From: Deltaproteobacteria bacterium
Lineage (GTDB): Bacteria; Desulfobacterota; Binatia; DP-6
DNA length: 64,000 bases
Direction: 5' to 3'
Assembly (NCBI GenBank): GCA_005888095.1
Contig: VBKF01000089.1
Coordinates: 37,898-101,897 of the forward strand
The position numbers and the translations under genes were made by a program. Below are positions 1 to 64,000 of this stretch, one piece after another. Every line of letters begins with the position of its first letter. Positions within the stretch are counted from its first letter, which is position 1. Below the pieces are notes generated by a model, which searched no databases, was not told the origin of the DNA, and worked only from the letters and a program-made list of their open reading frames with translations.

Positions 1-1113
1 GCCTCGGGATCCACGGTGTGGGATGCCGCCGGCCGAGCCTACCTCGACCTGCTCGCCGGCATGGGAGTCGCGAACGTCGGTCACACCCATCCCGAGGTGG
101 TGGCGGCGGTACGCGCGCAGGCCGAGCGCCACCTGCACGTGATGGTGTACGGTGAGTTCGTCGAGGAGGCGCAGGTCCGCCTCGCCGCACGGCTCGCCGG
201 CCTCCTGCCGGACCCGCTCGAGGTCGCGTACTTCACGTCGAGCGGGGCCGAAGCGATCGAGGGCGCCCTCAAGACGGCGCGCAAGCACACCGGCCGCGCA
301 CGCCTCGTCGCCTTCGAGGGAGGCTTCCACGGCGACACGCTGGGCGCGCTCTCCGTCGGGGGGAACCCGCGCTACCGCGCGCCCTTCGAGCCACTGCTCG
401 CCGACGTGGCCTTCCTCCCCTTCGACGACGAGGCCGCGCTCCCCGCCGTCGACGGCCGCACGGCCGCGGTGGTCGTCGAGCCGATCCAGGCCGAGGGGGG
501 TGTGCGCATCCCCCGCCCGAGCTTCCTCGCCGCGCTGCGGCGCCGCTGCGACGAGACCGGTGCTCTCCTCGTGCTCGACGAGGTGGTGACGGGCTTCGGG
601 CGCACCGGGAGGCTGTTCGCCTTCGAGCACTGGGGGATCGTTCCCGACCTCCTCGTCCTCGCCAAGGCGCTCGGCGGCGGCCTCCCGCTCGGCGCCTTCG
701 TCGGCAGCGCGGCGGTCATGGCGACGCTCTCCCGCGACCCGCCGCTGGCGCACGTGACCACGTTCGGCGGCCACCCGCTCTCATGCGCCGGCGGCCGCGC
801 GGCGCTCGAGGTCCTGCTGCGCGACGGGCTCGTGACGCGCGCCGCGACGCTCGGCGACCGGCTCCAAGCGGAGCTCGCCGCCCTCATCGGTCGCGGCGGA
901 CTGGTCGCCGTGCGCGGCCTTGGCCTCCTGCTGGGCCTCGAGTTCGGCACTCCGGAGGCCTCCGCCCGCTTCGCGCGCCGCGCGCTGGACGCGGGCCTGA
1001 TCCTCAACTGGACCCTCCACCGCGACACCGTCGTCCGTCTCGCCCCGCCGCTCGTGCTGACCGACGACGAGGCCGAGCGCGCGACAAACGGCATCCGCGC
1101 GGCGCTCGGGTAG
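1..1113 (+). CDS. Class-III PLP-dependent aminotransferase (acetylornithine/ornithine/GABA aminotransferase-like); 5' end lies outside the window
   Basis: ORF 16..1113 remains open back to base 1 (ASGSTVWDAAGRAYLDL). Family motifs GHTHPEVV, LVLDEVVTGFGRTG and LAKALGGGLPLGA (PLP lysine). Confidence 0.85.
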   Translation, partial: ASGSTVWDAAGRAYLDLLAGMGVANVGHTHPEVVAAVRAQAERHLHVMVYGEFVEEAQVRLAARLAGLLPDPLEVAYFTSSGAEAIEGALKTARKHTGRARLVAFEGGFHGDTLGALSVGGNPRYRAPFEPLLADVAFLPFDDEAALPAVDGRTAAVVVEPIQAEGGVRIPRPSFLAALRRRCDETGALLVLDEVVTGFGRTGRLFAFEHWGIVPDLLVLAKALGGGLPLGAFVGSAAVMATLSRDPPLAHVTTFGGHPLSCAGGRAALEVLLRDGLVTRAATLGDRLQAELAALIGRGGLVAVRGLGLLLGLEFGTPEASARFARRALDAGLILNWTLHRDTVVRLAPPLVLTDDEAERATNGIRAALG

Positions 1114-1131
1114 ACGTCGATCCTGCCCCGC

Positions 1132-4100
1132 CTACGGGCAGGGATACGCCACCTGGTTGGCGCTCTCGATCTGGCCGAGGACGTTCGCCCCGAGCGCGTC
1201 GCGGTTCGGCCTGGACAGGCACGTCTGGGTGCAGATGCCCTTGGCGTCGAGCTTGTCCATCGCCGCGCGGTACTTCTCGAGCGCCGACCTGTGCTTGGCG
1301 GGGTCGGACTCCTCGCACACCTCTTCCTGGAATACCTTGCCCGCGAACCCGCTGTCCGCCTGCTTCTGGTGGCAAACGATCGCCGCAGCCGCCAGCTTGC
1401 CGAGCTCACGCCCGAGCGTGTCGGCACACTTGAGCTTCAGCTTGCCCGTGAGCCCGCTCGGGTCGATCGTTCCCGCGTCGTCGCCGCTCGGGTCGATGCT
1501 CGCGCTGCCGTCGCAGTAGACCTGCCCGTTGAGCGCATCGAGCGAGGCGGCGTTCGACTTGCCCGCAAACAGGGCCGTCTCCTGGGAGGACGCGAGCGCC
1601 AGCTGCTGCGAGGTGCAGAGGTTCTTGCCGCTCGGTCCGATCTTCGCGATCGCCGCCTCGAACTTCTCCTTGGCCGACTTGCCGCCGTTCGGCCCCTCCT
1701 CGCAGAGCTCCTCGTCGAAGGTCGTCACCTTCCCGTTGAGCGTGGCGAAGGCGGCGTCGGCCTGCTTCTGGTGACACTTGATCACCGCACGGATCGCCTT
1801 GCCGACGGCCTTGCCGATCGAGTCGCCGCACTTGAGGTGATTCTTCGTGTCGGGGACACATCCCGTGTCGTCGCCGCCGAACGGGACCCCCGACGTGGTG
1901 GTCGTCGTGGTCGCAGTCGTGGTCGTCGTGCTGCTCGTCGACGTCGTGGACGTGCTGGTCGTGCTGGTCGTCGTCGAGGTGGTGGTCGTGCTCGTGGTGG
2001 TGGTCGTCGTCGACGTCGTGGTGGTGGCGATCGTCGTGGTCGTCGTCGACGTGGTGGTGGCGACCGTGGTGGTCGTGGTGGCAACCGTGGTGGTCGTCGT
2101 GTTCGCGGTGGTCGTGGTCGTCGACAGAGTCGTCGTGCTCGTCAGGATCGTCGTGGTGGTCGTCGTGCGGATCGTCGTGGTCGTCGTGCGGATCGTCGTC
2201 GACGTGGTGGTGGTCGTGCAGCCCGTGATCGGCGTGTTCGTGCAGCCGCTGGTGGGCGAGCAGCTGTCGGTGGTGCACGCGTTTCCGTCGTTGCAGTTCG
2301 GCGCGCGGCAGGTGGCGTCGCAGCAGGCGTTCGGCGCGCCGCCGTTGTCGCAGGTCTCCGGGAACTCGACCGCGTGGTTGCCGCACACCGGACACGGCGT
2401 CAGGCATCCCGTCTGAGCCGGGGCGGTGCACGGCGGCAGGAAGGTCTCGTCGCTCGGAGCGAGGGGCGGCGAGAAGGTGCCGGTGGTCGGGGGGGTCGAC
2501 CCGGTCGGCAGGATGAGGAAGTTCCGGCTCGCGGAGCTGCCGCCCGTGGTCTTGATCTGTGCGCCGCTGTCGACGACGAGTGCCTTCCTCGCCGTCAGCG
2601 TGTTGTGCGCCTGCTGATCCCCGGTCGTGTCGACGATGCCCGTCGAGGCGATGTGCACCGTGCACCCGTCGAGATCGGCGGTGCCGAACGCGTTCGGCAG
2701 CGTCGACCGGCCGATGGCGTGGGCCCTCCCGTTGAGCGTGAGATCGCCCGGCAGGTCGGGCGACCCGGAGACCAGCGTGATGGCGCCGCCCGAGCTGTTG
2801 GTGGCGCTCCCACCGTCCGCGTCGACGACCGCCGTGGACGTGACCGTGAGGTTCCGACCCGCCTCGAGGTCGGCGCATCCGGCGGAATTCGATCCCGTCG
2901 TCGAGACGTCGACGAGCGCATTGACGCTGATCGCGCCGTCCGCCAGCGCCGTCACCCCGCCGCCCGAGCCCGTGGTGGCGTTCGTCAACTGTCGCACCGC
3001 CGTGACCGCGGCGTTGACGGCGATGTCTGCGGCCGAGCACAACGTGACGCAGCCGCCCCCGCCGGTGCCGTCCGTATGAATCGCCCCGTTCACCGTGAGC
3101 GTTCCCACGGTGTCGATCTCGAAGAACCCCCCACCGCCGCCGCCGCCCGTCCCATCGATCAGCTGCGTGATCGTCGTGGGGTCCCCGGTGTCGACACAGA
3201 GGCTGCCGCCGTTGCCGTCGGACGTCGTCCCGGTCGAGCCCGAAATGCCGAGGCCGGTCACGGTGATCGGCACGGCGATCGTGACCGCCGCACCCACCGC
3301 CGTGTCCTGCGTGACGCTGACCGAGCCGCCGCAGCTCCCCGCCGCGGCATCGGCCGCGATCGCGCCGCCGGTGCTGGCGCCGCTGAGATTGACGAGCCCG
3401 CTGTCCGCTTCGAACGTGATCGAGCCGCCGGCGCCGCCCGGGTTGCCGGATGTCGCCGCGCTGTGACCGACGGCGCTGATCGGTTTGTTCATCCCCGCCG
3501 GGCTGTCGATCTTGCCTTCGGCGAACACGTCGATGCTGCCGCCGGAGCCGGCGTCGCCGAAGCCGTCGGCGAACAGAAAATGCGACTTCGGCGTCACGCC
3601 GAGGATGGTGTCGCCGTCCGACGTGATGGTGATCGACCCGCCCCCGGCGGTGCCGCCGCTGACGTCGACCGCGTTCTCGAGGTCGATCTTTCCCGACGGC
3701 GGCACGCCGATCGCCGTGAGCGAGATCGTGCCGCCCAGCTGGGCGCTCGCGGTCGTGGTGGTCGCGCTCAGTCCGCTGCTCGATCCGCCGAGGAGCGAGA
3801 TGCTCCCCGACGCCACGACCGAAGTCCCCGAGCGCCGGCCCGCGGTGATCAGGATCGACCCCGCCGTGGCGGCGACGGTGCTCGCGTCGGCGCTGATCGC
3901 CTTCGAGATCGACACGTCCCCGTCGGCGTTCACGGTGAGTGAGCCGGCGCCGGCGCCGCTCACGTCCACGGGGGTGGCAGCGGCGTTCGTCTGGACGACG
4001 AACCCGCCGGTGCCGAGCGTCAGCGTCACGATGCCACCCGGCCCCGAGGTCCCGCCGGTGGCCGTGAGCTTGCCGCTGCTGCCGACCGTCAGCTTGTGCG

Positions 4101-4398
4101 CGCGGATCTCGAACGTGCTCGATCCGCCCACGAACCCGCCGCTCTGCAGCGTGACGTCGCGCGTGCCGAAGTCGAACGTGCAGCTGGCCCCCGGACTGGG
4201 CGGCGTCACGGTCACGGTCCGGCTGATCGTGCAGGCGCTCGCGGTACAGGACGCCGTGCAGCTCCCGCCGCAGCCCGACATCACCTCGGCCGCGGTGCAG
4301 ACCGCCGCCGCCTGCCGCGCCGGAGCGACGAGCAGGACGAGCGCCGCCGCCACCAGCGCGCGCCTCACCGGCACTCTCCCATCATGCCGATGCGGCAC
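1132..4398 (-). CDS. Large secreted multidomain protein: Gly/Thr-rich beta-helix-like region, Cys-rich repeat, poly-Thr linker, duplicated C-terminal Cys-helical module
   Basis: 1088-aa ORF with high GC3. Signal peptide RRALVAAALVLLVAPARQAAA. About 650 aa of short G/T/S/A repeats (GGSITxxxDG, VDVSG). Cys block CGNHAVEFPETCDNGGAPNACCDATCRAPNCNDGNACTTDSC resembles the Myxococcus-type cysteine-rich repeat. A ~109-aa Thr/Ser linker is followed by two copies of a module containing KC...GK...CHQKQAD...EExCEE. The start could be GTG 4374 instead of ATG 4398. Confidence 0.85.
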   Translation of the reverse strand: MPHRHDGRVPVRRALVAAALVLLVAPARQAAAVCTAAEVMSGCGGSCTASCTASACTISRTVTVTPPSPGASCTFDFGTRDVTLQSGGFVGGSSTFEIRAHKLTVGSSGKLTATGGTSGPGGIVTLTLGTGGFVVQTNAAATPVDVSGAGAGSLTVNADGDVSISKAISADASTVAATAGSILITAGRRSGTSVVASGSISLLGGSSSGLSATTTTASAQLGGTISLTAIGVPPSGKIDLENAVDVSGGTAGGGSITITSDGDTILGVTPKSHFLFADGFGDAGSGGSIDVFAEGKIDSPAGMNKPISAVGHSAATSGNPGGAGGSITFEADSGLVNLSGASTGGAIAADAAAGSCGGSVSVTQDTAVGAAVTIAVPITVTGLGISGSTGTTSDGNGGSLCVDTGDPTTITQLIDGTGGGGGGGFFEIDTVGTLTVNGAIHTDGTGGGGCVTLCSAADIAVNAAVTAVRQLTNATTGSGGGVTALADGAISVNALVDVSTTGSNSAGCADLEAGRNLTVTSTAVVDADGGSATNSSGGAITLVSGSPDLPGDLTLNGRAHAIGRSTLPNAFGTADLDGCTVHIASTGIVDTTGDQQAHNTLTARKALVVDSGAQIKTTGGSSASRNFLILPTGSTPPTTGTFSPPLAPSDETFLPPCTAPAQTGCLTPCPVCGNHAVEFPETCDNGGAPNACCDATCRAPNCNDGNACTTDSCSPTSGCTNTPITGCTTTTTSTTIRTTTTTIRTTTTTTILTSTTTLSTTTTTANTTTTTVATTTTTVATTTSTTTTTIATTTTSTTTTTTSTTTTSTTTSTTSTSTTSTSSTTTTTATTTTTTSGVPFGGDDTGCVPDTKNHLKCGDSIGKAVGKAIRAVIKCHQKQADAAFATLNGKVTTFDEELCEEGPNGGKSAKEKFEAAIAKIGPSGKNLCTSQQLALASSQETALFAGKSNAASLDALNGQVYCDGSASIDPSGDDAGTIDPSGLTGKLKLKCADTLGRELGKLAAAAIVCHQKQADSGFAGKVFQEEVCEESDPAKHRSALEKYRAAMDKLDAKGICTQTCLSRPNRDALGANVLGQIESANQVAYPCP
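1891..2217. repeat. Low-complexity (ACS/TCS)n codon tract encoding the poly-Thr/Ser linker of the 1088-aa protein
   Basis: The + strand reads as degenerate GGT/CGT/GGTGGT/CGTCGT repeats. The translation is TTTTTSTTIRTTTTTIRTTTTTTILTSTTT...TTTTTTS. Coordinates were derived by counting 252 C-terminal residues back from the stop. Confidence 0.8.
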
Positions 4399-5336
4399 TG
4401 AATGAGCGGCGCCATGTCCATCATCATCCGGGACGGCCGCCCGTACACGGGCATCACGCCCAGGTTGTCCGTGCCACGGTTTCCGCCGCGGTCGACGACG
4501 CCCTTCCCCATCACCCAGATGCCGAGCCCGCGGTTCCCGGTGGCGCTGCTGTCCCCGACCGCGATCCCCGGGCCCATGGCCCAGAGCCCGTTGCCGAGAT
4601 TGGCGTCGGCCTGCACGCCCGAGAGCAGCGTGTGCCCGACGTTCGCCATCACGCCGTGCTTGCGGTTCCCGTGCGCCGTCGCGCCGACGACCTGATGCAT
4701 GCCGCCGAGCAGCCAGAATCCCACCCCGGCGTTGGCGATCGCCTCGTTGCCGAAGCCGCCGCCGACGTGCGCCCCCATGCCGGTGAGCTTGAAGCCGTGC
4801 CGGCCGTTCTCGGACGCCCGGTTGCCGTCGAGCGCGTAGTCGGTGCCGCCGAGCGAGAACCCGTTGCGGCCGTTGCCTTCCGCGACCGAGCCGACGACCG
4901 TGAACCCGTCACCCTGCGCGACGAGGCCGTCGAGCCGGTTGCCGGCCACGCGGACGTTCACCGCGCTGCGCAGCGCCTGAACGCCGCGGGCGAGCACGCC
5001 GACCTGGAAACGCTCGACGGCGCCGGGCCCGACGAGCAGGAGGCTGCCGCGCACGACCAGGATGCCGATCCCTTGCCCGTCGCCGGCGATCGTCCTGCCG
5101 CCGAGGTCGAGCGTCACGGGACCGGAAGCGGCGACCACGAGGCCGTTCGCCGGGCATGGAGCCGCCGTCACCTCGTCCGCCGGACCGAGCACGCGAGAGG
5201 AGACGAGGACGTCGCCGCACGCGCAGGCGACGCGCTTGCCGTGCCCGTCGACGTCGTCGCCGCACGAACGAACGGCGCGGGCGGGCCCGGCGAAGGCGAC
5301 CACGAGCGTCAGCGCGAGGAGGCCGCGGATGCGCAT
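4365..5336 (-). CDS. Secreted right-handed parallel beta-helix repeat protein (NosD/PbH1-like)
   Basis: 323-aa ORF. Signal peptide MRIRGLLALTLVVAFAGPARA. Repeated GN-x-x-x-G turns (GNRLDGL, GNGRNGFSL, ENGRHGFKL, GNRKHGVM, GNGLWAM, GNRGLGIWV). Its 3' end overlaps the start of 1132..4398 by 34 nt on the same strand. Confidence 0.8.
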   Translation of the reverse strand: MRIRGLLALTLVVAFAGPARAVRSCGDDVDGHGKRVACACGDVLVSSRVLGPADEVTAAPCPANGLVVAASGPVTLDLGGRTIAGDGQGIGILVVRGSLLLVGPGAVERFQVGVLARGVQALRSAVNVRVAGNRLDGLVAQGDGFTVVGSVAEGNGRNGFSLGGTDYALDGNRASENGRHGFKLTGMGAHVGGGFGNEAIANAGVGFWLLGGMHQVVGATAHGNRKHGVMANVGHTLLSGVQADANLGNGLWAMGPGIAVGDSSATGNRGLGIWVMGKGVVDRGGNRGTDNLGVMPVYGRPSRMMMDMAPLIQCRIGMMGECR

Positions 5337-5470
5337 GAGAGAACGACCCCCCTACAACAATCGCGGCCCGTCTGCATACCCCCTATGCGTGAAAACGGCG
5401 CATCGGCCTGCTGGACGTTCGGACCGTACTTCCGGGCGGGGCGGGAGCGGCGCTGGCTCTCCCGCCGCAA

Positions 5471-5498
5471 TTGACCCGCCTGCGCGCGGGGCATTATC
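5471..5498 (+). promoter_or_regulatory. Candidate sigma70-like promoter for the MoxR/VWA cluster (TTGACC, 15-16 nt spacer, CATTAT/ATTATC)
   Basis: TTGACC at 5471-5476 and CATTAT at 5492-5497, about 17 nt before ATG 5514. The spacer is short and no Shine-Dalgarno sequence is visible, so this call is weak. Confidence 0.25.
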
Positions 5499-5513
5499 GT
5501 CCGGCGCGCGACG

Positions 5514-6737
5514 ATGGCACGGAGCACGGGATCCGGTGCGGTCGAGGCCATTCAGCGGCAGGTCTGCCGGGTCCGGAGGCGGCGCAATCTCCGCGAGCTG
5601 CAGCGTGCGCTCTACCTGCTGATCGCCGTCGGCACGGGAGGGGCGACGGCGCTCGTCCTCCTCGCCCTCACCGCGTCGCCTCGCCTCTTCGCGCGCGCGG
5701 TCGCGGCGGTCGCGGCCGCGACGCTCGGCGCGGTGCTCGTGATCGTGCGCGACGCCGGCCGGCGCTGGATGCGCGCCGACCGGGCGGCGCCCTGGATCGA
5801 CCGCCGGGGCGGCCTCACCGGCCGGCTCGCGACGCTCGTCGAGCTCGGCCGGCGAGGGGAGGCGGAGGCGCCCTTGCTGCCGCTGCTCGTCGAGCAGAAC
5901 GTGGCGCGCCTTGCCCTCTGGCGCCCTGATCGCCTCGTTCCGCGGCGCGTCCCGCGTGCGGCGCTGGCCGCGGCCGCGAGCGGCCTCACCCTCCTCGCGC
6001 TGATCGTGGCCCTCGCGCCGCGCCTGAGGCCCCAAGCGCCGGAGGTGGTCGCCGGCGAGGTCTCGGCGCCGGCGCTCGACGCTGTCGATCTTTCAGTCGA
6101 ACGGCTGGCCGTCGACGAGGACATCGCCGGGATGCCGGGCGCGGGTCCGGACGAAGGGCCGGCGGCGGCAGGTCTGCAGGAGCGCATCCGGCGCGAGCTC
6201 TGGGGCGCACCCGCGCCGGCCTCGTCCGTACCCGTCAGGCGCAGTGCGCACGTGCGCGAGGAGGCACCCGCCGACGCCGCCGGTGACGACGCCCTCGAGG
6301 CGGCGCGATCGGTCGAGCGCGCGGGCCGCGAGGAGGGAGCCGGCGGCGACGGACGACAAGCTGCCGGCGAGACGCAGGGCATCCAGGAAGGCGGCCACGG
6401 CCTTCTCGAGCAGCCCCGAGACGGCGACGACGAGGCCAGCCGCTCGGGCGGCGCCACCGCAGGCGCCGGAAGCCAGCCGGATCCGCATCTCTTCGGTCCG
6501 CCGAGCCGCGACGCCCCGGGGACGAGCCAGCGCTTCGCGCTCTCCCTCGCCGCCCGCGTCCATGCCGGCCGCGGCGGACCCGGCGAGGGGGCCGCCCCGC
6601 CCCCAGCACCCACGCCCGACGCCCACGCCGATCTCGCCGCGGGGCAACGCGCGGAGGCGGCGGTCCCGAGGATGCCGGTGCCCCCTGCCTACGAGGCCCT
6701 CGTGCGCAGGCACTTCGGGCGCGAGGGTCTGCCGTGA
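5514..6737 (+). CDS. Hypothetical membrane protein, first gene of the MoxR/VWA cluster
   Basis: 407-aa ORF with high GC3. Hydrophobic helices LYLLIAVGTGGATALVLLAL, AVAAVAAATLGAVLVIV and GLTLLALIVALA. The C-terminal half is Ala/Pro/Arg/Gly-rich. The stop overlaps the MoxR GTG start (GTGA, 6734-6737). Confidence 0.65.
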   Translation: MARSTGSGAVEAIQRQVCRVRRRRNLRELQRALYLLIAVGTGGATALVLLALTASPRLFARAVAAVAAATLGAVLVIVRDAGRRWMRADRAAPWIDRRGGLTGRLATLVELGRRGEAEAPLLPLLVEQNVARLALWRPDRLVPRRVPRAALAAAASGLTLLALIVALAPRLRPQAPEVVAGEVSAPALDAVDLSVERLAVDEDIAGMPGAGPDEGPAAAGLQERIRRELWGAPAPASSVPVRRSAHVREEAPADAAGDDALEAARSVERAGREEGAGGDGRQAAGETQGIQEGGHGLLEQPRDGDDEASRSGGATAGAGSQPDPHLFGPPSRDAPGTSQRFALSLAARVHAGRGGPGEGAAPPPAPTPDAHADLAAGQRAEAAVPRMPVPPAYEALVRRHFGREGLP

Positions 6738-7729
6738 AGGCCGCCGTCGCCGCGGACGCCGTCCGCGACTTCCAGGAGACGTTCGCGGCCGTGCAGCGCG
6801 AGATCGGCAAGGCGGTGGTCGGCCACGAGCAGGCCATCGAGGCGATCCTGACCGCGTTCTTCGCGGGCGGACACGTCCTCATCGAGGGCGTGCCGGGCAT
6901 CGGCAAGACGCTGATCGTGCGCTCGCTGGCCGAGGCCCTCAACCTGAGCTTCAGCCGCGTCCAGTTCACCGTCGACCTGATGCCGGCCGACATCACCGGC
7001 ACACGGATCATCAGCGAGGGACCCGACGGCCGCCGCGAGTTCGTCTTCATCCCGGGGCCCGTGTTCGCGCACGTGCTCCTCGCCGACGAGATCAACCGCG
7101 CCACGCCGAAGACGCAGTCGGCGTTGCTCGAGGCGATGGCGGAGCAGCAGGTGACGGTGGCGGGCAAGACCTACCCGCTGGCGCCGCCCTTCTTCGTGCT
7201 GGCCACCCTCAATCCGATCGAGATGGAGGGAACCTACCAGCTGCCCGAGGCCCAGCTCGACCGCTTCCTCTTCAAGGTCCTGCTCGACTACCCGACGGAG
7301 CCCGAGCTCGAGCGCATCTTCAGCACGACGACCGGGGCGCAGCTGGCCACGGTGACCCCCGTGCTGCCGCGCGAGACGGCGGCGGCGCGCGTGGAGCAGC
7401 TCAAGCGGCTCGTGAGGCAGGTGCTCGTCGCACCCCACATCGAGCGGTACGTCGCCGCGCTCGTGCGGCTCACGGCGACCGATGAGACGGCGTCGCGCTA
7501 CGTGACCTACGGCTCGAGCCCGCGCGGCGGGCAGGCGCTGATCCTCGGCGCCAAGGTGCTGGCGCTCCTCGACGGCCGCCCGCACGTCGCCGCCGACGAC
7601 GTCGAGCGGGTGGCGCCCGCCGCGCTCCGCCACCGCCTGGTGCTCAACTTCACCGCCGGCGCGGCGGGCGCCGACGCCGAGCAGATCGTCGCACGCGTGC
7701 TGGCCTCGGCGCGCCGCCTACGGCCATGA
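6734..7729 (+). CDS. MoxR-family AAA+ ATPase
   Basis: Walker A GVPGIGKT, Walker B VLLADEINRA, and the typical MoxR N-terminus VVGHEQAIEAIL; ~331 aa. Confidence 0.95.
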   Translation: MKAAVAADAVRDFQETFAAVQREIGKAVVGHEQAIEAILTAFFAGGHVLIEGVPGIGKTLIVRSLAEALNLSFSRVQFTVDLMPADITGTRIISEGPDGRREFVFIPGPVFAHVLLADEINRATPKTQSALLEAMAEQQVTVAGKTYPLAPPFFVLATLNPIEMEGTYQLPEAQLDRFLFKVLLDYPTEPELERIFSTTTGAQLATVTPVLPRETAAARVEQLKRLVRQVLVAPHIERYVAALVRLTATDETASRYVTYGSSPRGGQALILGAKVLALLDGRPHVAADDVERVAPAALRHRLVLNFTAGAAGADAEQIVARVLASARRLRP

Positions 7730-7771
7730 GCGCGAGCGAAGGATATAGATGAGCGCGAGCGAAGGATATCG
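7726..7771. repeat. Perfect 21-bp direct repeat (ATGAGCGCGAGCGAAGGATAT) x2 with period 23 bp at the MoxR/DUF58 junction
   Basis: Copies at 7726-7746 and 7749-7769, followed by a third ATGAG that is the DUF58 start (7772). The MoxR stop TGA (7727-7729) lies inside copy 1. Confidence 0.9.
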
Positions 7772-8695
7772 ATGAGGCGGCGGGCCGATGCGCCGGCGGC
7801 GCTGCCGTCGTTCCGCGGCCTCGTGCTGCGCGTCCGGGGCGCGATGGGCGAGCGTCTCGGCGAGCGACGGTTCCCCGGCCGGCCCCAGCCCGCGGGCATC
7901 GAGCTCGAGGCGTACAGCGCCTACGCCCCCGGCGACGACCTGCGCCACCTCGACTGGAACGCCGTCGGCCGGCTCGACGCCCTCCTCGTCCGCCGCTTCA
8001 CCGCCGAGCGCGAGGTGCTCGTGCACCTCCTCCTCGACTGCAGCGCCTCGATGGGGGTTCCGGTGCGCGACGGGAAGCTCGCGGCCGCGCGCCAGCTGGC
8101 GATGGCGCTCGCGCAGGTCGCGCTGGCCGGCAACGACGCGGTCCGCGTGGCGCTGCTCGGCGGTGGCACCGTCCCGCGCGAGACGCCCGTGTATCGCTTC
8201 GGCTGGCGGCAGGGACAGCCGGCGACGGGCGTCGCGCGCCTGGCCGCGTTCCTCGCCGCGGCCGAGGCGCGCGGCGCGGTCGCGCTCGGCGCGGCGCTCG
8301 AGGACCACGCGCGGCGGCACCCGCGCCCGGGTGCCGCCCTCGTCATCTCGGACTTCATGACCGACCCGGCCGAGGTCGAGGGCGGCGTGCTGGCGCTCAG
8401 GGCGCGCGGCTACGGCGTCGTCCTGCTCCACGTGATCGGCGCCGGCGAGCTCGAGCCCGGCCGCGAGTTCCGCCATGGCGTGCTGCGCGACGTCGAGTCG
8501 GGGGCCACCCGCCCGATCGCCCTCACCCGCGCGGTGCTCGAGCGCTACGAGGCACTGCTCGCCGGCCACCTGGCAGCGCTCGAGGCCCTCGCCCGGCGCA
8601 CCGAGACGACCTACGCCCGCATGACCACCGCCTCGACCGTCGGCGAGTTCGTCACCGGCGAGCTCGCCCGCGTGGGCGTCGTCCGGCGACGATGA
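7772..8695 (+). CDS. DUF58 domain protein (VWA-like, MoxR partner)
   Basis: Motif DDLRHLDWNAVGRLDALLVRRF and LLLDCSASMG; sits directly downstream of MoxR, as is usual. Confidence 0.9.
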   Translation: MRRRADAPAALPSFRGLVLRVRGAMGERLGERRFPGRPQPAGIELEAYSAYAPGDDLRHLDWNAVGRLDALLVRRFTAEREVLVHLLLDCSASMGVPVRDGKLAAARQLAMALAQVALAGNDAVRVALLGGGTVPRETPVYRFGWRQGQPATGVARLAAFLAAAEARGAVALGAALEDHARRHPRPGAALVISDFMTDPAEVEGGVLALRARGYGVVLLHVIGAGELEPGREFRHGVLRDVESGATRPIALTRAVLERYEALLAGHLAALEALARRTETTYARMTTASTVGEFVTGELARVGVVRRR

Positions 8696-10512
8696 GCGCG
8701 GGCGTCCTCAACCCCACGGGCGCGCTCGGCCTGGTTGCCGTTGCGGTGCTCGTCGCCCTCTATCTCTACGACCGCCGGCGGCGGGTGATCCCCGTCGGCA
8801 CCCTCTTTCTGTGGAAGCAGGTCGCCGCGAGCCCGCTCGACCGCCGCCGCTTCCGTCCCGACGCGCTCTTCCTGCTCCAGCTCCTCCTCCTCCTCGCCCT
8901 CGTCGGCGGGTACCTCCGCCCGTACGTGCAGCGCGCCGACGCGCGTCCGCCGGGCGGCCGCCTCGTCCTCGTCCTCGACGTCTCGGCAAGCATGCAGGCG
9001 CGCGAGGCGGGCGAGACGCGGTTCGACGTCGCCCGCCGCCGGGCCCGCGGTCTCGTCGACGCGCTCGCCCCGGGCGACGAGGCCATGCTCGTCACGGCCG
9101 CGGACCGGGCCCACGTGGTGCTCGGGTGGACCGCCGACCCGGACCGCGTCCGCCAGCGGCTCGACGCCCTCGCACCGCTCGACACACCGACCCGCCTCGG
9201 CGCCGCGCTCGAGCTCGCGCTCGGCGAGGCGCGCGCCAGGCCCGGCACGCGCGTGGCCGTCTTCACCGACCTGCCACGCGAGGCGAGCGGCGTCCCGGCC
9301 GACGCGCTCGCCGCCGTCGACTACGCGCAGATCGGCCGGACCGACGACAACCTCGCCATCGCGGGCTTGGTCGTCGACCAGCCGCCGTTCGCCGCCCTCG
9401 CGGATGTCACCGTGACGGTGCTGGTCCGGAACTACGGGCACGCGGCGCGCAGCGCCGTCCTCGAGGCAAGCATCGACGGCGAGCCGTGGATGAGGCGGCC
9501 GCTCGCGCTGGGACCGCGCGCCAGCGAGCCCGTGCTGCTGACCGGCCCGCGGCGCGCGGGCGTGGTCGCGGTGCGGCTCGTCGTCGACGATGCGCTGGCA
9601 GTCGACAACCGGGCGTTCGCCTGGATCGCCCCGGCCGAGCCGCTCGACCTCCTCGTCGTCACCGACTCGCGCGAGGTTGGCGCCGCATTCGAGCAGATCG
9701 CGCACACGGTCGCCGGCAGCCGGCTCGAGGTCGTGAACCGGGCGCGCTACGAGGAGGAGCCGCTCGGCGGCCGCCGCGTGGCCGTCTTCGACGGCTTCGC
9801 GCCGCCCGCCGCGATGAACGCCCTCTACGCAGCGCCGCCGGCCGGCAGCGGCATCTGCCCGGGCGACGGTCTCGCCGACGAGGCAGCGGTCGTCGACTGG
9901 GAGGTCGACCATCCCGCGGTGCGTGGCCTCGAAGGGCTGCAGGCGCTCCGTCTCGCCCGCGTCCGGCGGCTCGCGACACCGGCCTGGGGCGCGCCCGTCG
10001 TGCTCGCGGCCGCACGCGGCGGCGACTGGCCGCTGCTCGTCCTGGGCGACGAGAGCGGACGGCGCGTCGCCTGCCTCGGCGCCGAGCTCGGGCCCGCGCT
10101 GGGGTCGTCCGACGGGTTGCCGCTGCTCCTCCTGACGCTTGGGACGCTCCGCTGGCTCGCGGAGCAGGTTGGGCAGCGCGTCCTGGTGGTCGAGACGGGT
10201 ACGCCGAGCGCCGCCGGCTCCTTTCGCGCGGCGCCGGTGCCGGGTCTGCGGGTCGCCGGCGATCCTCCCGTGGTGGTGGCGGAGCGGACCGGCCGCCATC
10301 GGCTGGGTGACGCGCTCGTGCTCGCGAACCTCCTCGATGACCGCGAGTCCGACATCGGCCGGGACGGCGACCGGGTGTGGCCGGCGACCGTGCGGCCGTC
10401 CGCACCGCTGTCGGCCGGCGGCCGGCACGAGGTCGACTGGTGGCTCTACCTGGCCGCCGCCGCGCTCCTCGCCCTCGAGTGGATCGTCTGGCTCCGGAAG
10501 GAGCCCGCATGA
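8692..10512 (+). CDS. BatA-like membrane VWA-domain protein
   Basis: N-terminal double-TM aerotolerance-regulator-type segment ([21 protein letters not shown]...LFLWKQV...LLLLLALVGGYL). MIDAS motif LVLVLDVSASM. ATGA overlap with the DUF58 stop. Confidence 0.85.
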   Translation: MSAGVLNPTGALGLVAVAVLVALYLYDRRRRVIPVGTLFLWKQVAASPLDRRRFRPDALFLLQLLLLLALVGGYLRPYVQRADARPPGGRLVLVLDVSASMQAREAGETRFDVARRRARGLVDALAPGDEAMLVTAADRAHVVLGWTADPDRVRQRLDALAPLDTPTRLGAALELALGEARARPGTRVAVFTDLPREASGVPADALAAVDYAQIGRTDDNLAIAGLVVDQPPFAALADVTVTVLVRNYGHAARSAVLEASIDGEPWMRRPLALGPRASEPVLLTGPRRAGVVAVRLVVDDALAVDNRAFAWIAPAEPLDLLVVTDSREVGAAFEQIAHTVAGSRLEVVNRARYEEEPLGGRRVAVFDGFAPPAAMNALYAAPPAGSGICPGDGLADEAAVVDWEVDHPAVRGLEGLQALRLARVRRLATPAWGAPVVLAAARGGDWPLLVLGDESGRRVACLGAELGPALGSSDGLPLLLLTLGTLRWLAEQVGQRVLVVETGTPSAAGSFRAAPVPGLRVAGDPPVVVAERTGRHRLGDALVLANLLDDRESDIGRDGDRVWPATVRPSAPLSAGGRHEVDWWLYLAAAALLALEWIVWLRKEPA

Positions 10513-13088
10513 CGATGCCGTTCGGCCTCGGCACCCTGCGACTCGCCTCGCCCGCGGCGCTCCTCGCACTCCTCGTCGTGCCCCTCTTCTTCGCCGCGGC
10601 GCGCCGCGCCCGGCGGGGTCTGCCCGCCGTGATCTGCCGCTCGGCTGCCGCGCTGGCCATCGTGTTCGTGCTGGCCGGCCCGCGCCTGGAGACGCCTCGG
10701 CCGGAGCGCGGCGCCTGCGTGATCGCCGCGATCGACGTCTCGGCGAGCGTGCAGGACGCCGCCGTCGAGGCCGCTCGCGCCTTCCTCGCCCGGCTCCTGC
10801 CGAGGCTCGGTCCCGACGACGTCGTCGGCTCCGTGGCCTTCGCCGCGCACGCGCGCGTGATCGCGCACCCGGCCGCAGGCCGACCCTCGCTCGCCGCGCT
10901 CCTGCCGGCGCACGTCGACGCCGATCCGGATGCGGACGACACCGACCTCGGCGCCGCGTACCTCGCCGCGGACTCGCTCTGTCCCGCGGGGAAGCAGGCA
11001 GCGCTGGTGCTCTTCACCGACGGCAACGAGACCCAGGGGAGCATCGTCGCCGAGATCGCGCTCGGGGAGCCCTCGCTCCCGGTCTTCCCGGTCGTGCCGC
11101 CCGCGGCGGCGTTGCCAGCGGCGGCGATCCGTCGCCTGCTCGCGCCCGCCTTCGCGCCCGAGCTGAGCGTCCTGCCGCTCTCGGTCGTGGTCGAGAGCCG
11201 GGCGCCGAGGCCGCTCCCCGCCGTGCTCGAGGTGCGGGCAGACGAGGAGGAGGCGGCCCCGGTCCCCGTCGAGCTGCCGCCCGGCACGAGCCTCGTCGAG
11301 CTGCCCTATCGCTTCCGCGCCGAGGGCGAGTTCCTCCTCCGGGCGCGGTTGCTCCTGCCACCGGACCAGCCGCGCGCGCCCGCCCCGGCCGGGGTGCCGA
11401 TCACCGTGACGCCGCCGGCGCGGGTGCTGCTGGTCAGCGGGCTCGCGCGGCCGGTCGTCGCCGTGGCGCTCACGCGCCGGGGCGCCGACGTCGACGTCGT
11501 GCCGCCTGCGGCCCTCGCCGCCCGCCTGGGCGAGCTCGCGGACTATCACGCCGTCGTGCTCGACGACGTGGCGCGCGCGGGCCTCGGCGACGAGACGCTC
11601 GAGCGGCTGCGGGTGTACGTCGCCCGCGGCGGCGCGCTGATCGCGACCGGGGGGGAACGGCTGTTCGGCGATCCCGGCTTCGCCGAGAGCCCGCTCGCGC
11701 GCGTGCTGCCCGTGACGCTCGAGCCGCGCTCCGCCGAGCCGAAGACGCGCGAGCCGATCGCGCTCTACCTGCTGATCGACCGCTCCAACAGCATGGGCTA
11801 CTCGAGCAGCAATCCCGCCGTGCAGTTCGGCGAGAAGATGGAGTACGCGAAGCGCGCCGCGATCGCGGTCCTCGACCAGCTCGGCCCGTCGGACCTGGTG
11901 GCGGCGATCGCCTTCGACTCCCAGCCCTACGAGCTCGGTGCGCTCCGGCCCGTGGGCGAGGGCCGCGCCGCGCTCCGCGCGGCGATCGAGCGCATCCAGT
12001 ACGGCGGCGGCACGGACTTCAAGGACGCGCTCGACATCGCCCGGCGGAACCTCGTCGAGTCGGGGCGGCGGGTCCGCCACGTGATCCTCCTGACCGACGG
12101 CGACACCAACCGTCACCCCGAGGACCACGCCGAGCTGATCGCGGCGCTGGCGCGCGCCGAGATCACCGTCACGACGATCCGGATCGGCTCAGACACCATC
12201 AACCTGGAGCTCCTGAAGACGATCTCGCGCGCCACGGGCGGCGAGTTCCACCACGTCGAGCACGTCGAGGCGCTGCCGCAGCTCATGCTGCGCGATACCC
12301 GCCGGCTGATCGACCCCACGGCGGGGCTCGAGGACGCACCGGCGCGCATCGGCATCCCCGGCCCGATGCTCGCGGGTCTCGCGGAGCAGGATCTGCCGCC
12401 CGTCGCGCGCTGGGCGCCGACGCGGGCGAAGCCGGGCGCCGAGCTCCGGCTCTACGTCGACGCCGGCGAGCGCCGCGACCCGCTGCTCGCCACGTGGCAG
12501 TACGAGCTCGGCCGGGCGGCGGCGTTGCCCGTCGACTTCGAGGCCGGCGCGCGCGCCTGGCCCGCCTGGCGCGGCTTCGCCAAGCTCTGGTCGCAGCTCC
12601 TGCTCTGGACGATGCCGCCGGCCCGCCCCGCGGACCGCCGCCTCGAGGCCCGGCGGCTCGAGGACGGTGCGCTCGTGCGCCTCGAGACGGGCACCGATGC
12701 CGCCGGTCCCTTCGCCCTGCGCCTGGCCGGCACCGGCGACGTGCCGCTCCACCCGGTCGGACGGCGCGCCTTCGCCGCCGTCGTTCCGGGTCTCGAGCCC
12801 GGCGTGCATCTCTGCCGGCTGGTCTCGGCGGCCGGCGCGGAGCCGCTGCGACTCGTCGTCCCGGCGCGATCGCCGAGCGGGCGCGAGTCCCGCGCCCGCG
12901 GCCCGAACCTGGCGCTGCTCGCACGCGCCGTGGCGCTGACGGGCGGCCGCCTCGCCGCGCAGCCGGCGGACGTCGTCGCCGCGCGCCCGGGCGTCGGCCG
13001 GCGCCGGGTGGCGCTGGCGGGCGTCCTCGTCCCGCTCGCGCTCCTGCTCGTGCTCGGCGACGTCGCGGTGCGCCGGCTGGCGAGCTGA
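10509..13088 (+). CDS. Large membrane protein with two VWA domains and a central amidotransferase-like region
   Basis: Start placed at ATG 10509 (ATGA overlap with the previous stop). N-terminal TM LALLVVPLFFAAA. MIDAS motifs AAIDVSASV and LLIDRSNSMGYSS. C-terminal TM VLVPLALLLVLG. Confidence 0.8.
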   Translation: MTMPFGLGTLRLASPAALLALLVVPLFFAAARRARRGLPAVICRSAAALAIVFVLAGPRLETPRPERGACVIAAIDVSASVQDAAVEAARAFLARLLPRLGPDDVVGSVAFAAHARVIAHPAAGRPSLAALLPAHVDADPDADDTDLGAAYLAADSLCPAGKQAALVLFTDGNETQGSIVAEIALGEPSLPVFPVVPPAAALPAAAIRRLLAPAFAPELSVLPLSVVVESRAPRPLPAVLEVRADEEEAAPVPVELPPGTSLVELPYRFRAEGEFLLRARLLLPPDQPRAPAPAGVPITVTPPARVLLVSGLARPVVAVALTRRGADVDVVPPAALAARLGELADYHAVVLDDVARAGLGDETLERLRVYVARGGALIATGGERLFGDPGFAESPLARVLPVTLEPRSAEPKTREPIALYLLIDRSNSMGYSSSNPAVQFGEKMEYAKRAAIAVLDQLGPSDLVAAIAFDSQPYELGALRPVGEGRAALRAAIERIQYGGGTDFKDALDIARRNLVESGRRVRHVILLTDGDTNRHPEDHAELIAALARAEITVTTIRIGSDTINLELLKTISRATGGEFHHVEHVEALPQLMLRDTRRLIDPTAGLEDAPARIGIPGPMLAGLAEQDLPPVARWAPTRAKPGAELRLYVDAGERRDPLLATWQYELGRAAALPVDFEAGARAWPAWRGFAKLWSQLLLWTMPPARPADRRLEARRLEDGALVRLETGTDAAGPFALRLAGTGDVPLHPVGRRAFAAVVPGLEPGVHLCRLVSAAGAEPLRLVVPARSPSGRESRARGPNLALLARAVALTGGRLAAQPADVVAARPGVGRRRVALAGVLVPLALLLVLGDVAVRRLAS

Positions 13089-13108
13089 GCCGCGCGACAG
13101 GAAGGGCG

Positions 13109-14264
13109 CTACCGCTCCGCAGGTGCCGCAGGCGCCGCCGCCGCCCGCGCCGGCGGCGCCGCCTGCTGGCGCAGGTAGGCCTCGATGAACACGTCGATGT
13201 CGCCGTCGAGGACGGCGTCGGCGTTGCCGACCTCGGTGTTCGTGCGGTGGTCCTTCACCATGCGGTAGGGCTGGAGCACGTAGGAGCGGATCTGGTGGCC
13301 GAAGCCGATCTCTTTCTTGCCCTTGGTGAGCTCGGACATCTTCTCCTGCTGGCGCTGCTTCTCGAGCTCGTAGAGGCGCGCCTTCAGGACCTTCATCGCC
13401 GTCGACTTGTTCTTGTGCTGCGAGCGCTCGTTCTGGCAGGCGACGACGATGCCGGTCGGCAGGTGCGTGAGGCGCACCGCGGAGTCGGTCTTGTTCACGT
13501 GCTGCCCGCCCGCACCGCTGGAGCGGTAGGTGTCGATGCGCAGATCCTCGTCCCGCACGTCGATCTGGATCTCCTCCTCGATGTCGGGGAAGACGAAGAC
13601 CGAAGCGAAGGAGGTGTGGCGGCGGGCGTTGGCGTCGAAGGGCGAGATGCGGACCAGACGGTGAATGCCGGCCTCGGCCTTCAGGTACCCGTACGCATAG
13701 GATCCCTCGACCGTGAAGGTGGCGCTCTTCAGCCCCGCGCCCTCCCCGGGCTGGAACTCCACCAGCTCGGCGCGGAAGCCGCGGCGCTCGCACCAGCGGA
13801 GGTACATGCGGAGCAGCATCTCGGCCCAGTCCTGCGCCTCGAGCCCACCGGCCCCCGGGTGGATCTCGACGATCGCGTTGCCGCCGTCGTGCTCGCCCCC
13901 GAGGAGCCGGCGCAGCTCGAGCTCCGCGAGGCCGTGCTCCACCTCCTCGACCTTCGCCATGAGCTCGGCGAGCGCTTCCGGGGCGCCCTCCTCGGCCAGC
14001 TCGAGGAAGACCTGGGCCTCGTCCACCCCTTCGCGCTGCCGCCGCCAGCGCTCGATGGCGTCGCGCACGTCAGCCGCCTCGCGGCCGACGGCCTGCGCCT
14101 TCTCGGCGTCCTTCCAGAAGTCGGGCGCGCCCGCCTGCGCGCTCAGCTCGGCTGCGCGGCGCTCCAGCGCGGGCAGGTCAAAGATGCCTCCCGAGCTCCG
14201 CGACGCGATGGTCGAGGGCCCGCACGCGGTCGCGGAGCGACGCGAGCATGAGGTCGTCGGTCAT
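13109..14264 (-). CDS. prfB: Peptide chain release factor 2, expressed via a programmed +1 frameshift
   Basis: Downstream frame (ORF 13109..14068, extended to 14179) carries SPF and GGQ motifs (RISPFDANARRHTSF, SSGAGGQHVN). An upstream 28-codon frame MTDDLMLASLRDRVRALDHRVAELGRHL starts at ATG 14264 and ends at the in-frame CTT TGA C. Confidence 0.95.
14177..14183 (-). other. prfB: prfB +1 recoding site CTT TGA C, preceded by the SD-like GGGAGG
   Basis: The minus strand reads GAGCTCGGGAGGCATCTTTGACCTGCCC. Skipping the T at 14180 joins the two frames exactly. Confidence 0.9.
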
Positions 14265-14342
14265 CGTGCGGTCGCGGGCCATGCTGACGGCATAGCTTAG
14301 CCGAAGCGCCGGCGCGCCGCGAGCGATCGCCCGGAGCTGGAG

Positions 14343-14637
14343 CGCGACCCAAGACTTCTTGGGTCGCGGGCACGGACGCGAGCATGTGGCGCTCGCGTCA
14401 CGCGCGACCGCTGTGCCGCGGCTGGCGAAGCCAGCGCGGCAGAACGGACACGCGCCGTTCGAGAGGTCTTGCGGCGCTCATGTTTATCGGTTGGCGATTA
14501 GGCCTGTCTGCGGCAGCCGTGGAACCGCGCGTGTTCGTCTGCCGCGCTGGCTTCGCCAGCCGCGGCAGGACAGTCGGGCGTGATCCCGACGGAACACCCT
14601 CGCGTCCGGTTCGCGACCCAAGAAGTCTTGGGTCGCG
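14343..14637. repeat. 295-bp long imperfect palindrome (MITE-like or REP-like element, or a structured RNA), capped by two 26-bp perfect palindromes
   Basis: CGCGACCCAAGACTTCTTGGGTCGCG at 14343-14368 and CGCGACCCAAGAAGTCTTGGGTCGCG at 14612-14637 are reverse complements of each other. The ~140-bp arms pair at roughly three quarters of positions by eye, including GCCGCGGCTGGCGAAGCCAGCGCGGCAG on both arms. The centre near 14490 is lower in GC. Confidence 0.7.
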
Positions 14638-14640
14638 CTC

Positions 14641-16347
14641 CTAGTGGCCCCCCAGGCCCTCGGCCCGCGTGAAGTGCCGCTCGCCCTCCTCGGCGAGGCC
14701 GAGCGCGTCCCGGTAGACGAAGCCGAGGAGCTGCTCGAGCGAGGCGTCGGCCGGATAGGCTGCCGCGAGCCGCTCGAGCGTCTCGGCCGCCTCCCGGTCG
14801 CGACCGAGCTCGTGCGCGACGCGCACGAACGGCACCGCGAGGAGGCTCTCGTCGCGGGGCGGCAGCGTGCGCTGATCGGGTCCGGCGTACGCCTTCTCGA
14901 GGCCGCTCACGAGCTCGTCGAACGCGCGCGCGCGGTCGCCGTGGTCGTAGTAGAAGCGCGCCGCCATATGGAACTCGTCCGGCCGGTAGCGCTGCTGCCG
15001 CTCGACCGAGGGCAGGAGGTTGGCGGACACGATCCCGACGGCCAGCGCGGCGAGCGCCGCCGGGACGGCGGCCCGCCAGCGACGCGCGGCGATCCGGCGC
15101 GCGAGCCAGTCCACCGCCACGGCGGCGTAGACGATCAGCACGGCCGTCATGGCGAGGCGGTAGCGGCCGACGATGGTGCCGTACATCAGGCCGCCGACGG
15201 CCGCGAGCAGGAAGTACCAGAGGAGACGATGGCGGGCGGCATGACGCCGGTCGAGCCACAGCCCGAGCACGCCGAGCGCGAGCACGACGTCGTAGTGCAG
15301 TGAGAAGCGCAGCAAGGGCGAGCGGTCGACGAAGTAGTACCAGTTGACGTCGTCCATGCCCTCGTAGCGCGCAAAGATCGCGCGCAGCTTGAACCACTCG
15401 TTGGCGACGAGGCGCCTCCAGTCGCCGTCGTACGTCGCCAGCGTCAGGCGGATGGCGCGTCCGAGGTGGCCGTCGGCCTGCTCGAGGATCGTGCGGGTGG
15501 CGGACGGGATCCTGGTGCTGACGAGCGAGCTGTCGGCGGCGTTGCCGTAGACGAAGGTGTCAAGGGCGCGCGTCGAGAAGGACAGCGGTGGCGCGCCGAC
15601 CGCAAGGTTGCGCGCCACGAGCGGGGCGAAGCCGAGGGCGGCCCCGGCCACGAGAGCGAGCGCGGCGCGCCTCAGGATCCGGGGCTCCGCGCGGAATCGC
15701 TGCACGATCCACAGCCCGATCAAGGGACCGAAGAGGAGGGTCGACTCGCGGGCGAGCAGGGCGAGCGCGAAGAGTGCGCCCGCGACGAGCCAGCGGCGCA
15801 CGCCCGCGTCGCATCGGGCGAGCCACCAGAGCAGGAGGAGCGAGGTGGTGACGCCGAGCGAGTCGCGCACGAGAAGGGGCTCGTGCAGCAGGAACGGTCC
15901 GTAGAGCGCCGCCCCGAGGGCTGCAATGGCGGGCACGGCGCCCGCGAAGAGCTGCGCGGCGAGCAGGAAGACGAGGGCCACGCTGCCGACGCCCATGAGC
16001 GCCTGGCAGAGGCCGACGCCCCAGAAGCCGTCTCCCGCCACGAGCCGCGCCGCGGCGAGCGCGTAGGCGTAGAGCGGCGCCTGGTGGAAGACGTGCTTCC
16101 CGCCCCACCAGCGCTCCCAGCTCTCGAGGGGCGCCATGTCACGCATCCACTGGGTATTCGGGTGGATCGTGTCGCGGCCGAGGACGTCGCCTTCGAGAAT
16201 GCGCCCCGACCAGGCCCAGCTGAACGCCATGTCGGATTCCTGCCACGTGCGCTGGTACTCGGCGATCGGCAGACGGGCCATGAGACCGAGGTTCGCGACC
16301 CGCACGGCGGCGGCGAGGCCGAGGATGGCGAGGAGGGTGCAGCGCAC
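14641..16347 (-). CDS. Polytopic membrane protein, GT-C/ArnT-PMT-like glycosyltransferase candidate with a C-terminal TPR-like tail
   Basis: In-frame GTG at 16347 (VRCTLLAILGLAAAV) lies just after the lnt stop. There are more than 10 hydrophobic helices, then a soluble helical tail (ARFYYDHGDRARAFDELVSGLEKAY...). The upstream part of the 845-aa ORF overlaps lnt and is Arg/Pro-rich junk. Confidence 0.55.
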   Translation of the reverse strand: MRCTLLAILGLAAAVRVANLGLMARLPIAEYQRTWQESDMAFSWAWSGRILEGDVLGRDTIHPNTQWMRDMAPLESWERWWGGKHVFHQAPLYAYALAAARLVAGDGFWGVGLCQALMGVGSVALVFLLAAQLFAGAVPAIAALGAALYGPFLLHEPLLVRDSLGVTTSLLLLWWLARCDAGVRRWLVAGALFALALLARESTLLFGPLIGLWIVQRFRAEPRILRRAALALVAGAALGFAPLVARNLAVGAPPLSFSTRALDTFVYGNAADSSLVSTRIPSATRTILEQADGHLGRAIRLTLATYDGDWRRLVANEWFKLRAIFARYEGMDDVNWYYFVDRSPLLRFSLHYDVVLALGVLGLWLDRRHAARHRLLWYFLLAAVGGLMYGTIVGRYRLAMTAVLIVYAAVAVDWLARRIAARRWRAAVPAALAALAVGIVSANLLPSVERQQRYRPDEFHMAARFYYDHGDRARAFDELVSGLEKAYAGPDQRTLPPRDESLLAVPFVRVAHELGRDREAAETLERLAAAYPADASLEQLLGFVYRDALGLAEEGERHFTRAEGLGGH

Positions 16348-16352
16348 GACGC

Positions 16353-17942
16353 CTACGCCCCGGCGCCGCCCGCGCGACGCATGACGCCGACCGCGAGCGC
16401 GCCCGCCGTGACCAGTGCGCACGCCCACGCGAAGACGTCGCCGAAGCGCGTGTAGAACGTGCGCACGCCCGGCCAGGCGATCTCGTCGACGTGCTCGAGC
16501 GCCTGGTCGAGCGGCCCCTCCCAGCGGATGCGGCCGTCGGGCTCGACGACGGCCGAGATGCCGGTGTTGGCGACGCGCACGAGCGGCACGCGGTTCTCCA
16601 CCGCGCGCAGGGTGGCCTGCGCGAGGTGCTGGTAGGGCGCCGACGTGCGGCCGAACCAGGCGTCGTTGGTCACGTTGACCAGGAAGTCGGCGCCGCCCGC
16701 GACGAAGCGCCGGGTGAGCGCCGGAAAGACGTCCTCGTAGCAGATGAGGACCCCGAAGCGTCCGGCGGGGAGCCGGAACACCGTCGGCTCGTGGCCCGGC
16801 ACGACGTCGCCGATCGCGACCACGAGCCGTTGCACGAAGAAGAGGACGGCCTCGAAGGGCACGTACTCGCCGAAGGGCACGAGCTGGATCTTGTCGTACG
16901 TGGCGACCTCGCGACCGTCGGGCGAGACGAGGTAGGCCCGGTTGAGCTCCTGGAGTGCACCCCTGGAACTCTGCCGGTACGCGGGGCTGCCGAAGAGCAG
17001 GTACGCCCGGCTCTCGGTCGCGAGGTCGAGGACATCCTGGCGCAGTGGGCCGGGCTCCTGGAAGAAGAACGGCGTCGCGGTCTCCGGCCACACGATGAGG
17101 TCGGGCCGCGCGGCGAGCGCGGCGCGCGTCAGCTGGCGGTACCGCGCCAGGGTCTCGTCCTGGTAGGCCGGGTCCCACTTGTGGTCCTGCTCGACGTTGC
17201 CCTGCGCCAGCGCGACCCGGACGTGTCCGGCCGTGCGGCCCGCGAGCGCGGCCGCGCGGCGCCAGCCCGCGACTGGCAACACGGTCACCAGGAGCGTCAG
17301 CACCGCCAGCGCCGGTACGAGCCGTCTGAGGCCCGGCCCGCGCTCCCCGAGCACGGCGACCGCCACCAGGTTGAACAGCACGAGGACCGCCGAGATGCCG
17401 TACACGCCGGTCACCTCGGCCATCTGTGCGAGGTCATGGTACCGATACTGCGAGTAGCCGAGCGCCGCCCACGGGAACCCGATGAAGAACCAGGAGCGCA
17501 GCCACTCGAGCGCCACCCAGAGCGGCGGCGCGAGCCAGACGACGGGGAGGCCGCGCGCCGCGAGCCAGGCGAGGCCCGCGGTGAAGGCGCCCATGTAGCA
17601 GGCGAGCACGCTCACCATGAGCAGGAGGATCGCCACCGCGAGCGCGAACGGGACCGCGGAGTACGCGCTGATCGTGTGCACCACCCAGTAGACGATCGCG
17701 AGGTAGAAGACGGCGCCGCCGAGCCAGCCCGTACCGAAGGCGGCCCGCGGCCCGAGGCCCCGGCAGGCGCGGAGCAGCGGCACGAGCCCGATCCACCCGA
17801 GGAACTCGAGGTCGAGCGGCGGGAAGGCGGAGGCCAGGACGAGCCCGCTCGCGACCGCGAGCCCGACGCGCGCCGCGCGGCGCGGGCCGCGGGCGACCGC
17901 CAGGGCGGGTCCCCCGTTGCGGCTGAGCGAGACGGTCGCCAC
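16353..17942 (-). CDS. lnt: Apolipoprotein N-acyltransferase
   Basis: N-terminal multi-TM region plus a CN-hydrolase domain (VALAQGNVEQDHKWD, LIVWPETA, VLICYEDVFP). Confidence 0.9.
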   Translation of the reverse strand: MATVSLSRNGGPALAVARGPRRAARVGLAVASGLVLASAFPPLDLEFLGWIGLVPLLRACRGLGPRAAFGTGWLGGAVFYLAIVYWVVHTISAYSAVPFALAVAILLLMVSVLACYMGAFTAGLAWLAARGLPVVWLAPPLWVALEWLRSWFFIGFPWAALGYSQYRYHDLAQMAEVTGVYGISAVLVLFNLVAVAVLGERGPGLRRLVPALAVLTLLVTVLPVAGWRRAAALAGRTAGHVRVALAQGNVEQDHKWDPAYQDETLARYRQLTRAALAARPDLIVWPETATPFFFQEPGPLRQDVLDLATESRAYLLFGSPAYRQSSRGALQELNRAYLVSPDGREVATYDKIQLVPFGEYVPFEAVLFFVQRLVVAIGDVVPGHEPTVFRLPAGRFGVLICYEDVFPALTRRFVAGGADFLVNVTNDAWFGRTSAPYQHLAQATLRAVENRVPLVRVANTGISAVVEPDGRIRWEGPLDQALEHVDEIAWPGVRTFYTRFGDVFAWACALVTAGALAVGVMRRAGGAGA

Positions 17943-17947
17943 CGGCT

Positions 17948-18415
17948 TCAGCTCTCGCGCGGAGCGCCGGGCTCGAGCACGCGTGCCAGGGCCCGCTCGC
18001 GGCGCGCCATCCGCCGGGCCTCGGCCGCCGAGCGCTCGTGGTCGTAGCCGAGGAGGTGGAGGAAGCCGTGGATCAGGAGACGCTCGCCCTCGCGGCCGAG
18101 CGTCTCGCCGCGCCCGGCTGCCTGGCGGCGGGCAGTGTCGACCGAGATGACGACGTCGCCGAGGAGGCCGTCGGGGGCGCCGGCGGGTCCTTCGGTCTGC
18201 GCGAAGGCGAGCACGTCCGTCGGGCGGTCGCGCCCGCGCCAGCGGCGGTTCAGCCGCCGCATCTCCCGGTCGGAGACGAGGAGCACGGAGAGCTCGGCGC
18301 GGCCGAGGCCCACCGCCCGGAGCAGGCGGCGCGCGCTCCGTGCGAGCCGGGCCGCCAGCGCCGGCGCCCGGCGGCCCCGCATCGACACGCCGACCGCCGG
18401 ACCGCCGGCGCTCAT
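17948..18415 (-). CDS. ybeY: rRNA maturation endoribonuclease YbeY
   Basis: Metal-binding motif [11 protein letters not shown]; ~155 aa; ATGA overlap with the phoH-like stop. Confidence 0.92.
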
Positions 18416-19377
18416 CGCTCGGCCCGCTCGTAGGCGGTGATGATCTGCTGCACCAGGGGATGGCGGACGACGTCGCGCTCGGTGAAGGTGACGAACTCGA
18501 TACCGGGGATGTCGCGCAGGATCGCCTGCGCCTCCTTGAGCCCCGACAGCTTGCCGGCCGGCAGGTCCACCTGCGTGACGTCGCCCGTGATGACCGCCTT
18601 CGAGCCGTAGCCGAGGCGGGTCAGGAACATCTTCATCTGCTCGGTGGTCGTGTTCTGGGCCTCGTCGAGGATCACGAAGGAGTCGTTCAGGGTGCGGCCG
18701 CGCATGAAGGCGAGCGGCGCGACCTCAATCGTCCCGCGCTCGACCAGCTTGCGGGCGCGGTCGAAGTCGACCATGTCGTGGAGCGCGTCGTAGAGCGGCC
18801 GGAGATACGGGTTCACCTTCTCGGCGAGGTCGCCGGGGAGGAAGCCGAGCTTCTCGCCCGCCTCCACGGCGGGGCGCGTGAGGATGATGCGGGAGAAGCT
18901 GTTCTTCATGAGCTCGGCGACGGCCATCGCCATAGCTAGATACGTTTTCCCGGTGCCCGCTGGCCCTATCCCGAAGACGATGTCGTAGCCGCGGATGGCG
19001 TCGATGTAGGCCTTCTGCGCCACGCTCTTCGGCGTGATCACCCGCTTGTGCGCCGAGATGAAGACCGTGTCGAGGAAGATGTCGCGCAGCTTGGCGTTGC
19101 GGTCGCTCGACAGGATGCGGATCGCGTAGTCCACGTCGGCGGGGTAGATGGGATAGCCCTGCTCGAGGAGGCCGTAGAGCTGGACGAGGACGCGGCTGGC
19201 GAGCTCGGTCTCGATCGGATCGCCGGCCAGGCTGAGCGTCTGGTCGGTGACGTCGATGCGGATGCCGACGTGCCGCTCGAGCGTCTTCAGGTGCTCGTCG
19301 TGCTGGCCGAGCAGCTCGCGGAAGAGCCGCGGGTCGTCGAAGCGGAGGGGGACGGGCGCGGGGCCGGGCTCGGCCAA
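18412..19377 (-). CDS. phoH: PhoH-family ATPase
   Basis: Walker [14 protein letters not shown] and the conserved PhoH core. Start set at TTG 19377 because the longer ORF (to 19494) overlaps the alaS 3' end. Confidence 0.88.
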
Positions 19378-19381
19378 GGGT

Positions 19382-22039
19382 TCAGCGGCCCCCGGCGCCG
19401 AGCAGGTCGTAGGCGGCGGCCAGCGCCTCGTCGAGCCGGGCGGGGTCCTTGCCGCCCGCCTGCGCGAAATCGGGGCGCCCGCCGCCACCCCCACCCACCA
19501 GCGGCGCGAGCTGCTTGATGATGTTGCCGGCGTGGAAGCGGCCGATCAGGTCCTTGGTCACGGCGGCGAGGAGCAACGCCCGCTCGCCCTGCGCCGTGCC
19601 GAGCACGACGACGCCCGACTTGATCCGCTCGCGCAGCCGGTCGGCCATCTCGCGCAGCCCCTTGTCGTCGAGCCCGTCGACGCGCGTCGCCAGAACCGTG
19701 ACGCCGTCGACGCGGCGGGCGTCGGCGAGGACGTCGCGCGTGGCGCCGCCGGCGAGCTTGCCCTGGAGCTCCGCGATGCGCTTCTCGAGATCGCGCTGCT
19801 GCGCGAGGAGCTTCTCGAGCTTCGCCGCCGCTTCCTCCTCCGGGCCACGCAGCAGCGTGGCGACCTCGCGCAGCACCGCCTCGTGGCGGCGGACCAGGTC
19901 GAGCGCGCCCTCGCCGGTCACGGCCTCGAGCCGGCGCACGCCGGCCGCCACCCCCGCCTCGCCGCGCACCTTGAAGAGGCCGATGTCGCCGGTGCGGGCG
20001 ACGTGCGTGCCGCCGCAGAGCTCCACCGAGTAGTCGCCCATGTGCACGACCGTCACCCGGTCGCCGTACTTCTCGCCGAAGAAGGCGAGCGCGCCCGCCT
20101 TGATGGCCTGGTCGTAGGACATCTCCTCGGCCCACACCTCGAGGTTGGCCCGGATCTGGCTGTTCACCTGGTCCTCGATCTCACCGAGCGGCCCCTCGCC
20201 CACCGGACGGGTGTGGCTGAAGTCGAAACGCAGCCGCTCGGGGGTGACGAGCGAGCCCGCCTGGCGGACGTGCGGCCCCAGCTGGCGGCGGAGCGCGGCG
20301 TGCACCAGATGGGTGGCGGAATGGTTGAGGCGCGCCGCCTCGCGCCGGGCGACGTCGATGCGCATGCGGAGGCGGTCGCCGACCGACACCGCCCCCTGCC
20401 GGACGACGCCGCGGTGCGCGACGACCGTCGGGGCGATCCGCTGCGTGTCGAGGACCTCGATGCGCGTCGCGCCGTCGCGCGTCTCGAGCCAGCCACGGTC
20501 ACCGACCTGTCCGCCCGACTCGGCGTAGAAGGGCGTCTCCGCGGTGACCACGTCGACCTCGGCGCCGGCGCCGAGCGGACCGCGCGTCTCACGGCCGGCG
20601 GCCACGAGCGCGAGCACCTCCGACTCCCACTCGACGACGCGGTCGCCGACGAAGCGCGTGCCGAGGCCCGCGGGCGGCGCAATCATCTCGGGCGCTGCCT
20701 CGGCGTCGGCGAAGCGCTTGGCGCCGCGCGCCCGCTGGCGCTGCGCCTCCATGGCGCGCTCGAAGCCCGCGCGGTCGGCGACGAGTCCCTCGGCCGCGAG
20801 GATGTCCTCGGTGAGGTCGAGCGGGAACCCGTAGGTGTCGTAGAGGCGGAACGCCACCTCGCCGGACAGCGTACGGTCGCCCGCGCGGCGGGCCCGCTCG
20901 ACCTCGCTCTCGAGCAGCGCGAGCCCGCGGTCGAGCGTGGCGGCGAACCTCTCCTCCTCGTCCCGCACCACCTCCACGATGCGGCCCTGCCGCTCGACGA
21001 CCTCGGGGTAGGCGCGTCCCATGGTGTGGACCACCGCGGCCACCACCTCGTGCAGGAAGGGCCGGTCGAGCGCGAGGAGCTTGCCGTGGCGCGCCGCGCG
21101 GCGGAGCAGGCGGCGGAGCACGTAGCCGCGGCCCTCGTTCGACGGCAGCACGCCGTCGGTGATGAGGAAGGTGACGGCCCGGCCGTGGTCGGCGATGACC
21201 CTGAGCGAGACGTCGTCCGCGGCGGAGCGTCCGTAGCGCCTGCCCGAGAGCTTCTCCATGCGGGAGATGATGCCGCGCAGCAGGTCGCAGTCGTAGTTGG
21301 TGGAAACGCCCTGCAGCAGCGACGCCACCCGCTCGAGACCCATGCCGGTGTCGACGTGCTTCGCGGGCAGCTCGGTGAGCTTCCCCGCCTCGTCCCGGTT
21401 GTACTGGATGAAGACCAGGTTCCAGATCTCGATGAAGCGCGCGCAGCCGGCGTTCACGCCGCAGCGGTGTGCCGGGTCGGCGCGGTGGTCGCAGGCGTCG
21501 GGACCGCGATCGATGTGGACCTCCGAGCAAGGCCCGCACGGGCCCGTCTCGCCCATCTCCCAGAAGTTCTCGGCGTCGAAGCGCAGCACCCGCGCCCCGT
21601 CGACGTCGGTCACCTGCGTCCACAGCGCCGCCGCCTCGTCGTCGGTCGTGTGCACCGTCGCCCAGAGCGCGGTCTTCGGGAGCTTCCAGACGCGGGTCAG
21701 GAGCTCCCACGCCCACGCGATCGCCTCGCGCTTGTAATAGTCGCCGAACGACCAGTTACCGAGCATCTCGAAGAAGGTGTGGTGGTACGTGTCGCGCCCC
21801 ACCTGCTCGAGGTCGTTGTGCTTGCCGCTGATGCGGAGGCACTTCTGCGCGTCGGCGGCACGCGTGTAGGGCCGCCGCTCCTTGCCGAGGAACACCTGCT
21901 TGAACTGCACCATGCCGGCGTTGACGAAGAGCAGGCTCGGATCGTCCTCGGGGACGAGCGGGGCGCTCGGGACGACGGTGTGGCCGCGCTCCCGGAAAAA
22001 GTCCAGGAAGCCTTGGCGGATCTCGTCGCCGGTCACCAC
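19382..22039 (-). CDS. alaS: Alanine--tRNA ligase
   Basis: 885 aa. N-terminus FLDFFRERGHTVVPSAPLVP...FVNAGM, editing-domain motif HSATHLVH, and a C-terminal DHHA1-like GGGGGRPDFAQAGG. Confidence 0.97.
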   Translation of the reverse strand: MVTGDEIRQGFLDFFRERGHTVVPSAPLVPEDDPSLLFVNAGMVQFKQVFLGKERRPYTRAADAQKCLRISGKHNDLEQVGRDTYHHTFFEMLGNWSFGDYYKREAIAWAWELLTRVWKLPKTALWATVHTTDDEAAALWTQVTDVDGARVLRFDAENFWEMGETGPCGPCSEVHIDRGPDACDHRADPAHRCGVNAGCARFIEIWNLVFIQYNRDEAGKLTELPAKHVDTGMGLERVASLLQGVSTNYDCDLLRGIISRMEKLSGRRYGRSAADDVSLRVIADHGRAVTFLITDGVLPSNEGRGYVLRRLLRRAARHGKLLALDRPFLHEVVAAVVHTMGRAYPEVVERQGRIVEVVRDEEERFAATLDRGLALLESEVERARRAGDRTLSGEVAFRLYDTYGFPLDLTEDILAAEGLVADRAGFERAMEAQRQRARGAKRFADAEAAPEMIAPPAGLGTRFVGDRVVEWESEVLALVAAGRETRGPLGAGAEVDVVTAETPFYAESGGQVGDRGWLETRDGATRIEVLDTQRIAPTVVAHRGVVRQGAVSVGDRLRMRIDVARREAARLNHSATHLVHAALRRQLGPHVRQAGSLVTPERLRFDFSHTRPVGEGPLGEIEDQVNSQIRANLEVWAEEMSYDQAIKAGALAFFGEKYGDRVTVVHMGDYSVELCGGTHVARTGDIGLFKVRGEAGVAAGVRRLEAVTGEGALDLVRRHEAVLREVATLLRGPEEEAAAKLEKLLAQQRDLEKRIAELQGKLAGGATRDVLADARRVDGVTVLATRVDGLDDKGLREMADRLRERIKSGVVVLGTAQGERALLLAAVTKDLIGRFHAGNIIKQLAPLVGGGGGGRPDFAQAGGKDPARLDEALAAAYDLLGAGGR

Positions 22040-22130
22040 CGCCTGTTTTTACCGGCTCGGTTCCGGACCGGCAACCCGCGTCGCCGCCCGCGAATATAGG
22101 CCGCGTCGAGCCGCAGCCTCGGCTACCAGC

Positions 22131-22982
22131 TCACCTGAACGGGCGCGGCGGCCACCACGGGTAGAACCCGGGGAGATCCGCGCTCGGCCGGAGCGTGAAG
22201 CGCGCCGGGCGCTTCTCGAGGAAGGCGGCCACCCCCTCGCGGGCGTCGGCCGAGCTGCCCATCCAGTAGATGGCTCTCGAGTCGACCTGGTGCGCCTCCA
22301 TGGGATGGTCGGCGCCGAGCATGCGCCAGAGGAGCTGCCGGGAGAGGGCGACGGAGACCGCGGAGGTGTTGTCGGCGATCTCTCGGGCCAGCCCACGCGC
22401 CGTCGCGAGCAGGTCCGCGGGCGGCACGATGCGGCTCACGAGCCCTCCGGCAAGCGCCTCCTCGGCGGAGAAGATGCGTCCCGTGTACACCCACTCGGCC
22501 GCGCGGCTGATGCCGACGACGCGCGGGAGGAACCAGCTGCTGCACGCCTCGGGGACGATGCCGCGGCGGGCGAAGACGAAGCCCATGCGCGCCGCCGTCG
22601 AAGCCAGGCGCACGTCCATCGGCAGGGTCATCGTGATCCCCACGCCGACGGCCGGGCCGTTGATCGCGGCGATGATCGGCTTCTTCGACTCGAAGATGCG
22701 CAGCGCCACGAGGCCGCCGCCGTCGCGGTGCGTCTCGAGCGTGTCGCGGGCCGTGTTGTCGAAGGTCCCGCCGCCTCCCGAGAGGTCCGCGCCGGCGCAG
22801 AACGCGCGCCCCGCGCCGGTCACGATGACGGCGCGCACGGCGTCGTCCGCGTCGGCCCGATCGAAGGCGTCGATCAGCTCGCGCATCATCGTCGGCGTGA
22901 AGGCGTTCAGCTTCTCGGGCCGATCGAGCGTGATCGTCAGCACCCCGTCGACCACCTCGTGGAGGATCTGCTCGTAGGCCAT
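22131..22982 (-). CDS. Enoyl-CoA hydratase/isomerase (crotonase) family protein
   Basis: LTITLDRPEKLNAF, VIVTGAGRAFCAGADLS, AAINGPAVGVG. Confidence 0.9.
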   Translation of the reverse strand: MAYEQILHEVVDGVLTITLDRPEKLNAFTPTMMRELIDAFDRADADDAVRAVIVTGAGRAFCAGADLSGGGGTFDNTARDTLETHRDGGGLVALRIFESKKPIIAAINGPAVGVGITMTLPMDVRLASTAARMGFVFARRGIVPEACSSWFLPRVVGISRAAEWVYTGRIFSAEEALAGGLVSRIVPPADLLATARGLAREIADNTSAVSVALSRQLLWRMLGADHPMEAHQVDSRAIYWMGSSADAREGVAAFLEKRPARFTLRPSADLPGFYPWWPPRPFR

Positions 22983-22991
22983 CGCCGTCCC

Positions 22992-23177
22992 TCAGGCGCC
23001 CGGCAGGCGCCGCAGCTCGAAGTCGAGATACTCGGCGCTGCCGCCGTCATCGAGCGCGAGGGTATAGCGCCAGGCGCCGTTCGAGGCGATCAGCGCCGCC
23101 GCCACCACCCGACCGCGACGGCCGCCCGGCGCCTCCACCCGGTCTCCGATCGCGAGACGGCCCGCAGGCGGTTGCAT
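22992..23177 (-). CDS. Small hypothetical protein (61 aa)
   Basis: Packed between the lipoprotein stop (6-nt gap) and the crotonase start (9-nt gap). GC3 is mostly G/C. No recognised family. Confidence 0.4.
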   Translation of the reverse strand: MQPPAGRLAIGDRVEAPGGRRGRVVAAALIASNGAWRYTLALDDGGSAEYLDFELRRLPGA

Positions 23178-23183
23178 GCGCGC

Positions 23184-23579
23184 CTATCGCCCGATCGCCA
23201 CCACGTGGTACGTGCGCACCGCGGGGTCGTTGGGCAGACGTACGACGAAGGTGGCGGAGGTGCCGGGGGCGATCGCCTGGGGAGTCGGCAGCGTGTCGAC
23301 GGAGACGACGCGCGTGCCGTCCGAATCGAGTCCCTCGACCGACACCTTGACGTCGCGGCTCGGCCGCGAGCCGACGTTGCGTACCGTGCCTTCGACGAAC
23401 ACCGCGGCGCCGTCGGCGGTCGCCGTCTCCTTGATCGGACCGATCTGGAACTCCGCCGTGGTGGACGGGGCGAGCGACTCCTCGGTGAGCGGCGGGGGGG
23501 GCGGGGGAGCGGGCGGCGGAGGCGGCGCCTGGCGCGCGCAGCCGAGGGCGAGCGCCGCACCGGCGAGCGGGAGACGCAC
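23184..23579 (-). CDS. Putative lipoprotein with a Pro-rich linker and a beta-sandwich-like C-terminal domain
   Basis: GTG 23579 gives VRLPLAGAALALGC (lipobox LALGC), then PPPPPAPPPPPP, then alternating beta-strand-like sequence. The longer ORF overlaps the MaoC gene. Confidence 0.6.
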   Translation of the reverse strand: MRLPLAGAALALGCARQAPPPPPAPPPPPPLTEESLAPSTTAEFQIGPIKETATADGAAVFVEGTVRNVGSRPSRDVKVSVEGLDSDGTRVVSVDTLPTPQAIAPGTSATFVVRLPNDPAVRTYHVVAIGR

Positions 23580-23584
23580 TCTCC

Positions 23585-24418
23585 TCAGCTGGCGACCTCG
23601 GCGGCCGCGCCGGTCAGCACCGCCTCGCCCCGCTCGGTCTTCGCCGTCAGGACGATCCGCCCCGGAGAGACCTCCCACATGTCGGTGGTGATCGTCTCGC
23701 CGGGGTAGACGACCCCGGAGAAGCGGACCTCGAAGGACTTGAGACGCGCGGGGTCGTTCCCGCACCAGGCGCGCAGGACCGCACGGCCGGCGAAGCCGAA
23801 GGTGCAGAGCCCGTGCAGGATCGGCCGCTCGTAGCCGGCCATGCGGGCGAACTCGGGGTCGGCGTGCAGCGGGTTCATGTCGCCCGAGAGCCGGTAGAGC
23901 AGCGCCTGCTCGGGCCGCGTCGCCATGGCGATCGACTTGTCGGGCGGCCGGTTCGGAGGCACGTTGCGCGGGCCGCTCGGGCCACGCTCGCCGCCGAAGC
24001 CGCCCTCGCCGCGCGCGAAGATGCCCGAGGTGTTCCGGAAGAGGAGACGGCCCTTCTCGTCGACGCTCTCGGTCTCGACGAGCACGAGCGCGCCCTTGCC
24101 CTTGTCGTACATCGCCTTGATGGTGGGGGTGGTGGTGATCCTGCCGCTGGTGGGGATCGGCGCGTGCAGCTCGATGCGCTGCTCGCCGTGCAGCACCATC
24201 ACGGGGTTCACCTCCATGGCGCCGCCGAGGTTCAGCATGGCGGGGAACGCCGGGATGACCGCGAAGGTCGGCAGCACCTTCAAGTCGCGCTGGTAGACGA
24301 ACTGGAGGTCGTCCGGCCCGGCGCCGACGCCGAGCGCGTAGAGCATCACGTCGCGCTCGTCGTAGGTGTGGGTGACGGCCTCCATGCGCTTCCCGACGTA
24401 GGAAAGGTTGACCGGCAT
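23585..24418 (-). CDS. MaoC-like (R)-specific enoyl-CoA hydratase/dehydratase, double hot-dog
   Basis: Resembles the hydratase-2 architecture: N-terminal DERDVMLYALGVGA and C-terminal YRLSGDMNPLHADPEFA...ILHGLCTFG. Start taken at ATG 24418 (MPVNLSYVGK). Confidence 0.85.
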   Translation of the reverse strand: MPVNLSYVGKRMEAVTHTYDERDVMLYALGVGAGPDDLQFVYQRDLKVLPTFAVIPAFPAMLNLGGAMEVNPVMVLHGEQRIELHAPIPTSGRITTTPTIKAMYDKGKGALVLVETESVDEKGRLLFRNTSGIFARGEGGFGGERGPSGPRNVPPNRPPDKSIAMATRPEQALLYRLSGDMNPLHADPEFARMAGYERPILHGLCTFGFAGRAVLRAWCGNDPARLKSFEVRFSGVVYPGETITTDMWEVSPGRIVLTAKTERGEAVLTGAAAEVAS

Positions 24419-24473
24419 GCCGCGAAACTCACACCGATTGACGGGGCAGGTCAAGGGGACTTACAAGCCGCGC

Positions 24474-25229
24474 GTGTCCGGCGCACTCGTCGGCCGAACG
24501 GTGATGGTCACGGGCGCGTCGAGCGGCATCGGCGCGGCCACGGCGCGCGCGCTCGCCGAGGCGGGCGCCGCTGTCGTCCTCGGCGCGCGGAGGATGGACC
24601 GGCTCGAGGCGCTCGCCGCCGAGCTCGGCGGCCGTGGCGCCGCGGTCGCCGTCGCGGCCACCGACATGCGCCGCGAGGCCGACGTGGTCCGTCTGTTCGC
24701 GCTGGCGCGCGACCGCTTCGGCGGCGTCGACGTGCTCGTGAACGCCGCCGGCCTCGGGCGGCGCGCGCCGCTCGCCTCGGCGCCGACCGAGCTCTGGCGC
24801 GAGATGCTCGAGGTGAACGTGCTCGGGCTCGCGATCGCGACGCGCGAGGCGATCCAGGACATGGAGCGGCGCGGGGTGGCCGGCCACGTCGTGCACGTGT
24901 CCTCGATGGCCGCGCATCGCATCCCGAGTCCCGACGCCGCCATGTATGCGGCGACCAAGTTCGCGGTGCGTGCGCTGACCGAGGGGCTCCGCCAGGAGCT
25001 CCGCGCCCGCCAGAGCCCGATCCGCGTCTCGGCCGTGTCACCGGGTCACGTCGAGACGGAGTTCGCCGAGGTCTTTGCCGGCCGTCCGGAAGCCGCGGCC
25101 GAGACGTACGGCCGCTTCAAGGTGCTCGAGGCGCGCGACGTGGCGGCGGCGATCGTCTGGATCCTCAGCCAGCCGCCCCACGTCGAGGTGCACGACGTCC
25201 TCGTGCGTCCGACGGCGCAGCGGAATTAG
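24474..25229 (+). CDS. Short-chain dehydrogenase/reductase (SDR)
   Basis: TGASSGIG cofactor motif and catalytic YAATKFAVRAL. Start set at GTG 24474, which gives ~251 aa. Confidence 0.9.
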   Translation: MSGALVGRTVMVTGASSGIGAATARALAEAGAAVVLGARRMDRLEALAAELGGRGAAVAVAATDMRREADVVRLFALARDRFGGVDVLVNAAGLGRRAPLASAPTELWREMLEVNVLGLAIATREAIQDMERRGVAGHVVHVSSMAAHRIPSPDAAMYAATKFAVRALTEGLRQELRARQSPIRVSAVSPGHVETEFAEVFAGRPEAAAETYGRFKVLEARDVAAAIVWILSQPPHVEVHDVLVRPTAQRN

Positions 25230-25233
25230 ATCA

Positions 25234-25256
25234 GCGAGGGGCTCCCCGCCCCTCGC
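25234..25256 (+). terminator. Stem-loop just after the SDR stop (8-bp GC stem, 7-nt loop, no U tract)
   Basis: GCGAGGGG-CTCCCCG-CCCCTCGC begins 5 nt after TAG 25227-25229. Confidence 0.3.
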
Positions 25257-25513
25257 CCCGGCGGGTGAAGCCCGGGTCCTCACTCCTCGCTCGCTTCGCT
25301 CGGCCGCGCGCGCAGCGCGCGCGGAGATCCGGTCTCGAATGGGCGGTTGCGCTCCTCGCCGAGCGCCTCCATCTCTAACTTGGCCAGGATCTTGCCCGCA
25401 ACCGTCGGCGCGCCGGCGCTCGCCGCGGGGGGAGATGATCCCATCTTCACCAGAGCACGGCGGCGGGCAAAGCGGTATTGAAGACTGTCTCCGAAAGGCA
25501 CTGACTGAGGACC

Positions 25514-26017
25514 ATGGCAGGTTGCGGTGGGACCGTTACCCAGCCACTTCCGCTCCTCGACCTCGTCGAGCCCCCGGCCGTGGCTCCCGGCGACTCCACG
25601 AAGGTGCTCCCTTCGCTCCGGGGCCTCTCGGTCCTTGTCGTGGACGATGCCCTCGATGCCCGCGATTCGCTCGCCATGTTCCTCGAGGAGTGCGGCGCCC
25701 GCGTCACCGCCGTCGCCTCCGCCGCGGAAGCCCTCGAGGCGCTCCCGCTCGCTCGACCGGACGTCCTGGTGAGCGACCTCGCGATGCCGGGCATCGACGG
25801 CTACGGCCTCCTCGCACGCATGCGTGAGCTCGAGGCAGGCGGCGCGCGGCCCGTGCCGGCGCTCGCGCTCAGCGGCCACGCCCGCCCGCAGGATCGCGAG
25901 CGCACGCTGGCGGCCGGGTTCCAGGCCCACATGGCGAAGCCGGCGGAGCCCGCGGAGCTGGCGTCGGCGGTGGCGCGCCTCGCCGCGAGGGGCCGCCTCG
26001 CCCGCACGGGCACCTGA
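25514..26017 (+). CDS. Stand-alone response-regulator receiver domain protein
   Basis: LVVDDALDARD...VLVSDLAMPGIDG...ALSGHA...AHMAKP (receiver D, D, T/S, K positions), preceded by a ~37-aa non-receiver N-terminal extension. No output domain. Confidence 0.85.
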   Translation: MAGCGGTVTQPLPLLDLVEPPAVAPGDSTKVLPSLRGLSVLVVDDALDARDSLAMFLEECGARVTAVASAAEALEALPLARPDVLVSDLAMPGIDGYGLLARMRELEAGGARPVPALALSGHARPQDRERTLAAGFQAHMAKPAEPAELASAVARLAARGRLARTGT

Positions 26018-26051
26018 CCCGAGGAGGCGCCGGGAGCCCGGTGGCGGTCGA

Positions 26052-27188
26052 TCAGTATCGATCGATTTGGGCGAGCCGCTCGCGATGGTGGTCCGGGTCT
26101 CCGAACGCCACCCGGTTCCAGCGCGCCCGTTTGAACCAGAGGTGCAGGTCGTGCTCCCAGGTGAAGCCGACGCCGCCGTGCATCTCGACCGCCCGACGGG
26201 CGGCGCGGGCGTAGACGTCGCCGAGCCGCGCCTTGGCGACGGTCGCGGCCCGCGCCGCCTCGCGTGGCCGGTGGTCGAACGCGTAGGCCGCGTACCAGAC
26301 CAGCGAGCGGGCCGGCTCGACCTCGGCGACCACCTCCGCCGCCATGTGCTTGACCGCCTGGAACGAGCCGATCTTGCGGCCGAACTGCTCCCGCGTCTTC
26401 GAGTACTCGACCGCCATCTCGAGAGCGCGCTCGGCGCCGCCGAGGCTGTCGGCCGCGATGCCGATGGCGCCGAGGTCGAGCAGGCGCTCGAGGAGCGGCC
26501 AGGCCTTTCCCTCCCCGCCGAGCAGCGCGCCGCGCGGCACCGCGACGTCGCGCAGCGTCACCTCCCCCACCCGGCGCGTCAGGTCGATCGTCTCCTCGGG
26601 CCGCACGCGCACACCGGCAGCCTTGCGCGGCACCAGGAAGAGCGACACGCCCGCCGGGCCGGCGCCCGCTCGCGTCCGCGCCGCCACCAGGAAGAGGTCG
26701 GCGCCCGGGGCGTCGAGCACGAAGAGCTTGGCGCCGGCCAGGGCGTAGCCGTCGCGCGTTCGGCGCGCGCGCAGCGTGACGCCGCCGGCGTCGTGACGAT
26801 CGCTCTCCTCGAGGTAGGCAAGGCTCGCGAAGGCCCGGCCCGCAACCAGACCGGGTAGCCATGCTCGCCGCTGGTCGGCGCTGCCGGCGCGCACGAGGGC
26901 TGCGATCACGAGCTGGGTCGAGAGGAACGGGCCCGGCGCCGCGACGCGGCCGAGCTCCTCGAGGACCACGGCGAGCTCGAGCGTCCCGAGCCCGAGGCCC
27001 CCCTGCGCCTCCGGCACGACGAGCCCCATCCAGCCGAGCTCCGCCATCTTGGCGTACAGCCCGCGCGGCACGCCGTCGGGCTGCTTGGCCGTGTCGCGCA
27101 CGACCGAGGGCGGGCACTCCGCGGCGAGGAACTCGCGCGCCGCGCGCTGGAGGGCATCCTGGTCTTCGGAGAGTCCGAAGTCGATCAC
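26052..27188 (-). CDS. Acyl-CoA dehydrogenase family protein, second of an overlapping pair
   Basis: GTG 27188 (VIDFGLSEDQ) overlaps the upstream ACAD stop (GTGA). ACAD N-terminal, middle and C-terminal domain pattern (FQAVKHMAAE...). No YEGT-type catalytic motif. Confidence 0.9.
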   Translation of the reverse strand: MIDFGLSEDQDALQRAAREFLAAECPPSVVRDTAKQPDGVPRGLYAKMAELGWMGLVVPEAQGGLGLGTLELAVVLEELGRVAAPGPFLSTQLVIAALVRAGSADQRRAWLPGLVAGRAFASLAYLEESDRHDAGGVTLRARRTRDGYALAGAKLFVLDAPGADLFLVAARTRAGAGPAGVSLFLVPRKAAGVRVRPEETIDLTRRVGEVTLRDVAVPRGALLGGEGKAWPLLERLLDLGAIGIAADSLGGAERALEMAVEYSKTREQFGRKIGSFQAVKHMAAEVVAEVEPARSLVWYAAYAFDHRPREAARAATVAKARLGDVYARAARRAVEMHGGVGFTWEHDLHLWFKRARWNRVAFGDPDHHRERLAQIDRY

Positions 27189-28378
27189 GCGCGCAGCTCG
27201 CGCGGCATCGCGAGCCCGCGCTCGGCGATGATGTTCTTCTGGATCTGCGACGTGCCGCCCCCGATGATGAGCCCGAGCGTGTACATGAAGTCGAGCGGCC
27301 AGGCGCCGCCGTCGCGGGCGCGCCGGTTGCCGCGCGCCAGCGGGCCGTAGGAGCCGAGGATGTCGAGCGCTGCCTCGGCGAGGTCGTGGTTCAGCTCGGT
27401 GGTGACGAGCTTGCTCACGGAGGCGGCGATGCCGGGAGGCCTGCCGCGCAGGGTGTCGGTCAGCTGCCGGTAGGCCTCGAGCTTCATGGTCTCGACGCGG
27501 ATCGCCAGGTCGGCGAGGCGGCGGCGGATGACGGGATCGGCGCTCGCCGGCCGTCCGCCCCGCCCGTGCGTACGCGCCAGCCGGAGGAGCCCCTGGAAGA
27601 CCTGCTGGGTGCGCGCCGTCGAGCCGAGCATGTTGCGCTCGTGGAAGAGCGTCGCGTTGGCGATCGTCCAGCCGTTGTTGAGGCCGCCGACCACGTTCTC
27701 GCGCGGCACGTGGACGTCTTCGAAGAAGACCTCGTTGAAGCCGGCGTCGCCGGTCATCTGGACGAGCGGTCGCACGGTGATGCCGCGAGTCCTCATATCG
27801 ATCAGCAGGTAGGAGATGCCGCGGTGCTTCGGCGCCTCCGGGTCCGTGCGCACGAGGCAGAACATCCAGTCGGCGAACTGCGCGTTCGACGTCCAGACCT
27901 TCTGCCCGTTCACGACGAACTCGTCGCCGCGGAGCTCCGCCCGCGTGCGGAGCGACGCGAGGTCGGAGCCCGATCCCGGCTCCGAATACCCCTGACACCA
28001 GATCTCCTCGGCGGTGAGGATCTTCGGGAGGTAGCGCCGGCGCTGCGCTTCGGAGCCATGGGTGATGAGCGTCGGCCCCACCATCTGAATGCCCATGAGG
28101 CCGATCAGGCCGGGCGCCCGAGCACGTACCATCTCCTCGTTGACGATGGTCTGGCGCATGACGTCGGCGCCCTGGCCGCCGTACTCACGGGGCCAGCTCA
28201 TGGCCACGTACCCCGCCTCGTAGAGCTTCCGTTGCCACGCCTTCCCCCGCGCGATGCGCCGCGGGTCCTGGAAATCCATCGGCCGCTCGTCCGGCTCGCG
28301 CTTCGGCATGTTGCGCTTGAGCCAGGCGCGCACCTCGTGCTGGAAGGCGCGCTCCTCGGGCGTATAGCTCAGGTCCAT
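27185..28378 (-). CDS. Acyl-CoA dehydrogenase family protein
   Basis: WCQGYSEPGSGSDLA and the C-terminal GGGTSQIQKNIIAERGL; 397 aa. Confidence 0.92.
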   Translation of the reverse strand: MDLSYTPEERAFQHEVRAWLKRNMPKREPDERPMDFQDPRRIARGKAWQRKLYEAGYVAMSWPREYGGQGADVMRQTIVNEEMVRARAPGLIGLMGIQMVGPTLITHGSEAQRRRYLPKILTAEEIWCQGYSEPGSGSDLASLRTRAELRGDEFVVNGQKVWTSNAQFADWMFCLVRTDPEAPKHRGISYLLIDMRTRGITVRPLVQMTGDAGFNEVFFEDVHVPRENVVGGLNNGWTIANATLFHERNMLGSTARTQQVFQGLLRLARTHGRGGRPASADPVIRRRLADLAIRVETMKLEAYRQLTDTLRGRPPGIAASVSKLVTTELNHDLAEAALDILGSYGPLARGNRRARDGGAWPLDFMYTLGLIIGGGTSQIQKNIIAERGLAMPRELRA

Positions 28379-28429
28379 GGTCGGCTCGCTACCACGGGCG
28401 TCGCGTGGTGGCCAGCGGAAGCGGGTGCG

Positions 28430-28930
28430 TCAGCGCCGCGGGCGGCGCCGCCGGTCCACCGGCCGGCGCATGGCGACGGCGCCCTGGCCGTTCGGATAGA
28501 AGCCCTCACGGCTGGCCTCGGCGAGGAACCCCTCGGCGGCGAACAGCCGCTGTGCCACGCGGTTCGTCTCGGCGGTGTGCAGGCGGATGCCGCGCACCCG
28601 CCAGCGCTCGGCGATCGCGATCGCCTCGCGCACGAGCGCCCGCCCGATCCCGCGCCGCCGAGCATTCATGGCCACCGCGAGCGCCAGGAGCTCGGCGTCC
28701 GCCCGGCCCAGGTACAGGCCCGGCCGCATGCCGACCATCGCGAACCCCGCCGGGGCGCCCTCCTTCTCCGCCACGACGGTCGCGACGCCACGCGTCCCGA
28801 GCCAGTGCGGCAGCACGCGGTCATACTCCCCGTACGCGCTGAACGCCGTCCGCGCGAGATCCGCCACGAACTCGGCGTCCCCGGGGCCACCTGCTCGCAG
28901 CACGGCCGTCTCCTTCGCGGCGGACTCCAC
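28430..28930 (-). CDS. GNAT-family N-acetyltransferase
   Basis: Acetyl-CoA-binding motif RRRGIGRALV; ~166 aa. Confidence 0.85.
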   Translation of the reverse strand: MESAAKETAVLRAGGPGDAEFVADLARTAFSAYGEYDRVLPHWLGTRGVATVVAEKEGAPAGFAMVGMRPGLYLGRADAELLALAVAMNARRRGIGRALVREAIAIAERWRVRGIRLHTAETNRVAQRLFAAEGFLAEASREGFYPNGQGAVAMRRPVDRRRRPRR

Positions 28931-28990
28931 GCGCTGACTATGAGCACACTGCGCCGCGAGTCAATCCGATTCCGGGGGCCCGTGCGGTCC

Positions 28991-29209
28991 TCGCGCGGCT
29001 GCGCCGCGCTGCGGTCCTCCGATGCCCCCGGACCCCGTCGCTCGGGCGCGGCAAAGCCGCGCCCGGCTCCGCGCGCTCCCGCTGCCTCGCGCGGCTGCGC
29101 CGCGCTGCGGTCCTCCGATGCCCCCGGACCCCGTCGCTCGGGCGCGGCAAAGCCGCGCCCGGCTCCGCGCGCTCCCGCTGCCTCGCGCGGCTGCGCCGCG
29201 CTGCGGTCC
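28991..29209. repeat. Tandem repeat, 96-bp unit, about 2.3 copies
   Basis: The unit TCGCGCGGCTGCGCCGCGCTGCGGTCCTCCGATGCCCCCGGACCCCGTCGCTCGGGCGCGGCAAAGCCGCGCCCGGCTCCGCGCGCTCCCGCTGCC restarts identically at 28991, 29087 and 29183. Confidence 0.9.
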
Positions 29210-29704
29210 CGAGGCCCCGCTGCAGTCAATGCAGAGATAGTGGGTCAGCCACTCGACGAGGGCCCACCGGTCAAACCTGACCCATCATCCCTTTCCAGGG
29301 TTGTCGCGACTACCGGCGGCGGAAGTCGAACGACCGGGTGTCCGAGCCGCCTGCAGGACGCCGAGCAGGCCGCGGAGGCATTGGCACAGCCCTGCCGCGG
29401 GCGCAGCCCATCCCGGCCCGGAACCGCCCCGCCCCGCGCCCTGGAAGCCACATTGCGGCTTCGAGGCGGCGAGCGCGGGGGGCTGCGGCGACGGCGGGCG
29501 CGAGCGGCGAGGAGATTCAAGCCGCCCTTGCCGACGGCTCGCCGGCCTGGTCGCAGCTCAGCGCCGAGCGCGGCGGCATCGACGGCATCCGGCACGCCCG
29601 CCGCACCGCGCTCGGCGCGCAGGGACTCGACCGGCTCGACGCGGCCCGCACGGCGTCACAAGCGTAGAACGCGCGCTACCGCCAACCGGACAGAGGGCGT
29701 CGAA

Positions 29705-30076
29705 CTACAGCTTCTCCTTCTGGATGAAGATGCCCTTATCTACCCGCGCGAAGAAGTCTCGATAGAACGCCGGGTCGTCCACTGGCGCCGTTCGCTCCGT
29801 GTTGTCCGGCCAAGTCTTGATGGTCTCCTGGACGTTCACCCGGACCTTCGTCTGCTGACCAAATGGGCTGACGTTCACAATGTTCGGTGAGCCGAGGGCT
29901 TCCGCGACGTCCGCTTGGGAGAGGCCGCGACGGATCTCCTTCTGGACGACTCCCAGGGTCATCTGGCGGTCCCGCTCGGAGTGAAGTTCGCGGGAGTGGT
30001 ACGAGGCACTGCATCCCGCCACGACGAGGAGGATGGAGCATACCAATCTAACGGCTATTCGTACGATTTTCGGCAC
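29705..30076 (-). CDS. Small lipoprotein, SmpA/OmlA (BamE)-like
   Basis: 123 aa. Lipobox LLVVAGC. MTLGVVQKEIRRGLSQADVAEALGSPN resembles the BamE-type fold signature. The gene is visibly less GC-rich than its surroundings. Confidence 0.65.
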   Translation of the reverse strand: MPKIVRIAVRLVCSILLVVAGCSASYHSRELHSERDRQMTLGVVQKEIRRGLSQADVAEALGSPNIVNVSPFGQQTKVRVNVQETIKTWPDNTERTAPVDDPAFYRDFFARVDKGIFIQKEKL

Positions 30077-30205
30077 GGTTCATCCTCTTCCCTCGCCGCT
30101 TGACCTGCGGACGGCCTGTGTAACACGGGGAGGCGGCGACGGGCCAAGGCGCACCGCCACTTTCCCGACCCGCACACTGGGTATGGACTCACCGCCCGTG
30201 TTGCA

Positions 30206-30488
30206 GGCATCGCGCCGCAGCGCGGCTCCGCCGCGCGAGGCGCCCGCACCGCCTAGACGTGCGGAGGCCGGCGCCGCAGGCGCCACGCCGGCCGACGGGG
30301 TCCGGGGGCATCGGAGCAGCGCAGCGCGCGAGCAGCGCCCCGGCCGGCATCGGGCCGCAGCGCGGCTCCGCCGCGCGAGGCGCCCGCACCGCCTAGACGT
30401 GCGGAGGCCGGCGCCGCAGGCGCCACGCCGGCCGACGGGGTCCGGGGGCATCGGAGCAGCGCAGCGCGCGCAGCGCGCGAGCAGCGCA
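30206..30488. repeat. Tandem repeat, 140-bp unit, 2 copies; same family as 28991-29209 but in inverted orientation
   Basis: Copies start at 30206 and 30346. They contain GACGGGGTCCGGGGGCATCGGAG, the reverse complement of CTCCGATGCCCCCGGACCCCGTC in the 96-bp unit. Copy 2 carries a short internal duplication (GCAGCGCGC). Confidence 0.9.
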
Positions 30489-30505
30489 CGGGCCCCCGGA
30501 GTCAA

Positions 30506-33049
<2,544 letters not shown>

Positions 33050-33050
<1 letters not shown>

Positions 33051-33892
33051 TGGCGACACGGCGGGTCCGCGCCGGCACGGTCGAGATCGGGGGCGGGGCG
33101 CCGCTCGCGCTGATCGCCGGTCCCTGCGTCATCGAGTCGCGCGAGGCGGCGCTGCGCCACGCCGAGCGTCTCGCCGACGTCGCCGCCCGCGCCGGCCTGC
33201 CCCTCGTCTACAAGTCGTCCTTCGACAAGGCCAACCGGACCTCGCTCGCGTCGTTCCGCGGCGTCGGCCTCGACGAGGGCCTCGCCATCCTCGCCGAGGT
33301 GCGGCGGACGACCGGCCTCCCGGTCCTGACCGACGTGCACGAGGAGGCGCAGATCACCGCCGTCGCGGCGGTGGTCGACGTGCTCCAGACGCCCGCTTTC
33401 CTCTGCCGGCAGACCGACTTCATCGTCGCCGTCGCGGCCGCGGGCCGGCCGGTCAACCTGAAGAAGGGCCAGTTCCTCTCGCCCTGGGAGATGGAGCAGG
33501 TCGTCGCCAAGGCCCGCTCGACGGGCAACCACGACCTGCTCGTATGCGAGCGCGGCTTCACCTTCGGCTACAACAACCTGGTGGCCGACTTCCGCGCGCT
33601 CCCCGTGCTCGCCGAGACCGGCTGCCCGGTGGTGTTCGACGCCACCCACAGCGTGCAGCAGCCGGGCGGGCTGGGCACGGCGTCGGGCGGCGACCGGCGC
33701 TTCGTCGCGCCGCTGGCGCGCGCGGCGGTCGCAGCCGGCGTCGACGCGGTCTTCATGGAGGTCCACGAGGACCCCGGCCGCGCGCTCTCCGACGGCGCCA
33801 CGAGCGTGGCGCTCGCCCAGCTGCCGGCGCTGCTCGCCGAGCTCGCGGCCATCGACCGCGCCGTGCGGGCGGTACGAGCACGACATCAATGA
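33050..33892 (+). CDS. kdsA: 2-dehydro-3-deoxyphosphooctonate aldolase (KDO-8-P synthase)
   Basis: [31 protein letters not shown]. The GTG start shares a base with the pyrG TAG. Confidence 0.95.
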
Positions 33893-34857
33893 CCGGCGAG
33901 CGGCTCGACCGCGCGCGGCGCGTCCTCGACGTCGAGGCGCACGCGCTCACCGCCGTCCGGGACCGCCTCGACGCGCGCTTCACGCGCGCGCTCGACCTCC
34001 TCCTCGCGTGCCGCGGCAAGGTGATCGTCACGGGCGTCGGCAAGTCGGGCATCGTCTGCCGCAAGATCGCCGCGACGCTCGCCTCGACCGGCACGCCCGC
34101 CTTCTTCCTGCACGCCGGTGAGGGCGGCCACGGCGACGTCGGCACGCTCGTCCGGGGCGACGTCCTCCTCGCGGTCTCGAACAGCGGGGAGAGCGAGGAG
34201 GTGCTGCGGCTGCTTCCCGTCGCTCGCCGCTTCGGCATCCCGCTGGTGGCGATCTCGGGCGACCCCGACTCCACGCTCGCGCGTCAGGCCGACGTGGCGC
34301 TCGACGTGAGCGTCCCGGTGGAGGCCTGCCCGCTCGGGCTCGCGCCCACCGCCAGCACGACCGCGGCCATGGCGCTCGGCGACGCGCTGGCGCTTGCCCT
34401 CCTCGAGGAGCGCGGCTTCTCGGCCGAGGACTTCGCTCTGCTGCATCCGGGCGGCGCGCTCGGGCGGCGTCTCACGCGCGTCGAGGACCTGATGCACCGG
34501 GGCGACGCCGTGCCGCTCGTCGCCGAGGACACGGCCTTCAAGGAGACGCTCGTCGAGATCACCTCGAAGCGCCTCGGCGTGACCGGCGTGCTCGGCGCCG
34601 CGGGCGAGCTCTGCGGCGTCATCACCGACGGTGACCTGCGCCGGGCCCTCGAGCGCACGGATGACCCACGCGGCTTGAGAGCCCGCGACCTCATGACGGC
34701 ATCTCCCAAAACGATCGCTGGCACGGCGCTCGCGGCCGAGGCCGTGGCCATCATGGAGCGGCTCGCGATCACCTCGCTCTTCATCCTCGCCGACGGCTCG
34801 CGGCGGCCCGCGGGCGTGATCCACCTGCACGACCTGCTGCGCGCCGGCATCGTCTGA
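33889..34857 (+). CDS. kdsD: Arabinose-5-phosphate isomerase (SIS domain plus tandem CBS domains)
   Basis: [29 protein letters not shown] and a C-terminal CBS pair. ATGA overlap with the kdsA stop. Confidence 0.93.
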
Positions 34858-35775
34858 ATGGCCCGCCGCTCGCTCTGGCGCCGGCTGCGTCGCGCGACGC
34901 GGGGCCCGCGCAATGCGCTGCTCGCGCGCGCGATTCACGTGGGCGGTCGCGTGATCGGCGGCCTGCCGACCTTCCTGGGGCTGGGCATCGGCCGCGCGCT
35001 CGGCAGCGCGGCGTACCTCGTCCTGGCCGGGCCGCGGCGGCTCGCGCTCGAGCACCTCGGCATCGCGTTCCCCGACCTGGACGCCGGCGGGCGCCGGCGA
35101 CTCGCCCGGTCGACGTTCCGCCACGCCGGCGAATCCTTCGCCGAGCTCGCCCTGTGGCCACGGCTCGCCGAGCGGCCCGAATACGTGGTGGTCGAAGGCG
35201 CGGCCACGCTGGACGCCGCCCTCGGTGCGGGGAAGGGCTGCATCGCCGTGGCCGGCCACGTCGGCAACTGGGAGGTCCTCGCGGCGGCGATCGCGCATCG
35301 CGGCTATCCCCTCACGGTGGTTGCCAGGCGCGTGCACGAGGAGCGCTTCCATCATCTGATCGCTCGCTTCCGGATCGGCGCGGGCATCGAGACCCTCCTC
35401 CGCGAGGATCCGCGCTTCTGGCACGCGCTCCGCGACGCGCTTCGGCGCGGGCGCATCGTGGCGCTGCTCATCGATCAGGACACGCGCGGCGCGGGCGTCT
35501 TCGTGCCGTTCTTCGGGCGGCCCGCGCACACGCCTCCCGGGGCGGCACTCCTCGCGCTGCGTGCCCGCGCGCCCGTGATCACGGCCTTCATCCAGCGGCG
35601 GCCGGGAGGCGGACACCTGGTCCGCATGGCGGCAGTGCCGCTCGGGGAGGGGAACGGGCGCGGGCGCGTGACGGAGCTCACCGCATGCTTCACGGCGGCC
35701 ATCGAGGCGCAGATCCGGCGCGCACCGGCGGAGTGGGTGTGGTGGCACGAGCGGTGGCGCCAGCAGCCGGCGTGA
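34858..35775 (+). CDS. Lipid A biosynthesis (Kdo2-lipid IVA) acyltransferase, LpxL/HtrB family
   Basis: Acyltransferase motif AGHVGNWEV and LIDQD; the start follows the kdsD stop immediately. Confidence 0.8.
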   Translation: MARRSLWRRLRRATRGPRNALLARAIHVGGRVIGGLPTFLGLGIGRALGSAAYLVLAGPRRLALEHLGIAFPDLDAGGRRRLARSTFRHAGESFAELALWPRLAERPEYVVVEGAATLDAALGAGKGCIAVAGHVGNWEVLAAAIAHRGYPLTVVARRVHEERFHHLIARFRIGAGIETLLREDPRFWHALRDALRRGRIVALLIDQDTRGAGVFVPFFGRPAHTPPGAALLALRARAPVITAFIQRRPGGGHLVRMAAVPLGEGNGRGRVTELTACFTAAIEAQIRRAPAEWVWWHERWRQQPA

Positions 35776-35811
35776 GCGTCGCGCGGCGCGGCACCGCGTC
35801 GGACTTTTACC

Positions 35812-35840
35812 TTTACAGTGCCGCAGACCCGTGCTAGCAA
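35812..35840 (+). promoter_or_regulatory. Candidate sigma70-like promoter upstream of lptC (TTTACA-N17-TAGCAA)
   Basis: TTTACA at 35812-35817 and TAGCAA at 35835-35840, ~30 nt before ATG 35871. Confidence 0.3.
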
Positions 35841-35870
35841 TTCGTGCGACCGCGAACCGAACGGGAGCGC

Positions 35871-36458
35871 ATGCGAAGGACACGGCTACGCGCCGGGCTG
35901 CTCGTCGTCGTAGCCGCCGCCCTCGCCGGGATCGGCTACGAGGTCTCGCGCACCGTCGGTGCGCACCGCGCGCGCACCCTCGCGGATCTCGGGAGCGACT
36001 TCCTCCCCACGGTCGCGCAGCACATCCGCAGCTTTCGCCGGATCAAGGTGGAGAAGGGGAGAACGTTGTGGGAGATCACGGCTCGGGACGCCCAGTTCTT
36101 CGACAAGCAGGACGAGATCGTCGTCCGCGAGCCGCAGCTGACGTTCTACCTTGCCGACGGCGAGCGGCGCGCACACGTCTCGGGGGCGGAGGGCCGGCTG
36201 GTGCTCGACGGCCGCGAGCTGCGAGCGCTCACCCTCCGCGGGGGCGTCACCGTACGGCTCGACGACCTCGAGCTCGAGACCGGCGAGGCGACCTACGACC
36301 GCGCTCGCGACCTCATCACCTCCCCGGGGCCCGTGCGGATGCACGGACGCACCCTCGACGTCAGCGGACGCGGCATGGAAATCGACGTCGCGCCGCAGCA
36401 CGTGCGCCTGCTGGAGGACGTGCACACCACCGTGCGGAGCGATGCGGCACCTTCCTGA
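35871..36458 (+). CDS. lptC: LPS export system protein LptC
   Basis: N-terminal TM anchor RAGLLVVVAAALAGIG followed by an OstA-like beta-jellyroll sequence. Its position immediately before lptA-lptB supports the call. Confidence 0.8.
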   Translation: MRRTRLRAGLLVVVAAALAGIGYEVSRTVGAHRARTLADLGSDFLPTVAQHIRSFRRIKVEKGRTLWEITARDAQFFDKQDEIVVREPQLTFYLADGERRAHVSGAEGRLVLDGRELRALTLRGGVTVRLDDLELETGEATYDRARDLITSPGPVRMHGRTLDVSGRGMEIDVAPQHVRLLEDVHTTVRSDAAPS

Positions 36459-37101
36459 AGCGCTCGCCGCGGCCGTTCTGGCCGCGTGCGCCATCGACCA
36501 CGTGTGGGCCGCGACCCCCGACGAGCCGTCGGGCGGGGGGCTGTTCGACCTCGGCAGCGTCACCAATCGCAAGGAGCCGATCACGGTGGATGCCGACGCC
36601 CTCGAGTACGACTACAAGAACAACGTGGTGGTGTACCGCGGCGACGTCCAGGCGGCCCAGGGACAGGTGAAGCTCCGCAGCGACACCTTGACGGTCACCT
36701 TCGAGAGCGCGAAGGACGGCACCCAGCCGAAGACCGCCGATCCTCCGCTGCCCGATCCCGCTTCGAAGGGAGGCCAGCGGGTGCACGAGGTCGTCGCGGT
36801 AGGCCACGTGCGCATCGACCAGGGCACGCGCTGGGCGACGGGAGGCAAGGCGGTCTTCGAGCAGACCGCGCGCACCCTGGTGCTCACCGAGAACCCGATC
36901 CTGCACGAGGGCCCCAACGCGGTCGCGGGCGACCGGGTCGTGGTCTACCTCGACGAGAACCGGAGCGTGGTCGAGGGCGGCCGCAAGCGCGTGAAGGCGG
37001 TACTCTACCCGAACAAGGACGGAACGCTCGGCGCGGCGAGGGAGAACCCGGAGCCCGCGCGTGGCGTGCCGGCAGCCGAGCCGGAGGCGGCACGGCCGTG
37101 A
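36442..37101 (+). CDS. lptA: LPS transport periplasmic protein LptA (OstA-like)
   Basis: Signal peptide [17 protein letters not shown]; [23 protein letters not shown]...LTVTF repeat pattern. Confidence 0.8.
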
Positions 37102-37835
37102 ACGGCACCGGAGCCACCCTCCTCCGCGCCGAGTGTCTGACCAAGTCGTACGCCGGGCGCCGGGTGGTGTGCGACGTCTCGATCGAGGTCCACGCCGGGG
37201 AGGTGGTCGGCCTCCTCGGCCCGAACGGCGCCGGCAAGACGACCACCTTCTACATGATCGTCGGCCTCACCCGGCCGGACGCCGGAACGGTATTCTTGAA
37301 CGGCGAGGACGTGACCGCGCTGCCCATGTACGAGCGAGCCCGGCGGGGCGTGAGCTACCTGCCTCAGGAGCCGTCGGTCTTCCGCAAGCTCACCGTGGAG
37401 GAGAACATCCGCGCGATCCTCGAGACCCTCGACCTGAGCCCCGACGAGCGCGCCGAGCGCTGCCGGCGATTGCTCGACGAGCTCGGCATCGCCCGGCTGG
37501 CGAGGAACAAAGCGTACTCCCTGTCCGGCGGCGAGCGGCGACGCGTCGAGATCACGCGCGCGCTCGTCATCTCGCCTTCGTTCATGCTCCTCGACGAGCC
37601 CTTTGCGGGCATCGACCCGATCGCTGTGGTTGACATTCAGAACATTGTGACTCAGTTAAAGGAACGGGGCATCGGAGTTCTCATCACGGACCACAATGTG
37701 CGCGAGACCCTCGGCATCTGCGATCGGGCCTACATCCTGAACGAGGGCACCGTGCTCGAGGAGGGTGTGCCCGCCCGCATCGCGGAAAGCCCGCGGGCGC
37801 GCGAGATCTACCTGGGTGAAAAGTTCCGCCTGTAG
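37098..37835 (+). CDS. lptB: LPS export ABC transporter ATP-binding protein LptB
   Basis: [41 protein letters not shown] overlap with the lptA stop. Confidence 0.95.
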
Positions 37836-37853
37836 TAGCGGACCGTAGGCAGC

Positions 37854-39326
37854 ATGGCCAACGACGCGCGCATCGTGCTCCAGCAGCGGCTCTCACAGCA
37901 GCTCGTGATGACGCCGCAGCTCCGCCAGGCGATCAAGATCCTCCAGGTGTCCCGGGCCGAGCTCGAGACCCTCGTCGACCAGGAGCTGACCGAGAATCCG
38001 CTCCTCGAGGAGCAGGTGGAGGAGAAGGCCGAGGACGCCGTCCCCACCGTCGACAGCCAGACCGGCACCGAGGACTGGCAGGCGAACGGCGAGGCCCAGC
38101 CGGAGGTGCAGGAAGCCTCGAGCGTCGGCGAGATCGACTGGAAGGAGTTCGCCGAGAACTACGGCAACGACATGCACGGCTCGAGCGGGGGCACCGCGCC
38201 GAGCGACGACGACGACCGGCGACCCGCGCTCGAGAACATCCTCGTCAAGCGCACCCTCCTGCCCGATCACCTCATGTGGCAGCTCCGGCTCTCCGATCTC
38301 TCGAACACCGAGAAGGAGGTCGGGGCCATCCTGATCGGGAGCCTCGACAAGGACGGCTACCTCACGATCTCGCTCGAGGAGGCGGCGTTCCTCGCCAACG
38401 TCTGGCCCGACATCGCGATCGTCGAGCGCGTGCTCCAGCGTCTCCAGGAGTTCGACCCGCCCGGGGTGGGGGCGCGGAGCCTCGCGGAGTGCCTGCTCAT
38501 CCAGCTCCGCCAGCTCGGCCTCGCCGATGATTCGCTGCCGGCGCGGATCGTACGCGACTACCTCCCGATGCTCGAGAGCCGGCGCTTCGACCGGCTCGCG
38601 CGCGAGCTCGGGGTGCCGATGGAGCAGATCGCCGAGGCCACCAAGATCGTCTCGGTGCTCGAGCCGAAGCCCGGCCGCGACTTCAGCGAGAGCGACACCC
38701 GCTACGTCACGCCGGACGTCCACGTGCACAAGTTGGGTGAGGAGTACATCGTCACGCTCAACGAGGAGGGGCTGCCGCGGCTGCGCGTGTCGTCGTTCTA
38801 CCGCCGGATGCTGGGAGCGAACGGAGCTCCGGAGGCGCGGGGCTACATCCAGGAGAAGATGCGCGCCGCGGCCTGGCTCATCAAGTCGATCCACCAGCGC
38901 CAGCGGACGCTCTACATGGTCACCTCCAGCATCGTGAAGTTCCAGCGCGAGTTCCTCGATCGGGGCGTCGCGCACCTCCGGCCGCTCGTGCTGAAGGACG
39001 TGGCCAACGACATCGGCATGCACGAGTCCACGGTGAGCCGGGCGACGGCGGGCAAGTACGTGCACACTCCCCAGGGCACCTTCGAGCTCAAGTACTTCTT
39101 CACCTCCAGCCTGCGCAGCGGGCACGGGGAGGACGTCTCGGCGGAGAGCGTGAAGGACAAGATCCGCAGCATCATCGCCAAGGAAGACGCGAAGAAGCCG
39201 CTCAGCGATCAGTACATCGCCGAGCTGCTGGGCAAGGAGCAGATCGACATCGCCCGGCGCACCGTGGCGAAGTACCGCGAGCTGATGGGCATCCTGCCGT
39301 CCTCCAAGCGCAAGCAGGTCTACTGA
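37854..39326 (+). CDS. rpoN: RNA polymerase sigma-54 factor
   Basis: N-terminal Gln-rich region I (LQQRLSQQLVMTPQLRQAIKILQ) and the C-terminal RpoN box ARRTVAKYRE. Confidence 0.97.
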   Translation: MANDARIVLQQRLSQQLVMTPQLRQAIKILQVSRAELETLVDQELTENPLLEEQVEEKAEDAVPTVDSQTGTEDWQANGEAQPEVQEASSVGEIDWKEFAENYGNDMHGSSGGTAPSDDDDRRPALENILVKRTLLPDHLMWQLRLSDLSNTEKEVGAILIGSLDKDGYLTISLEEAAFLANVWPDIAIVERVLQRLQEFDPPGVGARSLAECLLIQLRQLGLADDSLPARIVRDYLPMLESRRFDRLARELGVPMEQIAEATKIVSVLEPKPGRDFSESDTRYVTPDVHVHKLGEEYIVTLNEEGLPRLRVSSFYRRMLGANGAPEARGYIQEKMRAAAWLIKSIHQRQRTLYMVTSSIVKFQREFLDRGVAHLRPLVLKDVANDIGMHESTVSRATAGKYVHTPQGTFELKYFFTSSLRSGHGEDVSAESVKDKIRSIIAKEDAKKPLSDQYIAELLGKEQIDIARRTVAKYRELMGILPSSKRKQVY

Positions 39327-39400
39327 GGCATCCCGCCGCGATGCCGCTCCCGCCTTCCGGGCCTGCGCCACAGGTCCTTCGAGATCGGGAAGGGGCCGTC

Positions 39401-39946
39401 ATGCAGATCAACGTCACGTTCCGGCACGTCGAGCCGACCCCGGCGCTGCGCGCCTACGCCGAGGAAAAGCTCGAACGGGTGAAGAAGTACCTGCGCCGCC
39501 CCGTCGACGCGCACGTCATCCTGAGCGTCGCCAAGGAGCGGCATGTCGCGGAGATCACCCTCCAGGCCGACCACGTCACGATGTTCGCCAAGGAGGAGAC
39601 CCACGACCTCTACTCGGCGATCGACCTCGCGCTCGACAAGCTCGAGCACCAGGCGCAGAAGCTCAAGGCCAGGCGCCGCGACCACAAGGGGCCCCCGGGA
39701 AACCGGGGCGTCGAGGAGACCGAGGTGCGCACCTCCGTCCTCGCGGCCGAGCCGCCGGGGCCCGGGACCGAGCGGCGCATCATCCGCACGCAGCGCGTGC
39801 CCGCCAAGCCCCTCTCGCTCGAGGAGGCCGTGGAGCAGCTCGAGCTGTCGGGCGACGAGTTCCTGGTCTTCACCAACGCGTCCAACCAGACGCTCGCGGT
39901 CCTCTATCGGAGAAGAGACGGCGGCTATGGCCTGATCGAGCCATGA
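39401..39946 (+). CDS. hpf: Ribosome hibernation promoting factor (long HPF)
   Basis: MQINVTFRHVEPTPALRAYAEEKLERV..., with a C-terminal dimerisation extension. Confidence 0.92.
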   Translation: MQINVTFRHVEPTPALRAYAEEKLERVKKYLRRPVDAHVILSVAKERHVAEITLQADHVTMFAKEETHDLYSAIDLALDKLEHQAQKLKARRRDHKGPPGNRGVEETEVRTSVLAAEPPGPGTERRIIRTQRVPAKPLSLEEAVEQLELSGDEFLVFTNASNQTLAVLYRRRDGGYGLIEP

Positions 39947-40404
39947 AGATCACCGACATCCTCCAGGAGACCTCGGTCGTGGCGGCGCTGGCGGGGCGCA
40001 GCAAGGCCGAGGTGATCGCCGAGCTCGCCGGCGTGCTGGCGAATGAGTATCGCGAGATCGACAGGGAACGCCTGATCCAGGCGCTGGAAGATCGCGAGCG
40101 GCTGAACAGCACCGCCCTCGGCGACGGGGTGGCGATCCCGCATGGCAAGCTGCCCGGGTTGAAACGCGTGCTGGCCGCCTTCGGGCGCAGCCGCCTCGGC
40201 GTCGACTTCCAGTCGCTCGACGGGAAGCCGACGCACCTCTTCTTCCTCCTGGTGGCGCCCGAGGACTCGGCAGGGGCGCACCTGAAGGCGCTCGCCCGCA
40301 TCTCGCGCCTCCTCAAGGACGAGCGGTTTCGCGCCCGGCTCATGGAAGCGGGCGGCGCGCACGATCTCTTCGAGACGATCCGCGAGGAGGACGATCGATA
40401 TTGA
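39943..40404 (+). CDS. ptsN: PTS EIIA-Ntr
   Basis: GDGVAIPHGKL (phospho-His motif); ATGA overlap with the hpf stop. Confidence 0.9.
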   Translation: MKITDILQETSVVAALAGRSKAEVIAELAGVLANEYREIDRERLIQALEDRERLNSTALGDGVAIPHGKLPGLKRVLAAFGRSRLGVDFQSLDGKPTHLFFLLVAPEDSAGAHLKALARISRLLKDERFRARLMEAGGAHDLFETIREEDDRY

Positions 40405-41336
40405 GCGTCACGGTGCGCGAGCTGCTCGAGGCGAGCGCCCCGGGCCTCGGGCTCAAGCTCGCCGCGGGCGGCCGCGGCCTCCAGCGCCCGATCGCGCTTC
40501 CCCGCCTCCAGCAGCCCGGTCTCGCCCTGGCCGGCTTCCTGCCGCAGCTCCATCCCGACCGCATCCAGGTGCTCGGCAACTCCGAGGTGTCCTATCTCGG
40601 CACGCTCGGCCCCGAGCGAGCTCGCCAGGCGGTCGCCACGGTGGCCGCCGCCGGCGTGGCCTGCTTCGTGGTCACCAACGGGACGCCGCCGCCGGCCCCT
40701 CTCGTACAGGCCGCGGAGGCGGCCGACGTGCCGGTGCTCACCACCGCGCTCCGCACCAGCGACTTCATCCGCGCCGCTGCCACGTGGCTCGAGGAGGAGC
40801 TCGCCCCCGAAACCCAGCTCCACGCCGACCTCGTCGAGGTCCACGGCCTCGGCACGCTCATCCTCGGCAAGAGCGGCATCGGCAAGAGCGAGGCCGCCCT
40901 CGAGCTCGTGACGCGCGGCCACCGGCTGGTGGCGGACGACGTCGTCATCGTGCGGCGCATCTCGCCGACGGTGCTGCGCGGGCGCTCGGCCGAGCGGCTC
41001 GCGCACCACCTGGAGATCCGCGGCCTCGGCATCATCGACGTCGAGGCCCTGTTCGGCACGCTCGCCACCCTCGACGAGCGCCAGCTCGACCTCGTGGTCG
41101 AGCTGGTCGAGTGGGCCGACACCGTCGATCGCTTGGGCTTGGTCGAGGACCGTCATCCGCTGCTCGAGGTGGAGCTGCCGCTGGTGCGCATCCCGGTCCG
41201 GCCGGGGCGCAGCATGGCGATGCTCATCGAGACCGCGGCGCGCAACCATCTCCTCCGCCGCCGCGGCCGGCACAGCGCGCTCGAGTTCACGCAGCGGATC
41301 GATCGCGACGCGGCGGGAGGCCACCGGCCGTCGTGA
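40401..41336 (+). CDS. hprK: HPr kinase/phosphorylase
   Basis: P-loop GKSGIGKSEAALEL with VADDVV and LEIRGLGIIDV. Confidence 0.92.
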   Translation: MSVTVRELLEASAPGLGLKLAAGGRGLQRPIALPRLQQPGLALAGFLPQLHPDRIQVLGNSEVSYLGTLGPERARQAVATVAAAGVACFVVTNGTPPPAPLVQAAEAADVPVLTTALRTSDFIRAAATWLEEELAPETQLHADLVEVHGLGTLILGKSGIGKSEAALELVTRGHRLVADDVVIVRRISPTVLRGRSAERLAHHLEIRGLGIIDVEALFGTLATLDERQLDLVVELVEWADTVDRLGLVEDRHPLLEVELPLVRIPVRPGRSMAMLIETAARNHLLRRRGRHSALEFTQRIDRDAAGGHRPS

Positions 41337-42196
41337 GCGGGCGCTTGCGGGTGGTCGTGGTGACGGGGCTTTCGGGCTCTGGCAAGAGCACCGCCATCCG
41401 CGGACTCGAAGACCTCGGCTTCTACTGCATCGACAACCTGCCCGTGGCGCTGATCCCCCGCTTCGTCGAGCTCTGGGAGAGCTCGGGCGAGGACGTGACG
41501 CGCGTCGCGCTCGGCATCGACGTGCGCGAGCGGCGCTTGCTGGCCGAGTTCCCGCGCATGTGCAGCGAGCTCCGGCAGAGCGGCGTGGAGCTCGAGGTCC
41601 TCTACCTCGAGGCGACCGACGACGTCCTCGTGCGCCGCTTCAGCGAGACGCGGCGTCCGCATCCCGCGGCCGAGGGCGGCAGCCTGGCCGACGGCATCCG
41701 TCGCGAGCGCGAGAAGCTGCGGCCCTTGCGGGAGGTCGCCGACCGCGTCCTCGACACGAGCGCGCTCACCGTTCACGAACTCCGCGCCGCGCTCCGCGAG
41801 CTGATCGAGCGCGCCGGGCCCGGCACGATGACCGTGTCGCTCGTGTCCTTCGGCTACAAGTACGGTCTCCCGAGCGACGCCGACCTCGCGATCGACTGCC
41901 GCTTCCTGCCGAATCCCTTCTTCGTCGAGGAGCTCCGTCACCGCACCGGGACCGACCCGGCGGTGGCCGAGTACGTCCTCGCGCGCGACGAGACCGAGGA
42001 GTTCCTGCAGCGGCTCACCGACTTCCTCGATTTCGCCCTGCCGCGCTACCTGCGCGAGGGGAAGAGCTATCTCACCATCGCCCTCGGCTGCACGGGGGGC
42101 CGCCACCGCTCCGTCGTGCTGGTCGAGGAGCTCCGCCGCCGGCTCGCGGCCCGCGGCCACGCCGTGCTGCTCCGGCACCGCGACGCCGAGCGTTGA
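41333..42196 (+). CDS. rapZ: RNase adapter / nucleotide-binding protein RapZ (YhbJ)
   Basis: VVVTGLSGSGKSTAIRGLEDLGFYCIDNLP and C-terminal GCTGGRHRSV. GTGA overlap with the hprK stop. Confidence 0.92.
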   Translation: MSGRLRVVVVTGLSGSGKSTAIRGLEDLGFYCIDNLPVALIPRFVELWESSGEDVTRVALGIDVRERRLLAEFPRMCSELRQSGVELEVLYLEATDDVLVRRFSETRRPHPAAEGGSLADGIRREREKLRPLREVADRVLDTSALTVHELRAALRELIERAGPGTMTVSLVSFGYKYGLPSDADLAIDCRFLPNPFFVEELRHRTGTDPAVAEYVLARDETEEFLQRLTDFLDFALPRYLREGKSYLTIALGCTGGRHRSVVLVEELRRRLAARGHAVLLRHRDAER

Positions 42197-42251
42197 GAGT
42201 CTGTGGCTCCGGCGCCTTGCCGCTCCGGGGGTCGGAGAGTAGATCTTGGTC

Positions 42252-42641
42252 ATGGTCGGCATCATCGTGATCGGACACGGGCGCGTCGCCGTGGAGATGG
42301 TGCAGACGCTCGAGAGCGTCCTCGGACCAATCGAGGGGCTCGAGGCGATCGCGACCTCGTACGAGGACAGGCCGGAGGAGATCCGCGAACGCGTGGCGGC
42401 GGCCGTCCGGCGGGTCGACCGCGGGCAGGGGGTCATCATCCTGACCGATATGCTGGGCGACACACCGACCAACCAGAGCCTCGCCGTCGCACGAGAATGC
42501 GGCGCCGAGGTCGTTGCCGGCGTCAACATGCCGATCCTGATCAAGCTGACCACCGCCCGGGACCAGATGGACGCCCGCACGCTGGCGCGCTTCATCCAGC
42601 GATACGGGCAGGAGCACATCGTCTGGGCCACCGGCCGGTGA
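42252..42641 (+). CDS. PTS EIIA component, mannose/fructose family
   Basis: MVGIIVIGHGRVA (His active site), LTDMLGDTP. An alternative TTG start exists at 42246. Confidence 0.85.
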   Translation: MVGIIVIGHGRVAVEMVQTLESVLGPIEGLEAIATSYEDRPEEIRERVAAAVRRVDRGQGVIILTDMLGDTPTNQSLAVARECGAEVVAGVNMPILIKLTTARDQMDARTLARFIQRYGQEHIVWATGR

Positions 42642-42647
42642 GCCGGC

Positions 42648-42938
42648 ATGAGGGATTCCCCGCAGCAGGAGCAGCGCGCGACCCTGGAGATCCGCAACAA
42701 GCTCGGCCTCCACGCGCGCGCCGCGAAGCTGATCGTGGAGACCGTCACCACGTATGACGCCGACATCAAGATCGCCAAGGACGGCCAGACCGTCGACGGG
42801 AAGAGCATCATGGGCATCATGATGCTCGCCGCCGAGCAGGGGAGCCGGATCGAGGTGACGGCGAGCGGCCGGCAGGCCCGCGAGGCGCTCGCGGCGATCC
42901 GGGAGCTGATCGACGGCCGCTTCAACGAGCCCGAGTAG
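42648..42938 (+). CDS. ptsH: Phosphocarrier protein HPr/NPr
   Basis: IRNKLGLHARAA (His15 region) and KSIMGIMML (Ser46 region). Confidence 0.9.
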   Translation: MRDSPQQEQRATLEIRNKLGLHARAAKLIVETVTTYDADIKIAKDGQTVDGKSIMGIMMLAAEQGSRIEVTASGRQAREALAAIRELIDGRFNEPE

Positions 42939-43013
42939 CCCCGGCGCGCTTGCCCCGCCGGACGGCGTTCGGTTATACCCGCCAGCCCGAGGGACCCGAG
43001 GAGGCAAAGCCGG

Positions 43014-44210
43014 ATGCTCAAGGATTACGTCTTCACATCGGAATCGGTCAACGACGGCCACCCCGACAAGGTCTGCGACCAGATCTCCGACGCCGTGCTC
43101 GACGCGTTGATCGCGCAGGACCCCGACAGCCGGGTGGCGTGCGAGTCGCTGATCAAGACCGGGCTGGTCGTCGTCGCCGGCGAGATCACCAGCCAGGGGA
43201 AGGTGGAGTTCGGCGAGATCGCCAAGCAGGTGATCCGCGACATCGGCTACACGAGCGCCGACACCGGCTTCAACTGCGACAGCTGCACGATCGTCACCGC
43301 CATCGAGAAGCAGTCTCCCGACATCTCGCAGGGGGTGACCGCCGGCGCCGGGCTGTACAACAAGGAGCAGGGCGCCGGCGACCAGGGGATGATGTTCGGC
43401 TATGCCTGCGACGAGACGAAGGAGTACATGCCGTTCGCCATCTACACCGCGCACCGCATCGGCCAGCGCCTGGGCGAGGCGCGGCGCGCGGGACTGCTCC
43501 CCTTCCTCCGGCCGGACGGGAAGTGTCAGGTGTCGGTCGAGTACCGCGACGGCCGGCCCGTGCGCGCCCACACCGTGGTGGTCTCCACGCAGCACACGCC
43601 CGAGGTGACGCACGGCGCGCTCAAGGAGGCCATCATCGAGGAGGTGGTGAAGAAAGTCGTGCCGCCGGAGTTCCTCGACAAGAACACCGTCTACTTCATC
43701 AACCCGACCGGCCGCTTCGAGGTCGGCGGGCCGCAGGGCGACTGCGGCCTCACCGGACGGAAGATCATCGTCGACACCTACGGCGGCTACGGGCGGCACG
43801 GTGGGGGCGCGTTCAGCGGCAAGGACCCGAGCAAGGTCGACCGCAGCGCCGCCTACATGGCCCGTTACATCGCCAAGAACCTGGTCGCGGCGGAGCTCGC
43901 TCGCACCTGCGAGGTGCAGGTGGCGTATGCGATCGGCGTGGCGGATCCGGTCTCGGTGGCGGTCAACACCTTCGGGACGGCCGCCATCCCGGAAGATCAC
44001 ATCGCGCGGATCGTGCGCGAGCACTTCGACCTCAGGCCCGCGGGGATCATCGAGACCCTGCGTCTCAAGCGCCCCATCTACCGGCGGACCGCCTCCTACG
44101 GCCACTTCGGGCGCGTGCCCGACGGCAACTACTTCACGTGGGAACGGACCGACCGCGTCGACGAGCTCCGCGCGGCGGCCAACCTCGGTCGCCGGCCCGA
44201 GGCGCACTGA
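43014..44210 (+). CDS. metK: S-adenosylmethionine synthase
   Basis: [52 protein letters not shown]. Confidence 0.97.
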
Positions 44211-45484
44211 TGGCGGCCAAGAAGTACGACGTGAAGTCGCTCGCGCTGGCGGAGGAGGGCCGCCGGCGCATCGCCTGGGGCGACGAGCGCATGCCGGTGC
44301 TGCGGCAGGTGCGCGCGGAGTTCGTGCGCGACAAGCCGCTGCGCGGTCTCCGCGTTTCTGCGTGCCTGCACGTCACGACCGAGACCGCCAACCTGATGCG
44401 CACGCTGCGCGACGGCGGCGCCGACGTGGCGCTCTGCGCCTCCAACCCGCTCTCCACGCAGGACGGCGCGGCGGCGGCCCTCGTCCGCCACGAGAAGATC
44501 CCCGTCTACGCGGTGTGCGGCGAGGACCGGAAGCGGTACTACGCTCACCTCCGCGCGGCCCTCGACCGTCGTCCGCAGGTGACGCTCGACGACGGCGCCG
44601 ATCTCGTGACGCTGCTCCACACGGAGTACGCCGCGCAGGCGGCCGAGGTCATGGCCAGCATGGAGGAGACGACGACGGGCGTCATCCGCCTGCGCGCCAT
44701 GGAGCGCGACGCCGCGCTCAAGATCCCGGTGATCGCCGTCAACGACGCCGACACCAAGTACCTCTTCGACAATCGCTACGGCACCGGCCAGTCGACCATC
44801 GACGGCATCATCCGCGCCACGGGCATGCTGATCGCCGGGCACGTCTTCGTGGTGTGCGGCTACGGCTGGTGCGGCCGCGGGGTGGCGTCGCGGGCGCGCG
44901 GCATGGGCGCGGAGGTCGTCGTCACCGAGGTCGATCCCATCCGTGCCCTCGAGGCCGCGATGGACGGCTACCGGGTCATGCCGATCAAGGAGGCCGCCAG
45001 GGTCGGGGACGTCTTCGTCACGCTCACCGGCGACATGCACGTCATCCGCGGCGAGCACTTCCCGCTCATGAAGGACGGCGCCATCCTCGCGAACTCCGGC
45101 CACTTCGACATCGAGATCGACCTCGAGGCGCTGCGCAAGCTCGCCCGGCGCGTCGACCGCGGCGTGCGCCAGCACGTCGACGCCTACGTGCTCGCGAACG
45201 GCCGCCGGCTGTTCGTGCTCGGCAGCGGCCGCCTCGTCAACCTGGCGGCCGCCGAGGGCCACCCGCCCGACGTCATGGACATGAGCTTCGCGACCCAGGC
45301 GCTCGTCACGCGCTGGGCCGTCGAGCGGAGCCGGGACGGCGGCCTGGCCGTCAAGGTCCACAACGTGCCGCGCGAGGTGGAGCTGCGCGTCGCGACCCTC
45401 AAGCTCGAGTCGATGGGTCTCCGCATCGACCGGCTCACCCGCGAGCAGCGCGAGTACCTGACCTCCTGGCACGTCGGGACCTGA
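44210..45484 (+). CDS. ahcY: Adenosylhomocysteinase
   Basis: ATG 44210 overlaps the metK TGA. LRGLRVSACLHVTTETANL, DDGADL, GYGWCGRG (NAD-binding motif). Confidence 0.97.
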   Translation: MAAKKYDVKSLALAEEGRRRIAWGDERMPVLRQVRAEFVRDKPLRGLRVSACLHVTTETANLMRTLRDGGADVALCASNPLSTQDGAAAALVRHEKIPVYAVCGEDRKRYYAHLRAALDRRPQVTLDDGADLVTLLHTEYAAQAAEVMASMEETTTGVIRLRAMERDAALKIPVIAVNDADTKYLFDNRYGTGQSTIDGIIRATGMLIAGHVFVVCGYGWCGRGVASRARGMGAEVVVTEVDPIRALEAAMDGYRVMPIKEAARVGDVFVTLTGDMHVIRGEHFPLMKDGAILANSGHFDIEIDLEALRKLARRVDRGVRQHVDAYVLANGRRLFVLGSGRLVNLAAAEGHPPDVMDMSFATQALVTRWAVERSRDGGLAVKVHNVPREVELRVATLKLESMGLRIDRLTREQREYLTSWHVGT

Positions 45485-45543
45485 GCGCGGGAGCTGCGGG
45501 GTCGCCGCGGCGGCGCCCCGTCCCGCCACGCCCGGCGTCCGGG

Positions 45544-46701
45544 TCACACGAATGTCGCGGCCACCGAGTCGGCGTAGCGGAGGCCGCGAGGCGTGAGCCG
45601 CAGGCGGCCGGCGGCGAGCTCGGCGAGGCCGTCGGCGGCGAGGCCGGCGACGTGCGGGAAGGCCTCCTCGAGCGGGACGCCGAAGCGGCGGCGGAACACG
45701 TCGAGATCCACACCCGCCGTCTGCCGCAGGCCGCAGAAGCAGAACTCGGCGCGCGCCTGGGCCTCGGTGAGCCGCTCGTCGCTCGCGATCGGCGGACGGC
45801 GACCGGCCGCCGCCGACATGTACCGGGCGGGCACGCGCTCGTTCATCCAGCGCCGACCCGGGGCAGGCTCGCGGCTGAAGGAGTGGGCGCCGGCGCCGAC
45901 GCCGAGGTAGTCCGAGCCGTCCCAGTAGGCGAGGTTGTGGCGCGCTTCCCGCCCGGGCTGCGCGAAGCTCGAGATCTCGTAGCGCCGGTAGCCCGCCGCG
46001 CCGAGGACGGCGACGGCCGTCTCGGCCATGGCGGCCTCGTCGTCCTCGGCGACGGGAACCAGGCGGCGTGCGGCGCGCCAGGCATGAAAGGGCGTCCCCT
46101 CCTCGTAGGTGAGGGCGTAGGCGGAGACGTGCGCCGGGTCGAGCGCGATCGCCGCACGCAGGTCCTGCTCCCACTCGGCGAGCGTCTCGCCCGGCACGCC
46201 GAAGATCAGGTCGAGGCTCACGTTCTCGAGCCCCGCCGCGCGGGCCGCCTCGACCGCCGCCAATGTATCCGCGGGCGCGTGGTCGCGGCCGAGCGTCCGC
46301 AGGTGGCCCGCCGCAAACGACTGCGCGCCGAGGGAGAGGCGGTTCACCCCCGCGGCCCGGTAGCCCGAGAGGCGCGCGACATCCACCGTGCCGGGATTCG
46401 CCTCGAGCGTGATCTCGGCGCCGGCCACCAGGCCGAAGCGACGGGCGACGGCCTCGAGCAGGGCGCCGATCGCGGCCGGCGAGAAGAGCGACGGTGTGCC
46501 GCCACCGACGTAGACCGTCTGCGCGGCGCGCCCGGCGAAGTCGCCCGCTGCCGCGTGAGCCTCGAGCTCCGCGAGGAGCGCGGCCGCATAGTCGCGCTCC
46601 GGGACCTCGCGCGCCGCCTGGACGTTGAAGTCGCAGTACGGGCAGACGCGCCGGCAGTACGGCACGTGCACGTAGAGCGCGAAGTGCTCCGCCGTGCTCA
46701 C
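45544..46701 (-). CDS. hemW: Radical SAM heme chaperone HemW (HemN-like, oxygen-independent coproporphyrinogen oxidase family)
   Basis: LYVHVPYCRRVCPYCDFN (CxxxCxxC). The GTG start overlaps the lexA TGA. Confidence 0.9.
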   Translation of the reverse strand: MSTAEHFALYVHVPYCRRVCPYCDFNVQAAREVPERDYAAALLAELEAHAAAGDFAGRAAQTVYVGGGTPSLFSPAAIGALLEAVARRFGLVAGAEITLEANPGTVDVARLSGYRAAGVNRLSLGAQSFAAGHLRTLGRDHAPADTLAAVEAARAAGLENVSLDLIFGVPGETLAEWEQDLRAAIALDPAHVSAYALTYEEGTPFHAWRAARRLVPVAEDDEAAMAETAVAVLGAAGYRRYEISSFAQPGREARHNLAYWDGSDYLGVGAGAHSFSREPAPGRRWMNERVPARYMSAAAGRRPPIASDERLTEAQARAEFCFCGLRQTAGVDLDVFRRRFGVPLEEAFPHVAGLAADGLAELAAGRLRLTPRGLRYADSVAATFV

Positions 46702-47297
46702 CGGTAGCGCCTGAGGACGGCGATGACGACGCCCCGAATCTCGACGTCGCCCGCGGGCGCGACAATGGGCGCCAGACGCGCGTTGGCCGGTACCAGGCGC
46801 ACGCGCCCGCGCTCGCGATGGAGCTTCTTGACGGTGGCGTCGCCGCGCACCAGGGCCACCACCGTCGCTCCATTGGGTGCATCCTGGCGCGACTCGACCA
46901 CGACGAGGTCGTCGTCGAGGATGCCCTCGCCGACCATCGAGTCGCCGCTCACGCGCAGCGCGAAGGTCTCGCCCCGGCCGAGCATCTCCTCGGGGAGCGT
47001 CACCGTCTCCGGCGTCTCGACCGGCTCGATCGGGACGCCGGCCGCCACGCGGCCGAGGAGCGGGACGGTGACCGCCCGGCTCGCCGTGGCGGGGCCGACC
47101 ACCTCGAGCGCGCGGCTCTGGTGCGGCAGCCGCTTGATCAGGCGCTTGCGCTGCAGGTTCCGGAGGTGCTTGTGCACCGTGGCCAGGGAGGCGAGCCGGA
47201 AGTGACGGCCGATCTCCTCGAGCGTCGGCGCATAGCCGTGCTGGTCGATGTACTCGCGCAGGTAGTCGAGCACCTGCTTCTGCCGCTTGGTCATCAT
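46698..47297 (-). CDS. lexA: LexA repressor
   Basis: Start taken at ATG ATG 47297 (MMTKRQKQVLDYLREYIDQHGYAPTLEEI). S24 peptidase motifs GDSMVGEGI and ATVKKL (Ser/Lys dyad); ~199 aa. Confidence 0.93.
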   Translation of the reverse strand: MMTKRQKQVLDYLREYIDQHGYAPTLEEIGRHFRLASLATVHKHLRNLQRKRLIKRLPHQSRALEVVGPATASRAVTVPLLGRVAAGVPIEPVETPETVTLPEEMLGRGETFALRVSGDSMVGEGILDDDLVVVESRQDAPNGATVVALVRGDATVKKLHRERGRVRLVPANARLAPIVAPAGDVEIRGVVIAVLRRYR

Positions 47298-47325
47298 CGT
47301 CCGGCCCACCCCCAAAGGCGTCGCC

Positions 47326-47354
47326 AGGGTAAGCGAAGGAAAGGCGAATGGCAA
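47326..47354 (-). promoter_or_regulatory. Candidate lexA promoter (TTGCCA-N17-TACCCT) whose spacer is a candidate SOS operator
   Basis: The minus strand reads TTGCCA TTCGCCTTTCCTTCGCT TACCCT, ~28 nt before the lexA ATG. The spacer shares 15/18 nt with a motif upstream of imuA. Confidence 0.4.
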
Positions 47355-47432
47355 TGTTCCGCTGCTAGGCATTGCGGCGGCCCGCCCCGGGGCCCATAGC
47401 CGGACGACGCCCCACGGACGAGGAGGTCGATC

Positions 47433-47669
47433 ATGCGGTCACGGTTCCTGCTGGCTGTCACCCTGGCGCTCGCCGCAGTCCCGGCGGCGGGCGCGCGCAT
47501 GCGCATGCCGCTGCGCTGCTGCCTCGAGCTCGAGATCCCCGACGTGCCGCGCGCCCCGATCTGCGCGCAGCTCAAGTCCCGTCGCCCGCGGCTCGCCTGC
47601 CGGCTCCTCGGCGGCCGGCCCGTGGGCCACGGTGACTGCAGCCCTGCGCTCTGCGTGGCCGGACACTGA
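47433..47669 (+). CDS. Small secreted cysteine-rich protein (78 aa)
   Basis: Strong SD GAGGAGG 6 nt before the ATG. Signal peptide MRSRFLLAVTLALAAVPAAGA. Six Cys in the mature part. About 90 percent G/C at third codon positions (hand count). The overlapping ligase-frame translation here is Arg/Ser junk. Confidence 0.55.
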   Translation: MRSRFLLAVTLALAAVPAAGARMRMPLRCCLELEIPDVPRAPICAQLKSRRPRLACRLLGGRPVGHGDCSPALCVAGH

Positions 47670-47706
47670 CTTGACTGCCGGCGCGGCGGCGCCTCTTCTG
47701 GGCCGC

Positions 47707-49365
47707 GTGGCGACGTTGCGCGAGCTCGCCGCCGTCTGTGAACAGCTCGCCCGCACGCGCAGCCGGCGCGACCTGGCGCGGCAGGTGGCGGACTTCCTCG
47801 GCGGTCTCGAGGCCGAGGAGGTCCGGCCCGCCGTGCGATTCCTGCTCGGCCAGGCCGGCCGCGGCGGCGCCGTGAGCGGACAGACGCTCTGGCCCGTGCT
47901 CCTCCGCCTGGTCGGCGCGGCGGCGCCCGCCGACGTCTGGGCGGGCGCGGTCGACTTCGGCGAGGCCGTCGAGCGCCTGCTCGCGCGGCGCGAGACGCCG
48001 GCGGACCTTCCCGCGCTCGGCCTGCTCGACATCGAGGAGCGCGTGCGGGCCCTGGCCGGCGCGCGGGGCGCGGGCTCGCGGGCCGAGAAGGAGCGGCTCC
48101 TCGCCGACCTGTTCGCCCGCTTGACGCCGCTCGAGGCCAAGTACGTCGCGAAGAACCTGATCCGCGAGATGCGGACGGGAGCCGCGGAAGGCGTCCTGCT
48201 CGACGCGCTGGCGCTCGTGGCGGGCGGCGACCGGGCCGCGGTCGCCCGTGCGCACATGCTCGAAGGAGACCTCGGCGAGGTCGCCGCGCTCGCGCTCGCG
48301 CACCGCGGCGGGCCCTTGCCGGCGAGCGCCCTCGCCTACTTCCGCCCACTCCGTCCCATGCTGGCGCATACCGCGGAGAGCGTCGGCGAGGCGCTCGCGG
48401 CCTTTGGCGGCCGGGCGGGGGTGGAGTGGAAGCTCGACGGGGCACGCGTGCAGGTACACCGCCGCGGCGACGAGTGCCGGCTCTACTCGCGCCGCCTGCA
48501 GGATCTGACCGCCAGCCTGCCCGACGTCGTCGCCGCGCTGACGCGCGGGCTCGCCGCCCCGGCAGCGATCCTCGAGGGCGAGGTGATCGCGGTCGACGCC
48601 GCCAGCCGAGCGCTCCCCTTCCAGGAGCTCATGCGGCGCTTCCGGCGCATCCGCGACATCGGCCGTCTGGAGCGCGAGGTGCCGGTGCGGCTCTACCTGT
48701 TCGACGCGCTCCAGACGAGCGAGGAGTCGCTCATCGACCGTCCGTACGGCGAGCGCTGGGCTGCGCTCGAGCGCGTGCGCGGCACGCTGCCGACCGCGGC
48801 GCGCGTCGTGCCGGCGAGCGCGGCCGAGGCGGAGGCCTTCGCCGCCGCCGCGCTCGCCGACGGCTTCGAGGGCGTGATGGTGAAGGGGCTCGACGCGCGC
48901 TACACGCCCGGCGTCCGCGGCCGGGGCTGGCTCAAGGTGAAGCGCGCGACGACGGTCGACCTGGTGATCATCGCCGCCGACCATGGCTACGGCCGCCGCC
49001 ACGGCTGGCTCAGCAACTACCACCTGGCGGCGCGCGACGCGGACACGGGACGTCTCGAGCCGGTGGGAAAGACCTTCAAGGGGCTCACCGACGCGGAGTT
49101 CCGCGCCATGACCGACCGCCTCTCGGCCCTCGCCATCCGCGAGACGGGGCCGACGGTCCACGTCGAGCCTCGGATCGTGGTGGAGGTGCTGTTCACGGAC
49201 CTGCAGCGGAGCCCGACCTACCCCGCCGGGCTCGCGCTGCGCTTCGCGCGCATCGCTCGCATCCGCGACGACAAGACGCCCGCCGACGCCGACACCGTGC
49301 AGCATCTGCACGGGCTCTTCGCGCGGCAGCAGGCGCGGGCCGCCGGGAGGGAGGGAGAGACTTGA
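47707..49365 (+). CDS. ATP-dependent DNA ligase (three-domain DBD-adenylation-OB type)
   Basis: Motif I EWKLDGARVQ, motif III LEGEVIAVD, motif IV LYLFDAL, motif V EGVMVK...WLKVK, motif VI RFARIARIRDDK. The start is uncertain (GTG 47707 chosen; TTG 47671 is also possible). Confidence 0.88.
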   Translation: MATLRELAAVCEQLARTRSRRDLARQVADFLGGLEAEEVRPAVRFLLGQAGRGGAVSGQTLWPVLLRLVGAAAPADVWAGAVDFGEAVERLLARRETPADLPALGLLDIEERVRALAGARGAGSRAEKERLLADLFARLTPLEAKYVAKNLIREMRTGAAEGVLLDALALVAGGDRAAVARAHMLEGDLGEVAALALAHRGGPLPASALAYFRPLRPMLAHTAESVGEALAAFGGRAGVEWKLDGARVQVHRRGDECRLYSRRLQDLTASLPDVVAALTRGLAAPAAILEGEVIAVDAASRALPFQELMRRFRRIRDIGRLEREVPVRLYLFDALQTSEESLIDRPYGERWAALERVRGTLPTAARVVPASAAEAEAFAAAALADGFEGVMVKGLDARYTPGVRGRGWLKVKRATTVDLVIIAADHGYGRRHGWLSNYHLAARDADTGRLEPVGKTFKGLTDAEFRAMTDRLSALAIRETGPTVHVEPRIVVEVLFTDLQRSPTYPAGLALRFARIARIRDDKTPADADTVQHLHGLFARQQARAAGREGET

Positions 49366-50207
49366 GCCGTCGCGGGTGGTTGAAGCCCTCCTCGCGGGCG
49401 GCTAGGCTCGGCGCCGTGTGGCGGGGACCGGTCGCCGCGCTCGCGTTGCTCGCGGGCCTTGCGGTCACGCTCGCGCAGGGCAGCGAGGGCGATGCGGAGC
49501 GCGTGGTACGCTACACCAACGATCAGCTCACCGTGCGGCTCGCGCGCGCGCCCGTCGGCGAGGTGCTCGACGAGATCGGCCGGGCGAGCGGCGCCGAGAT
49601 CCGCGGCCAGCCGAATCCCCGCGAGGTCAGCGCGGCGTTCGAGGATGTCCCGCTTCCCGATGCGCTGCACCGGCTGCTCGGGAACCAGAACTTCACGCTC
49701 AAGTACGGGGAGAAGGGCCGGCTGGTCGCGATCGACCTGCTCGGGGGCCCGGCGACGGCCCCGGCCAGCATCACGCCCGCCGGCGCTCGCCCGTCCTCGA
49801 CCACGATGCCGACACCCCCGCCGCAGAACCTCCAGGAGGCATTGCGGCGCCATCCTCCCGTGCCGGTCACGGGCGCGCTCGCCACGGCCCTCGGCACGAA
49901 CGCGGCCTCCGTCGACCAGCTGCTCAACACGGTCCTGCACCACGACGACGCCGGCGTTCGCCAGGAGGCGCTGCGCGCCACGCTCAACGCCGTCGAGTCC
50001 GATGCCGCCCTGCGCGGCAGCCTGCTCGCGACGGTCAACACCATCGACGATGCGGCGCTCGGCGCCTCGCTGCGCGGCATCGCCGGCGACCGCGCCGAGG
50101 AGCTCATGGCGCAGGTGGCGACCCAGGCGCGCGCCAGCGAGCTCAGGGTAAAGGCCTCCTCCGTGCTCCAGCAGCTCCGTGCGCAGGCGAGCGCGGCGCA
50201 CCCCTGA
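49362..50207 (+). CDS. Hypothetical secreted protein (STN/FecR-C-like N-terminal segment, HEAT-like C-terminal helices)
   Basis: TTG 49362 overlaps the ligase TGA (TTGA) and follows GGGAGGGAGGGAGAG. Hydrophobic leader VAALALLAGLAVTLAQG. Start uncertain. Confidence 0.6.
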   Translation: MSRRGWLKPSSRAARLGAVWRGPVAALALLAGLAVTLAQGSEGDAERVVRYTNDQLTVRLARAPVGEVLDEIGRASGAEIRGQPNPREVSAAFEDVPLPDALHRLLGNQNFTLKYGEKGRLVAIDLLGGPATAPASITPAGARPSSTTMPTPPPQNLQEALRRHPPVPVTGALATALGTNAASVDQLLNTVLHHDDAGVRQEALRATLNAVESDAALRGSLLATVNTIDDAALGASLRGIAGDRAEELMAQVATQARASELRVKASSVLQQLRAQASAAHP

Positions 50208-50222
50208 CGGCAGTCGGCTTCC

Positions 50223-51224
50223 CTACGGGTGGCGGCGGCGGTAGTGGGCGACGGCGGCGTTGTGGGCGGCGAGGGTCGCGCTGAAGGTGTGCGTACCGTC
50301 GCCACGCGCCACGAAGTAGAGGTAGTCGACCGGCGCCGGCTCCACGGCGGCCTCGAGCGAGGCGCGGCCGGGGTTGGCGATCGGCCCGGGTGGCAGGCCG
50401 GGAATCGTGTAGGTGTTGAACGGTGTGGGACGGCGGAGGTCGGCGCGCGTGAGCGTCCGGTCGCGGCCCTCCCGCCCGTAGAGGACGGTCGGGTCGGACT
50501 GCAGCGGCATGCCGCGCCGCAGCCGGTTCAAGAACACGGCCGCCACCAGGGGGCGCTCCTCCGCGCGCGGCGTCTCCGCCTCGACCAGCGAGGCCAGCGT
50601 CACCGCCTGATGCGCGCTCAACCCGAGGTCGGCGGCGCGCAGCACGAGCTCGGGGGTGAACACCTCGCGGAAGCGGTGCACCATGCTGCGGAGGATGCGC
50701 TCCTGCGGCGTGGCGAGGGGGAACGCGTAGGTGTCGGGGAAGAGGTAGCCCTCCGCGCCCTCGGGCGGGAGATCCTCGTCGGCGAGGAAGCGCGCGTCCT
50801 GGAGCACGCAGAGGAAGCTTTCCTCGGAGCCGAACCCGGCCGCGGCGAGCAGCGCGACGACCTCGCGCACGGTGCGCCCCTCGGGGACGACGACGACGTG
50901 CAACGGGTCCGGCGGCCCCGTGATGCGCGCCAGCAGCTCGAGCGGCGAGAGCGGTCGCGTGATGAGGTACTCGCCCCAGTGCACCGCGCGGTCCTGGCGG
51001 GTCAGGCGGGCCCAGAGGACGAGCGGGCGCGGGTGACGGAGCACCCCCTGGCGCGCCAGGTCCGCGGCCACCTCGGCGAAGCGCTCGCCCTCGTCGACGG
51101 TGACGGCGACCGGCGCGGCGACGGGCGGACCGGGCCGGTGAAGGGCCAGCGCGAGCCCGACGGCCCCGAGCCCCGCGGCGCCCGCGAGCGCCAGCAGGCC
51201 CCGCCCGAGACGGCTCCCGGTCAC
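50223..51224 (-). CDS. mltG: Endolytic murein transglycosylase MltG (YceG-like)
   Basis: LASLVEAETPRAEERPLVAAVFLNRL, LQSDPTVLY, YNTYTIPGLPPGPIANPG. Confidence 0.92.
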   Translation of the reverse strand: MTGSRLGRGLLALAGAAGLGAVGLALALHRPGPPVAAPVAVTVDEGERFAEVAADLARQGVLRHPRPLVLWARLTRQDRAVHWGEYLITRPLSPLELLARITGPPDPLHVVVVPEGRTVREVVALLAAAGFGSEESFLCVLQDARFLADEDLPPEGAEGYLFPDTYAFPLATPQERILRSMVHRFREVFTPELVLRAADLGLSAHQAVTLASLVEAETPRAEERPLVAAVFLNRLRRGMPLQSDPTVLYGREGRDRTLTRADLRRPTPFNTYTIPGLPPGPIANPGRASLEAAVEPAPVDYLYFVARGDGTHTFSATLAAHNAAVAHYRRRHP

Positions 51225-51634
51225 GGGCGGCGCGCGGCCAGGTACCCCTGGAGGATCAGCGTGGCCGCCACCTGGTCGATGACCTCGCGACGCCGCCGGC
51301 GGCGGACGTCGGCCTCCAGCAGCGCCCGTTCGGCCGCCACCGTGGTCAGGCGCTCGTCCCAGAACTCGAGCGGCAGGCCGAGGTGGGCGGCGGCCTGCTC
51401 CGCAAAGCGGCGCACCTTGGCCGCCTGCGGACCCTCCGAGCCGCTGAGGGCGAGGGGCAGACCCACCACCAGCCGCTCGGGCGTGTAGGGGGCGAGCAGC
51501 GCGGCGAGGGCCTCCACGTCACGACGTCCTCCGACCCGACGAACCACGCCCACCCCCTGTGCCGTGATGCCGAGCTCGTCGCTCACCGCGACGCCGATCC
51601 GCGCCTCGCCGACGTCGAGCGCCGCGATGCGCAT
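51221..51634 (-). CDS. ruvX: Holliday junction resolvase-like / pre-16S rRNA nuclease RuvX (YqgF)
   Basis: MRIAALDVGEARIGVAVSD..., ~137 aa; overlaps the mltG start. Confidence 0.93.
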   Translation of the reverse strand: MRIAALDVGEARIGVAVSDELGITAQGVGVVRRVGGRRDVEALAALLAPYTPERLVVGLPLALSGSEGPQAAKVRRFAEQAAAHLGLPLEFWDERLTTVAAERALLEADVRRRRRREVIDQVAATLILQGYLAARRP

Positions 51635-51753
51635 GCCGACATCACGCTTAGCCGCGCGCCGCCCGGGCGGTCAAGCGACGCCCGTCTCAAGTGTTCCGTC
51701 CGAACGGCCGATATGCGGAACGGCCGCCCGAAGCACGGTACCGGCCTGAAGTG

Positions 51754-53115
51754 ATGGACAAACGTCGAGTTCGTTTGGCACGGTACACCATCGCAATCTC
51801 GAGCCTCAGATGGAACCTGGTCACCCTGACCTGCGTCGCGGCCCTGCTGCACGTGGGCCACGCGGGAGCGGCGCGCCGCAAGCGCCCGGCGCGGGCCCCC
51901 CATGGCCATGGGAAGCCGTGCGATACGGGCTCGACCACGCGCGCCCCTCGCAGCTGCCCGCGCGGGACGCGAGGCTCCGCGGCCGAGCACCTGAACGTGC
52001 GGCGGGGCGATACGCTGGAGGCGATCCTCGCCGAACGCGGCATCGGCACCGCCGAAGCACGGCCCTGGCTGGCGGCCGCGGCACGCGTCTACGACCTCCG
52101 CCGCATCCGCCCTCGGCGCGGCGTGAACCTCACCTTCGACCGCGCCACGCACGCGCTCGAAGCCGTCCGCTACCAGATCGACGGCCGCACGCTCCTCGTC
52201 CTCGAGGCGCAGGAAGATGGGACGATCGCGGCTCGCCGCGAGCTGCTGCCCTACTTCGTCGAGGTGAGGGGGGTCGCGGGCCGCATCGAGCGCGGGCTGA
52301 GCGAGGACGCGGTCGAGTTCGGCATGCCGGCGCGGGTCGTGTCCGACCTGGCGGACATCTTCGGATGGGACGTCGACGTCGCCGGCGACCTCCGGCCGGG
52401 CGACGAGTTCCGCGTCGTCTACGAGGACATCTGGCAGACCGGCGGCACGCGGCCCGAGCCCGGCAACGTGCTCGGCGCGCAGATCGTGTCCCGCGGGCGG
52501 ACGACCACGGCGATCTTCTTCGAGGACGCGGACGGCAATGGCGGCTACTACCGGCCGAGCGGTGACGCCCTCTCCCGGACCTTCCTGCGCTATCCGCTCG
52601 AGTTCACGGAGATCACCTCCGACTTCTCGCTTCTGCGCCTTCATCCCATCCTGCACATCTTCCGTCCCCATCGCGGCGTGGACTTCGCGGCGCCTCGCGG
52701 CACGCCCGTGCGCGCCGTCGCCGACGGGACGGTCAGCTACGCGGGCCGGCTGAAGGAGCTCGGCCGCTGCGTGCGCATCGATCACGCGGGAGCGCTCACC
52801 TCCTCGTACGGGCATCTGTCGGGCGTCGCCCCCGGCGTGCAGGCGGGGGCGGCGGTCAAGCGCGGGCAGCTGATCGGCTACGTCGGAGCGACGGGGCTGG
52901 CGACCGGCCCGCACCTCCACTATGCGCTCGACCGCGACGGTGAGTACGTCGACCCGCTGGCGCTGAGCGGCGCCATCGAGCAGCCCGTACCGGCCTCGGC
53001 GCGCCGCGCCTTCGAGCGCGTGCAGGCCGAGATGACCCGCGAGCTCGCCTCGCTCCCCGAGATGGCACACCCGCTCACGGTTACGCTCTCGCACCGAGGC
53101 CCCGGCCCGGAGTAG
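51754..53115 (+). CDS. M23-family metallopeptidase (murein DD-endopeptidase-like)
   Basis: HRGVDFAAPRGTPVRAVADG, GHLSG, GATGLATGPHLHYAL. Start taken at ATG 51754 (N-terminal TM). Confidence 0.88.
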   Translation: MDKRRVRLARYTIAISSLRWNLVTLTCVAALLHVGHAGAARRKRPARAPHGHGKPCDTGSTTRAPRSCPRGTRGSAAEHLNVRRGDTLEAILAERGIGTAEARPWLAAAARVYDLRRIRPRRGVNLTFDRATHALEAVRYQIDGRTLLVLEAQEDGTIAARRELLPYFVEVRGVAGRIERGLSEDAVEFGMPARVVSDLADIFGWDVDVAGDLRPGDEFRVVYEDIWQTGGTRPEPGNVLGAQIVSRGRTTTAIFFEDADGNGGYYRPSGDALSRTFLRYPLEFTEITSDFSLLRLHPILHIFRPHRGVDFAAPRGTPVRAVADGTVSYAGRLKELGRCVRIDHAGALTSSYGHLSGVAPGVQAGAAVKRGQLIGYVGATGLATGPHLHYALDRDGEYVDPLALSGAIEQPVPASARRAFERVQAEMTRELASLPEMAHPLTVTLSHRGPGPE

Positions 53116-53128
53116 CGCGACGCGCTAC

Positions 53129-53914
53129 CTGGACGGCCCGCGCCCGCGCCTCTTCGCCCACCGCGGCGCCTCCGGCCTGTTTCCCGAGAACACCCTCGAC
53201 GCCTTTGCCGCCGGCATCGGTGGGGGGGCAGAACGGCTCGAGCTGGACGTGCACGCCACCGCCGACGGGCAGGTGGTCGTGATCCACGACGAGACCCTGG
53301 AGCGCACGACGGACGGCACGGGCCTCGTCCGCGCCCTTCCCCTCGCCGCCCTCCAGCGCCTCGACGCGGGCTACCGCTTCCGCGCCCCCGACGGGACCCA
53401 TCCGTTCCGCGGCCGCGGGCTCCGCGTGCCGACGCTGGCCGAGGTCTTCACGGCCTTCCCGGGCGTCCCGCTCAACATCGAGCTGAAGCAGACCGATCCC
53501 CCGGCGGAGGCCGCGCTGGTCGCCGTGCTCGATCGCTTCGCGGCCCGCGACCAGACGCTGCTCGCCGCCGAGGACGGCACGATCATGGCCCGCATGCGCG
53601 CCGCCGCGCCCGACGTGCTGACCAGCTTCTCGGCCCCCGAGGTGGCCGAGTGGGTCTTCCGCCTGCGCGACGGCCGGCTCGCCGGCTACCGTCCGCCCGG
53701 CGTCGCCCTCCAAGTGCCGCCCGCGTTCGGCGACGTGGCGCTCGTCACGGCCGAGTCGGTCGCCGCCGCTCACCGGCTCGGCCTCGAGGTGCACGTGTGG
53801 ACCATCAACGACGAGGCGGAGATGGAGACGCTCCTCGACCTCGGGGTGGACGGGATCATGACCGACTTCCCCGCGCGCGGGGTCGCGGTGCTGCGCGGGC
53901 GCGGGCTCCGCTGA
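53129..53914 (+). CDS. Glycerophosphodiester phosphodiesterase (GDPD family); no canonical start codon upstream of the conserved N-terminus
   Basis: The conserved LFAHRGASGLFPENTLDAF (catalytic His-Arg) lies upstream of the first ATG/GTG/TTG in frame (GTG 53249). CTG 53129 would give MDGPRPRLFAHRG. Also VIHDETLERTT and HVWTIND. Confidence 0.75.
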   Translation: MDGPRPRLFAHRGASGLFPENTLDAFAAGIGGGAERLELDVHATADGQVVVIHDETLERTTDGTGLVRALPLAALQRLDAGYRFRAPDGTHPFRGRGLRVPTLAEVFTAFPGVPLNIELKQTDPPAEAALVAVLDRFAARDQTLLAAEDGTIMARMRAAAPDVLTSFSAPEVAEWVFRLRDGRLAGYRPPGVALQVPPAFGDVALVTAESVAAAHRLGLEVHVWTINDEAEMETLLDLGVDGIMTDFPARGVAVLRGRGLR

Positions 53915-53920
53915 GGACGC

Positions 53921-54721
53921 TCAGCCGGCGGGCCGCGGCGCGACCTCCCCGATCAACGCCAGCAACCCGTCGTGCAGCACGCCGTTCGACGCGATCATCC
54001 CCGGCCGCAGCGGCGACGGCTGGTTGAACACGAGCGGCCGGCCCTCGAGGTCGGTTGCCCGCCCGCCCGCCTCCTCGACGAGCAGCGACCCGGCGCAGAT
54101 GTCCCACTCGTTCTTCGGCGTGAGCGTGAAGGTCGCGTCGCCGGCGCCGGTGGCGATCTCGGCCAGCTTGAAGGCGACGCTGCCGGTGAGCTTGACGTGG
54201 ACGTGAGGCTTGAAGGCGTCCCACTCGCCGCGCTTGTCCTCGGAGCGGCTGGCGAGGACCACGGCATCGGCAACGCGCGCCGTCGTGCTCACGCGCGCCG
54301 GGGCGCCGTTCACCGTCGTGCCCTCGCCCCGGACCGCGGCGTAGAGGCGATCGGCGGCGGGGTTGTACTCGACCGCGACCACCGGGCGGCCATCCTCGAC
54401 CAGCGCCACACACACGCAGAACTCGGGGATGTGCTGGATGAACTCTTTCGTGCCGTCGAGCGGATCGACCACCCAGACGCGCCGGTGGGCGAGGCGCTCG
54501 TGGGAGTCGGCGGTCTCCTCCGAGAGCCAGCCGTCGTCGGGGAACGCCGCCTCGACGAGCCGGTGGATGCAGCCGTTCGCCTCGAGGTCGGCCAGGGTCA
54601 CCGGATTGTCGGGCCTCTTCTCGCGCGCCGCGACGCCGGGCACGTAGTAGCGCAGCACGATGGCGCCCGCCGCGCGCGCGGCCCGGACGGCGACCTCCCG
54701 CTCGCGGATGAAGGCGCTCAC
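53921..54721 (-). CDS. Inositol monophosphatase / CysQ-family phosphatase
   Basis: [27 protein letters not shown] 54721 overlaps the upstream TGA. Confidence 0.88.
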
Positions 54722-55836
54722 GGCCGTGGCTTGAGCCCGCCGTCGGGTCCGAAGTCGTGCGCCTGGTGGTATTCGCGAACCAGGTTCTCCATCAGCGCCT
54801 CGCGCCGCTCGTAGAGCCGCTTCGCTTTGCGGGGAGGATGGGCCGCGAGCGCGTAGGCCGTGAGCAGCGGCAGCGCGATCGTCGAGTCGCAGTAGCACAC
54901 CACGGTGTCCGGCAGCTTGTCGGGATCGACCTTTCCCCAGCTGACGGCTTCGCTCGGCGTCGCGCCCGAGAGGCCGCCCGTGTCCACCCGGGCGTCGGTG
55001 AACTGCACGTAGTAGTCGTGCCCCTTCTCCTCGATGCCGAGCACCTCCTGCACCTGCGGCTCGGTCTGGAGGACGAAGTTCTTCGGCGAGCCGCCGCCGA
55101 GGATGAGCACGCCGCTCTTGCCGCCCGCGCGCTTCGCGCCGAGGACGATCGCCGCGGTCTCGTTCACGTCGCGCGAGACGTCGATCTTGAGCTTGCAGCC
55201 CTCGATGGCGAGGGCGGCGACGTTCATGCCTATCGAGCTGTCGCCCGGCGAGGAGGTGTAGACGGGGACCCCCTGCTCCCACGCCGCCGCGAGCAACGAT
55301 TTGCGCGTCAAGCCGAGCGCCCGCTGCCGCTCCGCGACGACGCGGCCGATCAGGTGATGGAACTCGGCGGTCCCCATCTCGCGCTGGAACTCGGGCGCGA
55401 AGAGGATCCGGCGGTAGAACGCGTCGGTGTCGAGCAGCACTGCGTAGTCGAAGACGACGTCGTAGATGCGGACGACGCCATCCTTGCGCAGCGCGACGTC
55501 GTCGAGGTCGGGCCGGCCGCGGTGCATGGTGAGGCCGATGCCGAAGTGGGTGTCGTGATAGAGGTTGGCGCCGGTGGAGACGATCCAGTCGACGAAGCCG
55601 GCCTCGATGAGCGGGATCAGGCACGACATGCCGAGACCCGCAGGAGTGAGCGCGCCGCTCAGGCTCACGCCCACCGTCACGTCGTCCTCGAGCATGCGGC
55701 GCACGAAGAGCTGCGCCGCTTCGCGCAGCCGCGCGCCGTTGTAGGCGAGGAGCGCGCCGTCGACGAGCTCGCATACGGTGGTCGTCCCCGTCACCGGGCG
55801 CGGCTCGATCCGCGCCCCCGCGAGGAGCCGCTTCAT
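54718..55836 (-). CDS. Deoxyhypusine synthase-like (DS family) protein
   Basis: Start at ATG 55836 ([11 protein letters not shown]). [19 protein letters not shown] and the C-terminal region are typical of the DHS/homospermidine synthase-like family. Confidence 0.85.
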
Positions 55837-55929
55837 CCCGCCCACGCGATCCTCCGTACCATTTCGCGACGCAATTTCAAAAGCGCACGGCGCTTGACGG
55901 CGCCGGCGCGAGCCTCTACGCAGACCGGC

Positions 55930-56391
55930 GTGCGTGCCCTGGCGGTGGCTCTCGCGACGGTCGGCGGCGTGGGCTACGCCCCGATCGCCTCGGGGACGGT
56001 GGGTTCGCTGGTCGCGCTGCCGCTGCTCCCCTTCCTGGCCGCGCTGCGCGACCGGGCGCCGGCCGCCTACGCGGCGCTCGTCCTCGGGCTCGTCGCCGTC
56101 GCCGTCTGGGCTGCGGGCCGCGCGGAGGATGCCCTCGGCATGGAGGACCATCCGCACATCGTGATCGACGAGGTCGCCGGGCTCGTCGTGGCCGGCGCCT
56201 TCCTGCCCGCCACCTGGCTGGCGGCGGGCGTGGCCTTCGTCCTCTTCCGCATCTTCGACGTGGTGAAGCCGTTCCCGGCGCGGCAGATCGATGGCGGCGT
56301 CGAGGGCGGGCTCGGGGTGGTCGGCGACGACCTCGTGGCGGGCGTCTATGCCGGGCTCCTCACCCGGCTCGTCCTCCGGACCCTCGCGTGA
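55930..56391 (+). CDS. pgpA: Phosphatidylglycerophosphatase A
   Basis: [51 protein letters not shown]. Start GTG 55930 is uncertain. Confidence 0.85.
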
Positions 56392-57665
56392 TCGAGCGCG
56401 CGGCCATTCTCTCGACCGGCGACGAGCTCACCACGGGCCGCATCGTCGACACCAATGCCAGCTGGATCGCCGATCAGCTCTTCGCCCTCGGCATGGACGT
56501 CGTCGCCGTGCTCACGGTCGGCGACTATCCCGAGCGGCTCGCCTGGGCCTGGCAGCAGGCGCTCGAGCTGGCCGAGGTCGTCATCTCGACGGGCGGCATC
56601 GGACCCACGACGGACGACCTGACCAACGAGGTCGTCGCCCGCGTTCTCGGCGTGCCGCTCGCCGAGGACCGCGCGTCCGCCGAACGCATCCGGCAGCTCT
56701 TCGCCGCGCTCGGCCGCGAGATGCCCGAGAACAACCTGAAGCAGGCCCTCCTGCCCCGGGGCGCGGTCGTCATCCCGAACCCGCTCGGCACGGCGCCGGG
56801 GTACCGCATCCATCATCGCGAGCGCCACCTCGTCGTCCTGCCCGGCGTGCCGCGCGAGATGAAGACGATGATGGACGAGACCGTGCTGCCCTGGCTGCGC
56901 ACGCTGCGCGGGGGCGACGTGTACCTGGCACGCGTCTTCCAGACCTTCGGGCTCAGCGAGTCGGCGCTCGACGAGATGGTTGCCGGCGTCGTCGAGCCCG
57001 CCGAAGCCCGCGTCTCGTTCCGGGCGAGCTTCCCGGAGATCTCGCTGCGCGTCGTCGTCCACGGCGAGCCGGCCTCCGCCGCGGCCCGGCTCGAGACCCT
57101 CGCGGCGCGCATCCGCGAGCGCATCGGCCCCTACGTGTACGGCGAGGGACCGGTCACGCTCGAGGAGGTGGTCGGCCGGCTGCTGCGCGAGCGGGAGCTC
57201 ACGCTGGCGCTGGCCGAGTCGTTGACGGGAGGCCTCGTCGGGCACCGCGTCACCAACGTGCCGGGCAGCTCCGCGTACCTCCGCGGCGCCGTCGTCGCCT
57301 ACGCCAATCGCGTCAAGCAGGAGCTGCTCGGGGTCCGCCGGGAAACCCTCGACGCGCACGGGGCGGTCAGCGAGCAGACGGCCGCCGAGATGGCCGCCGG
57401 CGTGCGGCGCGTCTTCGGGACGGACCTCGGGCTCGCGACCACCGGCATCGCCGGTCCCGAGGCGGCCACGGCCGAGAAACCCGCCGGCACCCTGTGGCTG
57501 GCGCTCGCCGCGGCGGACGGCACGGTCACCCGGCACTACCAGCTCTGGGGCACGCGCGACTGGATGAAGCTCCTCGCCTCGCAGATCGCGCTCGACTGGC
57601 TGCGCCGCCACGCGCTCGGGCAGCCGGTGATCGACTCGCAGCTCTTCCGGCCGAAGAGCGCCTAG
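56388..57665 (+). CDS. cinA: CinA-family protein (MoCF-like N-domain plus NMN amidohydrolase PncC domain)
   Basis: [19 protein letters not shown] and C-terminal ESLTGGL...YSN-like region. GTGA overlap with the pgpA stop. Confidence 0.93.
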
Positions 57666-57672
57666 CTGGACC

Positions 57673-58239
57673 GTGCGCTGCTTCGTCGCCCTCGACCTCC
57701 CGGACGACGTCCGCGCCGCCCTCGAGCGGACCCAGGCGTCGCTCCGGCGCGAGGCGCCGCGCGCGGACCTGCGCTGGGTCGCTCCCGCGGGGCTCCACGT
57801 GACCCTCAAGTTCCTCGGCGAGGTGCCCGAGGCTGCGCTCGCGCCCGTCGCCGACGCCGTGCGCACGACCGCCGCCGCCCATGCCGGCATCACCCTCGCG
57901 CTTGCGGGGCTCGGCGGCTTCCCGAGCCTCGCGCGGCCGCGCGTGCTGTGGGCCGGCATCCCGACCGGGGTGGCGGAGGTCGGCCGGCTCGCCGCCGCCC
58001 TCGAGCGGGTGCTCGAGCCGCTCGGCTTCCCGCCCGAGAACCGTCCGTTCCGCAGCCACGTGACCATCGCCCGCGTCCGCTCGCCACGCGGGCTCGGTCG
58101 GATCAGGGCCGCGATCGAGGCCGCTCCCGATGTCGACTTCGGAAGCTGGACGGCGAACGAGGTGATCCTCTTCCGCAGCCACCTCCGGCCGACGGGCGCC
58201 GAATACGAGGCGCTCGCCACCCTCCCGCTCGCCGGGTGA
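57673..58239 (+). CDS. thpR: RNA 2',3'-cyclic phosphodiesterase (2H phosphoesterase, LigT/ThpR)
   Basis: Two HxT/S motifs: HVTLKFLG and HVTIARV. Confidence 0.9.
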   Translation: MRCFVALDLPDDVRAALERTQASLRREAPRADLRWVAPAGLHVTLKFLGEVPEAALAPVADAVRTTAAAHAGITLALAGLGGFPSLARPRVLWAGIPTGVAEVGRLAAALERVLEPLGFPPENRPFRSHVTIARVRSPRGLGRIRAAIEAAPDVDFGSWTANEVILFRSHLRPTGAEYEALATLPLAG

Positions 58240-58344
58240 GGCCCCGCGGTGGCTGAAAATAGGTAGCGCCGCCGCTGGAGAGTCGGCCGCGGCGAGGGTA
58301 GAGTGGGACACCTCACAGTCACACCGGCGGGGGGAGGGCGTCAC

Positions 58345-59439
<1,095 letters not shown>

Positions 59440-59442
59440 GAC

Positions 59443-60594
59443 GTGGAGCTGGATGGGATCCTGCGTGAAGGGGTCGGTCGAGAGGCATCGGACATCCACC
59501 TGAAGGTCGGCGCACCGCCGATCTTCCGCGTGAGCGGCAGGCTCGCGCCGTGGGAGGGACAGCCGTCCCTCACGCGCGACGACATGAACCGGCTGTGCGA
59601 GTCGCTGCTCACCGACTCGCACCGGCAGCGGCTGCGCGAGGCGCTCCAGGTGGACGCCGGCTACGGCCACCCCGAGCTCGGGCGCTTCCGCGTGAACGTC
59701 TTCTTCCAGCGCGGCGAGCCGCAGGCGGCGCTCCGCCTGGTCCCGGCCCGCGTGCGTGACATCCGCGAGCTCAACCTGCCCCCGGTCGTCGAGCGCATCG
59801 CGGCCGAGCGCCGGGGCCTCGTGCTCGTCACCGGCACGACGGGCAGCGGCAAGTCGACCACGCTCGCCTCGATGATCGACCACGTCAACCGCTCCGCCGA
59901 TCGCCACATCATCACCGTCGAGGACCCGATCGAGTACCTGCACCGCGACGACAAGTCGGTCATCAGCCAGCGCGAGATCGGCGTCGACTGCACGACCTTC
60001 GCCGCGGGCCTGAAGGGCTCGCTGCGCCAGGATCCCGACGTCATCCTGGTCGGCGAGATGCGCGACCTCGAGACCATCGAGACCGCGATCATGGCGGCCG
60101 AGACGGGACACCTCGTCCTCTCGACGCTCCACACGCTCGACGCCACCGAGACCGTCACGCGCGCCATCTCCGCCTTTCCGGATCACCAGCGGGGCCAGGT
60201 GCGTCTCATCCTGTCGAACATCCTGAAGGGCGTGGTGAGCCAGCGGCTCGTGCCCCGCGCGGACGGTCACGGCATGGTGCCCGCGGTGGAGGTCCTGGTG
60301 TCGACCGCGCTCGTCCGCGAGTGCATCGCCGTGCCCGAGCGGACGCGCGAGATCCGCGACGCCATCGCGCGCGGCTACACCAGCTACGGCATGCAGACCT
60401 TCGACCAGTCGCTCATGGCGCTCTGGCGCGAAGACCTGATCACCTTCGAGGAGGCGCTCGCCCAGTCGAGCAACCCGGACGACTTCGCGCTGAAGGCGCG
60501 CGGCATCTCCTCGACCAGCGACGGCCGCTGGGACGACTTTGACCGAAAGGAAAAGGATGCCCCGCAGGAGCGCCTCAAGGTCGACCGCTTCTAG
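59443..60594 (+). CDS. pilT: PilT-family type IV pilus retraction ATPase paralog
   Basis: ASDIHLKVGAPP, GTTGSGKSTT, ILVGEMRD, TGHLVLSTLHT. The GTG start lies 3 nt after the recA stop. Confidence 0.92.
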   Translation: MELDGILREGVGREASDIHLKVGAPPIFRVSGRLAPWEGQPSLTRDDMNRLCESLLTDSHRQRLREALQVDAGYGHPELGRFRVNVFFQRGEPQAALRLVPARVRDIRELNLPPVVERIAAERRGLVLVTGTTGSGKSTTLASMIDHVNRSADRHIITVEDPIEYLHRDDKSVISQREIGVDCTTFAAGLKGSLRQDPDVILVGEMRDLETIETAIMAAETGHLVLSTLHTLDATETVTRAISAFPDHQRGQVRLILSNILKGVVSQRLVPRADGHGMVPAVEVLVSTALVRECIAVPERTREIRDAIARGYTSYGMQTFDQSLMALWREDLITFEEALAQSSNPDDFALKARGISSTSDGRWDDFDRKEKDAPQERLKVDRF

Positions 60595-61039
60595 CGGCGC
60601 GCCGGGCGTCCCCACGCCCCTCGACGTGGCCGCGCGGCTGCTCGCGCGGGGGCCGCGCACGGAGGCGGACCTCGAGACGCGCCTGGTCCGCCTCGGCTAC
60701 CGGCACGAGACCGCGGCCGCCGCCGTCGCGCGCTGCCGCGAGCTCGGCTGGGTGGGCGACGCGTCCTACGCGCGCGAGCGGGCGCGGGCGCTGCGCGCGC
60801 GCGGCGCGGGCAGCCTCAAGATCGCGGCCGACCTCGCCGCGCGCGGCCTGCCGGAAGCGCTCGTCGAGGCAGCGGTGGTGGAATCGCTCACCGGCGAGCG
60901 CGAGCACGACTGGGCGCGGCGCCTCCTGGAGCGCCGGCGCCTGGGCCATGCCGCCGCGCGGGCGCGCGCCTGGGGCCTCCTCCAGCGACACGGCTTCCCC
61001 GAGGAGGTCATCGCCGGGCTGCTCGGCGAGCCGGGGTAG
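60557..61039 (+). CDS. recX: RecA regulator RecX
   Basis: ARLLARGPRTEADLETRL...GWVGDASYARERARAL...IAADLAARGLPEALVE three-repeat pattern. ATG 60557 follows AAAGGAAAAGG and overlaps the pilT 3' end by 38 nt. Confidence 0.88.
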   Translation: MPRRSASRSTASSGAPGVPTPLDVAARLLARGPRTEADLETRLVRLGYRHETAAAAVARCRELGWVGDASYARERARALRARGAGSLKIAADLAARGLPEALVEAAVVESLTGEREHDWARRLLERRRLGHAAARARAWGLLQRHGFPEEVIAGLLGEPG

Positions 61040-61045
61040 CGCGGC

Positions 61046-61732
61046 TCAGCAGTCGGCCGCGCCGTCCACGACGCGGACGAGGGCGAGGAAGCGCGCGACG
61101 TAGTCACGGCTCGCGCGGGGCAGCCGCCGGTCGTCTGCCAGCTGCCAGAAGCTCGCGCCGGGCGCGCGCCCCCGCGCCCGGTCGACGCGCCCCTCGCCGA
61201 CGTTGTACGCCGCGAGCGCAAGGGGCCAGTCGCCGTAGTGGGCGTGCAGCAGGGCGAGGTAGCGGGCGGCGGCACGCGTCGCGAGGTCGGGCTCGAGGCG
61301 CTCGTCACGCCGGCGGTTGACCACCAGGCCGAAGCGGCGCGCGGTCGACGCCTTCAGCTGCCAGAGCCCCCGGCACCCCGACGGGCTGCCCGCGTCGGTC
61401 CCGAAGCCGCTCTCGATGACCGGCAGGAGGGCCAGGCTCGAGGGCAGGCCACCCTCGGCGAACATGTCGCGGAGACGCGGCAGGTAGGCTGCGCCGCGCG
61501 CCAGGGCGTGCTGCGTGGTCGTCCACAGGGGGCGCTCCGAGCGGAGGCGACGCTCCCAGACGTCGATCTCGGGATGCGCAAAGCAGGCGAGGTCCATGGA
61601 GACGGGCGAGGGGCGCGGCGCCGGGACCGCGGCCGGGGTCGGGGCCAGGGCCGGCACGTCGACGCGGCCGACGGGCCCGCAGGCCGCGAGCAGGACCAGG
61701 AGGAGGCCGGGGACGCTGGGCCGCAAACGCAC
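61046..61732 (-). CDS. Lytic transglycosylase (SLT domain) lipoprotein
   Basis: Lipobox LLAAC. ESGFGTDAGSPSGCRGLWQL (catalytic Glu-Ser) and AAYNVGEGRV. Confidence 0.85.
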   Translation of the reverse strand: MRLRPSVPGLLLVLLAACGPVGRVDVPALAPTPAAVPAPRPSPVSMDLACFAHPEIDVWERRLRSERPLWTTTQHALARGAAYLPRLRDMFAEGGLPSSLALLPVIESGFGTDAGSPSGCRGLWQLKASTARRFGLVVNRRRDERLEPDLATRAAARYLALLHAHYGDWPLALAAYNVGEGRVDRARGRAPGASFWQLADDRRLPRASRDYVARFLALVRVVDGAADC

Positions 61733-61846
61733 GCGGGCGGGAGCAAGGTCCCTGCCAGCCGCGCCGGCACTGTCCGCGGGGAGACCGTCAACGGTTCAGC
61801 GCCGGCCGCGTGACGCCGATGGCCAGGCTTGAACGGAAACCGCGCG

Positions 61847-62227
61847 TCAGGCCTCCCACCAGCGCGGCAGGGAGAGCACAGCGAGCACGATGGCGGGAAG
61901 GAAGACGCCCGGGAAGTCGACGGCCCAGTGAGCCGGCGCGAGGCGACCGCCGCACAGATCGGCGACGTGGACGAGCGCGTGGAGGCCGTAGAAGAGCGCC
62001 GTCGCCCGGAGCACGGCCGGGTGGCGCCGCGCCCCGGGGGCGGCAATGCAGAGCGCCACGCCGATCGTGATGAAGGCCGCGCCGATGTCGCGCACGAAAT
62101 GGGGGTTCAGCGGTCCGGTGTCGGGCACGCTCGCCGGCAGCCCGTGATACCAGCTCGCGGGCGCCACGAGCATCCAGCAGCCGTTCGCCAGGTTCAGGAG
62201 ACCGAAGAGCCAGAAGAACGCCGACAT
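61847..62227 (-). CDS. Small hydrophobic membrane protein (4 predicted TM helices)
   Basis: MSAFFWLFGLLNLANGCWMLVAP...VFLPAIVLAVLSL. The rest of the 697-aa ORF is out-of-frame junk over the crotonase and imuA genes. An alternative GTG start at 62236 overlaps the crotonase stop. Confidence 0.55.
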   Translation of the reverse strand: MSAFFWLFGLLNLANGCWMLVAPASWYHGLPASVPDTGPLNPHFVRDIGAAFITIGVALCIAAPGARRHPAVLRATALFYGLHALVHVADLCGGRLAPAHWAVDFPGVFLPAIVLAVLSLPRWWEA

Positions 62228-62232
62228 CGCGC

Positions 62233-62949
62233 TCACGATCCGGACGGCCGGTTCATCACCTCCGGCTCGAGCCGTGCGAGCGCCCACTCGACGGCCATCG
62301 CCCGCAAGCGCGTCTTGGACGCCGCATAGGCGGCCTGGTGCAGCGCGCCGAGCCGGGCAGCCGCCGACGAAGCCTCGTCGAGCAGGCGGTCGGGCGCCAC
62401 CACGCCATTGACGAGGTTTCGCTCGAGGGCGTCCGGAGGAAGGTACGCCCGGGCGTGGAGGATCGCCTCGGTGTGCCAGCGGTGCGGCACGGCGCTCGCG
62501 GCGATGACGATGGCCCAGGTGGGCAGCGGCAGGCCGATCGCCACCTCGTTGAGGTGCAGCCGAAACGGGCCGTCCGCCCCCCAGCGCAGGTCGCAGGCGA
62601 AGGCGAGCATCGCGCCGCCCGCGATCGCGTGTCCGCTCACCGCCGCGACCGTCGGGATGGGGAACGTGAAGACGCGCAGCATGGTGCGCCCGAAGGCGAG
62701 CAGCATCCGCCGGAGCGCGTCGGGCGCGAGCGTCGGCATGAGCTTCAGGTCGAGCCCCGCCGAGAAGTACCCGGGTCGGCCGGTGATCACGACCGCACCC
62801 GGCTTCTCGCGCTCGGCGCGGTCGAGCGCGGCGCCGAGCGCCTCGAAGAAGGGGAGGCTCATGGCGTTCACCTTCCCGTCGTCGAGCGTGATGCGCGCGA
62901 CGTTGCCATCCACGGTGTAGACAATCGTGTCGGCCATGGTGCTTGTCAT
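62233..62949 (-). CDS. Enoyl-CoA hydratase/isomerase (crotonase) family protein
   Basis: ITLDDGKVNAMS, VVITGRPGYFSAGLDL, AAVSGHAIAGG. Confidence 0.85.
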   Translation of the reverse strand: MTSTMADTIVYTVDGNVARITLDDGKVNAMSLPFFEALGAALDRAEREKPGAVVITGRPGYFSAGLDLKLMPTLAPDALRRMLLAFGRTMLRVFTFPIPTVAAVSGHAIAGGAMLAFACDLRWGADGPFRLHLNEVAIGLPLPTWAIVIAASAVPHRWHTEAILHARAYLPPDALERNLVNGVVAPDRLLDEASSAAARLGALHQAAYAASKTRLRAMAVEWALARLEPEVMNRPSGS

Positions 62950-62975
62950 GGCATCTCCGGGGGGTTGACACCAAG

Positions 62976-62993
62976 GCGAACGAAAGGCGAAGT
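62976..62993 (+). promoter_or_regulatory. Candidate SOS operator upstream of imuA (GCGAACGAAAGGCGAAGT), 5 nt after a perfect TTGACA
   Basis: 15/18 identity with 47333-47350 in the lexA promoter. TTGACA at 62965-62970. imuA ATG at 63000. Confidence 0.35.
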
Positions 62994-62999
62994 AGGGCC

Positions 63000-63674
63000 A
63001 TGTCCGCGGCCGCCGCCCTGCTCGATCGGCTCGGCCGGCCGGGGGACGTCCGCCTGGGGACGGCGCAGGGCGAGCCGATCCGCCAGCTCCCGACGGGGCT
63101 CGCCGCGCTCGATCGGGCGCTCGGTGGCGGGCTGCCCCGGGGACGAGTCACCGAGCTCGCGGGGCAGCGGAGCACGGGACGGACGGGGGTCGCCTGCGCC
63201 ATCGTGGCGCGCGCCACGCAGGCCGGCGAGACCATCGCCTGGATCGACGTCGACGACGCGCTCGAGCCCGAGACCGTCGCGGCGGCGGGGGTGGTGCTCG
63301 CGCGCCTGCTCTGGGTCCGGCCGCGCGGCGTGCCCGATGCGCTCCGCGCCGCCGAGATGCTGCTCGGCGCGGGCGGCTTCGGCCTCGTGGCGCTCGACGT
63401 CGGGGACGCCGGAAGCCCCGGTCCGGCACCGGCCTGGCCGCGGCTGGCGCGCGCGGCCGAGCGGAGCGGCACGGCCCTCCTCGTGATCGAGCCGCAACGT
63501 CGGGCCGGCACCTTCGCGGCGCTCGGCCTCGAGGTGACGGGCCGGCGCGCGCGCTGGAGCGGCGGGCCGGGACGGCTCGTCGTGCTCGACGGCATCGACG
63601 CCCGCATGCTGATCGCGCGCAACCGCGTCGGGCGGCCGGGGCAGTCGCTCGTCCTGAGGCAGGCCTGTGCCTGA
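63000..63674 (+). CDS. imuA: ImuA (RecA-fold SOS mutagenesis protein)
   Basis: LPTGLAALDRALGGGLPRGRVTEL...GRTGVACAIVA...AWIDVDDALEPE (degenerate RecA-like core); followed immediately by an imuB-like gene. Confidence 0.8.
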   Translation: MSAAAALLDRLGRPGDVRLGTAQGEPIRQLPTGLAALDRALGGGLPRGRVTELAGQRSTGRTGVACAIVARATQAGETIAWIDVDDALEPETVAAAGVVLARLLWVRPRGVPDALRAAEMLLGAGGFGLVALDVGDAGSPGPAPAWPRLARAAERSGTALLVIEPQRRAGTFAALGLEVTGRRARWSGGPGRLVVLDGIDARMLIARNRVGRPGQSLVLRQACA

Positions 63675-63685
63675 GGGCGCGACGC

Positions 63686-64000
63686 GTGCCGCGCATCGCC
63701 TGCCTCCTGGTCCCCGATCTGCCCGTGGCCGCGGCCTGCCGCGCCGATCCCGAGCTCGCGGGCCGGCCGCTCGTCCTCGTCGACGGCAGCGGGCCGCACG
63801 CGCACGTGATCGCCGCCTCGCGCGGGGCGCTGGCTCGCGGCGTCCAGCCGGGCCGCCACACCGTGGCTCAGGCCCGCGCGCTCGCGGCCGACCTCGTGGT
63901 GCGCACTCGCGACGCGGCCGCCGAGCGCTCGGCCGCCCACGCGCTCGCCGAGGTAGCCGCCTCGCTGGCGAGCCGCATCGAGACGGCAGCCGACGGCGCC
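63686..64000 (+). CDS. imuB: ImuB-like Y-family DNA polymerase; N-terminal 105 codons, 3' end outside the window
   Basis: Hand translation from GTG 63686: VPRIACLLVPDLPVAAACRADPELAGRPLVLVDGSG...VIAASRGALARGVQPG. This is the typical ImuB/DinB N-terminus. The frame is open to the window end and is absent from the ORF track because it is unterminated. Confidence 0.8.
   Translation, partial: MPRIACLLVPDLPVAAACRADPELAGRPLVLVDGSGPHAHVIAASRGALARGVQPGRHTVAQARALAADLVVRTRDAAAERSAAHALAEVAASLASRIETAADGA

Follow-up and report, generated by a model that had tools for sequence, protein, structure and literature searches.

A hypervariable gap between divergent promoters in Candidatus Binatia, probably filled by a mosaic of independent parts, carries a REP/REPIN-like repeat family

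Between a GNAT acetyltransferase gene and kdsB of Candidatus Binatia, an uncultured soil lineage, lies a 1.5-kb segment with the outward appearance of a transposon, which raises the question of whether it is a single mobile element. The first-pass annotation of the window (the whole 64-kb stretch of DNA analyzed here) read positions 28966-30498 as one non-autonomous transposon carrying a passenger gene, inserted between GAGTCAAT and TGACA with an 8-bp duplication and bounded by 14-27-bp inverted repeats. Every sequence feature that it listed was borne out at its position. Nevertheless, we arrive at a different reading, with a probability of roughly three in four: the segment is the present filling of a hypervariable gap between two predicted divergent sigma-70-type promoters (P_GNAT and P_kdsB), and is a mosaic of independent parts rather than one mobile element. 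The islet between the promoters carries a new REP/REPIN-like repeat family that has not been described before.

The genes on both sides are conserved: every relative has GNAT in synteny with acyl-CoA dehydrogenase genes, and there is a gene order of kdsB-pyrG-kdsA-SIS/CBS gene-lipid A acyltransferase on the right (Table 1). No transposase-like ORF was found inside the body of the segment, as annotated previously, and neither the body nor the gene calls within ~5 kb contained an integrase or recombinase; a reading of the palindrome GTCAATTGAC as an integron-like or Xer/dif-like site consequently found no support. Comparison of the whole window with Rfam gave nothing at gathering threshold, and permissive E-values applied to 28850-30700 produced a sub-threshold Cyano-2 hit (E=0.12) as the sole match.

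Table 1 Features of the GNAT-kdsB gap and its flanks (window coordinates)
Feature	Position	Strand	Description
GNAT acetyltransferase gene	28430..28930	-	Left conserved flank; Pfam Acetyltransf_1, E=2.3e-16
P_GNAT, predicted	28937..28964	-	-35 TTGACT (28964..28959), 16-nt spacer, -10 CATAGT (28942..28937)
Left GAGTCAAT copy	28958..28965	+	P_GNAT -35 box and two adjoining bases, read as reverse complement
Native spacer CCGATT	28966..28971		Between P_GNAT -35 box and repeat head
Left repeat cluster	28972..29223	+	Head CCGGGGGCCCGT at 28972-28983
Non-coding stretch	29231..29704		Between left cluster and 3' end of lipoprotein ORF
Chimeric lipoprotein ORF (123 aa), in-frame fusion	29705..30076	-	Codons 1-66, lipoA 5' part (BamE-like); codons 67-123, lipoB 3' end
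lipoA upstream region	30077..30202	-	Ribosome-binding site GAGGA, presumed promoter; 99-100% identical in L166-L168
Right repeat cluster	30203..30499	-	140-nt copies 30203-30342 and 30343-30482; outermost head (reverse complement ACGGGCCCCCGG) 30488-30499
Right GAGTCAAT copy with palindrome	30499..30510	+	GAGTCAAT at 30499-30506, overlapping palindrome GTCAATTGAC (30501-30510)
P_kdsB, predicted	30506..30535	+	TTGACA, 18-nt spacer, TATAGT; 11/12 consensus matches
kdsB leader	30536..30633	+	Long hairpin closed by CCGTAGCC/GGCTGCGG, then T-run just before ATG
kdsB, CMP-KDO synthetase	30634..31389	+	Right conserved flank; Pfam CTP_transf_3, E=1.2e-54

The proposed 8-bp target-site duplication rested on two copies of GAGTCAAT, both of which are real and without further copies in the window. 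The pair alone is only marginal, because at least two copies were also present in 6 of 100 shuffles (chance expectation in 64 kb, 0.42). A promoter scan identified exactly two sites in the region, P_GNAT and P_kdsB, against 0.1 expected by chance, and the two copies of GAGTCAAT coincide with their -35 boxes. The window and relatives L173, L175, L179, L182 and L180 all keep ATTGACTC and (C)TCATAGTCA of P_GNAT, the spacer between them varying, and P_kdsB is kept in L012-L017 and L180. GAGTCAAT is also present at the left position in L013/L173, L175 and L180, all without a repeat cluster. Upstream of kdsB, (G/A)TCAATTGACA is kept in L012-L015, including repeat-free genomes, while the two bases before GTCAAT vary. 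GTCAAT alone is common to both -35 regions, and the right copy opens with a G (G30499) that forms the final base of a repeat head. The direct repeat thus probably consists of the GTCAAT of two outward-facing -35 regions plus two more matching bases (GA), and its interpretation as a target-site duplication is not upheld, as both boxes occur in relatives with other fillers or none. The 8/8 match of the outer copies extends two bases beyond what promoter function accounts for.

Two further observations concern these motifs. A third AGTCAAT, previously reported at 29224-29230 (+), is present; the window contains three copies (expected, 0.67), all within this region, and the promoter scan found no site on either strand at the third (29224..29230). 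The clustering of all three counts against the promoter-box account, and the third copy lies outside that account. The palindrome GTCAATTGAC, thought to be restored by removal of the segment, is real but stands complete at the right end without any excision having to create it.

The inverted repeat is equally genuine: CGGGGGCCCGTGCG at 28973-28986 has its exact reverse complement at 30485-30498, and the similarity reaches 30 nt at 90% identity, with 14 nt perfect. As the ends of one element, however, these "perfect inverted termini" are not supported, since they are probably the heads of the outermost units in two separate repeat clusters, with CGGGGGCCCGTGCG being the conserved 5' head of a ~98-nt structured unit. 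Their geometry is asymmetric, a point absent from the first-pass annotation. On the left, 7 nt (CCGATTC) separate GAGTCAAT from the inverted-repeat arm, and the right-hand head has 1 nt in common with the direct repeat, so that a duplication would not abut both ends of a single transposon. Alignment with L175/L179, which have a different filler, reaches 28972 and ends there; because homology with a relative without the left cluster runs to this point, CCGATTC represents native flank.

The earlier description of two tandem arrays of one family in opposite orientation was confirmed, as modules common to both are inverted relative to each other. The left array comprises 2.3 copies of 96 nt at 100% identity (28989-29209), made up of copies at 28989-29084 and 29085-29180 and a partial copy at 29181-29209, followed by a degenerate core remnant to 29223. 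The right array comprises two copies of 140 nt at 97-98% identity (30203-30478). A covariance model of the family scored 87 bits in the left cluster (28955-29082) and 104 and 40 bits in the right, and when it was used to look for diverged copies, neither the window nor other Binatia loci yielded any beyond those already known. Across L001-L011 and L166-L169, the left cluster has one or two cores and the right cluster one or two copies, although these counts of 96-140-nt tandem repeats rest on short-read assemblies in which misassembly is possible.

Searching for other copies of the termini, as the first-pass annotation had proposed, revealed a dispersed, mobile-looking repeat family, with a 22-nt core found singly or in tandem in at least 120 soil-metagenome stretches. 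An independent family that occurs at so many other places, and whose heads make up the inverted-repeat arms, argues against a single transposon, as does the failure to find a second site of the whole unit or another cluster in the window. When 80 core-bearing loci were fetched, the covariance model produced 87 matches, and by tblastn none of the 80 matched a gene of the kdsB/GNAT locus. Alignment of 77 units showed a nearly invariant head, CCGGGGGCCCGT(C/G)C. The ~98-nt unit runs from the head through a covarying hairpin to a core (TCCGATGCCCCCGGACCCCGTCG) that forms base pairs with the head, and then into another hairpin; the main stem (head and core around the inner hairpin) spans ~80 nt. 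In the family alignment 97% of cells are paired, and 11 pairs show changes on both sides, with two-sided changes in 140 cells; shuffles gave 36.7 such cells and slid controls no more than 26.

The surroundings of the repeats were equally informative. No target-site duplications were detected around 31 single units, for which the mean longest shared flank string was 4.03 nt compared to 4.01 nt for shuffled pairs, a further point against a duplication made by repeat insertion at this locus. Beyond its head, at a distance of 5-9 nt, the family favors an AT-rich YWAAY/GTCAA motif: 7 of 69 head flanks contain GTCAA versus 0.16% in controls, and an outward TTGAC adjoins 10 of 83 heads, ~7 of which, judged by eye, are followed after another 16-18 nt by a TA-rich -10-like hexamer. 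With regard to a mobilizing enzyme, ORF clustering over the 80 repeat loci (440 kb) yielded no recurrent transposase and no RAYT; the largest ORF cluster was dismissed as artefactual, its members being ORFs that run across the repeat. Viral contigs yielded no copy of the 22-nt core, and we found no paper linking Binatia to such repeats. The family is an undescribed structured repeat in Candidatus Binatia, with most repeat-bearing contigs being without organism assignment.

Relatives hold five different fillers between P_GNAT and P_kdsB, the shortest of 26 nt and the longest of several kb. In L013/L173 an unrelated 286-nt spacer lies between a retained GAGTCAAT on the left side and a retained GCGTCAATTGACA on the right side, and in L013 this spacer has no similarity to the window interior; L174 has such a spacer too. 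L175 carries another filler between the boxes, and in L180/L181 the two boxes are 26 nt apart. DP_26 has orthologous left (single unit, L182) and right (L012) repeat units around different DNA that includes a GGACT gene and a small ORF, its right cluster being present without the lipoprotein gene; as L012 and L182 are non-overlapping contigs, this islet is not closed and its content is incomplete. The GNAT-side box of DP_26 reads GAGTCAAG. None of these relatives (L013/L173/L174, L180/L181, L175 or DP_26) presented the clean empty site expected of a simple insertion, having other spacers or fillers instead. The claim of a mobile insertion survives in part: variable DNA that is not ancestral does lie between the conserved flanks, and the L013 type and L180 are without the segment, but the reading as a single element is not supported, and the fallback of nested insertions came nearer to the truth. 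Neisseria "minimal mobile elements" are alternative cassettes between conserved flanking genes. The GNAT/kdsB flanks are similar in holding at least five alternative fillers with small repeats at the borders; they differ in that several fillers are non-coding and there is no evidence here of transformation-driven allelic exchange.

The body of the segment was described as holding a single lower-GC lipoprotein gene, and indeed one lipobox ORF is present (GC 0.58-0.63 compared to about 0.72-0.78 in the flanks; lipobox LLVVAGC at residues 16-22). Its DNA is compositionally foreign, with a GC3 of 0.74-0.82 versus 0.93-0.95 in host genes. The ORF joins two neighboring genes, lipoA and lipoB, in frame via a 525-bp deletion between GTGA repeats (junction at 29878..29875). 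Its two halves match P0004 (intact lipoA) and P0005, and L166, L167 and L170 contain additional DNA where the junction lies, amounting to 525 bp in the measured cases. Both genes were called intact in L167 and only the lipoB side is present in L169, with L166, L167, L169 and L170 all aligning with the window at 99-100% DNA identity. Pfam gave no BamE match for the window ORF, and intact lipoA scored 22.7 bits, just under the cut-off of 23.2 (NCBIfam BamE model, 22.6 against a cut-off of 93); many homologues carry PF04355. All contigs that have the chimeric ORF, lipoA or lipoB and flanks reaching a neighbor gene belong to the kdsB/GNAT locus, and shorter contigs match this locus at 99-100% DNA identity. 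A 109-aa ORF (29338-29667) predicted by some gene callers within the ~470-nt non-coding stretch was rejected because it matches no Pfam family and because GC content in the stretch (29231..29704) does not depend on codon position in any of the frames (GC3 0.71-0.77). The possibility that this stretch is a decayed lipoB paralogue was also discarded, as it has no similarity to lipoB paralogues.

On the opposite side of P_kdsB, the closing stem and U-run of the kdsB leader are kept in eight Binatia loci, and the leader has no match in Rfam. This conserved, terminator-like leader ahead of kdsB-pyrG may be a candidate regulatory element.

Several known systems resemble parts of this locus. Mycobacterial MIRU-VNTR and pneumococcal BOX elements are modular, intergenic tandem arrays of 40-140-nt units with strain-variable copy number. 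The clusters described here likewise consist of head-to-tail intergenic copies (periods of 96 and 140 nt) whose number differs between contigs, but they are unrelated in sequence and host, and are located upstream of promoters rather than between operon genes. Members of the IS200/IS605 family use a tetra- or pentanucleotide target 5' of their left end. Palindrome-associated elements derived from this family are similarly described as having structured ends and no target duplication, and the AT-rich YWAAY motif outside the repeat head is comparable to such a target motif, being part of either the target or the element; in contrast, no TnpA/TnpB partner was seen with this repeat. Classical MITEs and composite non-autonomous transposons match in their inverted end sequences, a nearby short direct repeat and the lack of an internal transposase. 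They differ in that the inverted sequences here come from sub-units that are independent of each other, the direct repeat lies at an offset and is already present in relatives, and the whole unit is single-copy.

Similarities extend furthest to REP/BIME/REPIN sequences mobilized by RAYTs, which are also dispersed, clustered, extragenic GC-rich palindromic units with hairpins kept by compensatory changes and no target duplication detected. The ~80-nt main stem has the same size and shape as a REPIN doublet, for which spacings of 71-110 bp have been reported (REP/REPIN papers: PMC2817692; Bertels & Rainey 2011, PMC3116915). However, the head is CCGGGGGCCCGT rather than the conserved GT(A/G)G of REPs (PMC2817692), and the unit is longer (~98 nt) and includes a second hairpin. 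Clusters are formed of direct tandem copies, whereas REP clusters alternate in orientation. The hosts are Binatia instead of Gammaproteobacteria, and no RAYT was found in 440 kb of repeat-bearing contigs.

Both the way in which the repeats move and the order in which the locus was assembled are inferred. Each cluster would derive from one unit of the dispersed ~98-nt family, the heads having settled 6-7 nt upstream of the promoter -35 boxes, which fits the YWAAY/GTCAA preference of the family. Movement would be REP/REPIN-like (i.e., hairpin-dependent, duplication-free and with an enzyme supplied in trans), and the clusters would then have been enlarged locally by tandem duplication. The foreign-looking two-gene operon lipoA-lipoB would have come to lie between the clusters, with the 525-bp deletion between GTGA microhomologies later reducing it to one in-frame chimeric ORF. 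One point against this reading is that orthologous clusters surround cargo that differs between DP_26 and the window lineage, which hints at a possible role of the clusters in the turnover of cargo.

Other explanations of the locus were also considered. The two GTCAAT copies could go back to a common ancestor in which back-to-back -35 boxes (GAGTCAATTGACA) underwent an ancient insertion or tandem duplication, with the contents replaced repeatedly since (repeats, lipoAB, a GGACT gene, plain spacers). In that case the direct repeat would be a genuine but old scar unrelated to what it now surrounds. GTCAAT does border the variable region in the window, in the L013 type and on the right side of DP_26; TCAA upstream of the kdsB -35 box is kept although no leftward promoter uses it now, and the GNAT box of L180 (GAGTCAATTG) is identical over 10 nt to the right copy of the window. 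However, L180 has its two boxes as separate entities 26 nt apart, and without the repeat head only GTCAAT is shared, as expected of two -35 regions, making this history unlikely.

Still less probable is an exchange of cassettes bounded by the repeats, in which the inverted clusters would serve as ends or portable homology and the DNA between them would be swapped or mobilized, comparable to RAYT genes, which always lie between inverted REPs (Nunvar 2010, PMC2817692). The orthologous left and right units around unrelated DNA in DP_26 and the window lineage would fit such an exchange, but differential deletion from a larger ancestral islet fits the same data, the DP_26 content being incomplete and split over two contigs. 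Moreover, opposite-orientation matches occurred in only one of 80 other repeat loci (L102, heads inward), none enclosed cargo with heads outward, and lipoAB genes were seen at this locus only. It is similarly improbable that this arrangement is a REP-bounded, promoter-targeting cassette system exchanging lipoAB or the GGACT gene and small ORF upstream of -35 boxes by means of an enzyme acting in trans. Finally, the passenger-carrying transposon itself is largely refuted and barely credible: its direct repeat, inverted repeat and reconstructed palindrome are all real, the -35 hexamers of its hypothetical empty site would adjoin each other as a workable divergent promoter pair, and the segment is absent from relatives, but both GAGTCAAT-type motifs are present in relatives with other fillers and the right cluster occurs without cargo in DP_26.

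Overall, the mosaic reading carries a caution for sequence scans, as divergent promoters in a high-GC genome have a rare AT-rich -35 motif in common, and oriented repeats settling beside such motifs can mimic the duplication and inverted-ends signature of a transposon. Here, mimicry could be told from a real element because the locus was compared with its relatives. The locus also shows gene decay under way, with a captured lipoprotein operon being lost via in-frame microhomology deletions. The repeat family itself is marked by a clear consensus and by a fold that covariation supports; it has an AT-rich motif in its flanks and is frequently placed just upstream of -35 boxes. Its copy-number variation may be of use in strain typing, and the family gives a point of departure in the search for its mobilizing enzyme and in asking whether it alters promoter strength.

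We read the segment between the divergent GNAT and kdsB genes, with a probability of about 0.75, as a hypervariable islet between two promoters, in which two amplified REP/REPIN-like units lie beside pre-existing -35 boxes and a decaying, captured lipoprotein operon lies between them. The octamer GAGTCAAT occurs in the window only at 28958-28965 and 30499-30506 (0.42 copies expected by chance; at least two copies in 6 of 100 shuffles), and CGGGGGCCCGTGCG (28973-28986) matches 30485-30498 exactly in reverse complement, with complementarity reaching 30 nt at 90%. A first-pass annotation had taken these as the target-site duplication and inverted termini of a transposase-less insertion. As sequence, both repeats were borne out, as were two tandem arrays of one family in opposite orientations, a single lower-GC lipoprotein gene in the body and a third AGTCAAT at the inner edge of the left array. 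The arrays have modules in common that are absent from the rest of the 64 kb, and all three AGTCAAT copies in the window lie inside the 1.5-kb segment. Spacing is asymmetric, with CCGATTC (7 nt) between the left GAGTCAAT and the left inverted-repeat arm and a 1-nt overlap with GAGTCAAT on the right.

Features of the segment and its two edges (window coordinates)
Feature	Position	Strand	Description
Predicted GNAT promoter	28964..28937	-	TTGACT-N16-CATAGT, into the GNAT gene
Left array	28989-29209		Period 96 nt, 2.3 copies, 100% identity
Third AGTCAAT	29224-29230		Inner edge of left cluster, directly after a degenerate core remnant; flanks CTGC/GCAG
Lipobox ORF	29705-30076	-	GC below surroundings
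Right array	30203-30478		Period 140 nt, 2 copies
Predicted kdsB promoter	30506-30535	+	TTGACA-N18-TATAGT, into kdsB

The flanks are housekeeping genes: GNAT and two acyl-CoA dehydrogenase genes on one side, and kdsB, pyrG, kdsA, an SIS/CBS gene and a lipid A acyltransferase gene on the other. A consensus scan of 28400-31000 predicted only the two sigma-70-type promoters tabulated above, where chance would give 0.1. The left GAGTCAAT is the -35 box of the GNAT promoter, reverse-complemented, plus two bases, and the final base of the right copy is the first T of the kdsB -35 box; the third AGTCAAT has no -10 partner on either strand. Relatives at the kdsB locus assign the window to Candidatus Binatia; they come from soil metagenome assemblies that bear the names 'Deltaproteobacteria bacterium DP_26/DP_3' or 'Candidatus Binatia'. 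The GNAT promoter (ATTGACTC...(C)TCATAGTCA) is kept in the window and in relatives L173, L175, L179, L182 and L180, and the kdsB promoter (TTGACA...TATAxx), with a conserved leader downstream, in L012-L017 and L180. In both, the hexamers are fixed and the spacer is free, the conservation pattern expected of promoters. The kdsB-side motif (G/A)TCAATTGACA persists even where the upstream neighbours differ, as in L014 and L015. Two further bases (GA) match beyond GTCAAT. Among relatives the two bases preceding GTCAAT vary (GA, GC, CC or G-A), and in the window a repeat head ends on the first G of the right GAGTCAAT; the motif common to both sides is therefore the 6-nt GTCAAT, as expected of two outward -35 regions. 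Since relatives without a repeat unit also have GTCAAT, it is native here and not element-carried, and the target-site duplication proposed initially is not supported. The scar of an old duplication whose contents were later replaced would likewise show one motif at both edges; with that motif coinciding with two -35 regions, this explanation is unlikely.

The kdsB leader (30536-30633) contains one long hairpin with closing stem CCGTAGCC/GGCTGCGG, followed by a run of five to seven T and, a few bases on, the start codon. Closing stem and U-run are kept in eight Binatia loci (window, L012-L017, L180) with differing interiors, a G-U pair is replaced by A-U in L180, and the leader has no match in Rfam. 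It may be an attenuator, since it is terminator-like and precedes kdsB, a CTP user, and pyrG, the CTP synthase gene.

At least five different fillers occupy the inter-promoter gap among the window and its relatives, the window type itself being the fifth. In L180/L181 (identity to the window 68% for GNAT and 80-84% for kdsB) the -35 boxes lie just 26 nt apart (GAGTCAATTG...CCTTGACG). In L013, L173, L174, L176 and L178, GAGTCAAT is followed by a 286-nt filler and then GCGTCAATTGACA; this gap has no repeats and no lipoprotein gene, and nothing in the window's segment is related to the filler. Homology of this type to the window (kdsB 89% in L013, GNAT 84%) ends at 28966 and restarts at ~30476-30499. 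The filler (L013 4583-4868, equivalent in L173/L174; DP_3-type) holds two perfect palindromes, GGAGACGCGTCTCC and GCTTGACGTCAAGC, and is conserved between samples. L175, L177 and L179 have another filler, and their homology covers GAGTCAATC(C/G)GATTC and ends at 28972, one base short of the head; CCGATTC is therefore native flank. DP_26 (contigs L182 and L012 of the same assembly) aligns continuously from the GNAT gene through a single left unit to 29070, and again from a two-copy right cluster into kdsB. The DNA between is unlike the window's and consists of a GGACT-family (gamma-glutamyl cyclotransferase-like) gene, a 75-aa ORF with no family match and non-coding sequence in place of lipoAB (L012 137-361 (-); L182 378-809 (-)). 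Orthologous clusters thus surround different DNA in DP_26 and the window lineage, as repeat-bounded cassette exchange would predict; such exchange is nevertheless very improbable. In the more distant Binatia L014 (~4544-4850 (-)) and L015 (4456-4815 (-)), the same position is taken by another small lipoprotein gene (lipobox LLLGGC / LGTAGC), which diverges from kdsB and is followed by a thioredoxin-TPR gene; small lipoproteins beside the kdsB promoter thus recur, encoded by unrelated genes.

At least 120 metagenome stretches contain the 22-nt core of the repeat, CCGATGCCCCCGGACCCCGTCG; of the 80 core-bearing loci fetched, none matched any kdsB/GNAT-locus gene by tblastn. A consensus of 77 aligned units comprises an AT-rich flank, head CCGGGGGCCCGT(C/G)C, hairpin 1 (CTCGCGCGC-loop-GCGCGCG; variants CGCCCGC/GCGGGCG, CGGGCGC/GCGCCCG and others), core and hairpin 2 (two main forms), spanning ~98 nt from head to tail. 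In the predicted fold the head pairs with the core and encloses hairpin 1, with 97% of cells paired and both-side changes in 140 cells; shuffles gave 36.7 such cells and slid partners no more than 26. Units are single or in tandem runs of two to three (L059, L066, L082, L086, L112, L124). Single units have no flanking duplication (longest shared flank string 4.03 nt on average versus 4.01 for shuffled pairs), no transposase recurred in the vicinity of the copies, and the repeat matched no Rfam family, viral contig or literature report. The inverted termini of the segment are heads of this dispersed repeat and probably not the ends of one element. The mobile-insertion reading is supported in part, in that the DNA is variable and foreign-looking and the repeats look mobile; its core, a single element bounded by terminal inverted repeats and a target duplication, is not supported. 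A single transposon spanning the segment, which the paired direct and inverted repeats had suggested, is scarcely credible. Because of their hairpin dependence, absence of duplications and AT-rich motif at a fixed offset, we infer that the units may be mobilised in a manner analogous to REP/RAYT and IS200/IS605 systems.

AT is enriched in the 11 nt beyond the head, where YWAAY lies at -9 to -5, and GTCAA occurs in 7 of 69 of these flanks versus 0.16% of control windows. An outward TTGAC lies 3-9 nt from 10 of 83 heads (among them in L051, L053, L066, L086, L089, L097, L101 and L118), and about seven of these ten have, by eye, a TA-rich -10-like hexamer 16-18 nt further on. In most of the eight named loci such a hexamer follows after 17-18 nt. 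At roughly one in eight loci, then, a unit lies immediately upstream of a -35-like TTGAC box, in several cases with a plausible -10 behind that box. The heads at both segment ends are placed in this way, at distances of 7 nt and 6 nt from the respective hexamers.

The copies of the left array are 100% identical to one another, and the inner ones lack a canonical head, which points to recent tandem duplication inside one unit rather than repeated insertion. Contigs at 99-100% DNA identity have one or two cores in each of the left and right clusters, counts that come from short-read assemblies, which can misjudge them.

Residues 1-66 of the 123-aa lipobox ORF resemble the N-terminal part of lipoA (P0004, a 138-aa BamE-like lipoprotein), and residues 67-123 the C-terminus of lipoB (P0005, a 155-aa lipoprotein). 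Contigs L166, L167 and L170, at 99-100% DNA identity with the window, have extra DNA at the deletion junction; lipoA and lipoB are both called intact, 12 nt apart, in L167, and L169 has the lipoB side only. In the window, 525 bp (3 x 175) bounded by two GTGA repeats are missing (junction 29878..29875), and the GCA_009771615 allele has a second in-frame deletion of 57 bp. The supposed passenger gene is a deletion chimera of lipoA and lipoB. Both deletions (in the window ORF and L011 1272-1586) preserve the frame and leave the lipoA signal peptide and lipobox joined to the lipoB C-terminal tail, which could reflect chance (~1 in 9) or selection acting against truncated products. Small operons in which lipoA precedes one to three lipoB paralogues also exist elsewhere, in unrelated neighbourhoods. 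The operon has a GC3 of 0.74-0.82 versus 0.93-0.95 in host genes, and these two facts together suggest that it was acquired. No coding signal was seen in the 474 nt separating its 3' end from the left cluster. A 316-aa protein with a weak Y1_Tnp (IS200-like) match (L172 5204-6154 (-)) is encoded beside a lipoA-lipoB operon in an unrelated 48%-GC genome; nothing was seen to connect it with the Binatia repeat.

In the islet reading, two units would have settled next to the existing -35 boxes and then amplified, with the captured operon decaying between them. The repeat family is a previously undescribed member of the REP-like class, from an uncultured phylum, and seems to settle in, or to be kept at, the upstream-element position of promoters.
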